In this document: piece after piece, positions 1 through 64,000 of the stretch
How the letters are laid out: each line of letters begins with the position of its first letter
Position numbering within the stretch: the stretch's first letter is position 1
Assembly: GCF_006345805.1 (NCBI RefSeq)
Contig: NC_042997.1
Span: 142,848,001-142,912,000 of the forward strand
Source of the DNA: Octopus sinensis
Taxonomy: Eukaryota
Length of the DNA: 64,000 nucleotides
Direction of reading: 5' to 3'
Made by a program: the position numbers and the translations under genes
Notes under the pieces: model-generated
What the model was told of the DNA's origin: nothing
Database searches by the model: none
The model's input: the letters and a program-made list of their open reading frames with translations, nothing else

Positions 1-504
1 ATATATATATATATGAAATAAAGTGTCTTGCTCAAGGACACAACACAGCTGATCCTGGAATGAAACTCACTACCTCATGATTGTGAGCCATGGACACTAC
101 CTATAATAAACCACAAAATAGAATAGCATGTATTCCTTGCTTAGGGGTCAAAGATGAACTTGGCCAACAAAGTGTAGTTTCAAATACAATGCTCTAATGT
201 TAACATTTTTGATTCTCCTGAGACCACTCCTGGTTCTATGATATAAATACCCTGTTTTAAAGTGATCTAAATTTAAATTTTCCATCAAAATTTTGTGTTA
301 ATTTATGTTCTCAACGCCAATGCAATAATGACAGTTATTTAACTAAATTCTTAAGTATTTTTAAAATTGAAACAAAGGAAGTGTATTTCAATGGAAATAA
401 GGTAACATGGGTTAAGAGAACATAACCACACAAGAGGAAAACCTGTGTGATTAAATATTCCCTTATTCAGAGCAATAACTGTCGTGTCAAAGTATCTTTT
501 ATCC

Positions 505-890
505 TCTGTTTTACTTTTATGCAGTCATTTGACTGTGGCCATGCTGGGTTATCACCTTCAAGGTTTAGTCAAAGAAATCAACTCCGGGACTTACTTTTCA
601 AGTCTGGTACCTAATTTATTATTCCCTTATGCCAAATTTCTAAGTTACATGGATATAAACAAACCAACACCAGTTGTAAAGTGTGAAAGGGAATAGACAC
701 AAAGACACATGCTCGCACACACATATACAATGGGCTTCAACACAGTTTCTATCAGATCCTCTCATAGGGCATTGATCAGCCTGTGGTTATATTTGAAGAT
801 ACTTGCTTAAGGTGCCACACAGAGGGACTGAACCCAAGACCATATGGCTGCAAAGCATTCTTCTTTTCCACATAGCTGTGCCTGGACCTA
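505..890 (-). mobile_element. Main SINE family copy
   Basis: Reverse complement of the 7948-8345 element (cagtcatttgactgtggccatgctgg ... gggactgaaccc). Confidence 0.8.
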
Positions 891-1105
891 TGTTCACTTT
901 TAGTAGACAGTTTACACTGGTCATTACAAAAATGCATGGTAATTAAATGGGATTTGTGTGTTGAGTTAAAGGTGTATTATCAACTCATTAAGGCACATGG
1001 TTTAGTGGTCAGGGTATTCAGCTCATGACTCTAAGGTCTTGTGTTCAATTCCCAGTGGCGTGTTGTATCCTTGAGCAAGACACTTTATTTCATGTTGCTC
1101 TAGTC

Positions 1106-1617
1106 CAGAGGTGGGGAAACATTTTAGTGTGGTGAGCAAATATTTACAAAGAAAAAAGTCTGTGGGTGGATCACAAGTTCTAACTCTGTGTAGATCTTGT
1201 ATATATCTATGTATAATTCGATATACATTAATAAAGATAAGTTTAGCACATTAAATTAATGCGTAACATCCTCATTAACACCACCACTGAATTTAGGACA
1301 TCTATATTACTTATGAGGTTTCTATATTTTTCAGCTAGAGTGCTATTGGGTCTCAAGGGGGTGGTACAAACCTAGCATTATATGTTTTATAGTGAAAACA
1401 AAATTTCCATTCAAATGGCTGTTACCGGACAAGTTTCTGTTCTAGTTTAATTGTTTTATGTCGTAGTGGAAACATGACCTATGTCACAAATAGGCATATG
1501 AATACTGTATAAATTTTATAATTGCAAAATTTACTATATTTTGTACATTACAAGTATATCAGCCTGTGGGCAAAATAAAATGGGCAATCGTGCCCATAGG
1601 TGCCCCCCCCCCCCCCG
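1106..1617. mobile_element. Non-autonomous hAT (Charlie-like) element
   Basis: Starts CAGAGGTGGGGAA and ends in a C-run + G. Flanking 8-mers CTCTAGTC / CTCTACTC look like a hAT target-site duplication. Confidence 0.6.
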
Positions 1618-1720
1618 CTCTACTCACTTAGCTGGCAAAAATGAGTTGTACCTGTATTTCAAAGGGCCAGCCTTGTCATACTCTGTCACACTGAATCTCC
1701 CTGAGAACTATGTTAAGGGT

Positions 1721-1792
1721 ATACATGTGGTCTAGTGGTTAGGATTCCTGGCTTTCACCCAGGTGGCCCGGGTTCGATTCCCGGCATGGGAA
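1721..1792 (+). tRNA. tRNA-Glu(TTC) copy, 5'-damaged acceptor stem; probably the head of a retroposed element rather than a functional tRNA gene
   Basis: TGGTCTAGTGGTTAGGATT-CCTGG-CTTTCAC-CCAGG-TGGC-CCGGG-TTCGATT-CCCGG-CATGGGAA. Anticodon TTC at 1754-1756. The first 3 nt read ATA rather than the TCC needed to pair with the 3' GGA. Confidence 0.85.
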
Positions 1793-1871
1793 CGGCATTT
1801 CTGTTTAATTGTGGTGCCCCAGCATGGCCGCAGCTCGTGAACTGAAACTAGATAAAATGATAAAATGATGT
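1724..1871 (+). mobile_element. tRNA-Glu-headed SINE-like insertion
   Basis: tRNA-Glu + 18-nt spacer + tail GGTGCCCCAGCATGGCCGCAG...ACTGAAAC + (ATAAAATG)2. The tail is shared with the main SINE family (cf. 56745-56800). It interrupts another SINE, with ATGT at both junctions. Confidence 0.75.
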
Positions 1872-4362
1872 CTGTGGAGTGCTCGACCACTTGCATGTTA
1901 ATTTCACAAGCAGGCTGTTCCATTGACCAGATCAACTGGAACACTCATTGTCATAACCAACGGAGTGCTTATAATTATCAATACATGCACTCAAGTGTTA
2001 GAATTGGCAGCAGTTAAATTTTCTTTGTAGTTTCGGTTCAAATCCAGTCAATTTTGCCTTTCATCTTTACAGAGACAGTAAAATAATAGTTAAATAGCAG
2101 AGTGGCTTAGGGAATATAATCAACTATAGACACACAAAAACATGCACACACATTCATACACACATAAAAATATGTGGCCTTGTCCCTATATTAAGAATCA
2201 AAGGGAAAATCTGCCTAAGAATAGAGACCGCATTGTAATTTTTTCCCCCATCAATACTAGATAAACCACTTATATATAGATGTGTTTCTCATGCTACCAC
2301 CATTTGTGCCTTCGGCAATGGAAATTAACTATACTTTCATTAACATTCACTAATTATGTTATGTACAGTCTGAGCTGCTAAGTGAGACTTTTTGAAAGTG
2401 TGTTGTCTATTCAAGAAAACACACAGACACAAATTATGTACTGATATAATGAAAGAAAGAACTTTAAGATAATCCTTAGGAGATGGAAATAGCTAGCAAG
2501 ATATGCAGAAATGTTATAAAATAACAATTCTTTTGAAATGTGAAAAGAAAAGTAAAACATTTTAGACTACATAATAAAATATAGATGAAAAATCTCAGAA
2601 GAAAATCATAAATTTTATAAAGAGAAATATTGAAAAAGATATTAATTGGCGGCTAAATGCAGTGATTTTGTTCTCAAAGTGACTAGGATTTATTCAAATA
2701 GCTCAGAAATAGCTGTGTAATTAAGAAATATGCTTCCCAACCATGTGGTTTTGAGTTCAGCCCCACTCTGCAATACCTTGGAAAACTGTCTTCTATAGCC
2801 CATGGCTGACTAAAGCCTTGTAAGTGGATTAATAGATGGAAACTGAAAGAACCTTGCCATGTGTGTGTGTTTATTTCTACTCTAAAAATTTCTGAGCTAC
2901 AAATAGTGATGTTACTATCAGTTGCCCTTTCAACAAATCATCTGCCCTTCAACAACTTACAAAATAAGAGATCCCTTACTGTAAAAAGAAAGGCAACAGT
3001 TAGCAATAGATAGAGTATCTGGCTATAAAACAATCCCTCAATAATATATTCATCTAACTTGTGCTAGCTTTGAAAAACAGATGTAAAAGCAAATGAATTT
3101 ACCTAGCAGAATTTAAACCAGTAGAGGAAGAAAATAAATTTTTATTATAATTGCAGAAATTGGTGTTAATATTTGTATTTTACTAAATCTTATTATTACA
3201 TTTCGTTTTTGTATTTGGTTTGCAAGAATCTTTATGTGAATTTGTGTGTTGAAGCATATTTTATTGTGTCTGAGGAGAGTCATTCTCTTTTAGTGCCTTA
3301 TTAATTTAGCACACTCACCAGTTTGATTTCCACTTGTTTACTTATTTATTTATTTTTACTAAATAAGTGAAAATAAAGTAATAAATAAATAAATGTGTGG
3401 AAATCAGACTGGCAAGTGTGTTAAATTAATAAGGCACTAAAAGAGAATGGCTCTCCCCAGACACAATAAACTTATTACTACATATTTTGGAGATGTACTT
3501 TATCTATTTATCAATTTAAAACTACCTGCTCCTGGCCCTCGAGAGCTTTTAGCAGAGTTCATTCTAGTAGCAGCTTTCAGGCCATATCTCTTGTCTGAAG
3601 ATTATGTTCTCTTTTCATCTTACCAGTTTTTAAAGCCCTGAAAAGGGGGCATGAGTGAAGCCCTTCTTCTGCTGATTTAGCCATAACCCAAAAATATAAT
3701 TAACAAAAAACAAAGTGGGCTCTGTATAAAGCACTTGGGTGATAATACTAAACCAGGACGCAAATTAGGTCTTCCATCTATGATAGAGTTTATTCATTTT
3801 TTTGGTTGTTCGTTTCACCATAGATTGATGGGTTTGGATGGAGAATTATTTGAGGCAGGCTTTTACAGCTGGGTGCTCTTACTGTTGCCAACTGTTACTT
3901 CAAGTAAGGGGTTCCTTTATTGCACACAACATTGAAAACACAGAGGGAGCAGTCATAATGTCAACAAGGAATGTCAACATTAGCATTGCTTCATTCACAC
4001 AATAGCAAAGAATTGAATATAACTATTTACATACACACACACATGCACACATACACATGTAGACTTCTTGAAATTTCTGTCTACCAACACCTTTACATGG
4101 TATCGGTTAGCCCTGGGCTATACCAGAAGACACTTGCCCAAAATGCCATGCAGTGGAACTGAACACCTGAAACCCCTGGTAACAAGGTGAATCCTTAAAC
4201 CACACAGCCATACCTGCACCTAACCCTAACCCTAATTCACAGCTCTTAATTTTCTTCTTTTTCAGGCAGTATTTTTTTTTAAAAGACTCTCTTTGTGAAC
4301 TTGCCTTTCAACATTGAATATTCTGTATTTTTACTAACTGAATTTTTTTTGTGTTTTGATAG

Positions 4363-4532
4363 GTTCATCTTTATCATGGGGTCCACTATTTCGAGAGATC
4401 CCTCTTACTGTTTTGTTTGGTGTCTTTCTTTATCTTGGTGTGTCTTCTATGAGTGGGGTGCAAATGTATGAAAGAACTAAACTGCTACTAATGCCAGTGA
4501 AACACCATCCATCTGTTGGCTATGTGCGACGG
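4363..4532 (+). CDS. SLC4A2: SLC4 anion exchanger (band 3/AE2-like), internal coding exon (170 bp, phase 1 to 0)
   Basis: ttttgatAG|GT...CGG|GTAAGT. Encodes GSSLSWGPLFREIPLTVLFGVFLYLGVSSMSGVQMYERTKLLLMPVKHHPSVGYVRR, matching the AE family segment [23 protein letters not shown].LL...P.K.HP...YV.RV. The symbol denotes the AE1-3 clade, not proven one-to-one orthology. Confidence 0.95.
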
Positions 4533-6299
4533 GTAAGTTCTCTTTATATTATGTCCATTTATTAATATGAATCCAGCTTTGAATAACAGTACATGAAAGA
4601 TATTGCTATCAATTCTTTCATGGAATCGAACTTGGTGTCTTTTGGTTGAGAAGTGATCTTATTCACTATATAGTTCTATGAAAAGATATGCCCCTGGCCA
4701 CTTTGAGTAATTTCTTTTAGCTCATTTTTGCTTCAGTTATACATATTAGCTAAGCCATAAATGTTTTCTAAGGGACTGAGAGTTGTGGCGATTTGCTATA
4801 CTTGAGAAGACATATCAAGCTAAGTAAAACTGTTGTCGTCCATACATTCAGGCTTGTCCATTACAGGTGCGGGTGCCACATAAAATGCATTCGTGCTGGT
4901 GCTGCATAAATGCAACCATGCCAGTGGCACATAAAATGCACCTAGCACACTCTGTAAAGTGGCTGGTGTTAGGAAGGACATCCAACCGTAGAAACCATGC
5001 CACAACAAACAACTGGAGTTTGGACAGCACCCTCCTAACTAGCTCCTGTCAAACCATCCAACTCATGCCAGCATGGAAAATGGACATTAACCCTTCTGTT
5101 ACCATATTTCTGTTGAGAAGACACTTGCCCAAGGTGCCACACAGTCGAACTGAATGCCAAACCTTGTGGTTGGGAAGCAAGCTTCTTTAGTTTATCAAAT
5201 TGGTCATGAAGGCCTTACAGAGAAGCAATGTGGGCTGGACATATACATTACTGAGATGAAAATGACAAATACGAATGATGTAAATGGGAAGGGTATTTGG
5301 CGCCTGCAGACCGAACACCCTTCGAAATCACAGGTTCTTTTATTACATAAAAATCAAAAAGTCAATCAAACATCAAAAGTACACTACCACTTTTCCCTTC
5401 CTCCTCCTTCCGGAGCCCCAGTCAAATATCTAATCGCCTGCAAAGCAGACTGTGTTGACAGCCGGGAGTTCAGAAAGAAGGCGAAGTGCCTTTTATCAAA
5501 TGTTTGTGTCACACAGTGCCACAATTTATAACTCACCACCTCCGCAGGTAACTGCGGAGGCCACCTTGGACTGCTTGAGCACACCGAGAACACCCATTCT
5601 CAGTAGCCCAAGCCGCCCAAGTATTCATCAACAGCCACGCTTGCACCTATCTCCACTTCTCAAGTGGAACTGATCTTATGTCACCTACAGTCAGAGATAG
5701 TTCTAATAAATAAAAAATTTATGTTATATGGTATTTAATATACCCGCATTTGTCTATGCTGTACAACTAATTATTTTAGAGGAGCAGAGGGCATTTTTTG
5801 CATAGATAAAAAGAAGGCAGAGAGAGAAAATGCAAATTACATAATTGTCTTAATATCTGTATTAATTTACGTTTGTTTTTCATAAGAACATAAATTCATC
5901 ATATCTTCAGTAGTGAGGAGGTAGTTTGAATGATGTCTAAAATGTTCCATGAAAGACAAAACTAACTGGACAATCCTCATGTTTGTGCTCAGCTACCAAA
6001 CCTCCTGCTGAAAAGACATGATTGGTGGTGGTCAGTAGAATGCCACTTGGACACAGACTAAGGCATGATCAGTCGTAACTGGATGAGAGTGCACATTGCA
6101 AGACCTGAAACAGGCAATGGCTCCCAGATATAATGCTGATGATGTGTCCAAATATTGCATTTAGATATATGATTAACATATGTATGGAGGTGGGGACATC
6201 CACCCATAGAAATCATGCCAGAACAGACATTGAAGTTTGAAGCAGCCCTCCAGTTCATTAGATCTTATCAAACTGTCCAATCCATGCAAGCATCATCAT

Positions 6300-6950
6300 C
6301 ATCATTTAACATCCGTTTTCCATGCTAGCAGGGGTTGGACGGTCTGGGAAGCCAGGAGGCTGCACCAGGCTCCAGTCTGATCTGGCAGTGTTTCTACAGC
6401 TGGATGCCCTTCCTAACGCCAACCACTCCCATGAGTGTAGTGGGTGTTTTTTATGTGCCACCGGCAGAGGGGGCTGGCAAACAGCCACTATCGGTTGGTG
6501 CTTTTATGTGTCACCGATACAGACGTCAGTCAGGCAGCGCTGGCATCTGTCACATTCGGACGGTGCTTTTTACGTGTCACCGGCACAGGTATTTTAACGG
6601 TTTGATTTTTATTTTGATGTTGGTGTTGACGTACTTGACTCAATAGGTCTCAAGAACAGCGGATCACTCTACGATCCAAGGTTAGCGCAGCAGGCCGTCC
6701 TGCGAGCCATGAACTCACTTCACAGTCACAGCATATCTCAGAGGTCTCGGTCTTCATCATTTCCTCTGTGAGGCCCTACGTGCCACTGGCACAGGTATCA
6801 CAACTACAATAACAATACGATTTTTATTTTGATGTTGATGTACTTGACACAATAGGTATTCTCAAGCACAGCAGGCTGTCCTACAAGCCATGAACTCACT
6901 TCATTTGTCGGGTCTTCAAAGACACAGCATATCTCCAGAGGTCTCGGGAA
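6300..6950 (-). mobile_element. RTE-type LINE/SINE 3' fragment with (GAT)n tail and internal partial duplication
   Basis: (CAT)n then tttaacatccgttttccatgctagc...gatgcccttcctaacgccaaccac. The same tail occurs at ~4930-5085, 26130-26315 and 60095-60390. Segment ~6582-6750 is repeated at ~6788-6947. Confidence 0.65.
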
Positions 6951-7104
6951 GACAAAAATTAAATGACAGTGGCAGCAGTGGCAGGGAGGAAAAGGAGGAG
7001 TTCTGACCATTATATTATAAACAAACTGAGTCATGTTTTTGTTATTGATGTTTCAGGGTTTTTTGTCTTTTCGTTTTTCTTTTCTATTTTTCATACATTT
7101 TTAA

Positions 7105-7145
<41 letters not shown>

Positions 7146-7152
7146 AATGCAG

Positions 7153-7326
7153 GTGCGAACAGTCCGAATGCATCTTTACACATTAACCCAGCTGTCTTTA
7201 TTGGTGGTCCTATGGGTAGTCAAGTCAACAGAAGCAGCCTTAGCTTTCCCTTTTCTTCTCATCCTCCTTGTACCACTTCGGTTAAAACTGCTCACATTTA
7301 TTTTTACTGAGAAAGAGCTTCATGAG
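7153..7326 (+). CDS. SLC4A2: SLC4 anion exchanger, penultimate coding exon (174 bp, phase 0 to 0)
   Basis: (TC)n tract + aatgcAG|GTG...GAG|GTAAAT. Encodes [58 protein letters not shown], matching AE VKT.RMHLFT..Q..CL..LW.VKST.ASLA.PF.LIL.VPLR. Confidence 0.95.
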
Positions 7327-7404
7327 GTAAATATATTTTCATTCCTACAGACTTTTTTGCATCAAAACATTTCAACTCATCACATAAACTGATGGAAACT
7401 TTTA

Positions 7405-7725
7405 TTCTTTTTCTGGTTTCAGTCATTTGACTGTGGCCATGCTGGAGCACTGCCTTAAAGGGTTTTAGATGAAGAAATCGACCCGCGGGGCTTATTCTTT
7501 TCTAAGCCTAGTACCTATTCTGTCAGTCACTTTTGCTGAACTGCTAAGTTAAGGGGACATAAACACACCAAGCAATGGCAGGGTGGGGGACAAACACACA
7601 CACACACACACATTGGTCAGCCTGATGCTATGGTGGAAGTCACTTGCCCAAGGTGCTATGCAATAGGACTGAAACTAGAACCATGTAATTGGGAAGCAAG
7701 CATCTTAACCACACAGCCACGCCCA
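7405..7725 (-). mobile_element. Main SINE family copy
   Basis: Reverse-complement match to 7948-8345. Confidence 0.85.
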
Positions 7726-7947
7726 ATATATTTATGTATATATGTCTGTGTGTATGCATAAGCATCATTGATTTAACATCTGGTTTTTAATGTTATCTTC
7801 TCCAGTGCCTTGAACCTGTGTTATCTGTCTTAAATTCAATTGTATAGATTATATGTCAGAACAAAACCCTTTACATACCCTTTTGAATATTTTGCTTCAA
7901 TTTCTATCTCACAGTTAATATTGAATAATAATTATCTCTACACTTAA

Positions 7948-8345
7948 GGCATAGGAGTGGCTGTATGGTAAGTAGCTTGCTTACCAACCACATGGTTCTG
8001 GGTTCAGTCCCACTGCATGGCACCTTGGGCAAGTGTCTTCTACTATAACCTCGGGCCGACCAAAGCCTTGTGAATGGATTTGGTAGACAGAAACTGAAAG
8101 AAATCCATATATATATGTGTGTGTGTGTGTATGTGTTTGTGTGTCTGTGTTTGTCCCCCCAAGATCACTTGACAACCGATGCTGGTGTGTTTACGTCCCC
8201 GTAACTTAGTGGTTCTGCAAAAGAGAACAATAGAATAAGTACTAGGCTTACAAAGAATAAGTCCTGGGGTCGATTTGCTCAACTAAAGGTGGTGCTCCAA
8301 CATGGCCACAATCAAATAACTGAAACAAGTAAAAGAGTAAAAAGA
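7948..8345 (+). mobile_element. Main tRNA-derived SINE, full length
   Basis: GGCATAGGAGTGGCTGTATGGTAAG (A box), GGTTCAGTCCC (B box), central (TA)n/(TG)n, tail GGTGCTCCAACATGGCC..(GTAAAAGA)n. Many copies in the window. Confidence 0.9.
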
Positions 8346-8992
8346 CCTAACCCTTAGAAATAAAATTTAGAAATGTCATATAGTAAGTAGAAAAACTGCA
8401 ATCAACTGAGATAAGATTTTCTTCAGAGTCATGTTAATCTTGGCTCCTTCAACAGCAGAAAATACACTGCTCATATCAAGGTACTATCATTGCATCTTAC
8501 CCTATTCCATGAAAAAGTGGACATTAAAACGATGATGAGGTGATTATACTGTTAAATAAAATATCTTTACAGTTTGCTCTTTTCTGTGTATGATTTTGTA
8601 AGTCAGTCTTCATAATCTTTGAGCTAATATTATGAGACATTTTGACAAAGCTATTTTGGCATCAATGATTCAATGCTGACTTGTTTGACATCAGATGTTT
8701 TAATGTTTCTCTGATTCCCCTCCTTCTCTCGCCCTCTCTCTCTCCCTCCCTTCCCTCTATGTGTGTAAGAATATTTCTCTGTGTATGAAGAAAGGGAATG
8801 TGTTTATGTCAATCATGTTCAATCAATAAATGTTTCACTCTCCCCCTCCCCTTCTCTATATATGTATGTGTCTATTTCTGTTTGCACATGTGTGTGCCTC
8901 TGGTGCCAAAAAGTACTGTCGACAAATCAGTCAACCATAGCAAATCATTAGTATCCAAACAGTTGCACTAAATTGTTTCATTCCATCTTTAA

Positions 8993-9214
8993 CCCTTTCA
9001 TTACCAACCTGGCTGAAACCAGCTCTGGCTCTGTTATACAAATGTCTTATTTTCTTAAGTTTTGAATTAAAATCTTCCACTGAACCTTAGTCACAATTTA
9101 TGTTCTTAACACTAGCTTAATGATAACTAAATTATTTTACTAAATTTTTTGTTTATATTTAAAGCAATTGAAAGAAACACAGAGCATCTCAAAATAAATA
9201 CAGTAATGAAAGGG
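8993..9214. mobile_element. piggyBac-like MITE
   Basis: TTAA|CCCTTTCATTAC ... GTAATGAAAGGG|TTAA: 12-bp perfect TIR with TTAA TSD. A decayed relative lies at ~200-415. Confidence 0.85.
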
Positions 9215-9316
9215 TTAAGCTTCCTAAATTGTTGGTTAGAGTTCTTACAAAGAAAATTGTTGTCTAAATGTGATTCAATGTATTTCTTTTTTTTTTTTTT
9301 GCCATTTATTTTTCAG

Positions 9317-9394
9317 TTGGACAAAGAGGAAGAAGATACTGAAGAGGAAGAAGATGAACCTGATTTCTATCAGTTAGCTCATATGCCAATATAA
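9317..9394 (+). CDS. SLC4A2: SLC4 anion exchanger, terminal coding exon
   Basis: ttatttttcAG|TTG...TAA. Encodes LDKEEEDTEEEEDEPDFYQLAHMPI*, the acidic AE C-tail ending MP[VI]. In frame with the previous exon. Confidence 0.93.
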   Translation: MDKEEEDTEEEEDEPDFYQLAHMPI

Positions 9395-10144
9395 GTCTTT
9401 AAAAAAACAATCTATTGTTCCACATGTGTTACTCAGAGAATCCCCTCAGTCTATCTGCTAACTGTTTTTGAAAGGTACTAATGTACAACCCAAGGCAGTT
9501 TAAGAATAATGCAGAGATTTTTTTTTCTTTTTTCAAATTCTGTAATAGAATTTTTTTTAAAAAAAACATGTCTGATATGATTTTGTTTTTGTTTTTGTTG
9601 GGTTTTTGAAACTTTATTTTTTATGTGAAACTGTCTAAAAACAACAGCAAAAAAAAAGATATAAAAATAAATAAATGAAAGCAAGTAGTATTCTAGAAGT
9701 GAAACTAAAAATAAAGGAATACTAAATGAATGTTTTGTTATTCAGCAAAAGAGTAAAAGACTACAGTAAAGACGAGAAAACTTTATTTCTTAAATCTGTA
9801 AAGACAAGAGCAAACTTGTTTTGTTTTGAGTGAAAGTATATGTTCTTCCATAAATATGAATAATTAATTGAAAAAAAAAAATTAAATTGAAGATTATAAT
9901 TTAGTTATTTAGTGATATTATATTTTCCCGGTTAATTGGAAAATTCTGTGATGCTGAAATGTTGGAAAATTCTTGTCACCAAGCAGCAAAAGACTTTAGT
10001 CGCATAATGAAAAAAAAGAAAAAGAAAAAATGATTTTTATAATGTATAGTTGTAGAAATTTTGATATGTTGACGAAATTGTTTATCCGGCTCTTGTCTAA
10101 ACGAAGAATAATTCGGTACAATTAAGAAAATAAAATTAATAATA

Positions 10145-10175
<31 letters not shown>

Positions 10176-11700
10176 TATTAATATGATGATGATGATAATA
10201 ATAATAATAATAATCAACAGAAAACTAATAAAGAATGAAGTACTTTTTACCTTTACACTGATTTCCTGAAAATATATAAAAGAAAAAAAAGAAAAAAAAA
10301 AGAATGGCTGGAAGAAAGCGGAAAAAAGACAAACAAGCAAAAAAAAAGAACAAGGAAAGAAAGGAAGAAAGAAAGCAAGAAAGAATGAACAAATGACAAT
10401 TTTTGGGGTTTTTTTTTTTTTTTTTATTAAAACTTCTCTGGATCCTTCCAAAAATAAAACATGTATTCCTCAGTTGAAATTATGAATTTTACTGAAAAAT
10501 CTCACCTGCCAACTCTCAGGTGTAAAACCATTAACAGTTAGCTCTGTTAATGTTGAATGCTGTAAACAGCGTAACCTGACGGTTAATAATTTGCACATTT
10601 TTTTTGCTTTTGCACTGCTGAGTAATTTTGTTCTTAATTTCAACTTGTGTGTGTGTGTGTGTGTGTGTGTGCAGATGCATATACACAGTGTGTCAAAAGA
10701 AGCACTCAATTCCTGCTTTAGGGTTATGCTTGACTTCTCAATTGGGGGATACTTTTTGACTCCTTCTTGTTTTATGGGTTTGGGATATCAAAGAGTATTT
10801 ACAATATGATACATGGTCCCAGGTTCAGTAACCTTCAAAACTGTCAGTAATAACCTTTAAAACAACAAAGGCATGACTTCCCAGAAACTGGGCACTACTT
10901 TTGATTCACCCTGTATATGGGTATGGGTGTATGCGTGTTATTTTATTTGTTTATTTTTCTTACCCTTCGTTTTGTTTTGTTTCTTAAATTTTTTTTTTAC
11001 AATTCTCTTCATCTCAAAATCATTTCTTTTCTTCACTTTTTTTCTCTCCTCTTCTCTTGGTTCTTTGCTTCTTCTCCTCCCACCTCCTCTCCCATGTTCC
11101 ACTCTCTTCTGACTTAACCTTCAAAAGTAAGTCATTCGTTAATTATGAAAACAAGCCAAAGAAGTGATGGTCATAATGGCTATTGCTGTGGTGGTGGTCA
11201 TGGTGGGTTAGCTTGCCAAGGGGATATCACTGAAAGAAAAATCACTAATTGTATGATTTTGAGAATTACCAACCCCACTCCCTCTTTTATATGTTATTTC
11301 CATTCTTACCTTCTTTTCCTCCCCTCTCTCTCCCTTTTTCTCCAAACTTATCCCTTCTGTTGCTGATTTTCCTAAATTCCATCACCACCACTATACCACC
11401 TCTCTGCTTCTATTGATTCCCACCTCCCTCTTTCCCCTATTTGACCACCACTGTTGATTTAACTTTTCTTAACATTGACTCTTTTGTGAAGCAATGTATC
11501 TGTATGTATGTATATGTGTGGGTATAATATCTGTGTATATATGTGTGTATATATATATATATATACTTTCTTATATATGTATGTGCATGTGTGTGTGTAT
11601 GTCTGTGTCTCTATATGTATGTATCTATATATACCTATATATATGGCTCTGATTTTAGCAAGTGGTATTATATACCCTACAGTATCTTATATATATATAT

Positions 11701-11761
<61 letters not shown>

Positions 11762-12360
11762 ATATGTATGTATGTATATATGTATGCATGCATGTATGTA
11801 TGTATGTATATATATTTGCATATATATAGAGAAAGAGATTGTGTATATATGTATCTACACATGTGTATATATATACATACATACAAACACACATACAATC
11901 AAATTTAAAACTAGCCCCCCTCTCCTCTCCTCTTCCATCATCTTGAGTTCTTTGTTGTTTGGATTTATTGAATATTTTTTTTATTTTGTTATCTTTTCCA
12001 TAATTGCTTTTTTTCCTTTTTTTTATACTTTTTCTTTTTACCAACTTTAATCCTTGAGAACCACATGTTATTGTACTCAGTACGATGTGACCTCCACTCT
12101 TGAAAACTCTATGGTATTGTGCTTGATGCCACAGAAACCAATTTGCACTTTTTGATATGCACAACATTTTGATAGCAAAAAAAAAAACATAAAATAATAA
12201 TATTTTCCTCCCATGTTGTTATTGTTATTATCATAAATACCTGGTCGTTAACATGACCTAATTATCATCTTAATTAATCATTGTCATTATCTTCGCCATC
12301 CTCATCATTCTCCTCAGCTTCAACATTGTCATAATCATCATCATCATCTGTCATCATTTC

Positions 12361-12395
<35 letters not shown>

Positions 12396-12476
12396 ATTAC
12401 TACTATTGTTTTGTTTCTTTGTTATGAGTGATATAAAAAATATACATGTTCTACTTTTACTGGCTAGATACTAACC

Positions 12477-12513
<37 letters not shown>

Positions 12514-12947
12514 ATTTCTCTTTACTTTTTTCTTTTTTTTTTCTTAGTCTTTCATCTCTCTCAATCTTGATCTGTTGTTAGTTATGTATGTGTATGCAAC
12601 AACATCATCAATAACAACAATATCAACAACAAAACAAGTGAATTTGTAAAAAAAAAAAAAACCTGAAAAATATCAAAGAAAAAATAAAAAAAAGACACTT
12701 TGAAAGGTTTTATGTTGGAATTATGTTGAAATACAAATTTGGCTTTTGCATTTTAGAATATTTCTTGCAACTAATGCCTTCCCTACTCCTTCCCATGCAC
12801 ACACACACACACACGCATACACCGTTAGAGTTTCTTTCAGAATCTTATAAACCTTTCTATATTTGCCTTTTTATTATTATTATTATTAATAATAATAATA
12901 TTGTTATTATCGTTGTTGTTTTTATTATTATTATTATTATTATTATT

Positions 12948-13510
12948 TCTGCTGAGGTCAGCTATGCCTTTCATTTATTTGGGGTTGAGAAATTAAGTAC
13001 CAGTGAAATACTGGGGTTGATGTGATCGGCTATCCCCGCAAATTCCCAGCCTTGTGCCTATAGTAGAAAGGATTGTTATTATTATAAAGGTGGCAAGCTG
13101 GCAGAATCATGAGCACGCTGGGCAAAATGCTTAACAGCATTTCATCCGTCTTTACATTCAGGGTTCAAGTTCTGCGAAGGTCGACATTGCCTTTCATCCT
13201 TTCGCACTGGGGTTGATGTAATCAACTTAATCCCTTCCCCAAAATTTGAGGCCTTCTGCCTTTAGTAGAAAGGATTATTATTATTATTATTAAGGTGGTG
13301 AACTGGCTGGATCGTTAGCACATCAGGCAAAATACTTAGCGGCATTTTGTCAATCTTCACACTCTGAGTTCAAATTCCACCAAGATCGACTTTGCTGTTC
13401 ATCCTTTTGAGGTTGATAAATTAAGTACCAGTGAAACACTGGAGTCGATGTAATTGATTTGACTCCTCCCCAAAAATTTCAGGCCTTGTGCCTTTAGTAG
13501 AAAGGATTAT
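12948..13510 (+). mobile_element. Three tandem copies of the second SINE family separated by (ATT)n
   Basis: ggtggcaagctggcagaatc...gttcaaattc...gaggtcgactttgcctttcatcctt...aagtaccagt...gtagaaagg(att)n. Further copies at ~25265, 25984, 26338, 26551, 35226, 35945, 43802, 52610 and 54152(-). Confidence 0.85.
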
Positions 13511-13820
13511 TATTATTATTATTTCTGATCTTTTTTAATGCCTTGTCAAGGGAGAAAGGGGCAAGCTCCATAGTGTGACTAGTGGTGGGAGGAAAGAATC
13601 ACTCCAAAAGCAGTGGGTTGGCTTCAATGCTTGTAATGGAGTTGGTTTTCTTCAAGGACCCACAACTACTACGATGAACCAGATGGTCATATTGGACAGG
13701 GTGACAGATTAAGTCTACCCAACTCAGAAAAGAAAATGAAATGGTCCTTCCAACAGACTTGCACACATTTTCCTGCTACCAAATCTCACTTACTATATGG
13801 ATTTTGTTACTTTAACCACT

Positions 13821-13929
<109 letters not shown>

Positions 13930-16900
13930 ATTGTGTATTTTCTTCCCTGCTTCTGTTTCCAGTCTTTCTTAAAATAATTTGTTAATTTGTTTTTGTTTTT
14001 TATAAAATTAAATCATAGAAATAATAATAATAATACTTACATTTTTATATTTTGTCACTTTTTTATTGTATGCGTGTGTACACTTAACACTGTGTGTGTG
14101 AGTGTGTGTATGTGTGTGAGTGAGTGTGTGTGTGTGTGTGTGTGCTCCATTTCTTGAAATAAATTTTTTTAATTAACCGTTTCCTTTGAGGTTAGATTAT
14201 TCTTCTACGTTATTCCACATTATTCCATGATAGTTGGGAGAGAGAATTTAGAATTATTTACATTTCCTGAAAAAGAACAGCATCTAACTTTTCTCTGTTT
14301 TTTCTGTCTTTCTTTCTATCTCTCTTCCCTCCCTTTACAAAATTTTCTCAACATTTATTGTTGGTCTTCTCTTTGTCTCTTTGTCCATCTGTCTCTCTGT
14401 TTGTTTCTCCAGTTAATCAATGGCTGTCTAAAGTTTTGAGTTAATGTCACATGGCAAATCAAGGAAAACAAGTTTTTTTTTTTTTTTTTATTTTATCAAT
14501 CAAATGGCTGTGAACATTGCTGGCTATGGATTAATATACCAAAACAATTTCAAGATGGAAGACATTAAGGTTTCTTCTCAGGTTATTCAATGTGTTATGG
14601 TTGGATTTTGATGCAATGGCTAATGTAAATGACATGACATAAATATTTTCTCTATAATAAACATATAATATTTCTCACTCTCTCCCACTCTCTCTTTTCC
14701 TTTCTCTCTCATGTTTTTGTCTTAAGCAAGAATTTTTTTTTTTCTTCATGACAGACTGCAGTAAAAAGCCTTTTACATAGTTCAAATATCTTTCAAATGT
14801 ATTTGAACTAGTCTTAAGTTTGTTTACTCTTAATCATTGCTTCAAGTATCTACTCATGGGTGTATATATGTGTGTGTGTGTGTTAGAGGCACACTAAACA
14901 GTTTACAGTCATATTCAACAGGTTCTTGTACATTTTGACATAGAAAGACAATAAATACACTGTAAATTGTCTCTCAAGACAACTTGAAGTATATTGTCTT
15001 CCCATGTTCGAATATGCACAAACATATTAGATATGATTGTACATCACTAATATACGTATAATATATTCTCTCCCTCCTATCTATCTTCCTATCTACTTGT
15101 CTTAATATCTCTAGTGATGTTACCTGAAATCGTCAATTGTCTGTATCAGGACCTCCCTGAACCCTATCCATAGAAAAATTAATATTAATACAATACTTCC
15201 TTATTTTATGCCTCTCCTGTTTTTTTACCACCAAAGCCTGAAGTTTTTTTTTCTTTCTTTTCCACATAAGAGATCATCTAATTTCACCTATTATTGGCAA
15301 TATTTATTCACTAACATTATTGGGCTGTAAACAATGAAAATTATTTTTAAAGTATATGGATTAAAATAGGATTTGTTTTCTTTGTTCTTTCCAGTTACAT
15401 CTAAAGTTATCTGATTTACATTCAGGAGTAACCTCACTTGTTTGGAATCTCAAAGGATGGTTTATCATTCTGAGAAGCTGTGGGATTCTATTATTCTGTC
15501 TAAAGTATTTCAGATTTGAAAATAATATTTCTTCTGTTTTAATTTATCAATTTAGTTACCCTTATCAGTTCATGTGGCAGTTTAAGTAAACAGCATATGT
15601 ATCAATATCATGTATATATAAAACAAGTATCAAATTCACAGAACAAAAGGACCTGTACAAACATAAACATCATCATCATCATCATCATCAGAATGAACAG
15701 AATATGATAAAATCTCATTGTCTGTTCTCCTTATATCCTACATATCCTACAAATACTAAACTATGGAATGAGATAGTTAGGTGCAGCTGTTTGAATGCTG
15801 ATGATTTAGCATGGCTGACTGGACATTCAGTCTGTTTTGGTGACCATACTTTTTGGCACTGGAGGCAAGCACACTCACACACACGCATGTACACGCAGAA
15901 ATATACAGATAGGAAAAAAGAGCAAGGGAAGGGAGAATTACAATTTATTAATTGAACACCATTGACATAAGCTCATTCCCGCTCCTCATACACATAAAAA
16001 AAGAAATATACTCACACATATAAACAGAGAGAGCGATGGTGAATAAGAGAAACATTAAAATATCTAGCATCATATCAGCAATGTCAAATGAACAGAGACA
16101 AACAGCTGTGCCAAAACTGCACCCTATTTCTCACTCCATCATTATCAATGATTATAGAGTTGTTGAACAAACAAGAAATACAATGATGTGGTTGCTAAAG
16201 ATTGTATCTAAAGATGTAAAATTTATTTAAATAAAGGAGAATAATTTTTTCTTTTTTTTTTTTTGCATCCTTATAATTAACCAATTCAATGCTTTGCTCA
16301 TTTTCTGCTTTTTGTAGCATATAACTTTACAATAATAATAACTATTATTAGCAATGATTTGTTGCTATAATATTATAAAGCAAGGATTTGAAAGCATGAT
16401 TTGAAACTGGCATGTCAATATTCCAGCTACAGAACTGAGTTGCCGTCCTTACTAAGCACAAATGATATTGTTTCCTACACAAGCGTAAAGCTAGATTTTT
16501 GTTGATTTGGAAGCTTTTCCCAAGAGCATTAGTGACATAACAAAAGGGACATGGTTTTAAATAAGAGCCAAAAACAAGTTTTAGACTTGTTTCATTCACC
16601 AAGGGCTTCACATCTCATTTCCAATTCCAACACTTAAAAGAAATATTGCTTATTTGACTCATATTGCTTATTTCCTCTTTATTTCTTTGGTCTTGTTAAA
16701 TCCGCATGTGATCATCGGGTTCTATCTCATTACAGCAAAGTATGAAAAAGTTTGAATTTAAAACATCTGATACACACTATTCACTTCATTTGAGTATCTA
16801 TGTGTTGCTCTCTTCCACTCTCACAGTATCTTCTTACAACATCTTTATAAATGACATCCATGCCACTGATAAAAATTTACAATCTTTCTTTCTTTTATTG

Positions 16901-19377
16901 TTTTTATTAAAATTTCTGGAAACAAGATTAAGCATCCTTTCATCATAAAAACATTAGCCATAAGCTCTTTCATTCCCCTTTAGTTGTTGTTGGTGCTGTT
17001 GCTGTTGTTGTTGTTTCTACTGCTTTATGCAGTTGAATAATATGTTGTGAAGAAGTTGAACTTTTGTGTCTCCTGTTAATTTCAGGATCTCTTAAGGAGA
17101 ATATACTAATATTGTTTCCTATTGCCTGCTTCTGATCAAAGGGTAGGCTTGAACTCAGCATGGCAAATATTTGAAATATTTGGTTTTTATATACAGTAAT
17201 CTCGCTATTCAGTGCAATGAGTTGCACTTACCTATGGTATCTATTTATGGCTAGATATATGGAGCTAGCAGTAGCTAGTGTCTTGACCTGTAACAAGATA
17301 ATAACTGTTCGTTCTTCAGCTGGTAGTCCTACGTGCTCTCTATTCAGCCAGCTACAGTTCTTCTCTCTTTATAGTATGTCTGAAAAATAACTTATTTTTA
17401 TACTTAACAATAGCTTGGATATTTTAAAACTAGTACATCAAACACTTAAAATATCAGTCCTGGTTCTGTACATCCACAAACTGCAGACTAGAACCTGTGT
17501 TTATGCAGTCTTCATCTGTTGTTGCTGTTTATTCTAACCAATGAATTCCTACTATATAACAGAATTAAGTGTATATGTGTGTGTGTGTGTGTGAGTGTGT
17601 GTGCATGCATGTGTGTATGTGCATGCACTTGCCTCCATTGAGAAGATGAATGTAACCTCTTAAAGGCCTCACAGTGTATTTCACTCAGAACACAATTCTG
17701 AAACATTAACTATAGCCTCATTTATATATTTTTACTATAATTCAGCTCTCTTTCAATTAATTAATGAAGGCCAAAGCTAAAACTGTAACCACAAACTGAG
17801 ACTGCATCTGCCTTCTCTTGTTTATAACATGATTAGTTTGCCATCTAGACATCTGCCTGCATGACAATAGCTTTGTCAGAAGAGAAACTTGGTTGCAATT
17901 GACAATTTTTTCTGTCCTACTCCCTTAAAAAAATGAAAGAAAACAGCCACTAAAAGTAGATTCTAGCTAGTTAAAGTTGTACGCATTTTGTTTATCCCAA
18001 GTTGGTTTTAATGATGGAAATTTTTTGCTTGAAGATTCATACTAGTGTATAAATGCTACTCAGAAAAAATACATATTTCTTGTAAATATAGCAGTTTACA
18101 AAAATAATTAACTGTAAGAGTTTTTTTGCATTTCTTCCCCCCTCCCCTTTTTTTTTATCAGTCCAAAGTAGAATATGAAGTGTATACTAAGCACTTAAAA
18201 ATTTATCATACATTCCCTTTTAATGTTCCAAAATTCATTAAACACATAGCTCTCAACTGAATTTCTTTGTTTAAATTTCAATATCTTGTAAGCAATTATT
18301 TTCTTCTTGAAAAATTAGAAATTAAAATTAATGGAACATAATTGGAAATTCTCTCATCATTTTGTAGAATTAATTTAGACCGACAAAGAAATACAGTCTT
18401 CATTACAACATCTCTTCTTCATTGAAGTGACAATGAGTAAATTTCAAAATCTTGCAAAGTAGTGCCATATCTTGTTTTGTCATTATCATAACACAGACAT
18501 CGGTATCCTAAATCAGAATAAATCAAGATGCATATAAAGAAAAATTGATTGCAGAAATTATTGTAAATAGCAAAAGTCAATATGAATACTATTTTATTGT
18601 CCTTATATGTTTTTTTAGTTTTTATATACACATATGTAACTGTTTCTTACAGCCTGGTCATAGTACTGTTAACAACCAAATAAGTATAAAATAACAAAGA
18701 GAAAAATTATATATTTCTTTTTCCTCTTGTGTGTGTGTGCGTGAACATATCCAATGTTAAGTAAATTTATCATTCAAAAACCTTTATTTCTACTGCTTTT
18801 GTGTGAATTTTTCATTCCATTTTCTTATTAATAGCTTTTTTGGATTTTTTTCTATTATATTAAAGAACATTTAAATAAACAATTCCATTGTTTTTAATAT
18901 TTTGATGTAAAAAAAAAAATCTGTAGTTACCCTTTTTTAATAACTGGTGTAACTAGATCAACATACATGTACAATACACAAACACACAATTTTATTATAT
19001 TTTTTCTTTCTTTTTTAAGTATGCTATATCAGTAGTTATTGTGTATATATATCATAAGATTTTTTTTGTTATTTTTTTCTTAATATTTTTCTCTTTTTCA
19101 GTAATAAAATCCTTCCTTTTAAACTGCCAAATAAACACCAAGTTCTTACAAGGATCCCATTAAAAATGTAACATCTCCCTCCAATTTCACTGGTTCCCAT
19201 CTGTATCCACTGTTGCAAATTCTTCAGCAAGGACCAGTAGATTACAGATACACTTGCACTAATCTTTCTCTGATCTTTAATACAAAAAGAATATTGCATA
19301 GTAACTGATATGCCATGAAAACTAGGCAGAAACACACATCAGAATGGTGTCTCAGAGCATCATTCAAATTTGGGTTT

Positions 19378-19459
<82 letters not shown>

Positions 19460-19527
19460 TATATATATATACATATAGCTTTGCATATATATATATATAA
19501 GTTAAAATTACAGTGTTTGTATGTATA

Positions 19528-20755
19528 CAGGGTGCAATGAATAAATTATCATCTAAATTACATAAAAATATCCTGAAATACTAAAGAGTAAATTTATTCA
19601 ATAAAATCGCCATTGGCTTCAACCAAGGCCTCCAGACGACTTCGGAATCTGCAACTCTTCTGGGCTGTCTCCTAGTTAAAATTGGTGAATGCTGCCATAT
19701 TCCTTGCCTTCAGTTCATCTTTGGTGTTATAAGGTGTTTTGTTGATCTCTTGCTCAACTGCACCCCACACATAATAATCAAGGGAGTTGCACTCTGGGAA
19801 GTTAGGTGGCCAGATGTTAGGAGTGATGTGGTCGCAGAAATTGTCTGACAATCATGACTATGTTATCCTACTTGTGTGGCATGGTGCAGAGTCCCGGTGC
19901 CAGACATAGGGTCCTCCAGCAGCCACTCTCTTGACCCAGGGCAGCACTATCTCCTCCAGGCATTTGATGTAAGCCTCTGCGTTTAGTCTGAGGCTGTGTG
20001 GGAAGATGAATGGAGGCATAACAGCACCATCATTTGTGATCACTCCAAACACCATGATGTTGACTGGATGTTTGACTTTTATCACTCTCTGTACATGTTT
20101 TGGGGACACGACAAGCCAACGGTTGTTTTGTGTGTTCACTATCTGATCCAGGCAGAAATTTTTCTTGTCTGAGAAAAACTGAAGCATGTTCAGTTGGAGG
20201 GGGTGTTTGAGTTTGCTCAAAAGCTTTGTAGCATGGTCTTTCCTCTTGTCCATGGTGACTTGGGATAAAAATTAGGCCTTTTCTCATCTTGTTTGAGGAA
20301 TACTGAATGTCTTCATGCACTACCTGCCTGATAAGAAACTCAGACACTCCCATGTCCCTGGCGATGGACCTAGTTGACTTGGAGAGATCATTGTCAATCA
20401 TGGCCTGGATCTCACCAACAAATTCAGGAGTTCTTTTCTTATCAGTGTGAGTTTTCCGAGCTGCCATACTTTTGTAATCACCGTTAGACTTATCCAACTC
20501 TTTCCGAATCCTCTGCACTCTTCTCAGACTGATGCCCAAACACTCTGAAATGTTCGTATTGGAGCTTCCAGCACAAATGCCAAGCTGTAGAGCATGTCAT
20601 TTGCAAATTTCTGGCAGAGTGAATTGCCTCATGATGCAGTTTGTCTTGGATGATGCCCAACTGTCCCTACTATACTGTGTAGTCAACAAAAATCAAAATC
20701 AAACCATGTGTGAAATTAAAATATAAAATGGCAACAATTTACCCATTGCATCCTG
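19528..20755 (-). mobile_element. Tc1/mariner superfamily element, maT (DD37D)-type, full length but frameshifted
   Basis: TA|CAGGGTGCAATG ... CATTGCATCCTG|TA. Transposase remnants in minus ORFs 20030-20539 and 19858-20253: FFSDKKNF, MVFGVITNDG, HRDSAPCHTS, and downstream WPPNFPECNSLDYYVWG. Confidence 0.92.
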
Positions 20756-21637
20756 TATATATAATTATCTACATGTGTGTGTGTGTGTATTTATATATAT
20801 ATTGTGTAATTTTAACTTTGTATTTAAATCTTCAGACTCTTATAACCAAAGCTCATTTTTTTTATCAGATAACAGTATACTATGAAGGTGAAATTTAATT
20901 ATATAAAAATTTAGACATATCGGATTGTGGGAGTTAAAAATATAGCACTAACCAACTAGTTTCTGTTACTGACTATTTTTGAGTCGTTTCTAACCATTAA
21001 TTAATAAACAGAATTAAAGTTAGATTAGTGTCTACAAATTTTCACTCATATACCATGTGGCTTATTGTACCGCCACCATATAGCATCTACCTCAGTTTTA
21101 AGTGTATACATTCAAGAAATATACTCTCCTCAGACAATCGCACCCCAGTAGTAGTGGACTTCCCAAACATATATATATATATAATCTTTCTTATTTGCTT
21201 TCCAAATTCTTATTGTTTAGTTCACTACTCAAGTATTTCTGATTATTGATTGTAGAGTAGCAGCAATAGTAAAGTTAGTAGAGAGCTATGTTGGATGTTT
21301 CACAGTACCTTTAGTTCGGTGCCTCGGGGTTCTGAGTTCATATCTCGCCAAGGTCAAATTTACCATTCATTCTTCTGGTATCTGTAAAATAGGTGTCAGA
21401 AAGAAAGACATTCGATTCAATCCACTACAGACTACTCCAATTTTCTCAACATATTTGGCTTTCGGCCTAGTCGAAATCATTGATCACAAGTTGCCTCCCT
21501 TGAGTTGTTAAACCTATTTCAATACGTCAGCTTTTTGTAATAAAGTTACGTGAAAAGTGAAGTGCAAATGTTTTCTGTTCAGATTTTTTCCCCTTTGACA
21601 CAGGGAAAAGAAAACTTGCTTTCTTTTTATATATATA

Positions 21638-21677
<40 letters not shown>

Positions 21678-22185
21678 TATATTACACATACACATACACA
21701 CATATATATTCTTTTTATTTAATCAGTTATGTTATTGCTATTGTATACTTTGTTAACTGTTGCTTCGAAAACATTATTATTATTACTATTACTATTATTA
21801 TTATTATTTGGCATATAACAAAAAGAAACCCTCTATCCAATACAAAAGCCTATCAATGCAAACCAACACGGCAGACCTAGTTATAAGAGCGCAAGCAATG
21901 TCATACAACAAAATAACAACTGGTAGCCGATAAGAGATGTTAATGGCACATTTAGGGTATTGTATTTGCAAAACAAAGCAACTTTATAATGAGACATAAA
22001 ATCTAAAAGCTCTCTTTTTATACAATGAATTAACAAATATCCTCTTGCCACAACTACAAAAACATTGATTAACTATAACATTCCTTTGTATATTTCAAAT
22101 GAAACAGTTGTGTCCCATTAAAGTTATTTGATATGTGTGTATGTATATATATATGTATATATATATATATGAATATATATATATG

Positions 22186-22224
<39 letters not shown>

Positions 22225-22981
22225 CACAAATGCACGCACACATTACAATCTTTAGATGATCAATTTCCTTGAAACAGCTGCAGAATTAGGATTATAAAAT
22301 TGGTTATTTATATATCAAAATTTTGATTTTATTCACCTTTGAGTTGTATGGATAATACCACACTGACTTGGTGCTTCAACTTAAGTACCTAATTCAAATG
22401 AATCTCAATTATTTCTTTTATATATATAAATATATGTGTGTGTTTCATTTTTTTTTTATTATTGACATAATGACTTTCTCAAGTTGCTCCAATATATATA
22501 TGAAATAGGGCAAGATTCAAGTAAGAAATTTTTTCTGGACATATATGGTTTTCATGATAATCCTATGAAACAGACACACGTGTGCTGTGTTACTATTTCG
22601 TTGTTTTTTTTTGGGGGGGGGGGGCATTATTTTAATTGAAACCCAGGATTACTCTAGAAATTTCTTAAGTTTTAAATTTAGGATGAACTAAACATATTCT
22701 GGTACATGGACTGAGTTTGCAAATAGTATATAAGACTTTCATTCTGGTGTTGGTGAGTTTATGTCTCAGTAACTTAGCAATGCAGCAAAGGAAACAGAAT
22801 AAATACCAGGCTTTAAAGAAAAAAGAAAGGGAAAAGCACTGGGATTCATTCAGCTAAAATTCTTCAGGGCGGTGCCCCAGCGTGGTTGCCGTCTGATGAC
22901 TGGGACAAGTATACAATAAAAGCTAAAGAATTCTATGTAAAAATCAACCAAAAGGTCTATAGAAAGAAGTTTTGATTCACA

Positions 22982-23385
22982 GGCGCAGGCATGGCTGTGT
23001 GGCAAGAAGCTTGGTTCCTAGCCATATAGTTCTGGGCTCAGTCCCACTGTGTGACACTTTGGGAAAGTGCCTTCTACTATAGCCTTGACCCAACTGAAGC
23101 CTTCTGAGTGGATTTGGTAGACAGAAACTGTAAGAAATTCATCATATGTGTATGTGTGTGTGTATGTTTATATGTATGTATGTGTGTCTCTGTTTGTTCC
23201 CCCACTATCGCTTGACAACTGATGTTGGTATGTTTGCATCCCTGTAACTTAGCACTTTGGCAAAAGAGACAACTAGAATAAGTACTAGGCTTATAAAGAA
23301 TAAGTCCTGGGGTTGATTTGTTTGACACAAAATAGTGCTCCAGTATGGCCACAGTCAAGTGACTGAAACAAGTATAAGAGTAAAG
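22982..23385 (+). mobile_element. Main SINE family copy
   Basis: Colinear with 7948-8345. Confidence 0.85.
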
Positions 23386-23481
23386 ATATGTAATAATGTT
23401 CACTAAATACTTGATAAATGCATATATATATATTATATGTATGTAAATGTGTGTGTGTATATATATATATGTATATATAAA

Positions 23482-23515
<34 letters not shown>

Positions 23516-24270
23516 GTATATATAGTATACGTATATATATATGTATATATATTATATATGTATATATAGTATATGTATATGCATATATATATATGTATAT
23601 ATATTATATGTATATATATATGCATATATATATGTATATCTATTATATATATATATATTATATGTAGGTTATGAGAGGTAATGGTGTCAGTGAGACCCAA
23701 AGGTGTCAGGTAATGTTGAATAAGTCCTATGGATAGACCATAGTTAAGTTCCAGGTTCGGTGATTATGCGAATAAGGGGTCCAACGTAGGTCGTATATCA
23801 GCGTGTGTATATAAAATTTTTTTCGTAATGAGATAAAAAACCAAGGCTGTGTAGATTTTAGAACATTTATAGATATATGGTCTTAAAGCTGTTTCCAGGA
23901 TATTTATTATATCCCTGAGAGGATGGTTAAGTAATAGTTAATTTAGATAAGATATGAAATAGAGAGTGAGGTGGAGGAATGAAAATAGATGTGAGATATG
24001 TAGGGATATCGTATTTGTAGATCCATTATTTAGGCAGAATGGTATATACATAAGATTCCAATACCTTATGAGTAAAGTCCAATAGTATTTAAAATTGGTC
24101 ATTCCAAGTATAGAGTTTATACACAGTGTTATTGAATCAGGGGTTTTATTTAAATTGACCTAAAAGTAGGAAATGTATTAGTAGGGTCAAATGTTGTAGG
24201 CATTCTTCAAAATTTCTGATTTCAAGACCTTTGCCACCAAATATATATATATATACATACATACATACAT

Positions 24271-24333
<63 letters not shown>

Positions 24334-25074
24334 TACATGCTTGGCTGTGTGATTCAAACGGATTATACTGCAGAGCAACTTGGGCATATATCTTCTATTA
24401 TGTCTCCAAGTCAGCCAAAGCCTTTGTTAGATGGTGACTGAAAGAATCACATTGTGTGTATGTATATGTATGAACATGTGTCTGTTTATGTCTTCTTGTC
24501 TTGATGTTGGACAGTGGCTGTAAATGAACTTACCCATTATCCAAATGATGTTTGTTTCCAATCTTCCATGAAAACATGTTAGGCCATGGGGAAATATTAT
24601 TTGCTTGGAAACTGGTGAGGGTTGGCAACAGCAAGGGCATTTGTTACTTAAAAATCTGTCTCAACAAATTTCATCTGACCTATTCAAGCATGCAGAAATT
24701 AACATTAAAATAATGATGTGTATGTATATTTAGATGTGTATGTGTGTGTTTATATATCTATATACACATACATATAGGCACAGAAGTGACTGTGCAGTAA
24801 ATAGATTTCTTACCAACCACATGGTTCTGGGTTCAGTCCCACTGCATGGCACCTTGGGCAAATGTTATCAACAGTAGCCTTGGGCCGACCAAAGCCTTGT
24901 GAGTGGATTTGATACTTGGTTGTTAATTATCATGGGAGACATTCAACATCCAATCTCAAAATCTTAGCTGTCCCCAATGGAGCAGTTGGGGGGGGGGGCT
25001 TGCTCTACTCTCATGTCAATCTCGATTTCTCTGACATATTTCTTAAACTTGGTTATTAGTGCTCTGAGTGCCCT

Positions 25075-25109
<35 letters not shown>

Positions 25110-25589
25110 GGTGTCACACAGTATACAATATCATGAGGTTGTTGATTGAAGATATTATGTCTACTGTTTGTATTGTTTGTCAAGTCAGAAGGACCTCAGA
25201 CAGAGTACTTTATGCAATATGCATGCAGTTCCAAGTAATGCCAACATTATTATTATTATTATTAAGGTAATGAGCTGGCAGAATCATTAGCATACCAGGC
25301 ACACTCCTTAGCAGCACTGCATCTGTTTTTATGATGAGTTTTAATTTTACCAATGTAGAACCATTAGCATACCAGGCAAAATATTTAGCAACATTTTGTC
25401 CAGCTTTACATTTTGAATTCAAACTCTGCCAAAGTCGACCTTGTCTTTTTTTTTTATCAGAATTAATGAAATAAGTACCAGTTCAGCACTGGGGTCATTG
25501 GAATCAACTAGCTCCTTCCCCCCAAATTTCAGGCTTTGTGCTTGTAGTAGAAAGGATTATTATTATTGTTATTGCTTTGGCCCAAGTTT

Positions 25590-25975
25590 GATCTTATTCT
25601 TGGTAGGATTTATGTAGGTAGCGGGTTACTACCTATAACCTTAGGTATCCATAAGTTTTCAGCAGTCTTTCAAGTGCTTAGAACGCTCCTAATAAACATT
25701 GCTGTCCCTAAGTGATGAACTTTCTGTAGGAGCTCAACAGGGCATTCTACTTCAGTTTCCTTCAGCCATTTGTCTATATTTTTGCTTACTGTTCTTCATT
25801 CACCAATTATTATAGGCACGACCTTTACTGTTCACATGCTCCAAATTCTTCCTATTTCAAATTTTAAGGGATTGTATTGATGGGGGGGGGGTCCTCTCTC
25901 TTTACAATCCTGGAATCAAACAGGCATGTTGGGTCAATTAGTAAGCAACTTCACTTTTCTTTATCTACAATTGTT
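25590..25975 (-). mobile_element. R4/Dong-type non-LTR retrotransposon 3' fragment (restriction-like endonuclease)
   Basis: Minus translation: LLIDPTCLFDSRIVKRE..YNPLKFEIGRIW..VKVVPIIIG..TVSKNIDKWL...LLQK..LGTAMFIRSVL. Adjacent to (TAA)n. Confidence 0.8.
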
Positions 25976-27591
25976 TTTAATTTTGCCGAGGTCAACTTTG
26001 CCTTTCATCCTATCAGGGTCAATTAAATAAGTAGATTACTCACTGAGGTCAATGTAATCCACTTATCCCCAGCCCCTAAATTTCAGGCTTTGTGCCTGTA
26101 GTAGAAAGGATTTTTATTATTATTATTGGTACGTAAAAAGCACCCACAACACTCTCAGAGTGGTTGGCATTAGGAAGGGCACCCAGCTGTAGAAACTCTG
26201 CCAGATCAAGATTGGAGCCTGGTGCAGCCATCTGGTTTGCCAGCCCTCAGTCAAAATCATCCAACCCCATGCTAGCATGGAAAGCGGACAGTAAACGATA
26301 ATGATGACGATGATGATTATTATTATTATTATTATTCAGATGGCATGCTGGCAGAATTATCAACACTTCAGACAAAATGCTTAGTTTTTGTATATTCTAG
26401 GTTCTATTCCTGCCGGAGTCATTTTTGTCTTTCATTCTTTCAGAGTCAATAAAAATGAATTACCAATCAAATACTGAGGTCAATGAAATTGACTAAACCC
26501 CACTCCCTGTTACTAAAATTACTAGCCTGGAGCCAACATTTGAAACAATCAGGTGGTGAGATGGCAGAATCGTAAATGTGTCAGACAAAATGCTTCATGG
26601 CATTTCTTTGCGATTTTTATACGTTGAGGTAAACTTTGACTTTCATCCTTTCAAGGACTGATAAAATAAGTATCAGTTACTGGGGTAGTAGGTCAATGTA
26701 ATCAATTTCCTCATCCCTTCAAAATTGCAGGCTTTGTGTCAAAATTCAAAACCATCATTATACATGTATACCTGCATATGTATATATGTATATGTCTATA
26801 TATATATATGTGTGTGTATGTGTTTTGTGCCAAAATTTGAAATTAGTATTTTTATTTTTTTTGTATGGTTTTTTTTTATTCTTGAGTTAGGTATCTGCAT
26901 ACAACACCTTTGTAATTCAAAACAAAAAACAAAATAATATAAGAAGTTTATGAAACATATGATGTATACTTTTATTTTCTAAAGAAAATTTAATCCTTCA
27001 TGTCACTATATGATATTAACTTCAACCTTTGTATCAAACTTTGCTGGTTTACAGCATCTTATTCACAGTTGTTGACTCTTCCTGCCAAAAAAAAACATGT
27101 AATCATTGATTTTTTTTTTTTTTGCTTGTACTTTTTTTTTTAAATCTTTTTTCAAAATCAGCAGATAATTGAAAACTCTAACACAACTTTAAGACTCTAA
27201 ATTTCTAAATTTCAGTTATGTCTTTTTCCAACAATAGATTATTGTTTTTATTTTCCAATATGTGCTACAAACTTTAAATCCTCATGAATTCTCAAATCCG
27301 TTTTTCACATGGAGTAAAAAAACAGATCTTATTAAAATGTGTATGGGTGGTTTATTGGACACGTGTGTTTGTGTGTGTTTGTTTTGACTGTTCAGTTAAC
27401 TAAATTGCTATAAGTTTTATAATTTACTCCAAGACATGTCAGTAACATTTTTGGAAGAATATATTCTCTCATAGAACAATTTATCTCCTTACTCTTCAAA
27501 AAGAAACAGTACTAAAATTTTACAAATATCAGATTGTTTCTGTCTATAACTATATGTGTGTGTGTATGTAGACATGTTCATTATATATATA

Positions 27592-27753
27592 CTTTACCTG
27601 TAGGTTAACAAGGCTACAAATAGTTTCATATAAAGAAATCTTCACAACTGTTCAAGCTTGTCAAATGGAAGCGTTAGTACTCAGCACGCTTGAACAATTG
27701 TAAAGATTCCTTCACATGAAACCTTTGGTAGCCTTGTTAACCCACAAATAAAG
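27592..27753. repeat. Fold-back (inverted repeat) element with degenerate hammerhead-like arms
   Basis: Arms ~27592-27657 and ~27688-27753. The right arm reads gc-TTGAACA-stem-GAAAC-ctttg-GTA-gc. Confidence 0.7.
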
Positions 27754-27813
27754 AATATTTACCTACCAATGCAGGGCTGAACACTCATCCTCACTGCTTG
27801 ATATTAGCCTTTA

Positions 27814-27860
<47 letters not shown>

Positions 27861-28230
27861 AGAAAGAGAGAGAGTATTTTTTGTGTATGCAGTGAGGTGT
27901 ACAACTACTACTGGTGAATTTAGAGTTCCACGTGGAATAAAGTGGTGTGGTTACTATTGTACTTGGTAGTATTACTGATTATGATATACAGAACAAATGT
28001 AGAGAAAAATATATGGGAAACACAAGTTGCAGTTTACATCATTTTGTTTTTCCCTGGACATTTTACCGTTGTGTTTACTTGCATCCTCAGCAGTGGATGT
28101 TCCAAGTGCAAATGGATGCTAAACCACAACAGTTCATCAGGGAAACACTTTACTGCATTTTGTTTACACAGATCAAATGCTTATAAACTGCATCTTTTGT
28201 TTATCATAATATTTTATTTATATGTATAGT

Positions 28231-28279
<49 letters not shown>

Positions 28280-28281
<2 letters not shown>

Positions 28282-28670
28282 TAGCAGTATTGCCCGGCGT
28301 TGCTCGGGTTTGTTTCGACCCTTTAGAATTGGAATTTTTGAAAAGTAAAAATTTTGCATTATGTAGCTAGTTATTCTCTTTAAGTAAGCATTTTTCTGGT
28401 TGAAATACACTGAAAAATGGCGACACAGCAGTAAAAAAATCGTAAAATATAGGGATTTTCATAGAAAAAAAGTACCTTTTTGATGTAAATAATTTTTGAT
28501 GTTATCATGGTCCGATTTGAATTTTTTCTTCTATGGAAGGAAGAGCAAGCCTTCTTCTATCATACTTTCAATTTTGGTCAACTTGCACTGCTGGGTCTCG
28601 GAGGAGATAGTGTTAGTTGAAGGCTACCAAACCTGCCATACACAGACAACTTCAGCTTTATATAGAGAGA
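28280..28670 (+). mobile_element. Non-autonomous Helitron/Helentron-like element
   Basis: Starts ACTAGCAGTATTGCCCGGCGTTGCTCGGG (5' hairpin) after (TA)n and ends cacagacaacttcagctttatatagaga. A related 3' end is at ~34535-34565. Confidence 0.55.
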
Positions 28671-29060
28671 GACATAGTGTACTGTTCCATGATGGGCCGA
28701 TCAACAAAAAAAGTACTCTATTTGGTGGGAGATAAATATTATTTAATAAACACAGTATATTTTTTTTTATGAGCATGCGGTGAAAACAACTCAGACAACA
28801 TTCTTTAACATGTTTGGTGTCTTCACACTCCTCAGAGCCCGAGGATCACATGAAAGCACCAGACATGTTATAAAATGTTATCTGAGTTGTTTTCATTGCA
28901 TGAAACTATTAGTAGCTCATAAAATATATATACTTTGTTATAAGTGTTTATCTGCTTACATGCAAGCATTTAGATGCAAAACAAGGTGTAGAAAATGGCA
29001 CTTAAATACCAAGAATAGAGTAAAATAGTGTTTTATTGATGCTGAAAATATTTTACAAAT

Positions 29061-31808
29061 TGTTACTCAGAGTTTCATAAGAAAACCATGATTTTTTTAA
29101 ACAATAAAATTGTTTGTAAATCTTTATAAACAACACTGTGATAATTATTTAGTAATTCATCAAATACACATTTATAGCTGATTGGACAGGGTGTTATTAC
29201 TTTTGAAAATAACAGGAATCACTTAGATGAAAACAACTGAACATTGACAAAAAACATAAACATGAGCCTTTTATTTCCTTTAAGGGGCACAAGGTTAGTT
29301 TTAGTAGCAACCCTAAGTGTAGGCTTATAAACCTGGTGATGACTGAAATAAATATATTTAGCAAAAATATTTTAGATTTTGCCTTATTTAGGAATAGAAA
29401 ACGTTATAGAACTCTCCTTATGTGGAAAAAACATGTCTGTTATAAACTAGTTTAAGAACATTAAATATGGGAACAATAAACAGAATTGTAGATTTACTTA
29501 ATTTGATTTGATGAACTTTTACCTGTCTACTACAATAAGACCTCTGTTATTAAAAGTCCCAAATTTTACTAAAAGCATACGTACCCATCAGTGACCCAGA
29601 CACTGATATCATCCTGCTTGCCAGGAAATCATTGCTATTTTTGCTCTACCTAGGTTACAAAAAATGGCAATGAATTGTTCAATGGATGCATATGATGGAT
29701 CGAAATTATGTATGCTTAAAGCGACATATATTCTGGATTGTTTACATACAGAGTTTCCATATTTAAGTGTGAGTGTATAAAGGGATGATGGCCTTATTAT
29801 AAGCAGCAATATGAATGGGTATTAGCTTGGTAGACTCAGGAAGAATCTTTTTGCATTTTTCCAGCATATGGGCTTAAGGAACTCATTTGACACAGACATT
29901 GGTTGTGTCAACTTTTTAGATATCACTTTACATCTACAATCTCACAGTTTTAGACCTTATCACAAGCTAAATAAAAGGTTGTTTCATATTAAGAATCCTG
30001 AGCACCCGCCCTGTATGCTTTAAAAATATAGTTCGTAATAAAGCTGATTGGATCTTCCATTTGTCATCTGATGAGGTGGGTTTCAACATAGTCTCTTCTT
30101 CCTACGTTGATGGTTTTAGGAATTGCAAATTCTCCAAGCAGATCCTTAACATTGGCATTAAAAATAATCCCAAGAGATCCTACAGAACTAGAACTAGAAT
30201 GGCTCAGCCCAACATTTAGTATGAATGTCAAAACTAATGTAGCAAGAGAATTTCAAAATTTATTATCTAGGCATTTCTCCAGGGGACCACGAAAATCAAG
30301 TATTCTTGCCGTAAAAATTTTGCCATGTTTGTTAACCAGCATGATGTGAGTAGACTTGATAAATCTAATGGATGTGATGACAACCCTAAGTGCAATTATA
30401 AAGATCTTAATAACTGACCAATCAAGGAATTTGTATATAGGGTTAAGATCCAGGTTGGTAATAGCCCTGTATAAAAAAAACTTACATTGGAATCACAGAA
30501 AACAGCTTCTAGATGAGATTTTATCTTCACAAAAATTCCTTTAAATACCAGAAAAAAGGTTATCAATATGTTTATCAAAATGCATGGCAATTGAAAGAAA
30601 TTGGCTTTGCTCCTTTCAAAATTCAATGGTTTGAAAGAGAAAGCCCATACAGGCATGGTTCCTACCGCCACTCTATGAAATGCCCATTATACTAAGCAAA
30701 AAATATTTCAGTCTATTTCAAGACAAAATTAGCCTTGAACTATAAATCTAAACTATTGAATTGTTGTAGACATTCTTCAAAATTTCTGATTTCAAGACCT
30801 TTGCCACCAAATACATTGCCATTTCTCATTATTGTATATGTTTCACTCTTTTTTTCTCCGAATATGTTGGAAGTGTTTTTCGTAGTTTTGAACTTGATGT
30901 TTTCTTCTGACTGTCGCATTCGATCTTTTTTTATAATTTTATAAGTTTTTTTTTATTTTGTCTAATTTTTTATAAACCAGAATATAGGCTATGCACACAT
31001 TTATCATATATTATTGTATTTTATATTATTTTGTTGCTCATTTTAAAAAAATTATCACTCCTACCTTGAATTAATTAGATTGATTCTTACCATGTCCTTA
31101 CATATTTCAGAATTAGATTTCATGTTTTATTTTGATCAGCCATTTTTCTGTATGTGTCCATTTTTTCTGTTTGTTTTTTAGGGTGTTTTTTTTTTGTTCC
31201 ACCTTCACATACTTCAGTAATCTATCTATCTAATTTCTCTAGCTAATGTGTACTTTCTTCAGCTAATGTGTACTTTCTTCTCCCGCTATTTGTTTTTCCA
31301 TATTTGATACAAATTGTCAATTGTGACTGCCCTGTCATCCTCTTTACCTTTACCTTTTCTCCTCTACTCCCCTTTTTCTATTTTTTTTCCTACCTGTCAT
31401 AAACAACCCTCCACATCCCTACTTCTTTAGGGCAAGCTTACTTATTTATTATTTACATTGCTACTCATTGTCCTTGTCTTAATTTTGATTTTTTTCTTTA
31501 ATATACATTTACTCACTCTTGATATCTGAAGGTGCTTTTTTTCCCCCATTGCCTATCATATCTATTTCCTTGTTTGTAGGCAATTCATGTGCTTCTGTTC
31601 TTTCTTTTTTCATCGAAAGTCAATCATTTTCATCTAACAGATTCCTGTTATTTCGAAAAGTAATAACAGTAACACGCTGTTTTTCAAATGTTTATTTGAT
31701 GAGTAACTAAATTATTATCAGTGTTGTTTATAAACATTTACAAACTAACATATTGTACAAAGCACACATGCCTGCTTGATTATCAGTTCTGTGAAACTCT
31801 GAGTAACA
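29061..31808 (+). mobile_element. Degenerate Penelope-like retroelement (Naiad-type RT + GIY-YIG) with inverted terminal segments
   Basis: Broken ORF ~29470-30815: FDLMNFY, MDAYDGSKLCML..YIL, (Y)RDDGL, VNFLDITL, HPP, WLSPTFSMNVKTNVAREF, CxCx5C, YIGITENSF.MRFYLHKNSF, LNYKSKLLNCCRHSSKFL. ~29061-29270 is the reverse complement of ~31585-31808. Confidence 0.88.
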
Positions 31809-31827
31809 GTAAATTGTTATATATGTA

Positions 31828-32041
31828 AGGCAGCAAGCAGGCAGAAACATTAGCATGCCAGGCAAAATGCTTAGCGGTATTTCGTCTGTCTTTACGTTCT
31901 GAGTTCAAATTCTGCTGAGGTCAGCTTTGCCTTTCATCCTTTCAGAGTCAATAAATTGAGTACCAGTTACGTACTGGGGTTGATCTAATCGACTGGTTCC
32001 CTCCCCAAAAATTTCGGACCTTGTGCCTAGAGTAGGAAAAA
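31828..32041 (+). mobile_element. Second-family SINE with 18-bp TSD
   Basis: TAAATTGTTATATATGTA duplicated on both sides (31810-31827 and 32042-32059). Confidence 0.9.
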
Positions 32042-32087
32042 TAAATTGTTATATATGTATAAGCATATGATCATACATGTGTGTATG

Positions 32088-32119
<32 letters not shown>

Positions 32120-33042
32120 AAATATATCTGTATGTTTATGTATATAATATATTTATATATATACACACACCCACACTTACATAATATATATGTATATTTA
32201 TATATGTGTGTATATATATATATGTACACACACACAAATCACAAACACACAACTTTATATATGGTAGTATAGCTTCTAAACAGAGAAAGACATGTTCAAT
32301 AGAAATTGAATTTGTGACATTTTTTGTTTTTCAAAACCATAGTCTCCAGTAATTAAAACCAGGAAATTCACAGAAATTTTCCAATAATAATGGTGGTGTT
32401 GATCATAATAATGATAATAATAATAATAATAAATGTCCTGATGCAGTACCAGACAGTGGCTATGCTCTGATGCACTACCAGGCAATGGCTGTCATGGCTT
32501 CTGATCTTAACTGACTGGAAGTATTATCATGTATATTGTTTTGTCTTGGTGTAAAAAATGGGCTACAGCAAATATTCTGCTCAATACCACAGATTTGCAT
32601 GTCAGTTTTTTGACCATAACCAGTTAAGCATGTCCCTTAGTGGCTGAAGATATGTGCATCTCTGATCACGAGCAGAGGTAATGGGGGAGCATCATAGCTA
32701 TGTGTTGAGAGGAATTATTTGGGGTTTGGATAATTCACCTCTGGAAACATGGGTGTTTCATTCAATATCCTTAAACAACCCTTATTCAGGGACCTTCTGA
32801 GTAGGATGGGCTACATGACCTGAAGAAAATTCTAACTGGGCCCCACTTGCAAGGTCATGTGCTGTTTATCTTGGTATGAGATCACCATGTTGTACACATT
32901 GTGATGCATGTACCTGGTGTATAATTATCAGACAGGCAGTCATGATGAGTATACTAGGCTTCATATATTTTACCCCAGTGTCACTTTGATGGCATGCACT
33001 GCCCTCTCACTCAATAATAATAATAACAATAACAATAATAAT

Positions 33043-33345
33043 GATCCCTGGCTTACCATCCCTGCAAGAAGTGCAAAAGATTGTCTTAACTGGTACATCA
33101 CATGTATTGAGAAGAGCATTGTCGATGTGAGAACTATTACTACCCATGTATTTTAATTTAACTTTATTTCTATCAAAAAAAAAACAAAAAAAAGTGAACG
33201 AACTAGTGAGTTTAGTTTAATGGCCTACCAATGTATACTATGAGTTTCTTTGCCCTAGGAGTCGGGAAAACACTCGGCAAGAAATGGAAGCAATTTTGAA
33301 AGAAGAAGAAAAACCTATAAATAATAATAATAATAATAATAATGA
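33043..33345 (+). mobile_element. R4/Dong-type LINE 3' end within (TAA)n
   Basis: IPGLPSLQEVQKIVLTGTSHVLRRALSM*, then a 3' UTR and (TAA)n tail. Preceded by (TAA)n. Confidence 0.75.
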
Positions 33346-34224
33346 TAAATGTTTAGATGTGATCAAGATACAGGGACTATTTCTGGAGCAACTCTACCTG
33401 GCTTCTTATTGAAATGATGGTTTAGAATTAGAGGAAATGTTCAGTTTGAAAAAACAAAAAATATTCTACACACACACACACACACACATATGTATATACA
33501 TATTTATATCTACACACATATACATACTAAATCATAATATGAAAGTTCTACAATGCAAGCTTAATTTAATGTCCAGTAGTAGTATGCTGTATACATGTGC
33601 AAATATATATATGCACAAACACACACACCCTGTCATTTGTATGAATTTAGAAAAAGACACATAGCTCATCAAAGAAAAGCTATATTTGAAAACAAACTGG
33701 TACAAATTATCTAGAGAATCCTTTTATCACAACTATTCAATAAATCTACTGTTAGCACCAATGGCTGTTTCTAAAGGGGTCAAAAGTGTTGACAAGCCTG
33801 AATCAGGTGATCTTTATTTTTGACAGAGTTTTAGTTATGGGGACTTGAAAAATTGTATGGTGTGACTGAGGTGTTGCTTGACCTCTCTCTCAATTACACC
33901 CCACACATGACAGTCAAATGGATTGTGCTTCCTCTTGTCATTAAATAATTCATATATATTTGTGTATGTATATGCATATATATATATATATATATATATA
34001 CAGGTAGGTAGGTATACATAAATGTCAAACAATGAAAATGTGTGCTCAACACCACATTCTTGGGTAGAATTTCTTCATTTGTGCATTAAGGCTACCATTG
34101 GTTTCATGTTAAGAAAAATATTTTAACAATTTTTCAAGCTGATCACATGGAGCAATGCTGTTTTACTCCATTTTGGACAAAAACACGAAGTCTCATTTAT
34201 ACATTTATATTTATATACTCGTAT

Positions 34225-34565
34225 ATAAGCATTTTTAGAGATGTAAACTATAATAGCCATCTCAATATGGCTAACCACAAAGAGGGGGGTGTTACTGTAG
34301 CTTTTTACGTTCTGAGATTTAATAATACATTTTTAGAGAGTTACTTCCCTTATATAATAGCAAAAAAAATGCATTAAAAATGGGAAAAAATGATGGTAAA
34401 ATTTTTTTTTTAAATCGTAGACGTGCGCTAATATCCAGAAGGGCTCGATATGAATCACGACTATAAGATACCCGTTTTGGTTACACTGCACCGCAAAATG
34501 TGGGAGTAGTTAGGAATCTAAATCGTAGGAGACAGACACACAACTTCACTTTTATATATAAAGAT
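34225..34565 (+). mobile_element. Helitron/Helentron-like non-autonomous fragment
   Basis: CpG-containing block ending gacagacacacaacttcacttttatatataaagat, like the end of 28280-28670. Confidence 0.45.
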
Positions 34566-36312
34566 ATATATATATATTTATATTTATATATATATATGAT
34601 TTAAATTCGCTTTGTGTATATATTTGTGTGTGGTGCATGCTGATATATAAAATTCTGTGTATGGTTTTTCTAGAATTCGGGATGCACTTACAATTATCCT
34701 TATGAGGTTGAGTGGCGTGTTTTCAATCGTGGTTGTTACACGTAGTAACACAAAAATTTACGACAAGGAGACACACAATTATTTTTTTTTTATGCTTATG
34801 ATTACACATATGTATGCGCATATGCATATAACTATATATAGATAGAGAGATTGATATGCTCATTTGTATATTGTCATTGTCAAATATCAAACGATTTTTA
34901 CAGTGCGTTGGTAACACTACAACAAAAGTCTTCCTAATTTAGCTTGAGTTCTCCCATCAGATGAAGCAGCTATAGCATTACCTCATTCTGACTTTTGGTT
35001 TGCCATTTCCTTCCCTAACTAGATGGTCTTTGACCCACAATGAACTCATCCATCCTTTTTTTGTCCTGATAGGTGACCAGATACCTACTTCACAATAGTA
35101 GCACACTACTCAGGTGGGGAGGCCAGTTTAGTCAACCATGGAACAAATAGTACACCAGTGGCAGTTCTCTTCAGTCTGTGATGAGAGCCCTGATTTGACT
35201 TTGACATTTGTATATATATATATAAAGGCGGTGAGCAGGCTAAATAGTTAGCACACCATTCAAAATGCTTAGCAGTATTTCATCCATCTTCACGTTCTGA
35301 GTTCAAGTTCTGCCAAGGTCAACTTTGCCTTTCAACCTTTCAGGGTCAACAAAATAAGTACCAGTTGAACACCAGGGTTAATGTAATTGACTAACCCTTC
35401 ACTCAAAATGCTGGCCTTGTGCCAGAATGTGAAACCAATGTATATAATATATGTATGTTTATATGTATAGATTGTATAATGTTCATGTATAATATATAGA
35501 TCATAAGTAAATATGTGTGGTGTGTTAGCATGAGTGTATATGTATGTGTGTGTGTGTGTGTATATTCTTTTATTAGTTCCAGCCCAAGCTTCACCTATAG
35601 GAAACACTACCTCTACTATTTCTACTGCTTCTAAAGACCTCCAGTAGACAATAGATTCAGTGTAGCTATCATAGTTGCATATCTCTATGACATGAGGCTT
35701 ACATAAGTAATTCAGTCAGATTGCATGCAGAAATGCCAATCCAGTCTTAATGGGGTAACACCACTGTGCTACACACAAGAAATACACATTTCCTCTTCCT
35801 TGCATAAATCAGCTTTATACTCATAGACATTTCCATATAGATAAATGTATATATGAATATGTGTATTGGTATGTATACTAGTAGTTACAACCGTAAGGTT
35901 ATATTTATATATATGTGTGTGTGTATGCATACACATACATATAATGGCAGTGAGCTCACAGAATCATTAGCATGGTAGATAAAATGCTTAGCAGTATTTC
36001 GTTCATTCTTGCATTCTGAATTCAAATTTCGCCGAGGTCGACTTTGCTTTTCATCCTTTCAGGGTTGATAAAATAAGTACCAGTTGAGCACTGGGGTCAA
36101 TGTAATCAACTTCCCACTCCTCCAAAATTGCTAGCCTTGCGCCCTAATTTGAAACCAATGTATATATATGTATGTATATATACATACATACATACATACA
36201 TATATATATGTGTGTGTATATGTATATGTATGTATATATATATGTGTGTGTATATGTATATATATGTGTATATATATGTATGTATATATATATATGTGTA
36301 TGTATATGTATG

Positions 36313-36374
<62 letters not shown>

Positions 36375-36904
36375 TAGGCTCTCCTGTAAGACAAAAAATA
36401 AGGGTTCTACAATTCCTTGTTGAACAACCTGTACAGCTGATTCGAATTTTTGTGCTGTACATTGGTACACTCCTTCCATCAAATTGACATTGCCTATACA
36501 GGCGCATGTGTATCACATATCAGATATCAAAGTGATCTTAGAGGAATCTAAGATGAAGTATTTTGTTTGAGAGCACAACTTGGTTCAGGAATTGAAATCA
36601 CAACTTTGCAATCATAAGTGCAATACTCTAACCACTAGACCATGCATGCTCATATTATATATATGCTTGCTCCCAACCATATGGCTCTGGGTTCAGTCCC
36701 ACTGCATGACACCTTGGGCACATGTCTTCTACTATAGTCTCGGGCTGACCCAAAATATTGTGAGTGGATTTGGTAGGCAGAAATTGAAAAGAGCCTGTCA
36801 CATGTTTATATATATGCATATATATAAACAGACGTATGTATATGTGTATATGGATATGGGCTTGATGTGTAGATACATATATTATATATATATATATATG
36901 TGTG

Positions 36905-37122
36905 TGTTGTGTGAACGCCCCCGAATGATAAGTAGGCTAGCCCAATACATATAAATAATGGACATGATAGCTAGTTGTAGAAATGTCGCATAGAGCGAGC
37001 CGGAGCCATCAGTAGACTAGATGTTAAGTTCTGTTGAGTCGAGTCATCAGAAGTGAGAGTTCGGTAGTTGAGTAGGGGTACGTTATTGGCAAAGACACAC
37101 CATCTGAATGTGTGATATAACA
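36905..37122. mobile_element. Candidate solo LTR
   Basis: 218-bp CpG-rich island with TGTTGT...ATAACA termini, embedded in TG/TA microsatellite. TSD obscured. Confidence 0.5.
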
Positions 37123-37157
<35 letters not shown>

Positions 37158-37289
37158 AATTAGAGAAAAACCACAATTATGCAATTCAATGATAGACATA
37201 AACCAAATCATAAATAAAATATATTTTAAAACATATAACTAGATCACCAAAAATGCAAAAATGAATAAACAATATATAATATGTAAAAA

Positions 37290-37368
37290 GACTATGTACA
37301 TTTCATGGCTATAATTTAAATTTAATCAAAAAACAATTCAATTTAAAATTATAGTCACTCCTCAGGTC
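37290..37368 (-). ncRNA. Hammerhead ribozyme motif (left arm, minus strand)
   Basis: gac-CTGAGGA-[gtgactataattt...aaattatagccat]-GAAAT-gtac-ATA-gtc. Confidence 0.75.
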
Positions 37369-37476
37369 AACAATAATAGTTAAATAAATAAGCAAATAGA
37401 ATTAAACAATCATGATTTTATTTCTTTAAGAAATATTGTTTAATTCTATTTGCTTATTTATTTAACTATTACTGTT

Positions 37477-37578
37477 GACCTGAGGAGTGACTATAATTTT
37501 AAATTGAATTGTTTTTCGATTAAATTTAAATTTAATTGCAATTCGAATTTAAATTATAGCCATGAAACGTATGTAGTC
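37477..37578 (+). ncRNA. Hammerhead ribozyme motif (type I, minimal stem III)
   Basis: gac-CTGAGGA-[gtgactataattt...aaattatagccat]-GAAAC-gtat-GTA-gtc. Confidence 0.8.
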
Positions 37579-37847
37579 TTTTTACATATTATATATTGTT
37601 TATTCATTTTTGTATTTTTTGTGATCTAGTTATATGTTTTAAAATATATTTTATTTTTTATTTATGATTTGGTTTATGTCTATCATTGTTTGAATTGCAT
37701 AAGAGTGGCTTTTCTCTAATTTATATATATTATATATTTATATTGTGAAATTTGATTTAATACTAAATTGAATTTTTCCCTGTAAATTTTGAGTTATACT
37801 CCCTATTATTATTATTATTAATATTACTTTATATATATATATATATA

Positions 37848-38127
37848 TAATAGTAGGGAATATAAAATTCCAAACTAATTGAGAAAAATTCAGTTTAGCC
37901 ATGCTAAATCAAATTTCACAAAATATAATATATATATATAATTAAGAGAAATAGCCTCTATTAAGTAATTCAATTGAGAATGAAAGATATATATATTAAA
38001 TCATATAGAAAAAATTTTAATATATTATAATAAATATTATTCTAATTTAATCACTAATTTAAATAAACTTTAGAATGATATTTATTATAATATTTTTAAA
38101 TTTTTCCTATATGATTTAATATATATG
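37848..38127 (-). mobile_element. Related fold-back element, deleted derivative without a hammerhead
   Basis: Inverted copy of the family tail at 37848-37925, terminus attaagagaaatagcc, inverted repeat ~37988-38046 / 38071-38127. Confidence 0.6.
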
Positions 38128-38569
38128 TCTGATAGAGAGACTGAAATAGGTGTCTTGCTGAAGAGGAGATACATGATGTCCCAGCAGGAAAGAGAGAAAA
38201 GAGATGGTGAGGACACACCCTCAAGATACAAGGTGAATCTAAGAGAGAGAATGGAGATTGAAGATCATAAAGGGTGGTTTGGTAGGTAAATTCACAAGAG
38301 AATGTTCAGAGAGTGACAGAGATGGATGTGAATAGGGTACCTGGATGAAGGAGTTGTCAATGGTACATATTAATTTGAAGGGAAAAGTGTAGGACATAGG
38401 AGTAGGTCATGGAGTAGGAGGTGGTAGATGAAAATTATAGGGAGATGATATGAATTGTAAGGGAAGAGTAGTGTTATAGTTAGAAGAGTGATTGAAGGAT
38501 GGGTGTAAGAAGAGGATTTATGGTGAAAGGTTTGGCAGGACCTCGTTATTGCTGAGATGGACAAGCCTT

Positions 38570-38940
38570 TTCAAATGGATCATGAATCATTTTGATCCTT
38601 TGTCATCTCCATAGTGAAGCTCAACATCTGAAGGTCAGTCTTCTCTACTTCGTCCCATGTCTTCCTGGGTTTCCCTCTTCTGCAAGTTCTGTCCACATTT
38701 AGCAATTGCCACTTCTTTATGCAGCTATCTGCATCATGCCCAGTTCTTCTCTCAACACATTTGTACTTTGTTGTTCATACACATTAACATCCTGCATCCA
38801 GTGGAACATGCCAGCTTTATGTCTGTCTAGTCTACACATTACCTCTGCATTTGTGGCTTGAGTTTCACTACCATGCAGCATTGCTGTTTGTACACAAGCA
38901 CCATGCAGTCTACCGTTCATTCTGAGACAGACCTTGTTTG
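38570..38940 (-). mobile_element. RTE-clade LINE ORF fragment
   Basis: GRLHGACVQTAMLHGSETQ...RLDRHKAGMFHWM..V......LREELG, a decayed form of the RTE post-RT motif LY..CV...MLYGSETW..RL.R.E..MLRWM. Confidence 0.8.
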
Positions 38941-39235
38941 TGTATGTATGTGTGTATATGTACATATATATATATGCATGCACACACACACACATATAAA
39001 TAAATGTTAGGTTTGTTAAGTGATAAATCACAATAAATGATTCTTGATGAATGAACTCAATACAGATAGCTGGGTAAACTTTATTGTATATCAAGTTTGA
39101 CTATAATTTCAGGTTTCACTTCTTACCTTCAACTCTCTCATCAAGTTCTGAAAATATTCAGTAGCTGCTCTCTCTCTCTTCCTCCCTTTCTCTCTCTCTC
39201 TCTCTCTATCTATCTCTATCCATGTATACATCATG

Positions 39236-39281
<46 letters not shown>

Positions 39282-39307
39282 GTATATATATATATACATA
39301 TATATAT

Positions 39308-39338
<31 letters not shown>

Positions 39339-39363
39339 CACACACCACACACACACATATATA

Positions 39364-39402
<39 letters not shown>

Positions 39403-39833
39403 TGTTTACCATTTCTAAAAGTGATTTAGGCAATCCTTTTTTCTTTTGTCTGATTAATTATTCACCAGCCATAAGTGCTTACTAACATTAATTATAAACA
39501 AAAACTAGGGTCATAATTAATGATTAGTAAAGGAAACTAAAATACAGGTTGTGTTTCAGAATTGAGAATGTATGGAATTATAAATATGCAAGATAGATTT
39601 TCTTATTCTTTGTCACTTCTTTGATATGTGTGTTAACTATTCTTGGAATCATTATCATCCAGTAAAATCCTTCTTCCATGCTGTGTGGGTTGACCAGCTG
39701 GTGAGCCTGAAGACTGTACCAAGCTCCAGTGTCTGCTTTGGTATGGTTTCTATTTGTTGATGCCCTTCCTAACACTGATTGCTTTACAGAGTATACTTGG
39801 CACTTTTTATGTAGTACTGGTATTTGTGAGGTA

Positions 39834-40065
39834 AGGCGGTGAGCTGGCAGAATCGTTTGCACGCTGGGCGAAATGCTTCACGGTATTTTATCTGCTGCTA
39901 CATTTTGAGTTCAAATTCTGCTGAGGTCGACTTTGCCTTTCATCCTTTCGGGGTCAATTAAATAAGTACCAGTTATGCACTGGGGTCGATATAATCGACT
40001 TAATCCATTTGTCAGTCCTTGTTTGTCCTCTCTGTGTTTAGCCCCTTGTGGGTAGTAAAGAAATA
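39834..40065 (+). mobile_element. Second-family SINE with 14-bp TSD, nested in an older repeat
   Basis: GGTATTTGTGAGGT flanks both sides. Confidence 0.88.
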
Positions 40066-41427
40066 GGTATTTGTGAGGTCACCTAGTAGATCACAAAGCA
40101 AGACCTCTACTGAAAGAGTATTGTATTGAGGGAGGTGGTTAAAGTATGATAGACAGACACAGGTGTCATGCTATAGAGAAAATACATGGTAACCCCAGTT
40201 AGAAAGAGAATATGGTGAAGATGTGTCAGAGCAAGTTAATTCTGAATATTTAAAGGATTTCTTTTCAAAATTGCCAAAATCTGCTATTTCTTAAATTGCC
40301 AAATGAAAGAGTATCAAATATATTTTGAAGATTTACATTTTTCATTTAAATAGTTTTAAGTCTAGCATAATATTAATAATTTTTTTAGAAATATTATTGC
40401 TAGTTGTTAACTTGAGTCAATAGCAGCTATATTCAGCTCTTCAAATATCAATCATGCTTACTCGAAATACTTCATAACTTAGGTTGTGATTTTGAAATTT
40501 CAACCTTGTTGACCTCTGCCAGTGACATTACTGATATAATCTGTATCAAGCCTACAGGCTCTTGAGTCTTGATCTTATCCAGGTTTTCAGGATGTTTAAG
40601 TTGAAGATAGGAAACTCCCTCCCACCTGAATGAGATGCCAGGTCATGACAGTTAACCCCACTAGGTGTCACTGGTATGCACATTTCTAGCTGAGTGTACT
40701 AGAGCAATGTGAAACGAAGTGCCTTGCTCAAAGACACAATAAGCCTCCCAGTCCAGAAATTGAACCAACAACCTAATACTCATGAGCTCAACACACAAAC
40801 CACTAAGGCCACGTGATTTGATTATAAGTTAAATGAAACTTTAATATAAATGAACATATCAACTTCTATCAAATGTACATTGTAAAGTGATTCCACTTTA
40901 CTCAGCATGTTTAATAAAAGATAGTAATTAACAATATGGTCCTATAATTTGCATATTGTATCCTTTCTTCCAATAAGTCCTGAGAATAATTTCAAAGAAT
41001 CTGTATTGGCAGAACTGATGCAGACACCAGTATTTAGTTTGTTTTGTCCTTCTGTGAATGGAATTCAAATCCTACTGATGTCGACTTTATCTTTCATTCC
41101 TTCAGGGATTGGTAAAATAAGTACAGCCAATAATATACTGCAGTCATTTCAATCAGTTATTCAAATGAAATTTATAATCTCCAATAACATATCAATGTTT
41201 CAGGATCCATGAGTGAAACAAATTTTTCTGCCACTAGCTTTAGATTTCAACTGGGCAAGAAATTTTCAAGTGATATGGCTGGCTATACACACACACACAC
41301 ATATATATATAGTCACAGTGAGGATATTTAAACATAGGGATATTTTTATCCAAGATACACTGGTTTAATATATTGTATTTTGAAGAGATATTTCTACAAT
41401 GAATACATTATATAAAATATCAAATAT

Positions 41428-41703
41428 TATTATTAAGTTTGAAAATAGAGAGATCTAATGGATAAAATCAATTTATTAATCATCAGGGTGTACAAAGAAC
41501 AATACAAGGATTACACATATTCTGAGTATTCCAACGGATCATAATGTAATCCTTGTCCTTTGTACACCCTGATGATGCAAAATTATATATTTATATATGT
41601 TTTGTAGCTATAATTTTGTTTGTGAAATGAAACAATTGTAGGTGAATATGTGAATTAATTAATTTGTATCCATTAGATCTCTCTGTTTTCAAATTTAATA
41701 ATA
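41428..41703. mobile_element. Fold-back element; right arm with a full hammerhead, left arm internally deleted
   Basis: Outer IR tattattaagtttgaaaatagagagatctaatggata / tatccattagatctctctgttttcaaatttaataata. Inner IR tcatcagggtgtacaaag / ctttgtacaccctgatga. Confidence 0.75.
41565..41644 (+). ncRNA. Hammerhead ribozyme motif
   Basis: cacc-CTGATGA-[tgcaaaattata...tataattttgt..]-GAAAC-aatt-GTA-ggtg, with palindromic ACAATTGT stem III. The base of stem II is imperfect. Confidence 0.75.
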
Positions 41704-43432
41704 TATATATGTTACACAATTCTTTACAAGTTTGGCACAGGGCAAGCAGTTCTAATGGGGAATATAAGTTGATGACACTCATTTTGCTGTTTTATCTTTG
41801 TGGATACAACTCATTAGTATGATGCCCAGACAGGTAAAATCATTAAAGCTGCACAAGGCATCTCTATTAAATTTATATTAAGTATTTAAATGCATCAAAT
41901 AACATTCTTTTCTTTCTAGAAATAAATATTTCAAAAATGATAATGTCCATTTACTTTCGAGATGTATTTATATATATAAATATCAGTATTCTGTTCTAAC
42001 ACTACCTCCATGTTAAGTTGGAGGTCAACGTTGGCTGTTTTCTGTCACTATTAATTATCATATATATATATATATGGTTCAAAACAGTTTGATTGAAACT
42101 TCTTGGTAGTCTGAGTTTCAAGTGTGATGCTAATCTTTGGCTGTTGGAGTTTGAATGAGAGGACAGTTGAAGAGAGTCAATGTTTATTACAGATGTTAGC
42201 CTGCGATTGGTCAAGAAAAGTCGTATGGTATCACAGTTTGATGTTGGTATTTCAGTGACTACAGTTGAGTGCCCTTCTTTCATTTGTTTATTCACTCCTA
42301 TATATATACATATACACACACACATATATATATATAACATAGAGACTAGTATAAAATATTTCACTCTGGTTAACAGGTAAAAGGGTGAAGACCACCAAGG
42401 CACAAGTCTGGGCAAAGTTGTTTATGGAAGACCAGCAGTCACCCATGCATACTAGTCTCCCCTCTCCTTGCCAACAAGGTGAGGCAAAGGCTGATACAGC
42501 TTGGCACCAGTGATGTTGCAACTAATTTCTACAGCTGAGTGAACTGGAGCAATGTGAAATAAAGTGTTTTGCTCAAGAACACAACATGCAGCCTGGTCCA
42601 GGGATCAAACTCACTACCTCATGACTGTGAGCCTGACAATCTAACCATTGAGCCATGAGCCTTAAGAGATAAAGTTGGCCTAAAGCTAGGTAGAACCAGT
42701 GTGGTACTAGCGGGAAAAATAAAAATGCAAATTGGAAATTTAGCTAACAAAATAAAATTAACAGATAATTTTTTATCACTCTCATAGTATCGATCACTGC
42801 AGTATGTTGTTTTGTCTTTCATAAGTATTATAATGAACATCCCGCAACCTATGAAAGCAACTAAATTTTTCGTCTTTGGGGGCTTATTTTAGTTCAGCTC
42901 AAAAAATGTCCATTACTTCTACAGTTTTTTTTTTTGCTGGCAATAGTGAATTCTACATATTTATAGTATATGTGTAGAAATAGGTGATAGATTGAGCAGT
43001 TCATAGACAATTATTTGCCTAAGAAAACACAGCACATATACAGCTTCAGTATAGGAACCTTCATGGCTAAAGCTGGTTGCTTGTCACATTATCAATTCTA
43101 CTACTGCTTTAGCCACTGATTGTAATGTTAATTTTAAAATCAGAAATTCTTCCTTTTTCTTGCGTTCTTGTTTTTCTCTTCTTATTTGTTTTCTTTTTTG
43201 TTTATATTTATGGATGGTCATTACAAAAAAAAACAGACTTTGCTTTTTTTCTATTCTTCTGTGTACAGATTGTTATGTGACCTCTCTTTCTGGTCACCTC
43301 AGTGGACCTTGAACTGGTATTGCAATAAACATTTGGTATGCCACATTAAATGCTGTATTCTTCTGGTTCAAATATTATTTGTATTGTTTTTGTTATGACT
43401 ACTAGTCTCATGCCTATGTTAGAACCCATCAC

Positions 43433-43463
<31 letters not shown>

Positions 43464-45976
43464 ATTATTATTATTCTTATTCTTCTTATTATTATTATTA
43501 TAACCACCACTACTTTTCATTAATATGTTTCCTACATCATCAGTAGAATCTGACAGAATCTGAAATAGCAAAGACCGTTAAATTCCAGTTATGGGATTAA
43601 TTTCTCTGAGAAAGGGACTCAAAGAAGATCTCAAAGAGTACATAAGTTTGATTGTTAAATTTTCTAACCACATTTCTGTATAATTCTATGTTAACACAAT
43701 TTTGTTTTTATGTTGATAATAGGTTTTTTTTTCTTTACATCAAAGATCAAAATGCTAAATCATTATCATCATCTTCCTTCTTTATATATATTCTGAAATT
43801 AAGGCCGCAAGCTGGCAGAATTCTTAGCATGCCAGGTAAGATGCCTAGTGGCATTTTGTCCATTTTTACATTCTGGGTTCAAATTCTACTAAGGTTGACA
43901 TTGCCTTTTATTTGAGCACTGGGGTCAATGTAATCAACTTAGCCCCTCCCCAGTGCCAAAATTTGAAACCAATAAATATTCTGAAATTGGACAATATTAG
44001 TACAAGACTTTTTTTTCTAAAGTCCTAGCTGGGAGATACAGAAAAAGAGAGAGATTGTAGTGCGAGTAATATTAATTTCTCTGAAATGATTACAATATAT
44101 ATTACTGATTACTTTGACTATTTACTCCTCTCTCTCTCCCCCCTATTATATCACAGTTATTTATTTTACTGATTCCCTGATGATGTATGAAATATTTACT
44201 GTGAAAGAAACTCTAACTGAAAATCAAAAGGTTTTTTTTTTCCAGTGTGGTTTAACCCAAATATCCAGGTTTTATCTAGATATTTAGCAATCTAAGAAAA
44301 TTATGAAGGGTTTAATTTTGAAATACATGGGCTGGAATTATTTTCAAATTTAGAAAATTTTTAGTGGATAGAAATGGAATTTTTATTCATTTTATTTGTA
44401 ATTTTTAAAAAATATATCTTGTAACAATTATTATTAAAACTTAACTATTTTTCTTATGCATAATAGTTTTGATTGTTTCTTTGGGTTTTGTTTTTCCCCC
44501 CTTGTAAAAACATTTGAAAAATTTGATAATGTTCAAAGCTTGGTCATCTTACTAATCACTATTCATACCTCTGAATAGAATTCTCTAGATTCTGAATTTT
44601 TCTGGCAAATTATATGTAAAACAATGAAATCACTTAAGAAAATAAGATTCAATTTGTTTTCCCAGCTAAGAACTATACACTAGAAGCAAGCACATTCTAG
44701 AATCACATTGTTATATTCCATATTACGACAGTAAATTGATTTTCACAAACTATGAATAAATGAAATCGCTAACAAACACAGACAAACATGAAAGAATGAA
44801 ATTTTTGTTTTCTATAAGATTCTTATATATTTCTAAATAAAAATATTAATTCTTTTTAAATTCAAATTGTATATATATATATAGTATAGGAGAAGAGTAG
44901 ATATATATAGTATGATCTACTGAGAGTAGATATAATATATATATATACCGATATAGATAGATAGAGAGATATATATAATATAGATACAGATATATATTAT
45001 AAGTAGATTATGATAGTATATCATAGAGATAGACAGATAGATTATAGATATATAGATAGATACAGATAATAGATAGATATAGATATGAGAGGATTATATA
45101 GAGAGGAGACAGAATAGTATAGTAAGAGAGAGATAGATGAGATATCAGAGATATATATATATATAGAGATATATAAGATAGAGAGAGATATAGAGAAGAT
45201 ATGATATATATAGAATAGATAAGGAACAGAATAGATAGAGATATATATAGGATAGAGATAGGAGATTATATAGTAGATACAGATATAGATAGAGATATAT
45301 ATAGATACAGAATATATATATATAATATATAGAGATATATATATATATACGAGATAGATATATATATATATATATAGATATAGATATATATAGAGAGATA
45401 TATAGGATAGATATATATATATAGATATAGAAGATGATAGTATATATATTATAGATAATAGAATATATATAGTAGATAGATATAGATATAGAGAGATATA
45501 GATATATAGATATATATATAATATATAGAGGATAGAGAATACAGTATAAGTATATATATATTATATAGATATAGATATAATATATATACAGATTATATAT
45601 ATATATATATATAGATATATAGATATATATATATATAAGATATATAGATATATATATATATAGATTAAAGATATATAGATATATAGATATAGTATATATA
45701 TTATACAGATATATAGATTATATATATACAGATAAAGATATATATAGATATATATATATATATATATATAGATATATATATTACAGATATTATATAGATG
45801 ATAGAGATATATATATATACCAGATATATATATATACAGATATATATATAAGATATATATATATATATCTATATATACAGATATATATATATTGATGATA
45901 TATATATATATAGATATATATAGATATATATACAGATAGATATATTATATATATAGATATAATATATATATATACC

Positions 45977-46012
<36 letters not shown>

Positions 46013-46546
46013 TATAATATATATATAATATATATTACAGATATATATGATATTATATTATATATATATATACAGAGAGAGATATATTATATATAATATA
46101 TATAAGATTAGATAGATGATATCTATATAGAATATATATAGATACAGACTATATATTAGTATAGATATATATATATATATATATATGATATATATATACC
46201 AGATCTATATATATATATAGAGATAGATATATAATAGATATATATACAGGAGATGATAGATACGATATATAGATAACAGATAGTTATATATATATGATAT
46301 ATATATATATGAGATACAGATGATTATATACATATATAGATATATATATACAGATATATATATCTATACAGTCGATATATTAAGATATATATATATATAT
46401 ATATATACAGTATATAGTATAGATTATAATAATATTAATATATATGATATAATATATACAGATAATATATATATATTATATATATATAGATATATATATA
46501 TATACAGCTATATATATATATAATACACAGATATATTCTAATATAC

Positions 46547-46582
<36 letters not shown>

Positions 46583-46824
46583 ACCGATATATATATATAT
46601 TATATATATATCAGATAATATATATATATATATATATTATAGATTATATATATATATATATACAGATATATATATATATATATATCTATATATATATATA
46701 CAGATATATAATATTATATATATATAGATATACAGATATATATATTATATATATATATATATACAGATATATATATATATATACGATTATATATATATCT
46801 ATATATATATATATATATATATAC

Positions 46825-46891
<67 letters not shown>

Positions 46892-46965
46892 TATATATAT
46901 ATTACGATATATATAATATTATATAATTTATATAATATATACAGATATAATATATATATATATAG

Positions 46966-46997
<32 letters not shown>

Positions 46998-47162
46998 TAT
47001 ATACCCGATATATATACAGAGATATATATATATTATATATATATATATATACCCGATATATATACAGATATAATATATATAATATATATATATTATATAT
47101 ATACAGATATATATTATATATATATATATTATAGATATATATATATATATTATATATATATC

Positions 47163-47193
<31 letters not shown>

Positions 47194-47469
47194 TATATAT
47201 ATATATTATATATATATATATAGATATTATATATATAGATATAACAGATATATATATATATATATATATCTCTATATATATATATACAGATTCTATATAT
47301 AATTATATATATATATAATATATATTACAGATATATATATATATACTATATATATACAGATATTATATATATATATATATATTATATATATATATTATTA
47401 TATCTATATATAATATATAATACAGATATATATATACATATATATTATTAAATATATATATATATTAAA

Positions 47470-48066
47470 TAGAGACAAAACCACTATTAGGGAAATCAAA
47501 CAATGAAAACTTAAGCCAATACATAAGATTATTTATTATATTATTTAAATATAACAAAATTATTAAAAAAATATAATTAATATCACACTATGATCGTTTC
47601 ATGCCGCGAACTTCTTCAAATTTTGAGTCGCAGTCATTCATCAGGTGGTTTAAATATCTAAAATATAATCAATATTTTTAAGATATAAATAATATATATA
47701 ATATAAATTTTACTTATAATAACTCTATTATTAAATATGATTACATCGAAATCGACTATAATGTAAATATTAACTTTAATTTATAAGGTAGAAAACCCAT
47801 AATCTAATATCATATTAGTCTATATCTAATTAAATAAATATTTAAAATGACTAATTAATATATTAATGATTTTTTTTTATAATTTTGTTATATATTTAAA
47901 TAATATAAATTAAATAATCTTATGCATTGGCTTAAGTTTTTCATTGTTTGATTTGCCTAATAGTGGTTTGTCTCTAATTAATGAATATAATAAAATTTTA
48001 CTATAAAAAGGATTCAATCCAAATCTGATTTTCCCTGTAAGTTTGGATTTATTCCCTAATATTTAT

Positions 48067-48070
<4 letters not shown>
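47470..48070. mobile_element. Fold-back hammerhead element inside the (TA)n satellite
   Basis: Arms ~47470-47582 and ~47860-47976 (tagagacaaaaccactattagg / cctaatagtggtttgtctcta). Tail with ttttccctgtaa...tccct as in 37740-37815. Confidence 0.8.
47586..47647 (-). ncRNA. Hammerhead ribozyme motif
   Basis: cac-CTGATGA-[atgactgcga...tcgcggcat]-GAAAC-gatc-ATA-gtg. One stem III mismatch, consistent with CpG decay of ACGATCGT. Confidence 0.75.
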
Positions 48071-48151
<81 letters not shown>

Positions 48152-48292
48152 AATATATATATATATATGTATACTATATTATATCATATATAAAGATAGT
48201 TTATAATGATATATATATGTATAAAGAATATATATATATTCATATATATACATAACAATATTATATGCATAAAGATATTACATATATGTATA

Positions 48293-48344
<52 letters not shown>

Positions 48345-48351
48345 AGTATAT

Positions 48352-48382
<31 letters not shown>

Positions 48383-48396
48383 TATTATATATTATA

Positions 48397-48461
<65 letters not shown>

Positions 48462-48922
48462 ATATACATATATATATATATATATATAAGATATACATAT
48501 ATAATATATATATATATCTATATATAGATATATACTATATATATAATATATATTATATATATTATATATATATAAAGATCTCCTTTCTATATATATATAT
48601 ATATATATATAAGATATACATATATATATATATATATATAAAGAATACATATATATATATAATATATATAATATCTATAAAGATATTATATATAAAGATA
48701 TATATATATAAAGATATTACATTATATATATAGTATATATTTAAAGAATACATAATATATATATATACATATAATATATATTTAAAGATATCATATATAA
48801 ATACATATATATGTATATATATTGAATATATATAATATATATGTATATATTATATTGATTATATATTAATATATAGATATATATAATTAATATATATTAT
48901 ATATATATATATATTAATATAT

Positions 48923-48953
<31 letters not shown>

Positions 48954-48977
48954 TATATATATATAATTATATATATA

Positions 48978-49051
<74 letters not shown>

Positions 49052-50271
49052 ATCAAGTCAATTAAGGTTCCAGAAAGATAATTAAAGAATTATATTCAGT
49101 TCGATGTTTGTTATACTGCAGATTAATAGTTTCGAGATTTGTAATTCATAATCCTTATGTTGTAAAGGGATCGCGTGCTGCTGTCTTCTTTTTTAACAGT
49201 TGAACCATGTGACTTTCTAACAATTAAAGAAAACCTTCCTTCAATTTATTTTCTTGGAGTATTGTAATAAAATAACACACTTAATCATTTTCTAACATGA
49301 CATTATAATTATATATTTAAAAAAAAGGATGAATTGAATTTTGTTATTTTTTAAATCTATAGAAGCATTATAAGAGATTTATGTAGGAAACAATTTAATG
49401 TTTTTATCAATATTTTAATCCAATGAAATTAATATATATCTATATATATATATTTTAACTGACAAACACCACAACTGCTACTGATATTCACAATTAGTAC
49501 TAGATCTTTTTGTTGTTGTTTAATTTAAAAAGCACAAACTTTGTCTCATTTTCGTGGTTATATTTCTCAGTTTGTTATATTTTACTGATATATTTTAAAT
49601 AATGTTACATCAAACTACTTGTTGATTGTGTCAATTCTTGCCTATGCATACATTTTTTTTTTCTCAAAATTGTTAAATGACAAAAATGAGAAAGAAAGAA
49701 ACCGCCACAACAATCATTTAACACAATAATGTAGACTAGTTTGTACTATTAGACTTGTACATAAGCAATTGTACTATTAGACTTGTACATAAGCAATTAA
49801 CACTCATTGATTCTATTTATCTAAGGTATTTTTATATATGTAATTTTTAATGTTGTCACAGAAATTTTGTAATGTCTAAACATGAAAAGATTGTTATCTT
49901 TCACAGGTAATAATCCTACAATCAATCATGGGGGAAAATATTTTTTTAAAAGAAATATCACTGAATCAGTATCCAACTCAGCCAACAGATTTAAATCTTT
50001 GCCATGAGAGAATGCATTGACAAGGGAGATAACCAACAAAACCTAAGGCACCAGTATCATTTATTTTCACCTCACACATAACTCACTACAACTAGTTAAC
50101 TTTTAGTAAGATGCTTGTTTAGGGTATCCAACTTTATTTATTCAAGAAATATATTTTAACACTCTGAAAGACTTTCTTTGAACCTTTATATATGAACAAA
50201 ACAAAATTCATACTTTGATTTTTTTTTCACCAACTTACTAAGTATTATTGTTAATATTATTATCATTATTA

Positions 50272-50715
50272 AGGCAGAAATCTAGCAGAATCGTTAGCAC
50301 ACTGGCAAAATGCTTAGCAGCATTTCATGTCTTCACAATCTGAGTTAAAATTTCGCCAAGGTCGATTTTACCTTTCATCCTTTCGGGGTTGATAAAGTAA
50401 GTACCAGTTAAGTTACTGGGGTTGATGCAATCGACTTACCCACTCCCCAAAAGTGCTGGTCTTGTGCCAAAATTTGAAATCAATATCATTATTATTAAGA
50501 TGGCAAGCTGGCAGAATCTATAGCACACTGGATGAAATGCTTAGTGGTATTTCGCCCATTGCTATGTTCTGAGTTCAAATTCCACCGAGGTCGACTTTGC
50601 CTTTTATCCTTTCAGGGTTGATAAATTAGGTACCAGTGAAGCACTGCAGTCGATGTAATCAACTAGACACCTTCCCCAAAATTTCAGGCCTTGTGCCTTT
50701 AGTAGAAAGGATTAT
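50272..50715 (+). mobile_element. Two tandem second-family SINEs
   Basis: Same body as the 13088-13510 copies. Confidence 0.85.
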
Positions 50716-52124
50716 TATTACACAATTTAAGATTTTGTACCAATCTGTTTTTTAAAAAAATTCCTTTCCACTTTCCTGCCTCCGCAAAAATCACACCAAT
50801 AATATCTGGTCATGAGAATTCTAGAACACAGAGATATATTGCAGTATCAGTGACCAAAGCGTTTGTCAAAAGGGTTAAAATAATTTTTTTAACTGTGAAA
50901 AATTAAAAAACATTAGTGTGTGCAGTGTGTGTTTAATTAACCAATATGACTAATTAAAATACAATATTTCTCTAAATCTTTGAGGAACTATTCCAAGTGC
51001 TGATAACTTCAGTGGAATGAACTTTGATTATGGAGTTTAAAAATAAATAAATAAACAAGACACGTTTCACCTAAATCATTAAGAAAACAATGCTAATATT
51101 CTCCCCAGTCTGCCATCTATCTCACTCGTATATCTTTAGATAAGTCTGTCTCATTCTCAAAATGCTGATAATACAGATTAACTCCCTTCACCATAACAGC
51201 ACTGTAACATACTGCCTTCCCCTTCACACACAACTTACTAAGTTTTTCTCTAGCGTTAAATAACAATTGAAGCAGAATTCAGAACATACATATTATTTAT
51301 TGAAGTAAATATTTCATTTAGAAATTTTAGTACAAAAGTTGCTTTGTATATCTGTTCTTAGTCTATTCTTTATTCATAGGTTAGAAAAAATAAAATGTTA
51401 TTGTCAACCTTTAAAATAAAAGTCAAGTTTTTGGAACAATCTGGCTTTTTTTTTTTTTTATGTAAGACTTAGGTATGGTAGAATAGTTATAAAGTGGTTA
51501 CAGGTTCAACTCCGTTGTATGGCACCTTGAGCAAGTGTCTTCTGCCAATGCCACAAAGCAACTGAAACTTTGTGAAATTTTGTAAACAGAAATGCTAAAT
51601 GATTAGAGGTTTATTTCAGGGAGGGTTGGCAGAATTGGTTTGTTGAAGAAAAAAAGATATTTTGTGGTATTTGTATTCATACAAGATATTTTCGTTTTGT
51701 CTCAAGTTCAACTTAATCTTTCATCCCTTACAAGACTGATAAAATAGTTCCAGACAGAGACATTCGACTAGGAACACTGAAGGCAGGGGCCTGCAGGAAT
51801 ACAATCCATTGACTGAAACCAGTAAAATAAAAGAAATAAGTTATTCATCCAGATCCTCAAATAGATAGACAGACACATACATACATGCATACATATATAC
51901 ATACATACATGTATACACACATGCACTAACATATAATACCATTTGTATTGTTTTAAAATATGTACTTTTTCACACACATAACAATGTATGTGTGTGCGTG
52001 TATGTTTATATATTATATATATATATAACAGACGTATGTGTATATATATATATATATATATAACAGATGTATGTATATATATATATTATATATATATATA
52101 TAATATATATATATATAACAGATG

Positions 52125-52166
<42 letters not shown>

Positions 52167-52287
52167 TTGATAGATAGATATTATAAATAAGCCACTATCT
52201 AAAAAATCATTCCTAGTTATAGTTGCTTCCTTTTCATTGGGAAGGTATTAATGTTATAATATCCTGTTTCAAATGTTATGCATATAT

Positions 52288-52334
<47 letters not shown>

Positions 52335-53800
52335 CTGGTGCTGGTAACATTTGCTGGAAGAGTTTCTATTTAAATGCTGTTATTAGTCAAGACAAATTCC
52401 CCGACAATATGACTGAATTTTCTTTTTATATTTTATTAATCTTCAGAAGCAACTAGTAAAATGTCGATTGCAATCATAAATGACTTTGTCAAATTTTTCT
52501 GCCACAACTTGATAGTTATATTTCTAAACAAATGAAGGAATTAGACCTTCAGAAGAAATGTTACCTTGAAACTGACAATTTTATATAATTATTTATGTAG
52601 TTTTTATGAAGGTGGCGAGCTAACAGAATTATTAGAATATTGGGGGGGGGATGCTCTTGACAGTATTTCTTCCAGTTCTTTAGATTCTGAGCTCAAATTC
52701 CACTTAGGTCAACTTTGCCTTTCATCCTTTTGAGGTCGATGAAATAAAGTACCAGTGAAGTACTGGGGTCTATAAAATTGACTAATCCTCCCTCTCCCAC
52801 AAAAATTCTGGCCTTGGGCCTAAATTATAAACAGTTATGTAGCTTCTTACAAAACTCAACAGTTACACCTTTCAAAGTTTGGTTGTTTTTGTTTTTTGTT
52901 TGTTTTTTAAATAAATGTTTGTATTTCAATAAGAAAATGAAAATAAACTGTACAAATTAGATGGCATATAAGGACCTACAGATTCTCCCATTTACCTTAC
53001 AAGTAAAAGCCAATGCCTGATATTTTAAGACATACAAAGGTAACATTTATCTGTTAATTAAATGTTGCATTCTTTTTTATTCATTTTTTTCATCGTTGTT
53101 GCCTTTATTTTTTTTTTTTTTGATTGATTCTGACAAATGATTATTATAATGTAGCTGAAAGCAAAACAAAAACAAAAAACAATGAGATGAAAATTTATTA
53201 CTGTATAACTGAATCAATGAGAAAACAATAATTTGAGAGAGAGAGAGAGAATGGTGTTATTTTGTTATAGCATGGGAACTTGTATTTTTACATCCCAGAA
53301 ACATTTTCGTATAGTTATTTCATCAGCTATTTAACACAAATAATATTATTGATGACAATAAAAACTTTTTTATGTAAATTTATTTTGTGTCTGTCTTCTA
53401 CTGTGGCCATGGGCTGACCAAGGCCTTGCAAATGGATTTGATAAACAATAACTGTTAAAATGAAAGATTCAAAAAAAGAAACCCCACAAAGAGGGAGTGG
53501 AAAAACAACTCATGGAAAATAGAAGAAATCTTTAATGTTTTTGAGCTTATGCTCCTCCTCCTCTTCCTCTTCCTCTTCTTGATTTAATGTCCATTTTCTA
53601 TGCTGGCATGGATTGGACAGTTTGAGACTGGCAAAACATGTTTTACCAGTGAGCTGTTTGTTTTCATTACCTGAAGGAAGAGGGAAAATAATGCTTTGAT
53701 GACAAGAAGAACATCTGGCAGTAGAAAATCTGCTTCAATAAACTCCATCCAATCCAAGAAAGCATAAAAAAGTGGACATGATGACGATGATGATTTATGA

Positions 53801-53820
53801 CTAGTGTAGACAATCATAAT
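53801..53820 (-). CDS. Terminal coding exon of the same minus-strand gene (DYDCLH*)
   Basis: Strong acceptor (T)n-ATTTCAG at 53821-53840 on minus. Phase-1 continuation G|AT TAT GAT TGT CTA CAC TAG. Confidence 0.6.
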
Positions 53821-55347
53821 CTGAAATAAAAAAAAAAAAGCAGTTTTTAAGTTCCGTGGGAAATTAATTGGCAAAGAGGAAAATAGTAATGAATATTTCC
53901 ACAACACATTATTCAACAGAATCAACATTAACAATTGACTGTCATGCCAAAGTATAGAAGGATATACCAGTGCAGTTCGCTGCCTTAGCAAAGAAATGAA
54001 ACATTTGTTAGTTGTACAGGACTGCATTCTTGTGGCTGTCATGATCTTATGTCAGCCAATGCTTTGTGAGTGAAATTTGGTGTAGAGAAACTGCACAGAA
54101 GCTCATGTGATTTATATATCTATTTTTTGATGATTTATATCAGATTCAAATTTGGGCACAAAGCCAGCCAGTTTGAGGGAGGTAATAAGTCAGTTACATT
54201 GACCCCAGTGCTCAACTAGTACTTATTTTATTGGCCTTGAAAGGATAACTGGCAAAGTCGACCGCAGCAAAATTTGAACTCAGAACATAAATATGGGCAA
54301 AATTCTGCAAGCATTTTGCCTGTCATGCTAACAATTCTACCAGCTCACCATCCTGTAACAAGGGTTACAGGAAAAGTGCCCAAAAGAGATGCAAATTTTT
54401 CAACAAAGAGTAAATGTGAATAAAAATATAGATTTGTAACAGAACGAGTCACCTTTTTTAGGAGTTATCAACCCATGAAAGGTGAAGTCAATAAAAAATA
54501 GGATTTGAACTAAAAAGGTAAAAAAAGAAGTGAAAGGACAAAGTAGCTATATATTATAGAATTTAGTCTGATACGCCATCATTTCTGCTCGTTTATTTCC
54601 CTGCTTTAGGTTTTGCGGGAAATAAAGTGGCAGAGAGAAAAATAGCAATCAATATTTCCATGATATTACTTCACTGAATCAATACCAACAATTGGCTGTC
54701 CAGCCAAAGTATCAGGATTTTCTCAAGAAGGATATACCTTCTTAAAATAACTGTCTTAGTTGTAAGATATCTTTGCTAAATAACATTTCTTTTTACTAGC
54801 CCCTTAATAGAGAGAAGATTTCCTTTCCTTCCAACCACAAAGAAATAATCTCTCCAGCCATCTTCATCATCTGTTTATGTTTATTCCTGTGAGGGTGGTG
54901 AGAGCAGAATCCTTGGACATTCTTTACAGAGGTTCTTATAAGAAGCAACTGTCAGCAAAGGATTCAGCTGGATCCCCAAGAAAGATCAGTCATGGCAAGA
55001 CCAACCAACTCCCTTACGGTCTCCCTACCTCTCTACCTCTAGATTTCCTGTCAGTTAGTCCCATCTGTAAAATCAGTCAAGCAATTCTTTCTCCAGACAT
55101 TCTAACCACATGTCCATAATAACAGAGCTGTAACCTCCAAATATGGAGAAGTAGCAGCTTAACCTGGAGTGACTACCTCATCTCTGAACTATGCACTCTA
55201 GTAGCTCTGTAGAGAAAATCCTGACTTCTATTTGCAATTGTATTTTTTCAGTCACTGCCCAAGAAATAATTCCAGACCTTGATCAAGGAAGAAAAAATTC
55301 ACTAATTTTAATTATTACTGATTTTAAAAGAAATTTAATTTTGTTAC

Positions 55348-55605
55348 CATTTTGTAGATGATCAGCTTGCTTATTAAACCCACTGGCCCTCAAAGCTTCT
55401 ATTAAGTGATAGTGTATAGCTTTTTCGTCATTTTTTAACAATTGCTTTTCAGTTATCCAATCCATCAAAGCTGTCATAAATGTCGTTTTATCACGCACTT
55501 TATGTTCTCCAAAAATATGGTTTGCAAAAATTTTCAACTCTTGGTTGCTAAGTACTTCTTTCTTTTTACTATTGAAGAAATAGGTCATATATGTTCTATT
55601 CAGAC
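55348..55605 (-). CDS. Death-fold domain exon (258 bp, symmetric phase 1-1)
   Basis: Minus strand: gtttcttttatatAG|GT...AAT G|GTAACA. Encodes GLNRTYMTYFFNSKKKEVLSNQELKIFANHIFGEHKVRDKTTFMTALMDWITEKQLLKNDEKAIHYHLIEALRASGFNKQADHLQN, with the death-domain pattern L..W....../L..AL...G....A..L. Confidence 0.75.
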
Positions 55606-56328
55606 CTATATAAAAGAAACACAATATTAGAAATGAATGTCTATGTAGAATTACTGTATGAATAAATGAGTACACAATGTGAGTATGTTAAGCTTGATTT
55701 ACATATTGAATACCATTACCATGGATCTAGCTTATGTTCTGATCAAATACAAGATAAATCCACAAGAGATGAATCTAAAAAGTATAGTTTTCTATTATAG
55801 AGAAACTAATTTAGTTCACTGCTGCCTGTACCACTTCCACCACCATCAAAAGAAAATGTATAACTATCACTCAAAAGTGAATATTTCCTGGAGGCATGTA
55901 CCATGCTTTTTCCAGTTGTTTTAGGTTCCTATATAATTACAAGCAGACATAAAACACCTACTCTCAGCTTGCCCAAGCATAACCCAATAAAACATTGGGG
56001 ATATGACAATTGAAGGAAGAGACGTGTCTGTAACAGCACTTGGCTGGTACTCTTTTTCAGCTGAGTAAACTGGAATGACATGAAATGAAGCATCTTACTC
56101 AAGGATTTTCTGGTCCAAGAATCAAATTCACCATGAGTCCAACATCCTAAGCAGTGCAGTTGTCAGATTAATTCATTTGTTTTGTTTTTCCATTTATTTT
56201 AATCACCTCCAATGTTATTTGAATTAACATGAAAAATATTTTAATCATAGTGTTTTATTTATCATAGTTCTGTCCCTTTTATTTATCACTTTTGAAATTT
56301 GAACAAATTTGACCTCTTTTAAGACATA

Positions 56329-58064
56329 CAAGGATCGGCTGAAAAGTTCATATGCTGGAGCATTTGAGGTGCAGGAGTGGCTGCATGGTAAGTAGCTTGT
56401 TTACCAACCACATGGTTCCGGGTTCAGTCCCACTGTGTGGCACCTTGGGCAAGTGTCTTCTACTATAGCCTCGGGCCGACCAAAGCCTTGAGTGGATTTG
56501 GTAGATGAAAACTGAAAGAAGCACGTCATATATATGTATATATACATATATATATATATGTATGTATATATATATATGCGTGTGTGTGTTTGTGTGTCTG
56601 TGTCTGTCCCTCTAGCATTGCTTGACAACCGATGCTGGTGTGTTTATGTCCCCGTTACTTAGCGGTTTGGCAAAAGAGACCGATAGAATAAGTACTGGGC
56701 TTACAAAAGAATAAGTCCCGGGGTCAAGTTGCTCGATTAAAGGCGGTGCTCCAGCATGGCCGCAGTCAAATGACTGAAACAAGTAAAAGAGAAAAAGAGA
56801 GTAAGAGTGACCAAGATGCTCTCACGGAATGTGATCAAATGAGGTTTATTTTTCAACTTAGTCCCTCTTGCAGTCCACAGAGTTCTTCCATCAGTATTGC
56901 AGTGCTTGAATCCCATTGGTGAAGAAGCTTTCATCCTGTTTATTAAAAAAGTCATCAACAGCAGATATGATGTCATCATCATTGTGATACTGGTTCCCAG
57001 CCAAGGGTTTTTTTTTTCATTTGAGAGAACAGACGATAGACATATGGAGCCAAATCAGGAGAACAGAGAGGATGATTAACCAGTTCAAAGCTACAGTCAT
57101 GCACAGCAGCCATTGATATGAAGGACTTGTGTGCTGGAACACTATCCCGATGAAACGAGACCCCTTTCATCAGTTTTTTTTGAGTGTTTGGTCTTGATAG
57201 CCTTTCATAACTGCTCCAGTAAGTTGGCATAAAACTCTCCATTGAGAGTGTGGCTCTTTTGAAGATCGTCAGTAAACACAATGCCTTTTGCATCCCAAAA
57301 AACTGAGGCCATGATGAAACTACAGATGAAACAAGCTTGGCTATGTTTGGAGCATTTGAGGAGGGGTGTTTCCATTGCATGGACTGTCTCTTTGTCTCTG
57401 GCTCAAAAATGATGAAGCCAACACTCATTCTGGGTTAGAAAATGTTCAAGGAAACCAGCTGGATCTGCTTCAAACAACGTCAGATTTTTGTGTGATTTGA
57501 TCAGCCTAGTGCATTTTTGATCAAGTATCAGAAAACATGGCATCCACCAAGCAAAAAAATCTTCATTATGCCAAGTCCATTGTGCAGAATATTCTCCACT
57601 CTCAATAGTATTGGCTATTTGATTTCTATTCAAATGCCTGTCAGCCATCACCATGTGGTGAACATGATCAATGTTTTCAAAAGTGGTGGTAATTGCAGGA
57701 CATACAGAACTTAGGACACACTCAAGACTCTTCCTGCCCCTCCTAAATTCAGCTGCCCACTTTTGCACTGTTGATAAATCTGGAGCATCATTGCCTAATG
57801 TAGCAACCATGTCAGCATGAATATCCTTTGCGGTTAAACCCTATTTCTGCAGGTACAGCACCATGATCCCAAATTTTGTCTATTTTCAAGAGAAGTCACT
57901 ACTATTTACTTCTGAAGTCTTCTCTCAACAGTCAGGTGTCAGTTTACTTGGAAAGAAAACAATAATGCAGTTATTAATAAGAGTTGTAATTGATGCATAC
58001 AAGATTTCACAACTCTAGCATCACTTCTTCATAGTCAAACTATAAACTTTTCAACTCACCCTCA
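56329..58064 (-). mobile_element. Degenerate mariner (DD34D, probably irritans-like) with nested SINE
   Basis: TA-flanked TIRs caaggatcggctgaaaagtt / aacttttcaactcaccctca. Motifs WAAEFRRGR.SLE, WMPCFL (WVP.L), LTQNECWLHHFEPETKRQSMQW, FHRDSVPAH, HPLCSPDLAP. Confidence 0.9.
56368..56806 (+). mobile_element. Main SINE family, young full-length copy nested in the mariner
   Basis: Colinear with 7948-8345 and retains CpGs. Confidence 0.9.
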
Positions 58065-58566
58065 TATAACAATGATGTGTCAAGTAGGTAAAAATGAACA
58101 AATTTATCTGACAATCCAATAAAATGGGCCTAATTCAAATATTTTTTTCAGCATCAAATTTGTAAAAATTATAATTGCAAAAAAAAAAAATAAATAAAAG
58201 AATATGTATAAATTCAGAATCAGCAAATTTACCCTATGAATGTTTGAAATTTACCCCCTCAGAGTAAATTTACGACAGTCTAGAAAACAACATTTCTAAT
58301 GGAAGCTTTGCAGAGAAAACTGCAACATATCTGTTACCCAATATATCAATTGTGTTGCTTTTCAACAACACACAGAAATAGCGACCATGTCTCTTCTATA
58401 TCTCCTAAGTAAATTGTGTAAAATTTGTTCTTTGTTGATGAGATCTACCTGTGAATATATCAATATACATTATTAAAGAATTTGTTTCATAACTGGATAT
58501 ACTTTCCTTTGCTTCTCTCCTACTTCTCCTCTCTCTCTCTCTCTCTCTCTCCTTCTCTCTAATGCA

Positions 58567-58883
58567 CAGTTAACTGAGAATAGTTTTTATTTAACTAAGG
58601 CTAGTCTTCAATTAACTGGGATTAGTATGTCATTAACTGAAAATACTATTCAGTTAACTGAGGTCAGTGAGCAGTAGTTAATTGGGAGTAGTGTAAAGTT
58701 AAATGAATGTGTATATTGCTTAAGTGAGGGTGGTATATAGTTTAACTTAGAGTGGTAGTTAACTGAGAATGTGTACACTATTAACCAAGTGTGATTATAA
58801 AGTTAACTCAGAGCAATATACAGTTAAGTGAGTGTATATATAGACAAGTGAGAGTGATACAGAGTTTAACTGAGAGTGAAGTA
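58567..58883. repeat. Degenerate ~21-22-bp tandem array (AGTTAACTGAG core)
   Basis: Recurrent (g)ttaactgag variants at ~21-22 bp spacing; further copies at ~59540-59605. Confidence 0.75.
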
Positions 58884-59537
58884 CAGTTAATTGAGGGTGT
58901 GTATGCAGTTGATTGTATACAATCTATAGTTAACTGAGAGTGTGTATACAGTTGATTGTATACAATCTACAGTTAACTGAGGGTGTGTATACAGTTGATT
59001 GTATACAATCTACAGTTAACTGAGGGTGTGTATACAGTTGATTGTATACAATCTACAGTTAACTGAGGGTGTGTATACAGTTGATTGTATACAATCTACA
59101 GTTAACTGAGGGTGTGTATACAGTTGATTGTATACAATCTACAGTTAACTGAGGGTGTGTATACAGTTGATTGTATACAATCTACAGTTAACTGAGGGTG
59201 TGTATACAGTTGATTGTATACAATCTACAGTTAACTGAGGGTGTGTATACAGTTGATTGTATACAATCTACAGTTAACTGAGGGTGTGTATACAGTTGAT
59301 TGTATACAATCTACAGTTAACTGAGGGTGTGTATACAGTTGATTGTATACAATCTACAGTTAACTGAGGGTGTGTATACAGTTGATTGTATACAATCTAC
59401 AGTTAACTGAGGGTGTGTATACAGTTGATTGTATACAATCTACAGTTAACTGAGGGTGTGTATACAGTTGATAGTATACAATCTACAGTTAACTGAGGGT
59501 GTGCATACAGTTGATTGTATACGACCTATAGTTAACA
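58884..59537. repeat. 43-bp minisatellite, about 15 copies
   Basis: Unit CAGTTAACTGAGGGTGTGTATACAGTTGATTGTATACAATCTA. Period checked 58981 to 59024 to 59497. Confidence 0.95.
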
Positions 59538-59869
59538 CAACCTGGTGTGTATACAGTCTAACTAAGGGTATATATACAGCTTAACTAAGGGTGTGTAAAC
59601 AGTAACCAATTCAGACACCACAATGGTTAAGATTTAAGACATTGGAGTGCAAATATAACTCAAAAATGAGCCAATTATTACAAACTTTTCATGGATGAAG
59701 TCTGTCTTTCCAACAGATTAACTTTCTTTTTAACTGTGACTTATTCACTTTGCAACCACAAGGTCCTGAGTTAAATCCTATTGTGTAGCATTTTTAGCAG
59801 GTGTCATTTTCTATAACTTCAGGTTTTATCCATATATTGAGTGAAACTGGGTGAAGAGAAACTGTAGAG

Positions 59870-60388
59870 CAGTGTTTCTCAACCAGGGTTCCCTGAAACC
59901 CTAGGGTTCTGCAAAAAGTTCCTGGGGGTTCCATGAGAAAAAGTGAGATAAGCTAATGCTAATTTCATGATCATAATATTACTATACATGCGCAACATAT
60001 TATTGGTTATTGTAACATTGTAATATAGACACCATCCTATCTAACCTATTATGTTATAAAAAAATATAACAACCATAAATATATATATATTATCATCATC
60101 ATCATCATCATCGTTTAACGTCCGCTTTCCATGCAAAGCATGGGTTGGACGATTTGAGTGAGGTCTGGCGAACCAGATGGCTGCACCAGATGGCTGCACC
60201 AGACTCCAATCTGATCTGGCAGGGTTTCTACAGCTGGATGCCCTTCTTAACACCAACCACTCTGAGAGTGTAGTGGGTGCTTTTACGTGCCACTGGCATG
60301 AGGGCCAGTCAGGCGGTACTGGCAATGGGCACGCTCAAATGGTGCTTTTTATGTGCAACCTGCACAGAAGCCAATCCAGCAGCACTGG

Positions 60389-60432
<44 letters not shown>

Positions 60433-60557
60433 ATGTATATTTACCATGTGAACTATGATGAAAAAATATGAGAAAGATATGGTATTTAATTTTTTTTGTG
60501 CAGGGGTTCCTTCAGACATGTAATTTACTTTAAGGGTAAAAAGGTTGAGAAACACTT
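59870..60557. mobile_element. hAT (Charlie-like) MITE with nested RTE-tail repeat
   Basis: TIR CAGTGTTTCTCAACC / GGTTGAGAAACACTT with perfect 8-bp TSD CTGTAGAG. Confidence 0.9.
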
Positions 60558-61040
60558 CTGTAGAGAGATCCACTGGATGGACTAGAAAAGGAACTCAGTT
60601 AAATGGGTGGAGGGGAAGGCGAAAGAGGAAAGAATAAGAGTCAAGGATAAAGCAGAAGCAGTAGTTGCAGACTTAATAGGGATATTGTTTGAAGGACCCA
60701 GCTGTGTGCATAGACATTATGCTTCCATAACATCAGCAATGTGCATATATAGTGTGTATGCACACTATGCTTTTAGAACTTCAGTCACAAAGTGCTAATT
60801 CAAATGATCCAGCTTTCACACATATTGTGTCACACTGACTCTGCCTGAAGTTTGTTATGGGTGCCCATGTTTACAGAATACTCAGACACACACACACACT
60901 TTAATTCAGAAGCAAGTAACTCATTTGATCAAACAACTGGATGTTCATTGATGACGACAATGGCAACCACAATTGCTGTGACCACCACAGTATATTGGGT
61001 GAGGGCGCACAGTACTCCTCACAACCAATCTCCCATAATA

Positions 61041-61273
61041 CAAGGGGGTACTGAAAAGTTCCAGGCTTAGGGTAAAAGAAAATTAACAGGAGGATCAGTT
61101 AATTATGATTTTATTCAGTGTATTCTCCTCTCAGAGACACACACTTATTGCAGTAATCTTTCAGATATTCTAAACTCTGTAAAAGAACTCAGAAATTTGG
61201 GCCTCCAACCAGGCTTTTCATGACACCCTTAAATCCAGGAACTTTCCAGCTCCCTTGTGTATGTATGTGTATG

Positions 61274-61328
<55 letters not shown>

Positions 61329-61558
61329 TATACACACACATATGAGGGGGTGCTGATAAGTTCCTGACTTTGGGTAAAAGAAAATACAGGAGAATCAGTT
61401 AATTAAGATTTTATTCAACATATTCCCCTCTCAGATTCACACAATATTGCAGTGGTCCTTCAGTTTTTCTAAGCCCTGTAAAAGAACTCAGAAGGTTGGG
61501 TCTCCAACCAGGCCTTTCGCAATACCCTTAAAGCCAGGAACTTTTCAGCACCTTCTTG
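61041..61558. mobile_element. Two direct copies of a ~217-bp mariner-derived MITE (61041-61257, 61343-61558) around (TA)n
   Basis: TIRs (c/t)(a/g)agggggt(a/g)ctga(a/t)aagttcc / ggaacttt(t/c)cagc. Internal sequences are colinear. Confidence 0.85.
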
Positions 61559-61642
61559 TATAAGTGGCAAAAGTCTCCATGTAAACCATAAAGCCAACAT
61601 ACTACTTCAATAATATATGAAAACAAATAAATCTGTACTTAC

Positions 61643-61743
61643 CCCATGGAATATCCCATGCCTCTCCTGGACTCATGCCTTCTCTGTTTTGTGGGTTCAT
61701 GCTTTTTCCGTTTCTCTGCATAAGATATTGATTTAGTTCAAAT
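61643..61743 (-). CDS. Coding exon of a probable ankyrin-repeat/death-domain protein (101 bp, phase 2 to 1)
   Basis: Minus strand: ttttattttgtAG|A...TGG G|GTAAGT. Only one frame is open: FELNQYLMQRNGKSMNPQNREGMSPGEAWDIPW, resembling an ankyrin repeat junction (..EL..YL......N.QN.EG.[ST]P). Phase-compatible with the 55605 exon. Confidence 0.7.
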
Positions 61744-63084
61744 CTACAAAATAAAATCATGATCATTGTCACTTTTCTCCTCACTGTATCACCATTCACT
61801 TCACTTAGAAAAACTAATTCTATCACCATCTCCAACTCATCCTCATCACCACTGCCACCACCACCAACATCACCGTCATTTTAACATCCCCTTTCCTATG
61901 CTTACATGGGTCACATGAAATTTACTGAATGACAGATGTTCTATGGCTGGATGCCCTTCCTGTCACCAATCCTCACCTGTTTCCAAGCAAGGTAAATCTG
62001 GTGTTTTGATGGAGACTTTTGTCCACTTCTTAGGATCAAACGACTTGTGGTTAACTGCCATTTGCACAGAACTTTTCTCCACTTCAGTCTTTGATGTTCT
62101 TGTTCAAATATTTGCTTCTTCCATCAAAATCAGCACTAATTTTATCCAACCCAGATTAGTTTCAGATAAGTTTGTACACTTAATCTTCTTCAATTATTAG
62201 TACATTTTCCTACCACATGAAGTTGTTTAACCACCAGTAAAACAGCAGCCAGATCTCCTTCAAGTCACATTCTACTGGCTTAAAAATGGAAAGCGACAAG
62301 TTAGGTGATGTAGTCCAAGATGCCTCTGGAACGGTGCAATCATCAAGACTGGAATGTCTGTGGTCATCATCATCATTAAACATCTGTTCTCATGCTGGCA
62401 TGAGTTGGACAGCTTGATAAGAACCAGTGAGGCCAGGATCCACACAAGCTTTCATAGTCTATTTTGGCTTGGTTTCTACAGTTGAATGCCCTTCCTAATG
62501 CTTTCCTCTTTACAGAACATACTGGATGCTTTTTATGTTGCACCATTACCAGTACATTTTACATGGCATTATCACCAGTACTTTTTACATGGCACGAGCA
62601 CCAGATAGATTTGTTTAATATCATTTATTTTAACATCTGTTTTCCAAACTAGCATTGTTTAGATGTAAGGAAACCAAGGTAGAAATCTTATAGCTGGAGG
62701 TACTTCTTGTTATCAACCCTTACCTGTTTTTGAAGAACAGGAATACTTTTTTTTTTAGTGGATGAATTGTTAACATGAAATACCAATAAGTGTTACTGGT
62801 TTCAGACCAACCAGAAACAGTGACATCACAGCTCATAGTTTGACTCTTTAATCCAAATCTTTATACAAAGATTTGGATGAGATGAAAACCTTTGGAAGTG
62901 ACATCCTGTACTTTTACAAGTTTTACATTTTGTCTCATGGCCATGCTGGAGTCAAGCCTAAAATTTAGTTAATTATATCAACTCCAGAACTTTCTGTCTA
63001 TAAGAGACAAAAGATAAAGGATAATTGAACATAGCTCGAACAGAGCTAAATACCACAAGGTATATATGTTTGGTCATCCCTTAC

Positions 63085-63897
63085 CAGTAGTATTATTCTT
63101 AGTGCAAGTTTTGAAGAGTGCAGTTCGATTTTAACACTTATTTTTTAAAGCTATAATGGAAGTGACAAAAGAGTATATTTAGCATATTTTGCTTTATGAA
63201 TTCAATAAAGGCAAGAACACAACGGAAAATGCAAGGAATATTAATGCAGTATATGGGGATTGGACAATAAGTGTAAGCCAGTGTCAATGGTGGTTCCAGA
63301 AATTCTGAGCCAGAAACTACAGCCTAGAAGACGAGCCTCGTCCTGAAAGATCTGTAGAGCTTGGCAAGGATGTCCTGCAAACCCTGGTGGAACAAGATCC
63401 CATTGTAACTGTTGAGGAACTAGCAGAGATGCTTGAATTTGGTCATTCAACTATTCATCAACACCCACATGCCATCAGAAAAGTCAGCAAATAGGATCAA
63501 TGGGTTCCTCACAAACTTTCTGAGTCTAATCACACACAGAGAGTGAATGTGTGCTCTTCTTTGTTGTCACATCTCACGAAAGAACCTTTTGGACTGAATA
63601 GTGACTGGTGATGAGAAATGAGTTCTCTATAAAAATGTGAAGTGCTGAAGACAGTGGGTGGGGAAAGGAGAAACACCAGCACCCCAGGCTAAAGAAGGTA
63701 TTCACCCATGTAAGGTGCTGTTATCTGTTTGGTGGGATGTGAAAGGTTTAATCCACTTTGAACTTTTAAACCCAAACTAAATGATAACAAAGGAGATCTA
63801 CTGTGAGCAGCTTGAGCAGATTCAGTCAGCGCTAGAAGGAAAATGACCACCTTTGGTTTGAAGACGAAAGGTGTTCTTCCATCAGGATAACGAGGCA
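63085..63897 (+). mobile_element. Degenerate 3'-truncated mariner transposase
   Basis: From ATG at 63156: LLYEFNKG, QWWFQKF, SLEDEPR, WVPHKLSE, IVTGDEK, KVLLSVWWDVKGLIHFELL, FHQDN, with stops and frameshifts. Confidence 0.9.
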
Positions 63898-64000
63898 GTG
63901 AAAACGGGCCACAGGATCCGGCTGATTGTTTACATTTTTTGTTTGTCGACTGTTGCAAATGGTGACTGGTATCTGTTTGCTAATTATGGTGAATGGTGAC

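What the first reader, a model, noticed from the sequence alone, without database searches (positions are those of the whole stretch)
29061..31808. Naiad-type Penelope-like element bounded by inverted hammerhead-like termini: candidate partner of the fold-back elements
Seen: remnants of an RT with an RDDGL active-site motif, a CxCx5C linker and a C-terminal GIY-YIG nuclease. The 3' ~220 nt recur inverted at the 5' end. Both copies carry TTGATGA...GAAAC-TCTGA-GTA (31696-31805 on +, 29157-29163 back to ~29064 on -), a hammerhead-like core with U instead of C3 and a poor stem I. Inference: deleting the interior gives the architecture of the small palindromes at 27.6, 37.2, 41.4 and 47.5 kb, suggesting an autonomous/non-autonomous PLE system. 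Their sequences differ, so the link is architectural, not demonstrated identity.
Basis: partly seen in the sequence, partly recalled or inferred. Interest (0 to 1): 0.72.

Follow-up and report, generated by a model that had tools for sequence, protein, structure and literature searches.

The report
Dead Hydra-clade Penelope retroelement copy
This is an old, broken, front-truncated copy of a known kind of jumping gene (a Hydra-clade Penelope-like retroelement, not a Naiad) with the mirror-image end piece usual for such insertions, and at least one nearby small palindrome is a shorter stub of a related element, so the finding is ordinary.

Summary
The observation mostly holds. [quoted passage not shown] The last ~200 nt recur inverted at the 5' side (143 of 191 aligned bases identical).

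The interpretation needs three corrections.
- It is a Hydra-clade Penelope-like element (Craig et al. 2021, PMC8557442), not a Naiad. Naiads carry the nuclease at the N-terminus and lack canonical hammerheads.
- GAAAC-UCUGA-GUA is a real hammerhead 3' half. It aligns without gaps to the intact ribozyme of a young sister family in the same genome.
- The insertion runs on the left to about 28940.

The fold-backs at 37.2, 41.4 and 47.5 kb carry Penelope-type hammerheads facing outward. The 47.5 kb one is a head-to-head pair of stubs of the 3' UTR of another coding Hydra-clade family. Those stubs are cut short at varying points, so they look like dead-on-arrival copies, not a separate non-autonomous family. 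The 27.6 kb palindrome showed no link.

All of this layout is in print, and the scan reached the same reading before on other DNA. Low interest.

The parts
28940..29060 (-). Tail (sequence 3' of the hammerhead) of the inverted 3'-end copy; left boundary approximate (+/-20), next to a short TA run at about 28926-28936
   Evidence: Aligns about 72% with the 3' tail of the young sister family. It also matches the tails of old-family copies L018, L109 and L014.
29061..29254 (-). Inverted copy of the last ~200 nt of the element. It holds the hammerhead 3' half (reverse complement within 29060-29077) and a 12-nt deletion over the 5' box.
   Evidence: 143 of 191 aligned bases identical to 31606-31812.
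29270..30020 (+). Reverse transcriptase remnants (residues 191-441 of the 727-aa relative), with frameshifts and stops; RDDGL at 29782-29796
   Evidence: tblastn; translations.
30010..30372 (+). Region between RT and linker (WLSPTFSMNVKTN at about 30200-30292)
   Evidence: tblastn, (residues 438-621 and 504-534).
30373..30393 (+). Linker zinc-finger-like remnant, Cx5C (first Cys of CxCX5C lost)
   Evidence: translation; compare CNCKNESSC in L025.
30433..30794 (+). GIY-YIG endonuclease remnants (VYRV 30433-30444, YIG 30483-30491, ...CRH near the end), with in-frame stops
   Evidence: tblastn residues 612-720, 43% identity, E 7e-23.
30795..31605 (+). 3' untranslated region, T-rich, non-coding
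   Evidence: No protein match. Family DNA matches reach query position 2076 of 2748.
31606..31822 (+). Right (sense) arm. It ends about 13 nt after the hammerhead, then TA/TG-rich flank.
31771..31809 (+). Decayed hammerhead: CCUGC UUGAUUA UCAGUUCUGU GAAAC UCUGA GUA ACAG (C3 to U, G8 to U)
   Evidence: Gap-free match of 26 of 39 positions (my count on the printed strings) to the sister family's CUGU CUGAUGA ACGGCAACGA GAA ACUCAGAGU A ACAG. Old-family copy L018 keeps a nearer-intact box at the same spacing.
31828..32041 (.). Later SINE-like insertion with an 18-nt target duplication; not part of the element
   Evidence: Direct repeat D3; sequence; no tRNA found.
47466..47990 (-). Fold-back made of a 405-nt stub (sense on the - strand) and a 130-nt stub (sense on the + strand) of the 3' UTR of another, Asn-rich Hydra-clade family. 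Hammerhead at 47644-47589 (-) with one helix III mismatch.
37137..37743 (.). Fold-back of two PLE-type 3' ends, hammerheads at 37477-37578 (+) and 37368-37290 (-)
41418..41714 (+). PLE-type 3' end with a hammerhead at 41565-41644 (+) and a 60-nt inverted end piece

Best explanation
Window ~28940-31822 holds a decayed, 5'-truncated copy of a Hydra-clade Penelope-like retrotransposon, preceded by an inverted ~315-nt copy of its own 3' end, which was likely made in the same insertion event.

Shown:
- The coding remnants match residues 191-720 of an intact 727-aa protein of a young, abundant sister family in this genome, in the order RT, Cx5C linker, GIY-YIG.
- Both arms carry the 3' half of the clade's hammerhead ribozyme.
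- The flanks are TA-rich.
- The copy is full of stops and frameshifts.

Inferred from what is published on these elements:
- The nuclease nicked a TA-rich target.
- The reverse transcriptase copied the element RNA by target-primed reverse transcription and stopped early, which gave the 5' truncation.
- A second, inverted cDNA of the 3' end was joined at the other side, giving inverted termini with the 3' ends outward.
- The hammerhead would have cut multimeric transcripts, acting as a dimer through its near-palindromic helix III.

The element is now inert. The nearby fold-backs at 37.2, 41.4 and 47.5 kb are likely the same kind of product from other Hydra-clade families, with the sense copy cut down to a few hundred bases.
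For: 1. Protein homology. tblastn of the sister protein against the 64-kb window hits only 29270-30794, covering residues 191-720.

2. The sister family (6 fetched loci; frames of 725-766 aa in all 6) shows the motifs that section 11 of PMC8557442 names as Hydra-specific:
- RWK (RRLRWKAFFF) and DKT (SDKTRNLY).
- A divergent RT4 (FDVPMGAYDGAE) and YRDDGL.
- The CxCX5C linker (CNCKNESSC in L025).
- A C-terminal GIY-YIG with no Cys between GIY and YIG.
- CxxC and CxH near the end.
Published Hydra proteins printed from the paper's supplement carry the same strings, for example GLYRDDGL and NPKCRLINPAKSEIG.

3. Hammerhead.
- My descriptor found 14 identical copies of CUGU CUGAUGA ACGGCAACGA GAA ACUCAGAGU A|ACAG in the 6 sister loci.
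- The window's right arm aligns to the sister ribozyme without gaps.

4. 5' truncation. Another old-family copy, L003, has residues 1-45 and 154-222 where the window has the inverted arm.

5. Architecture. The young family has an inverted 440-nt 3' piece, then a direct pLTR, then the ORF, in every fetched locus. Old-family copies L109 and L014 also have the inverted arm next to the body. The paper's Fig. 2 legend and supplement table describe this layout.

6. Fold-backs.
- The descriptor gave 3 hits in the window, all in fold-backs, against a mean of 0.14 in 50 Markov controls.
- Eight 47.5-kb-type units lie 1.7-2.7 kb downstream of the Asn-rich family's nuclease, in sense.
- The 3' UTR of L083 aligns contiguously to 13 loci with varying 5' ends and one common 3' end.

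7. RT and EN identity.
- RVT_1 and GIY-YIG are each hit weakly in 3 of 20 relatives.
- A profile search against PDB aligns motifs B and C to a group-II-type RT at E 0.16.
Against: - Pfam finds no RT or GIY-YIG domain in the window pieces or in the two intact proteins tested.
- Rfam finds no hammerhead in the window, the old-family loci, the sister loci, or even a 151-nt stretch around the sister ribozyme.
- The sister ribozyme's helix II has only 2 base pairs plus an A-A mismatch. Its fold is no clear outlier (z -1.42).
- My hammerhead descriptor is home-made, and its stems are required by construction.
- None of the 19 old-family loci passes the descriptor.
- Assignment to the Hydra clade rests on motifs and on reading published sequences by eye. 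No RT tree with reference PLEs was built.
- The arms differ by 25%, which is about as much as unrelated copies of the family differ. Sequence alone cannot tell one event from two independent insertions into the same TA tract.
- The 37.2 kb family's coding partner was not found. In L108 it lies inverted beside an ORF start, but no sense copy follows the ORF.
- The 27.6 kb palindrome shows no ribozyme and no PLE link.
Confidence: 0.88

Rival explanations
1. Two independent insertions. A short 5'-truncated copy of the same old family landed in opposite orientation in the same TA tract, next to the longer copy. On this reading the inverted termini are a coincidence of target preference, not a product of one integration.
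For: - Hydra elements are reported to insert into (TA)n.
- This genome holds thousands of such stubs.
- Arm-to-arm identity of 75% is no higher than identity between separate copies, 64-79%.
Against: - The same arm-next-to-body layout recurs in L109 and L014. The arm's inner end falls at nearly the same place (query 341-364), although the bodies start at different points.
- The young family has it in all 6 loci.
- All 11 opposite-strand pairs of the 41.4 kb family are head-to-head, none tail-to-tail.
- The layout is the published norm for PLEs.
Confidence: 0.07
2. The fold-backs are a true non-autonomous family, retrozyme-like. On this reading they are discrete short hammerhead-bearing units that are transcribed and mobilised in trans by Hydra-clade proteins.
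For: - They are high-copy and young: 2419 and 2696 first-look candidates, with best copies 90-94% identical.
- A 2026 preprint argues that vertebrate non-LTR retrozymes derive from PLE pLTRs (abstract only).
- No coding partner was found for the 37.2 kb family.
Against: - Copies of the 47.5 kb family start at many different points along the coding element's 3' UTR (query 1 to 1779) and share one 3' end.
- The 37.2 kb copies also vary, from 386 to 944 nt.
- Their apparent fixed 5' edge coincides with an (AAT)n run that breaks alignments.
- They occur as head-to-head pairs, not the tandem arrays that define retrozymes.
Confidence: 0.15
3. A Naiad-type PLE.
For: A CxC-like motif lies near the nuclease, and the host genome is of a kind where Naiad remnants are reported (supplement table).
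Against: - The nuclease lies C-terminal to the RT.
- Relatives carry canonical hammerheads. Naiads lack them, have the nuclease at the N-terminus and run 3.4-4.4 kb.
- The motif set is that of Hydra.
Confidence: 0.01

Closest known systems
Hydra clade of C-terminal EN+ Penelope-like elements (Craig, Yushenova, Rodriguez, Arkhipova 2021, PMC8557442), including Hydra-1_Obim from Octopus bimaculoides
   Same: - Short element, under 3 kb.
- Single ORF with RT, then CxCX5C linker, then a C-terminal GIY-YIG without CCHH.
- RWK, DKT and YRDDGL motifs in the sister family.
- TA-rich target.
- Hammerhead near the 3' end with helix III ACUC-N-GAGU, followed by stem I ACAG.
   Different: - The window copy is dead. 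It lacks the first ~190 residues, has lost the first Cys of the linker, and has a mutated ribozyme core.
- Identity to any curated family could not be computed here.
Complex PLE insertions with an inverted 5'-truncated copy at the 5' end and a one-sided tail (Fig. 2 legend of PMC8557442; Penelope-13_HM is annotated so in its supplement table)
   Same: - An inverted copy of the 3' end abuts the 5'-truncated sense copy, with the 3' ends outward.
- The ~120-nt stretch beyond the hammerhead is present at one end only.
   Different: The published tail is 30-40 bp; here the one-sided stretch is about 120 nt.
Hammerheads of metazoan PLEs (Cervera and de la Pena 2014, PMC4209133)
   Same: - Type I layout.
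- An unpaired base after position 9.
- Short helix III with a palindromic or near-palindromic loop that suits dimer formation.
- Pairs on opposite strands 100-700 bp apart were noted there.
   Different: - The window's own copies are mutated.
- Several of the neighbouring families have very long helix II inserts (40-80 nt).
Naiad/Chlamys PLEs
   Same: PLE-type RT, a CxC-like motif and a (TA)n target.
   Different: Naiads have an N-terminal nuclease, an IFD, DKA, no canonical hammerhead, and a length of 3.4-4.4 kb.
Non-LTR retrozymes (Cervera and de la Pena 2020, PMC7229834; 2026 preprint 10.64898/2026.07.22.740005)
   Same: Short non-coding hammerhead-bearing repeats tied to PLEs.
   Different: Retrozymes are tandem arrays of unit length. 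Here the stubs are head-to-head and of varying length.

Membership tests
Hydra-clade PLE | GIY-YIG nuclease C-terminal to the RT in one ORF | tested here: met
   Order of tblastn pieces on the + strand; intact frames of relatives.
Hydra-clade PLE | CxCX5C linker before the nuclease | tested here: inconclusive
   The window has Cx5C only (30373-30393). Relative L025 has CNCKNESSC; most young copies read CNF. The Asn-rich family has CTCRDKSKC.
Hydra-clade PLE | RWK motif and DKT in place of DKG in the N-terminal part | tested here: inconclusive
   The window copy lacks this part because it is truncated at residue ~191. Both motifs are present in the sister family, and KWK/DKT in the Asn-rich family.
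Hydra-clade PLE | [quoted passage not shown] | tested here: met
   There is no Cys between VYRV and YIG in the window, or between VVY and YTG in relatives.
Hydra-clade PLE | Short element inserted in (TA)n | tested here: met
   About 2.9 kb including the inverted arm. A TA run lies at the left and a TA/TG microsatellite at the right. Relatives end in (TA)n.
Hydra-clade PLE | Canonical hammerhead near the 3' end | tested here: inconclusive
   The window core is mutated (UUGAUUA). The homologous position in the sister family holds CUGAUGA...GAAAC. Rfam reports none.
Hydra-clade PLE | RT groups with Hydra in a PLE phylogeny | not tested
   Reference sequences could not be brought into the tools. 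Only weak RVT_1 and PDB RT matches were obtained.
Naiad PLE | N-terminal GIY-YIG nuclease | tested here: not met
   The nuclease follows the RT.
Naiad PLE | Lack of canonical hammerhead | tested here: not met
   Relatives carry one in every pLTR copy.
Hammerhead ribozyme, type I | Core CUGANGA ... GAAA ... UH with helices I-III | tested here: not met
   Not met for the window's own two copies. It is met by descriptor in the sister family and in the 37.2 and 41.4 kb fold-backs.
Hammerhead ribozyme, type I | Self-cleavage | not testable with these tools
   Needs a bench assay.
Non-LTR retrozyme | Tandem unit-length repeats, each with a hammerhead | tested here: not met
   The stubs are head-to-head and vary in length. 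One partial tandem was seen at C5:67271298-67272063.

The most novel reading that the evidence does not exclude
In Hydra-clade elements the inverted arm is made to a set length at each insertion, while the sense copy is truncated at random. The stretch beyond the hammerhead ends up at one side only. Three old-family copies share the arm's inner end (query 341-364) but start their bodies at 371, at or before 667, and at 1731. If this holds genome-wide, it is a sequence footprint of internal initiation plus a site-specific snap-back or template switch during Penelope integration. That step has not been worked out biochemically.
Probability: 0.25. Interest if true: 0.4.

Novelty: already known. 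Interest (0 to 1): 0.14.

Why it matters
It matters little in itself. It is one more dead copy of a retroelement clade already described in this kind of genome, with a published architecture.

Two practical points follow.
- Standard libraries miss these elements. Pfam sees neither domain in the two intact proteins tested, and Rfam sees none of the ribozymes. Annotation pipelines will therefore call the coding copies 'unknown' and are likely to mistake the fold-back stubs for small DNA transposons.
- The genome holds a young sister family with open frames and invariant ribozymes. That makes it a natural data set for studying how Penelope-like elements build their inverted ends.

Tried and rejected
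- Pfam on eight window ORF pieces gave nothing relevant.
- A word-indexed protein search with the 74-aa RT piece, looking for longer proteins, found none.
- Rfam was run four times: on the window, on old-family loci, on sister loci, and on a 151-nt stretch. It found no hammerhead; the hits were microsatellite look-alikes of miRNA families.
- Names for the nearest database relatives: none is given.
No fold evidence was obtained.
- Coding partner of the 37.2 kb family. Of 12 loci fetched with its 5' part, 2 have a Hydra-type ORF start in inverted orientation. The two ORFs belong to different families, and the one I extended (L108) has no sense copy downstream.
- A seemingly fixed 5' edge of that family was rejected as evidence for a discrete unit, because it coincides with an (AAT)n run.
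- The apparent 405-nt 'unit' of the 47.5 kb family was rejected as an artefact of the query's own length.
- The large inverted repeat 46340-47583 / 47860-49047 is mostly TA-rich simple sequence.
- ARAGORN found no tRNA in the SINE-like insert.
Full report
**What is in the sequence.** The window is part of a 2.72-Gb animal genome. On the + strand between 29270 and 30794 lie broken reading frames. They read ISFKGHKVSFSSNPKCRLINLV, then RDDGL (29782-29796, just after a stop), FLDITL, HPP, WLSPTFSMNVKTN, GCDDNPKC (30373-30393), VYRV (30433-30444) and YIGITENSF..H (from 30483). Aligning 29061-29254 against 31606-31812 gives 143 matches, 48 mismatches and 19 gap columns. The same pair scored E 2.9e-21 in the whole-genome search.

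**Relatives in the same genome.**
- DNA copies of this family are 64-79% identical, and none of the 19 fetched loci showed an intact element-length open frame.
- A 65-aa RT piece found more than 4500 first-look candidates of a younger sister family, about 49% identical over that piece, many with long open frames.
- All six sister loci I fetched hold frames of 725-766 aa.
- tblastn with that protein against the whole window hits only 29270-30794. It covers residues 191-720 in four main pieces that lie in different frames.
- Another old-family copy, L003, carries residues 1-45 and 154-222 where the window has the inverted arm. The window copy is therefore 5'-truncated.

**Which clade.** The sister protein shows these motifs:
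- RRLRWKAFFF and SDKTRNLY.
- KDHKDNFSRNPKCRLINPAKTEIG and FDIIDFYPSI.
- FDVPMGAYDGAELCMLIG and GLYRDDGL.
- The linker CNCKNESSC (in L025; CNF in most copies).
- VVY...YTG with no cysteine between them, CKLCLLEK, and CRH near the end.

Section 11 of Craig et al. 2021 (PMC8557442, read) defines the Hydra clade by exactly this set. The elements are short, with a C-terminal GIY-YIG lacking CCHH, a CxCX5C linker, an RWK motif, DKT instead of DKG, a divergent RT4, possible CxxC and CxH motifs, insertion into (TA)n, and canonical hammerheads. Published Hydra proteins, as printed from the supplement, carry the same strings. The supplement also lists Hydra-1_Obim, 2507 bp, from Octopus bimaculoides.

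Naiads have the nuclease at the N-terminus, are 3.4-4.4 kb long and lack canonical hammerheads (abstract and sections 5-6). 'Naiad-type' is therefore wrong.

Independent support for the two enzyme domains is weak but points the right way:
- Pfam sees nothing in the two intact proteins.
- RVT_1 and GIY-YIG are each hit in 3 of 20 aligned relatives (best E 3e-4 and 9e-4).
- A profile of those 20 aligns RT motifs B and C to a group-II-type RT in PDB at E 0.16.
- The family is very large: 20,178 cluster representatives at E up to 0.001.
- I built no tree with reference PLEs, because reference sequences could not be entered.

**The hammerhead.** The sister family carries CUGU CUGAUGA ACGGCAACGA GAA ACUCAGAGU A|ACAG about 150 nt from its 3' end, in the ORF's orientation, in each pLTR copy. 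My descriptor found 14 identical copies in the six loci. [quoted passage not shown]

The window's right arm aligns to this without gaps: CCUGC UUGAUUA UCAGUUCUGU GAAAC UCUGA GUA ACAG at 31771-31809. By my count on the printed strings, 26 of 39 positions match. The 5' box is the mutated UUGAUUA at 31776-31782 (C3 to U, G8 to U). The left arm has a 12-nt deletion over it. Old-family copy L018 keeps GUGU CGAUGA UCGGUUACGU GAAAC UCUGA GUA ACAG at the same spacing.

The stretch containing it folds no better than shuffles.

Three results weigh against the ribozyme reading:
- Rfam reports no hammerhead in any of four searches.
- Helix II of the sister ribozyme has only two pairs flanked by an A-A mismatch.
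- Its fold is not an outlier (z -1.42).

Cervera and de la Pena 2014 describe such weak, dimer-dependent motifs in PLEs, with an extra base after position 9 and a palindromic helix III (passages read).

**Architecture and boundaries.** In the young family, every fetched locus has an inverted 440-nt 3' piece, then a direct 512-nt pLTR, then the ORF and a 1.19-kb 3' region ending in (TA)n. That makes an 880-bp fold-back upstream of the ORF.

In the window, the inverted copy continues left of 29061. The stretch 29076-28971 matches the sister family's tail beyond the ribozyme (72%). It also matches the tails of old-family copies. The left end is therefore near 28940, beside a short TA run.

The sense copy ends about 13 nt after the ribozyme, at about 31822, and runs into TA/TG-rich sequence. 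A later SINE-like insertion with an 18-nt target duplication occupies 31828-32041. The ~120-nt tail is thus present at one end only. A one-sided tail, though only 30-40 bp long, and an inverted 5'-truncated copy are both described for PLEs. Internal initiation of reverse transcription has been shown in vitro for one PLE (abstract of PMC11167929).

Old-family copies L109 and L014 share the inner end of the inverted arm with the window (query 341-364). Their bodies start at different points. This hints at an arm of set length but does not exclude later deletions.

**Age.** The arms differ by a Jukes-Cantor distance of 0.31. If both were made in one event, each has drifted about 0.15. On the scale used for Octopus vulgaris repeats (0.2 corresponds to about 56 My; passage in PMC13282606), that would be some tens of millions of years. 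This is an inference, and it assumes a comparable rate.

**The fold-backs.**
- My descriptor gives three hits in the whole window, all in fold-backs: 37477-37578 (+), 37368-37290 (-) and 41565-41644 (+). Fifty Markov controls gave a mean of 0.14.
- The 47.5 kb element has the motif at 47644-47589 (-), with one helix III mismatch. Eight of its nine fetched genomic relatives have the intact CAC CUGAUGA ... GAA ACGAUCGU A|GUG.
- In every case the ribozyme's sense points outward.

*47.5 kb.* This fold-back is a 405-nt stub joined head-to-head to a 130-nt stub.
- Eight of the roughly 40 best-scoring genomic units lie 1.7-2.7 kb downstream, in sense, of the nuclease of a second, Asn-rich Hydra-clade family. 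That family's frames of 748 and 859 aa show KWK, DKT, YRDDLL and CTCRDKSKC.
- The 3' UTR of one such element, L083, aligns contiguously to 13 loci. Their 5' ends range from position 1 to 1779, and all end at 2182-2194.
- A coding PLE therefore does share its terminal sequence with this palindrome, but the short copies are truncation products of varying length.

*37.2 kb.* Copies of this family also vary, from 386 to 944 nt. Its last 116 nt are 76% like the L083 end. No coding partner was found.

*41.4 kb.* This family has 11 opposite-strand pairs in the hit list, and all are head-to-head.

*27.6 kb.* This palindrome has no ribozyme by my descriptor and no link to a PLE.

**Verdict.** This is a dead Hydra-clade Penelope-like element in its usual complex-insertion form, surrounded by shorter products of sister families. 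The kind, its ribozyme, its inverted ends and its presence in this sort of genome are in print. Earlier notes of this scan on other DNA reached the same reading. I searched the paper library three times and found nothing that treats these particular families, but nothing about them departs from the published pattern.

Noticed in passing
window 31828-32041: SINE-like insertion with an A-rich end and an 18-nt target duplication TAAATTGTTATATATGTA (31810-31827 and 32042-32059), just after the element's 3' end. ARAGORN finds no tRNA in it.
   Followed up: partly
window 28774-28902: A 129-nt palindrome (52-nt arms, 85% complementary) lies about 40 nt to the left of the element's left end. Its nature is unknown.
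   Followed up: no
window 27584-27761: Palindrome of two ~90-nt arms from a family with at least 780 first-look candidates. The arms also occur singly. It has no hammerhead by my descriptor and no link to a PLE, so it is the one fold-back the PLE reading does not cover.
   Followed up: partly
window 50499-50697 and 54155-54352: 200-nt inverted repeats (73.5%) lie 3.4 kb apart, with a 155-aa open frame at 53584-54051 (-). This may be another element with inverted ends.
   Followed up: no
window 3260-3470: A further 215-nt palindrome (85% self-complementary).
   Followed up: no
L045-L050 (for example L048:1977-6316): Young sister Hydra-clade family. Copies are 97-99% alike in five of the six fetched loci (the sixth about 89%), with open frames of 725-766 aa. 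The ribozyme is invariant and occurs up to three times per element. A near-perfect (96% identical arms) 880-bp fold-back lies upstream of the ORF. There are more than 4500 first-look candidates.
   Followed up: partly
L081:4048-6291 (-), L082:3988-6564 (-): Second Hydra-clade family, with a long Asn-rich, (AAT)n-encoded insert between RT and nuclease and a ~2.2-kb 3' UTR. The first look gave 222,854 candidates, a count probably inflated by the simple repeat.
   Followed up: partly
L045:7589-7671, L048:1582-1507, L072:734-824, L073:3179-3120, L088:1228-1270, L089:1851-1791: Further, different hammerhead motifs turned up by chance in the flanks of fetched loci. Such ribozyme-bearing ends are scattered densely through this genome.
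   Followed up: no
window 26000-50000 and loci L045-L050: Rfam's permissive mode returns many miRNA-family 'hits' (mir-297, mir-3149, mir-466 and others) that are TA/TG microsatellites. A MIR2863-like hit in L045:7166-7275 is a 110-nt perfect hairpin of unknown kind.
   Followed up: no

Follow-up and report, generated by a model that had tools for sequence, protein, structure and literature searches.

An inverted pair of hammerhead-bearing Penelope-like element 3' ends in Octopus sinensis and its probable origin as a one-off insertion

The window analysed here, the whole stretch of 64,000 nucleotides from Octopus sinensis, contains a 565-bp fold-back at 37157-37720, both arms of which hold a type I hammerhead core. 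The locus raises the question of how two ribozyme motifs came to lie in a single palindrome, and whether this palindrome moves as a unit or arose once. A sequence-only reading had described it as a long hairpin with one ribozyme core per arm, and this observation was confirmed. We give a probability of about 0.9 to the reading that the palindrome consists of two 5'-truncated, hammerhead-bearing 3' ends of a Penelope-like element (PLE), placed head-to-head at a 6-nt microhomology beside a (TA)n run and likely formed in one insertion. It has likely decayed in place since then. The features of the locus are as follows.

37124..37156, no strand: (TA)n stretch bordering the left arm, likely the target of the insertion; most short ends of other copies, among 25 listed, also enter (TA)n
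37157..37410, minus: left arm, an inverted 5'-truncated copy of the PLE 3' end, stopping at the 'short' site without a tail
37290..37368, minus: left-arm type I hammerhead motif, stem III ATGTACAT, predicted cut after 37293
37368-66, minus: stem I GAC from the descriptor scan
37365-59, minus: core CTGAGGA, followed by a 54-nt stem II region
37304-01, minus: GAAA, followed by stem III ATGTACAT at 37301-37294
37405..37410, no strand: junction, 6-nt microhomology AACAAT, matching the reverse complement of ATTGTT at 37435-37440
37411..37434, plus: spacer between the arms, a 24-nt loop of native family sequence, part of the direct copy
37405..37804, plus: direct 5'-truncated copy of the PLE 3' end, stopping at the 'long' site
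37435-37720, plus: right arm
37477..37578, plus: right-arm type I hammerhead motif, stem III ACGTATGT, predicted cut after A37575
37477-79, plus: stem I GAC, with GTC at 37576-78
37480-86, plus: core CTGAGGA, followed by a 77-nt stem II region
37564-67, plus: GAAA, followed by stem III ACGTATGT at 37567-74
about 37722-37804, plus: tail of the right arm, about 80 nt, followed by an (ATT)n run
37805..37850, no strand: (ATT)n and then (TA)n at the long end; long ends elsewhere, among 25 listed, mostly enter (ATT)n or (TA)n
37846..38037, minus: a further 3' end, tailed and more diverged, from a related subfamily, about 77% identical to family copies

The two arms show 10 mismatches in 252 aligned bases, and the left arm carries three deletions of 4, 7 and 23 nt relative to the right arm. 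A single hairpin of -322.4 kcal/mol is predicted for the whole palindrome, which gives z = -45 relative to 100 shuffles. Each arm has the layout GAC, CTGAGGA, long stem II, GAAA, 8-nt stem III, A and GTC, and the two motifs are on opposite strands, facing away from one another. The AACAAT at the junction was found to be native family sequence when the family copies L006, L011 and L012 were compared with the window. No target-site duplication was discernible in the sequence at the left (TA)n end (37124..37156). The related-subfamily 3' end at 37846-38037 sits tail-to-tail with the right arm over the same (TA)n, an arrangement which suggests repeated insertion into one microsatellite.

Scanning both strands of the 64-kb window with the descriptor gave three matches, the two hammerheads of the palindrome and a loose one at 32644 on the plus strand. 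The start of the latter resembles a match in L012, and it is probably a common repeat or a chance match. Comparison with the Rfam hammerhead models, a check proposed along with the sequence-only reading, returned no hammerhead at the locus (E<=10 over 37150-37820; E<=1 over 35-40 kb), so the hammerhead assignment rests on the descriptor and on conservation and not on a covariance model. We infer that the Rfam miss is owed to the stem II of 54-77 nt. The commonest stem III was ACGTACGT, found in 26 of 64 descriptor matches in the fetched loci, a set which includes other families, a few duplicates and chance matches. Both window variants, ACGTATGT and ATGTACAT, are CpG-type changes of ACGTACGT. 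The identification of the motifs as type I hammerheads with palindromic stem III stands. The core was intact in 86 of 105 copies aligned by MAFFT and in 22 of 28 copies picked by upstream DNA only. The proposed comparison of core columns with the other columns also came out in favor of the ribozyme: conservation was 0.977 in the core and 0.941 in other non-CpG columns (permutation p 0.026, 28 copies). Stem I was GAC/GTC in 64 of the 105 copies and AAC/GTT in 18, with mixed forms in 2+2, which represents one subfamily split. Stem I thus covaries between subfamilies, and related elements show additional stem I pairs. Core conservation together with stem I covariation speaks for selection acting on the source elements rather than on the window locus. 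Hammerhead-like motifs of other families were present in L040, L157, L160, L113, L067 and L018, several of them with palindromic stem III (ACGATCGT, ACCGATTGGT, ACCAATTGGT, ACAGCTGT).

The genome (2.72 Gb) was searched with the arm, and the best 40 of 2414 candidates were scored, all of them 89-100% identical. Among the 52 matches of the scored candidates, a full inverted second arm was found in the window only. Core matches at <=1 mismatch numbered 132 genome-wide and 0 in the control. The copies reach 5' for variable distances and possess two alternative 3' ends, a short one which leads into (TA)n and a long one which continues for about 80 nt further; the 132 distinct 3' ends comprised 75 short and 57 long. 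In four single copies (L104, L106, L066 and L107) reverse transcriptase (RT), endonuclease (EN), a long AT-rich 3' region and the arm are collinear. RT motifs (IDIDNYY, MGAPDS, LYRDD) and an EN with YIGS were read in natural open frames. No uninterrupted ORF was found among the 30 loci examined, the longest frame being 310 aa. The ORF region measures about 2.5 kb in L106 and the 3' region about 2.3-2.4 kb in L063 and L064, which gives an element of about 5 kb. Two homologues of 803 and 786 aa were obtained among 8000 scored candidates. Atlas neighbours score 0.94, with RVT_1 in 13% and GIY-YIG in 32% of the members. Pfam (hmmscan) gave no RT or GIY-YIG match for any of four family frames or for the two homologues, and a PDB search gave nothing under E 1. 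The locus is PLE-derived, as had been supposed from the sequence: the arm is the 3' end of an RT- and EN-bearing Penelope-like element. For the same reason the suggestion of a coding-less derivative family reduced to inverted termini could not be upheld, since that element is an ordinary one.

A sister-subfamily copy, L108 (oriented 3349-3700; G000:C10:56.04 Mb), shows the complete canonical arrangement, with an inverted short end, then a direct end with tail, and then the start of the ORF about 80 nt later. A pLTR upstream of the ORF was seen in this copy and not in the other 4 ORF-start regions listed. In L149, two same-strand tailed 3' ends with hammerheads (G000:C28:10250376 and 10252094) lie 1.7 kb apart, and no family sequence was detected between them. 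A GIY-YIG-like frame in L055 (2630-3119, minus strand; E 0.011) was considered as the family EN and rejected, as it matched its own locus only and belongs to another element. It has two cysteines within the motif and represents a different PLE clade.

How such an inverted pair is made was addressed with the other head-to-head junctions of the family. In 185 loci 44 distinct junctions were found, and 4 added by hand brought the number to 48. Exclusion of two segmental duplicates (L151, L152) and of L006, which belongs to another subfamily, left 45. No scorable end pair was available in 23 of the 45. Among the 22 junctions with both ends scorable, 18 combined a long and a short end, 3 were short+short and 1 was long+long. 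The fraction of mixed pairs expected from the unpaired ends (51 short, 39 long) is 0.49, and the excess of long+short pairs is significant (18/22, binomial p = 0.0016). The tail was on the arm reaching less far 5' in 9 of the 18 long+short pairs. In L008, L071 and L165 the arms are so short that only a tailed arm would be detectable; without these three, 15 of 19 pairs were long+short, with the tail on the 5'-shorter arm in 6 of 15. An arm which carries the tail and is also the 5'-shorter one was not copied from its partner. The long+short excess and the tails on shorter arms together argue for two separately primed cDNAs joined by microhomology, and we infer two primings, one per target strand. 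Under this scheme, the endonuclease of the element would nick both strands of the (TA)n target, and each nick would prime reverse transcription, which would begin at the long (tailed) start site in one case and at the short site in the other. Both cDNAs would halt early, their 3' ends would anneal at AACAAT/ATTGTT and the gaps would be filled in. The hammerheads come with the 3' terminal repeat of the parent, from which they are inherited.

A fold-back origin is the strongest competitor, though an unlikely one in our judgement. In that case self-priming at AACAAT/ATTGTT would let a single truncated cDNA, or else an antisense template, be copied back on itself; such self-priming has been proposed for PLE palindromes (PMC3846280). 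The window locus taken alone fits this equally well, with its breakpoints about 30 nt apart, the tailed arm being the longer one and a 6-nt microhomology at the junction, and a few other junctions (L022, L126, L123, L148) are also near-centred. However, for most junctions the distance between the breakpoints runs from hundreds to thousands of bases, self-copying cannot produce the 9 of 18 pairs with the tail on the shorter arm, and the recurrent stop of the second arm at the short site is left unexplained. Divergence is uninformative between the two explanations, as the arms are 4.0% apart and the nearest other copy is at 3.9-4.0% (median 7.5-7.7%). These distances suggest an old insertion without conversion.

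The preferred reading of two primings is compatible with the biochemistry of PLEs in part. A PLE protein studied in vitro cuts both strands and extends them, with reverse transcription starting at two sites bracketing the tail (PMC11167929). The start site showed no strand difference in that system, which counts against two primings (PMC11167929). The making of inverted, one-side-tailed PLE insertions is treated as an open question in PMC8557442 and PMC11167929. We tentatively propose, at somewhat below even odds, that inverted PLE insertions record two-ended priming by a single complex, perhaps dimeric on one RNA molecule, which would use the tailed start site on one target strand and the internal start site on the other, the two cDNAs then being joined by microhomology. 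If true, two-ended priming would account for PLE insertions that are head-to-head in polarity and tailed on one side, with no antisense template needed. A literature search on twin priming and Penelope did not find two-ended priming for PLEs.

The effect of the palindrome on its ribozymes was modelled. Forcing the hammerhead fold is predicted to cost 85-93 kcal/mol in the palindrome compared with 11-12 kcal/mol in a single arm, in agreement with the earlier expectation that the hairpin would outcompete the ribozyme. Even for one arm alone the hammerhead is not the predicted lowest-energy fold. The stem III self-duplex is calculated at -6.2 and -7.0 kcal/mol for the window variants as against -9.8 kcal/mol, both palindromes thus being weakened, and the locus has no same-sense hammerhead partner in cis. 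Whichever strand is transcribed, the antisense comes ahead of the sense, so folding of the ribozymes is predicted to fail; read-through RNA from either strand is predicted to zipper into dsRNA with cleavage switched off. Co-option of the locus, be it as a substrate (dsRNA, siRNA or editing) or as a regulated ribozyme switch, is very improbable. A transcript would be expected to give a near-perfect duplex of about 250 bp, and PLE-derived small RNAs are reported from a rotifer (PMC3846280), but the deletions in the arms, the CpG decay and the weakening of both stem III palindromes give no sign of selection at the locus. No surrounding host gene was identified in the ORF list, which is blind to short exons.

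The possibility that the 565-bp palindrome is itself the mobile unit of a non-autonomous family, of MITE-like or retrozyme-like kind, was examined by asking for fixed boundaries across copies, as had been proposed with the sequence-only reading. It could draw on the two intact-looking cores and on at least five head-to-head structures with a hammerhead in each arm. Against it, a genome search with the 28-mer across the junction, allowing up to 2 mismatches, gave a single occurrence, the breakpoint pairs differ in 45 of 45 head-to-head junctions (breakpoints being BLAST ends and not base-exact), and decay has proceeded separately in the two arms. Of the 45 junctions, 5 had hammerhead sequence on both sides, the window locus and four others. 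Among 100 listed of the 132 core matches, opposite-strand core neighbours were separated by 126 (the window locus), 239, 568 and 3934 bp. The palindrome is a one-off and not a mobile unit; the idea of a mobile palindromic unit is thereby set aside, the reading as a 'coding-less derivative' family is not supported, and we consider movement as a 565-bp unit very improbable. Palindromes can also arise as read artefacts. An assembly or long-read fold-back artefact is just as improbable here: no contig bridges the junction among the best 32 of 7130 pieces, the contigs from runs X1, X2, X4 and X13 being short and mostly from other copies, but the arms differ by 10 substitutions, CpG-type ones included, and by 3 deletions, they stop at the two natural 3' ends of the family, and the architecture recurs genome-wide.

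Other repeats were observed in the window and among the copies. A second head-to-head relic, of a sister subfamily and again long+short, is situated at 47440-48075 and is about 85-92% like L006, L096 and L098. Its minus arm has the short end and a hammerhead at 47647-47586 with CAC/GTG stem I, CTGATGA, a short stem II and stem III ACGATCAT; its plus arm possesses the tail, and the ribozyme is absent. Positions 44500-49050 hold (TA)n-type satellite over several kb, very rich in AT (GC 12-21%). Two minus-strand open frames, 20030-20596 and 56979-57434, resemble mariner/Tc1 transposase remnants. In L150-L152 (G000:C9:22.29-22.41 Mb) one inverted insertion is present three times at 50-60 kb spacing, likely through segmental duplication.

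The family was placed among PLEs by its motifs. The Hydra clade is defined by RWK, DKT, a CxCx5C linker, loss of CCHH, CxxC and CxH, (TA)n targets and canonical hammerheads (PMC8557442). SDKT, with DKT replacing DKG, was read in L107 and L108, and both have KWK at the RWK position, while the homologues P0001 and P0002 have RWR and RWK. Among the five family frames aligned, CxCx5C was present in three, with one substituted and one frameshifted; no cysteines were found between GIY and YIG; and CxH was present in all five, with the second C of CxxC invariant. CxxC and CxH flank a conserved E and N. A (TA)n insertion preference was seen at the window locus and at the ends of other copies. By motifs compared by eye, the family would be a PLE with Hydra-clade motifs which reads KWK for RWK. 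Assignment to the Neptune clade was dropped against the clade definitions of PMC8557442.

With the Hydra-clade PLEs Penelope-13_HM, Penelope-2_NV and Hydra-1_Obim it shares the C-terminal GIY-YIG EN without CCHH, DKT, the CxCx5C linker, CxxC, CxH, the (TA)n target and a 3' hammerhead, and the core and stem II start of Penelope-2_NV resemble those of the window family (PMC8557442). It differs from the clade in its length of about 5 kb with a 3' region of ~2.3-2.4 kb, where Hydra elements are 'generally <3 kb', in a stem II region of 77 nt as against stems of 3-7 bp with short loops, in KWK replacing RWK and in Asn-rich runs in the ORF (PMC8557442). The supplement of PMC8557442 describes a 5'-truncated inverted copy of Penelope-13_HM with hammerheads on both strands, and lists Hydra-1_Obim of Octopus bimaculoides as a Hydra-clade PLE with a hammerhead. 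Compared by eye, the Hydra-1_Obim hammerhead differs and belongs to another family than that of the window (PMC8557442). The earlier note was aware of no description of the family in cephalopods. None of the window family was found in the literature searched, and a Hydra-clade hammerhead PLE is listed for Octopus bimaculoides.

Comparable structures are known from other animals. In Schistosoma mansoni, dual minimal hammerheads of PLEs lie on opposite strands about 100-700 bp apart and are ascribed to truncated PLEs; stem III is likewise palindromic, and a dimer model was put forward (PMC4209133). There the PLE family is a different one; the window locus has a stem III that is palindromic over all 8 nt, and a very long stem II. 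The Schistosoma hammerheads showed low activity in vitro, dimers included (PMC4209133). In Adineta vaga, Penelopes show head-to-head inverted pLTRs, one of them tailed, with microhomology at the 5' junctions as here; Asn-rich ORF inserts and, in Pen1, a long spacer before the 3' pLTR are also shared (PMC3846280). Inverted pLTRs in PLE insertions, mentioned in the earlier note, are on record. The Adineta vaga authors favour self-priming (PMC3846280), yet half of the long+short pairs of the window family are not explained by a self-copying cDNA. Non-LTR retrozymes are non-coding and PLE-derived with a type I hammerhead, as is the locus described here (bioRxiv 10.64898/2026.07.22.740005). They consist of direct tandem repeats with same-strand ribozymes, and identity with them fails, as the window locus is a single inverted pair instead of direct tandem units.

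Penelope-like elements have been counted in Octopus vulgaris, in a paper whose main text is without hammerheads (PMC13282606). In the literature searched on octopus or cephalopod hammerheads and Penelope, no description of the family was found; it may already be present in repeat libraries or paper supplements. For PLEs, both inverted ends with 5' truncation and hammerhead pairs on opposite strands have been published before, a Hydra family included, and the window palindrome itself is an ordinary relic, a fresh example of an established pattern. The Hydra-type PLE family to which it belongs is abundant, has a 3' region of unusual length and a hammerhead with a long stem II, and is missed by both Rfam and Pfam. 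Head-to-head PLE relics of this kind would be sources of dsRNA if transcribed. The large family makes two-ended priming countable and so provides a test of it, and the pairing of long with short ends can be put to the existing in vitro PLE system as a concrete prediction.
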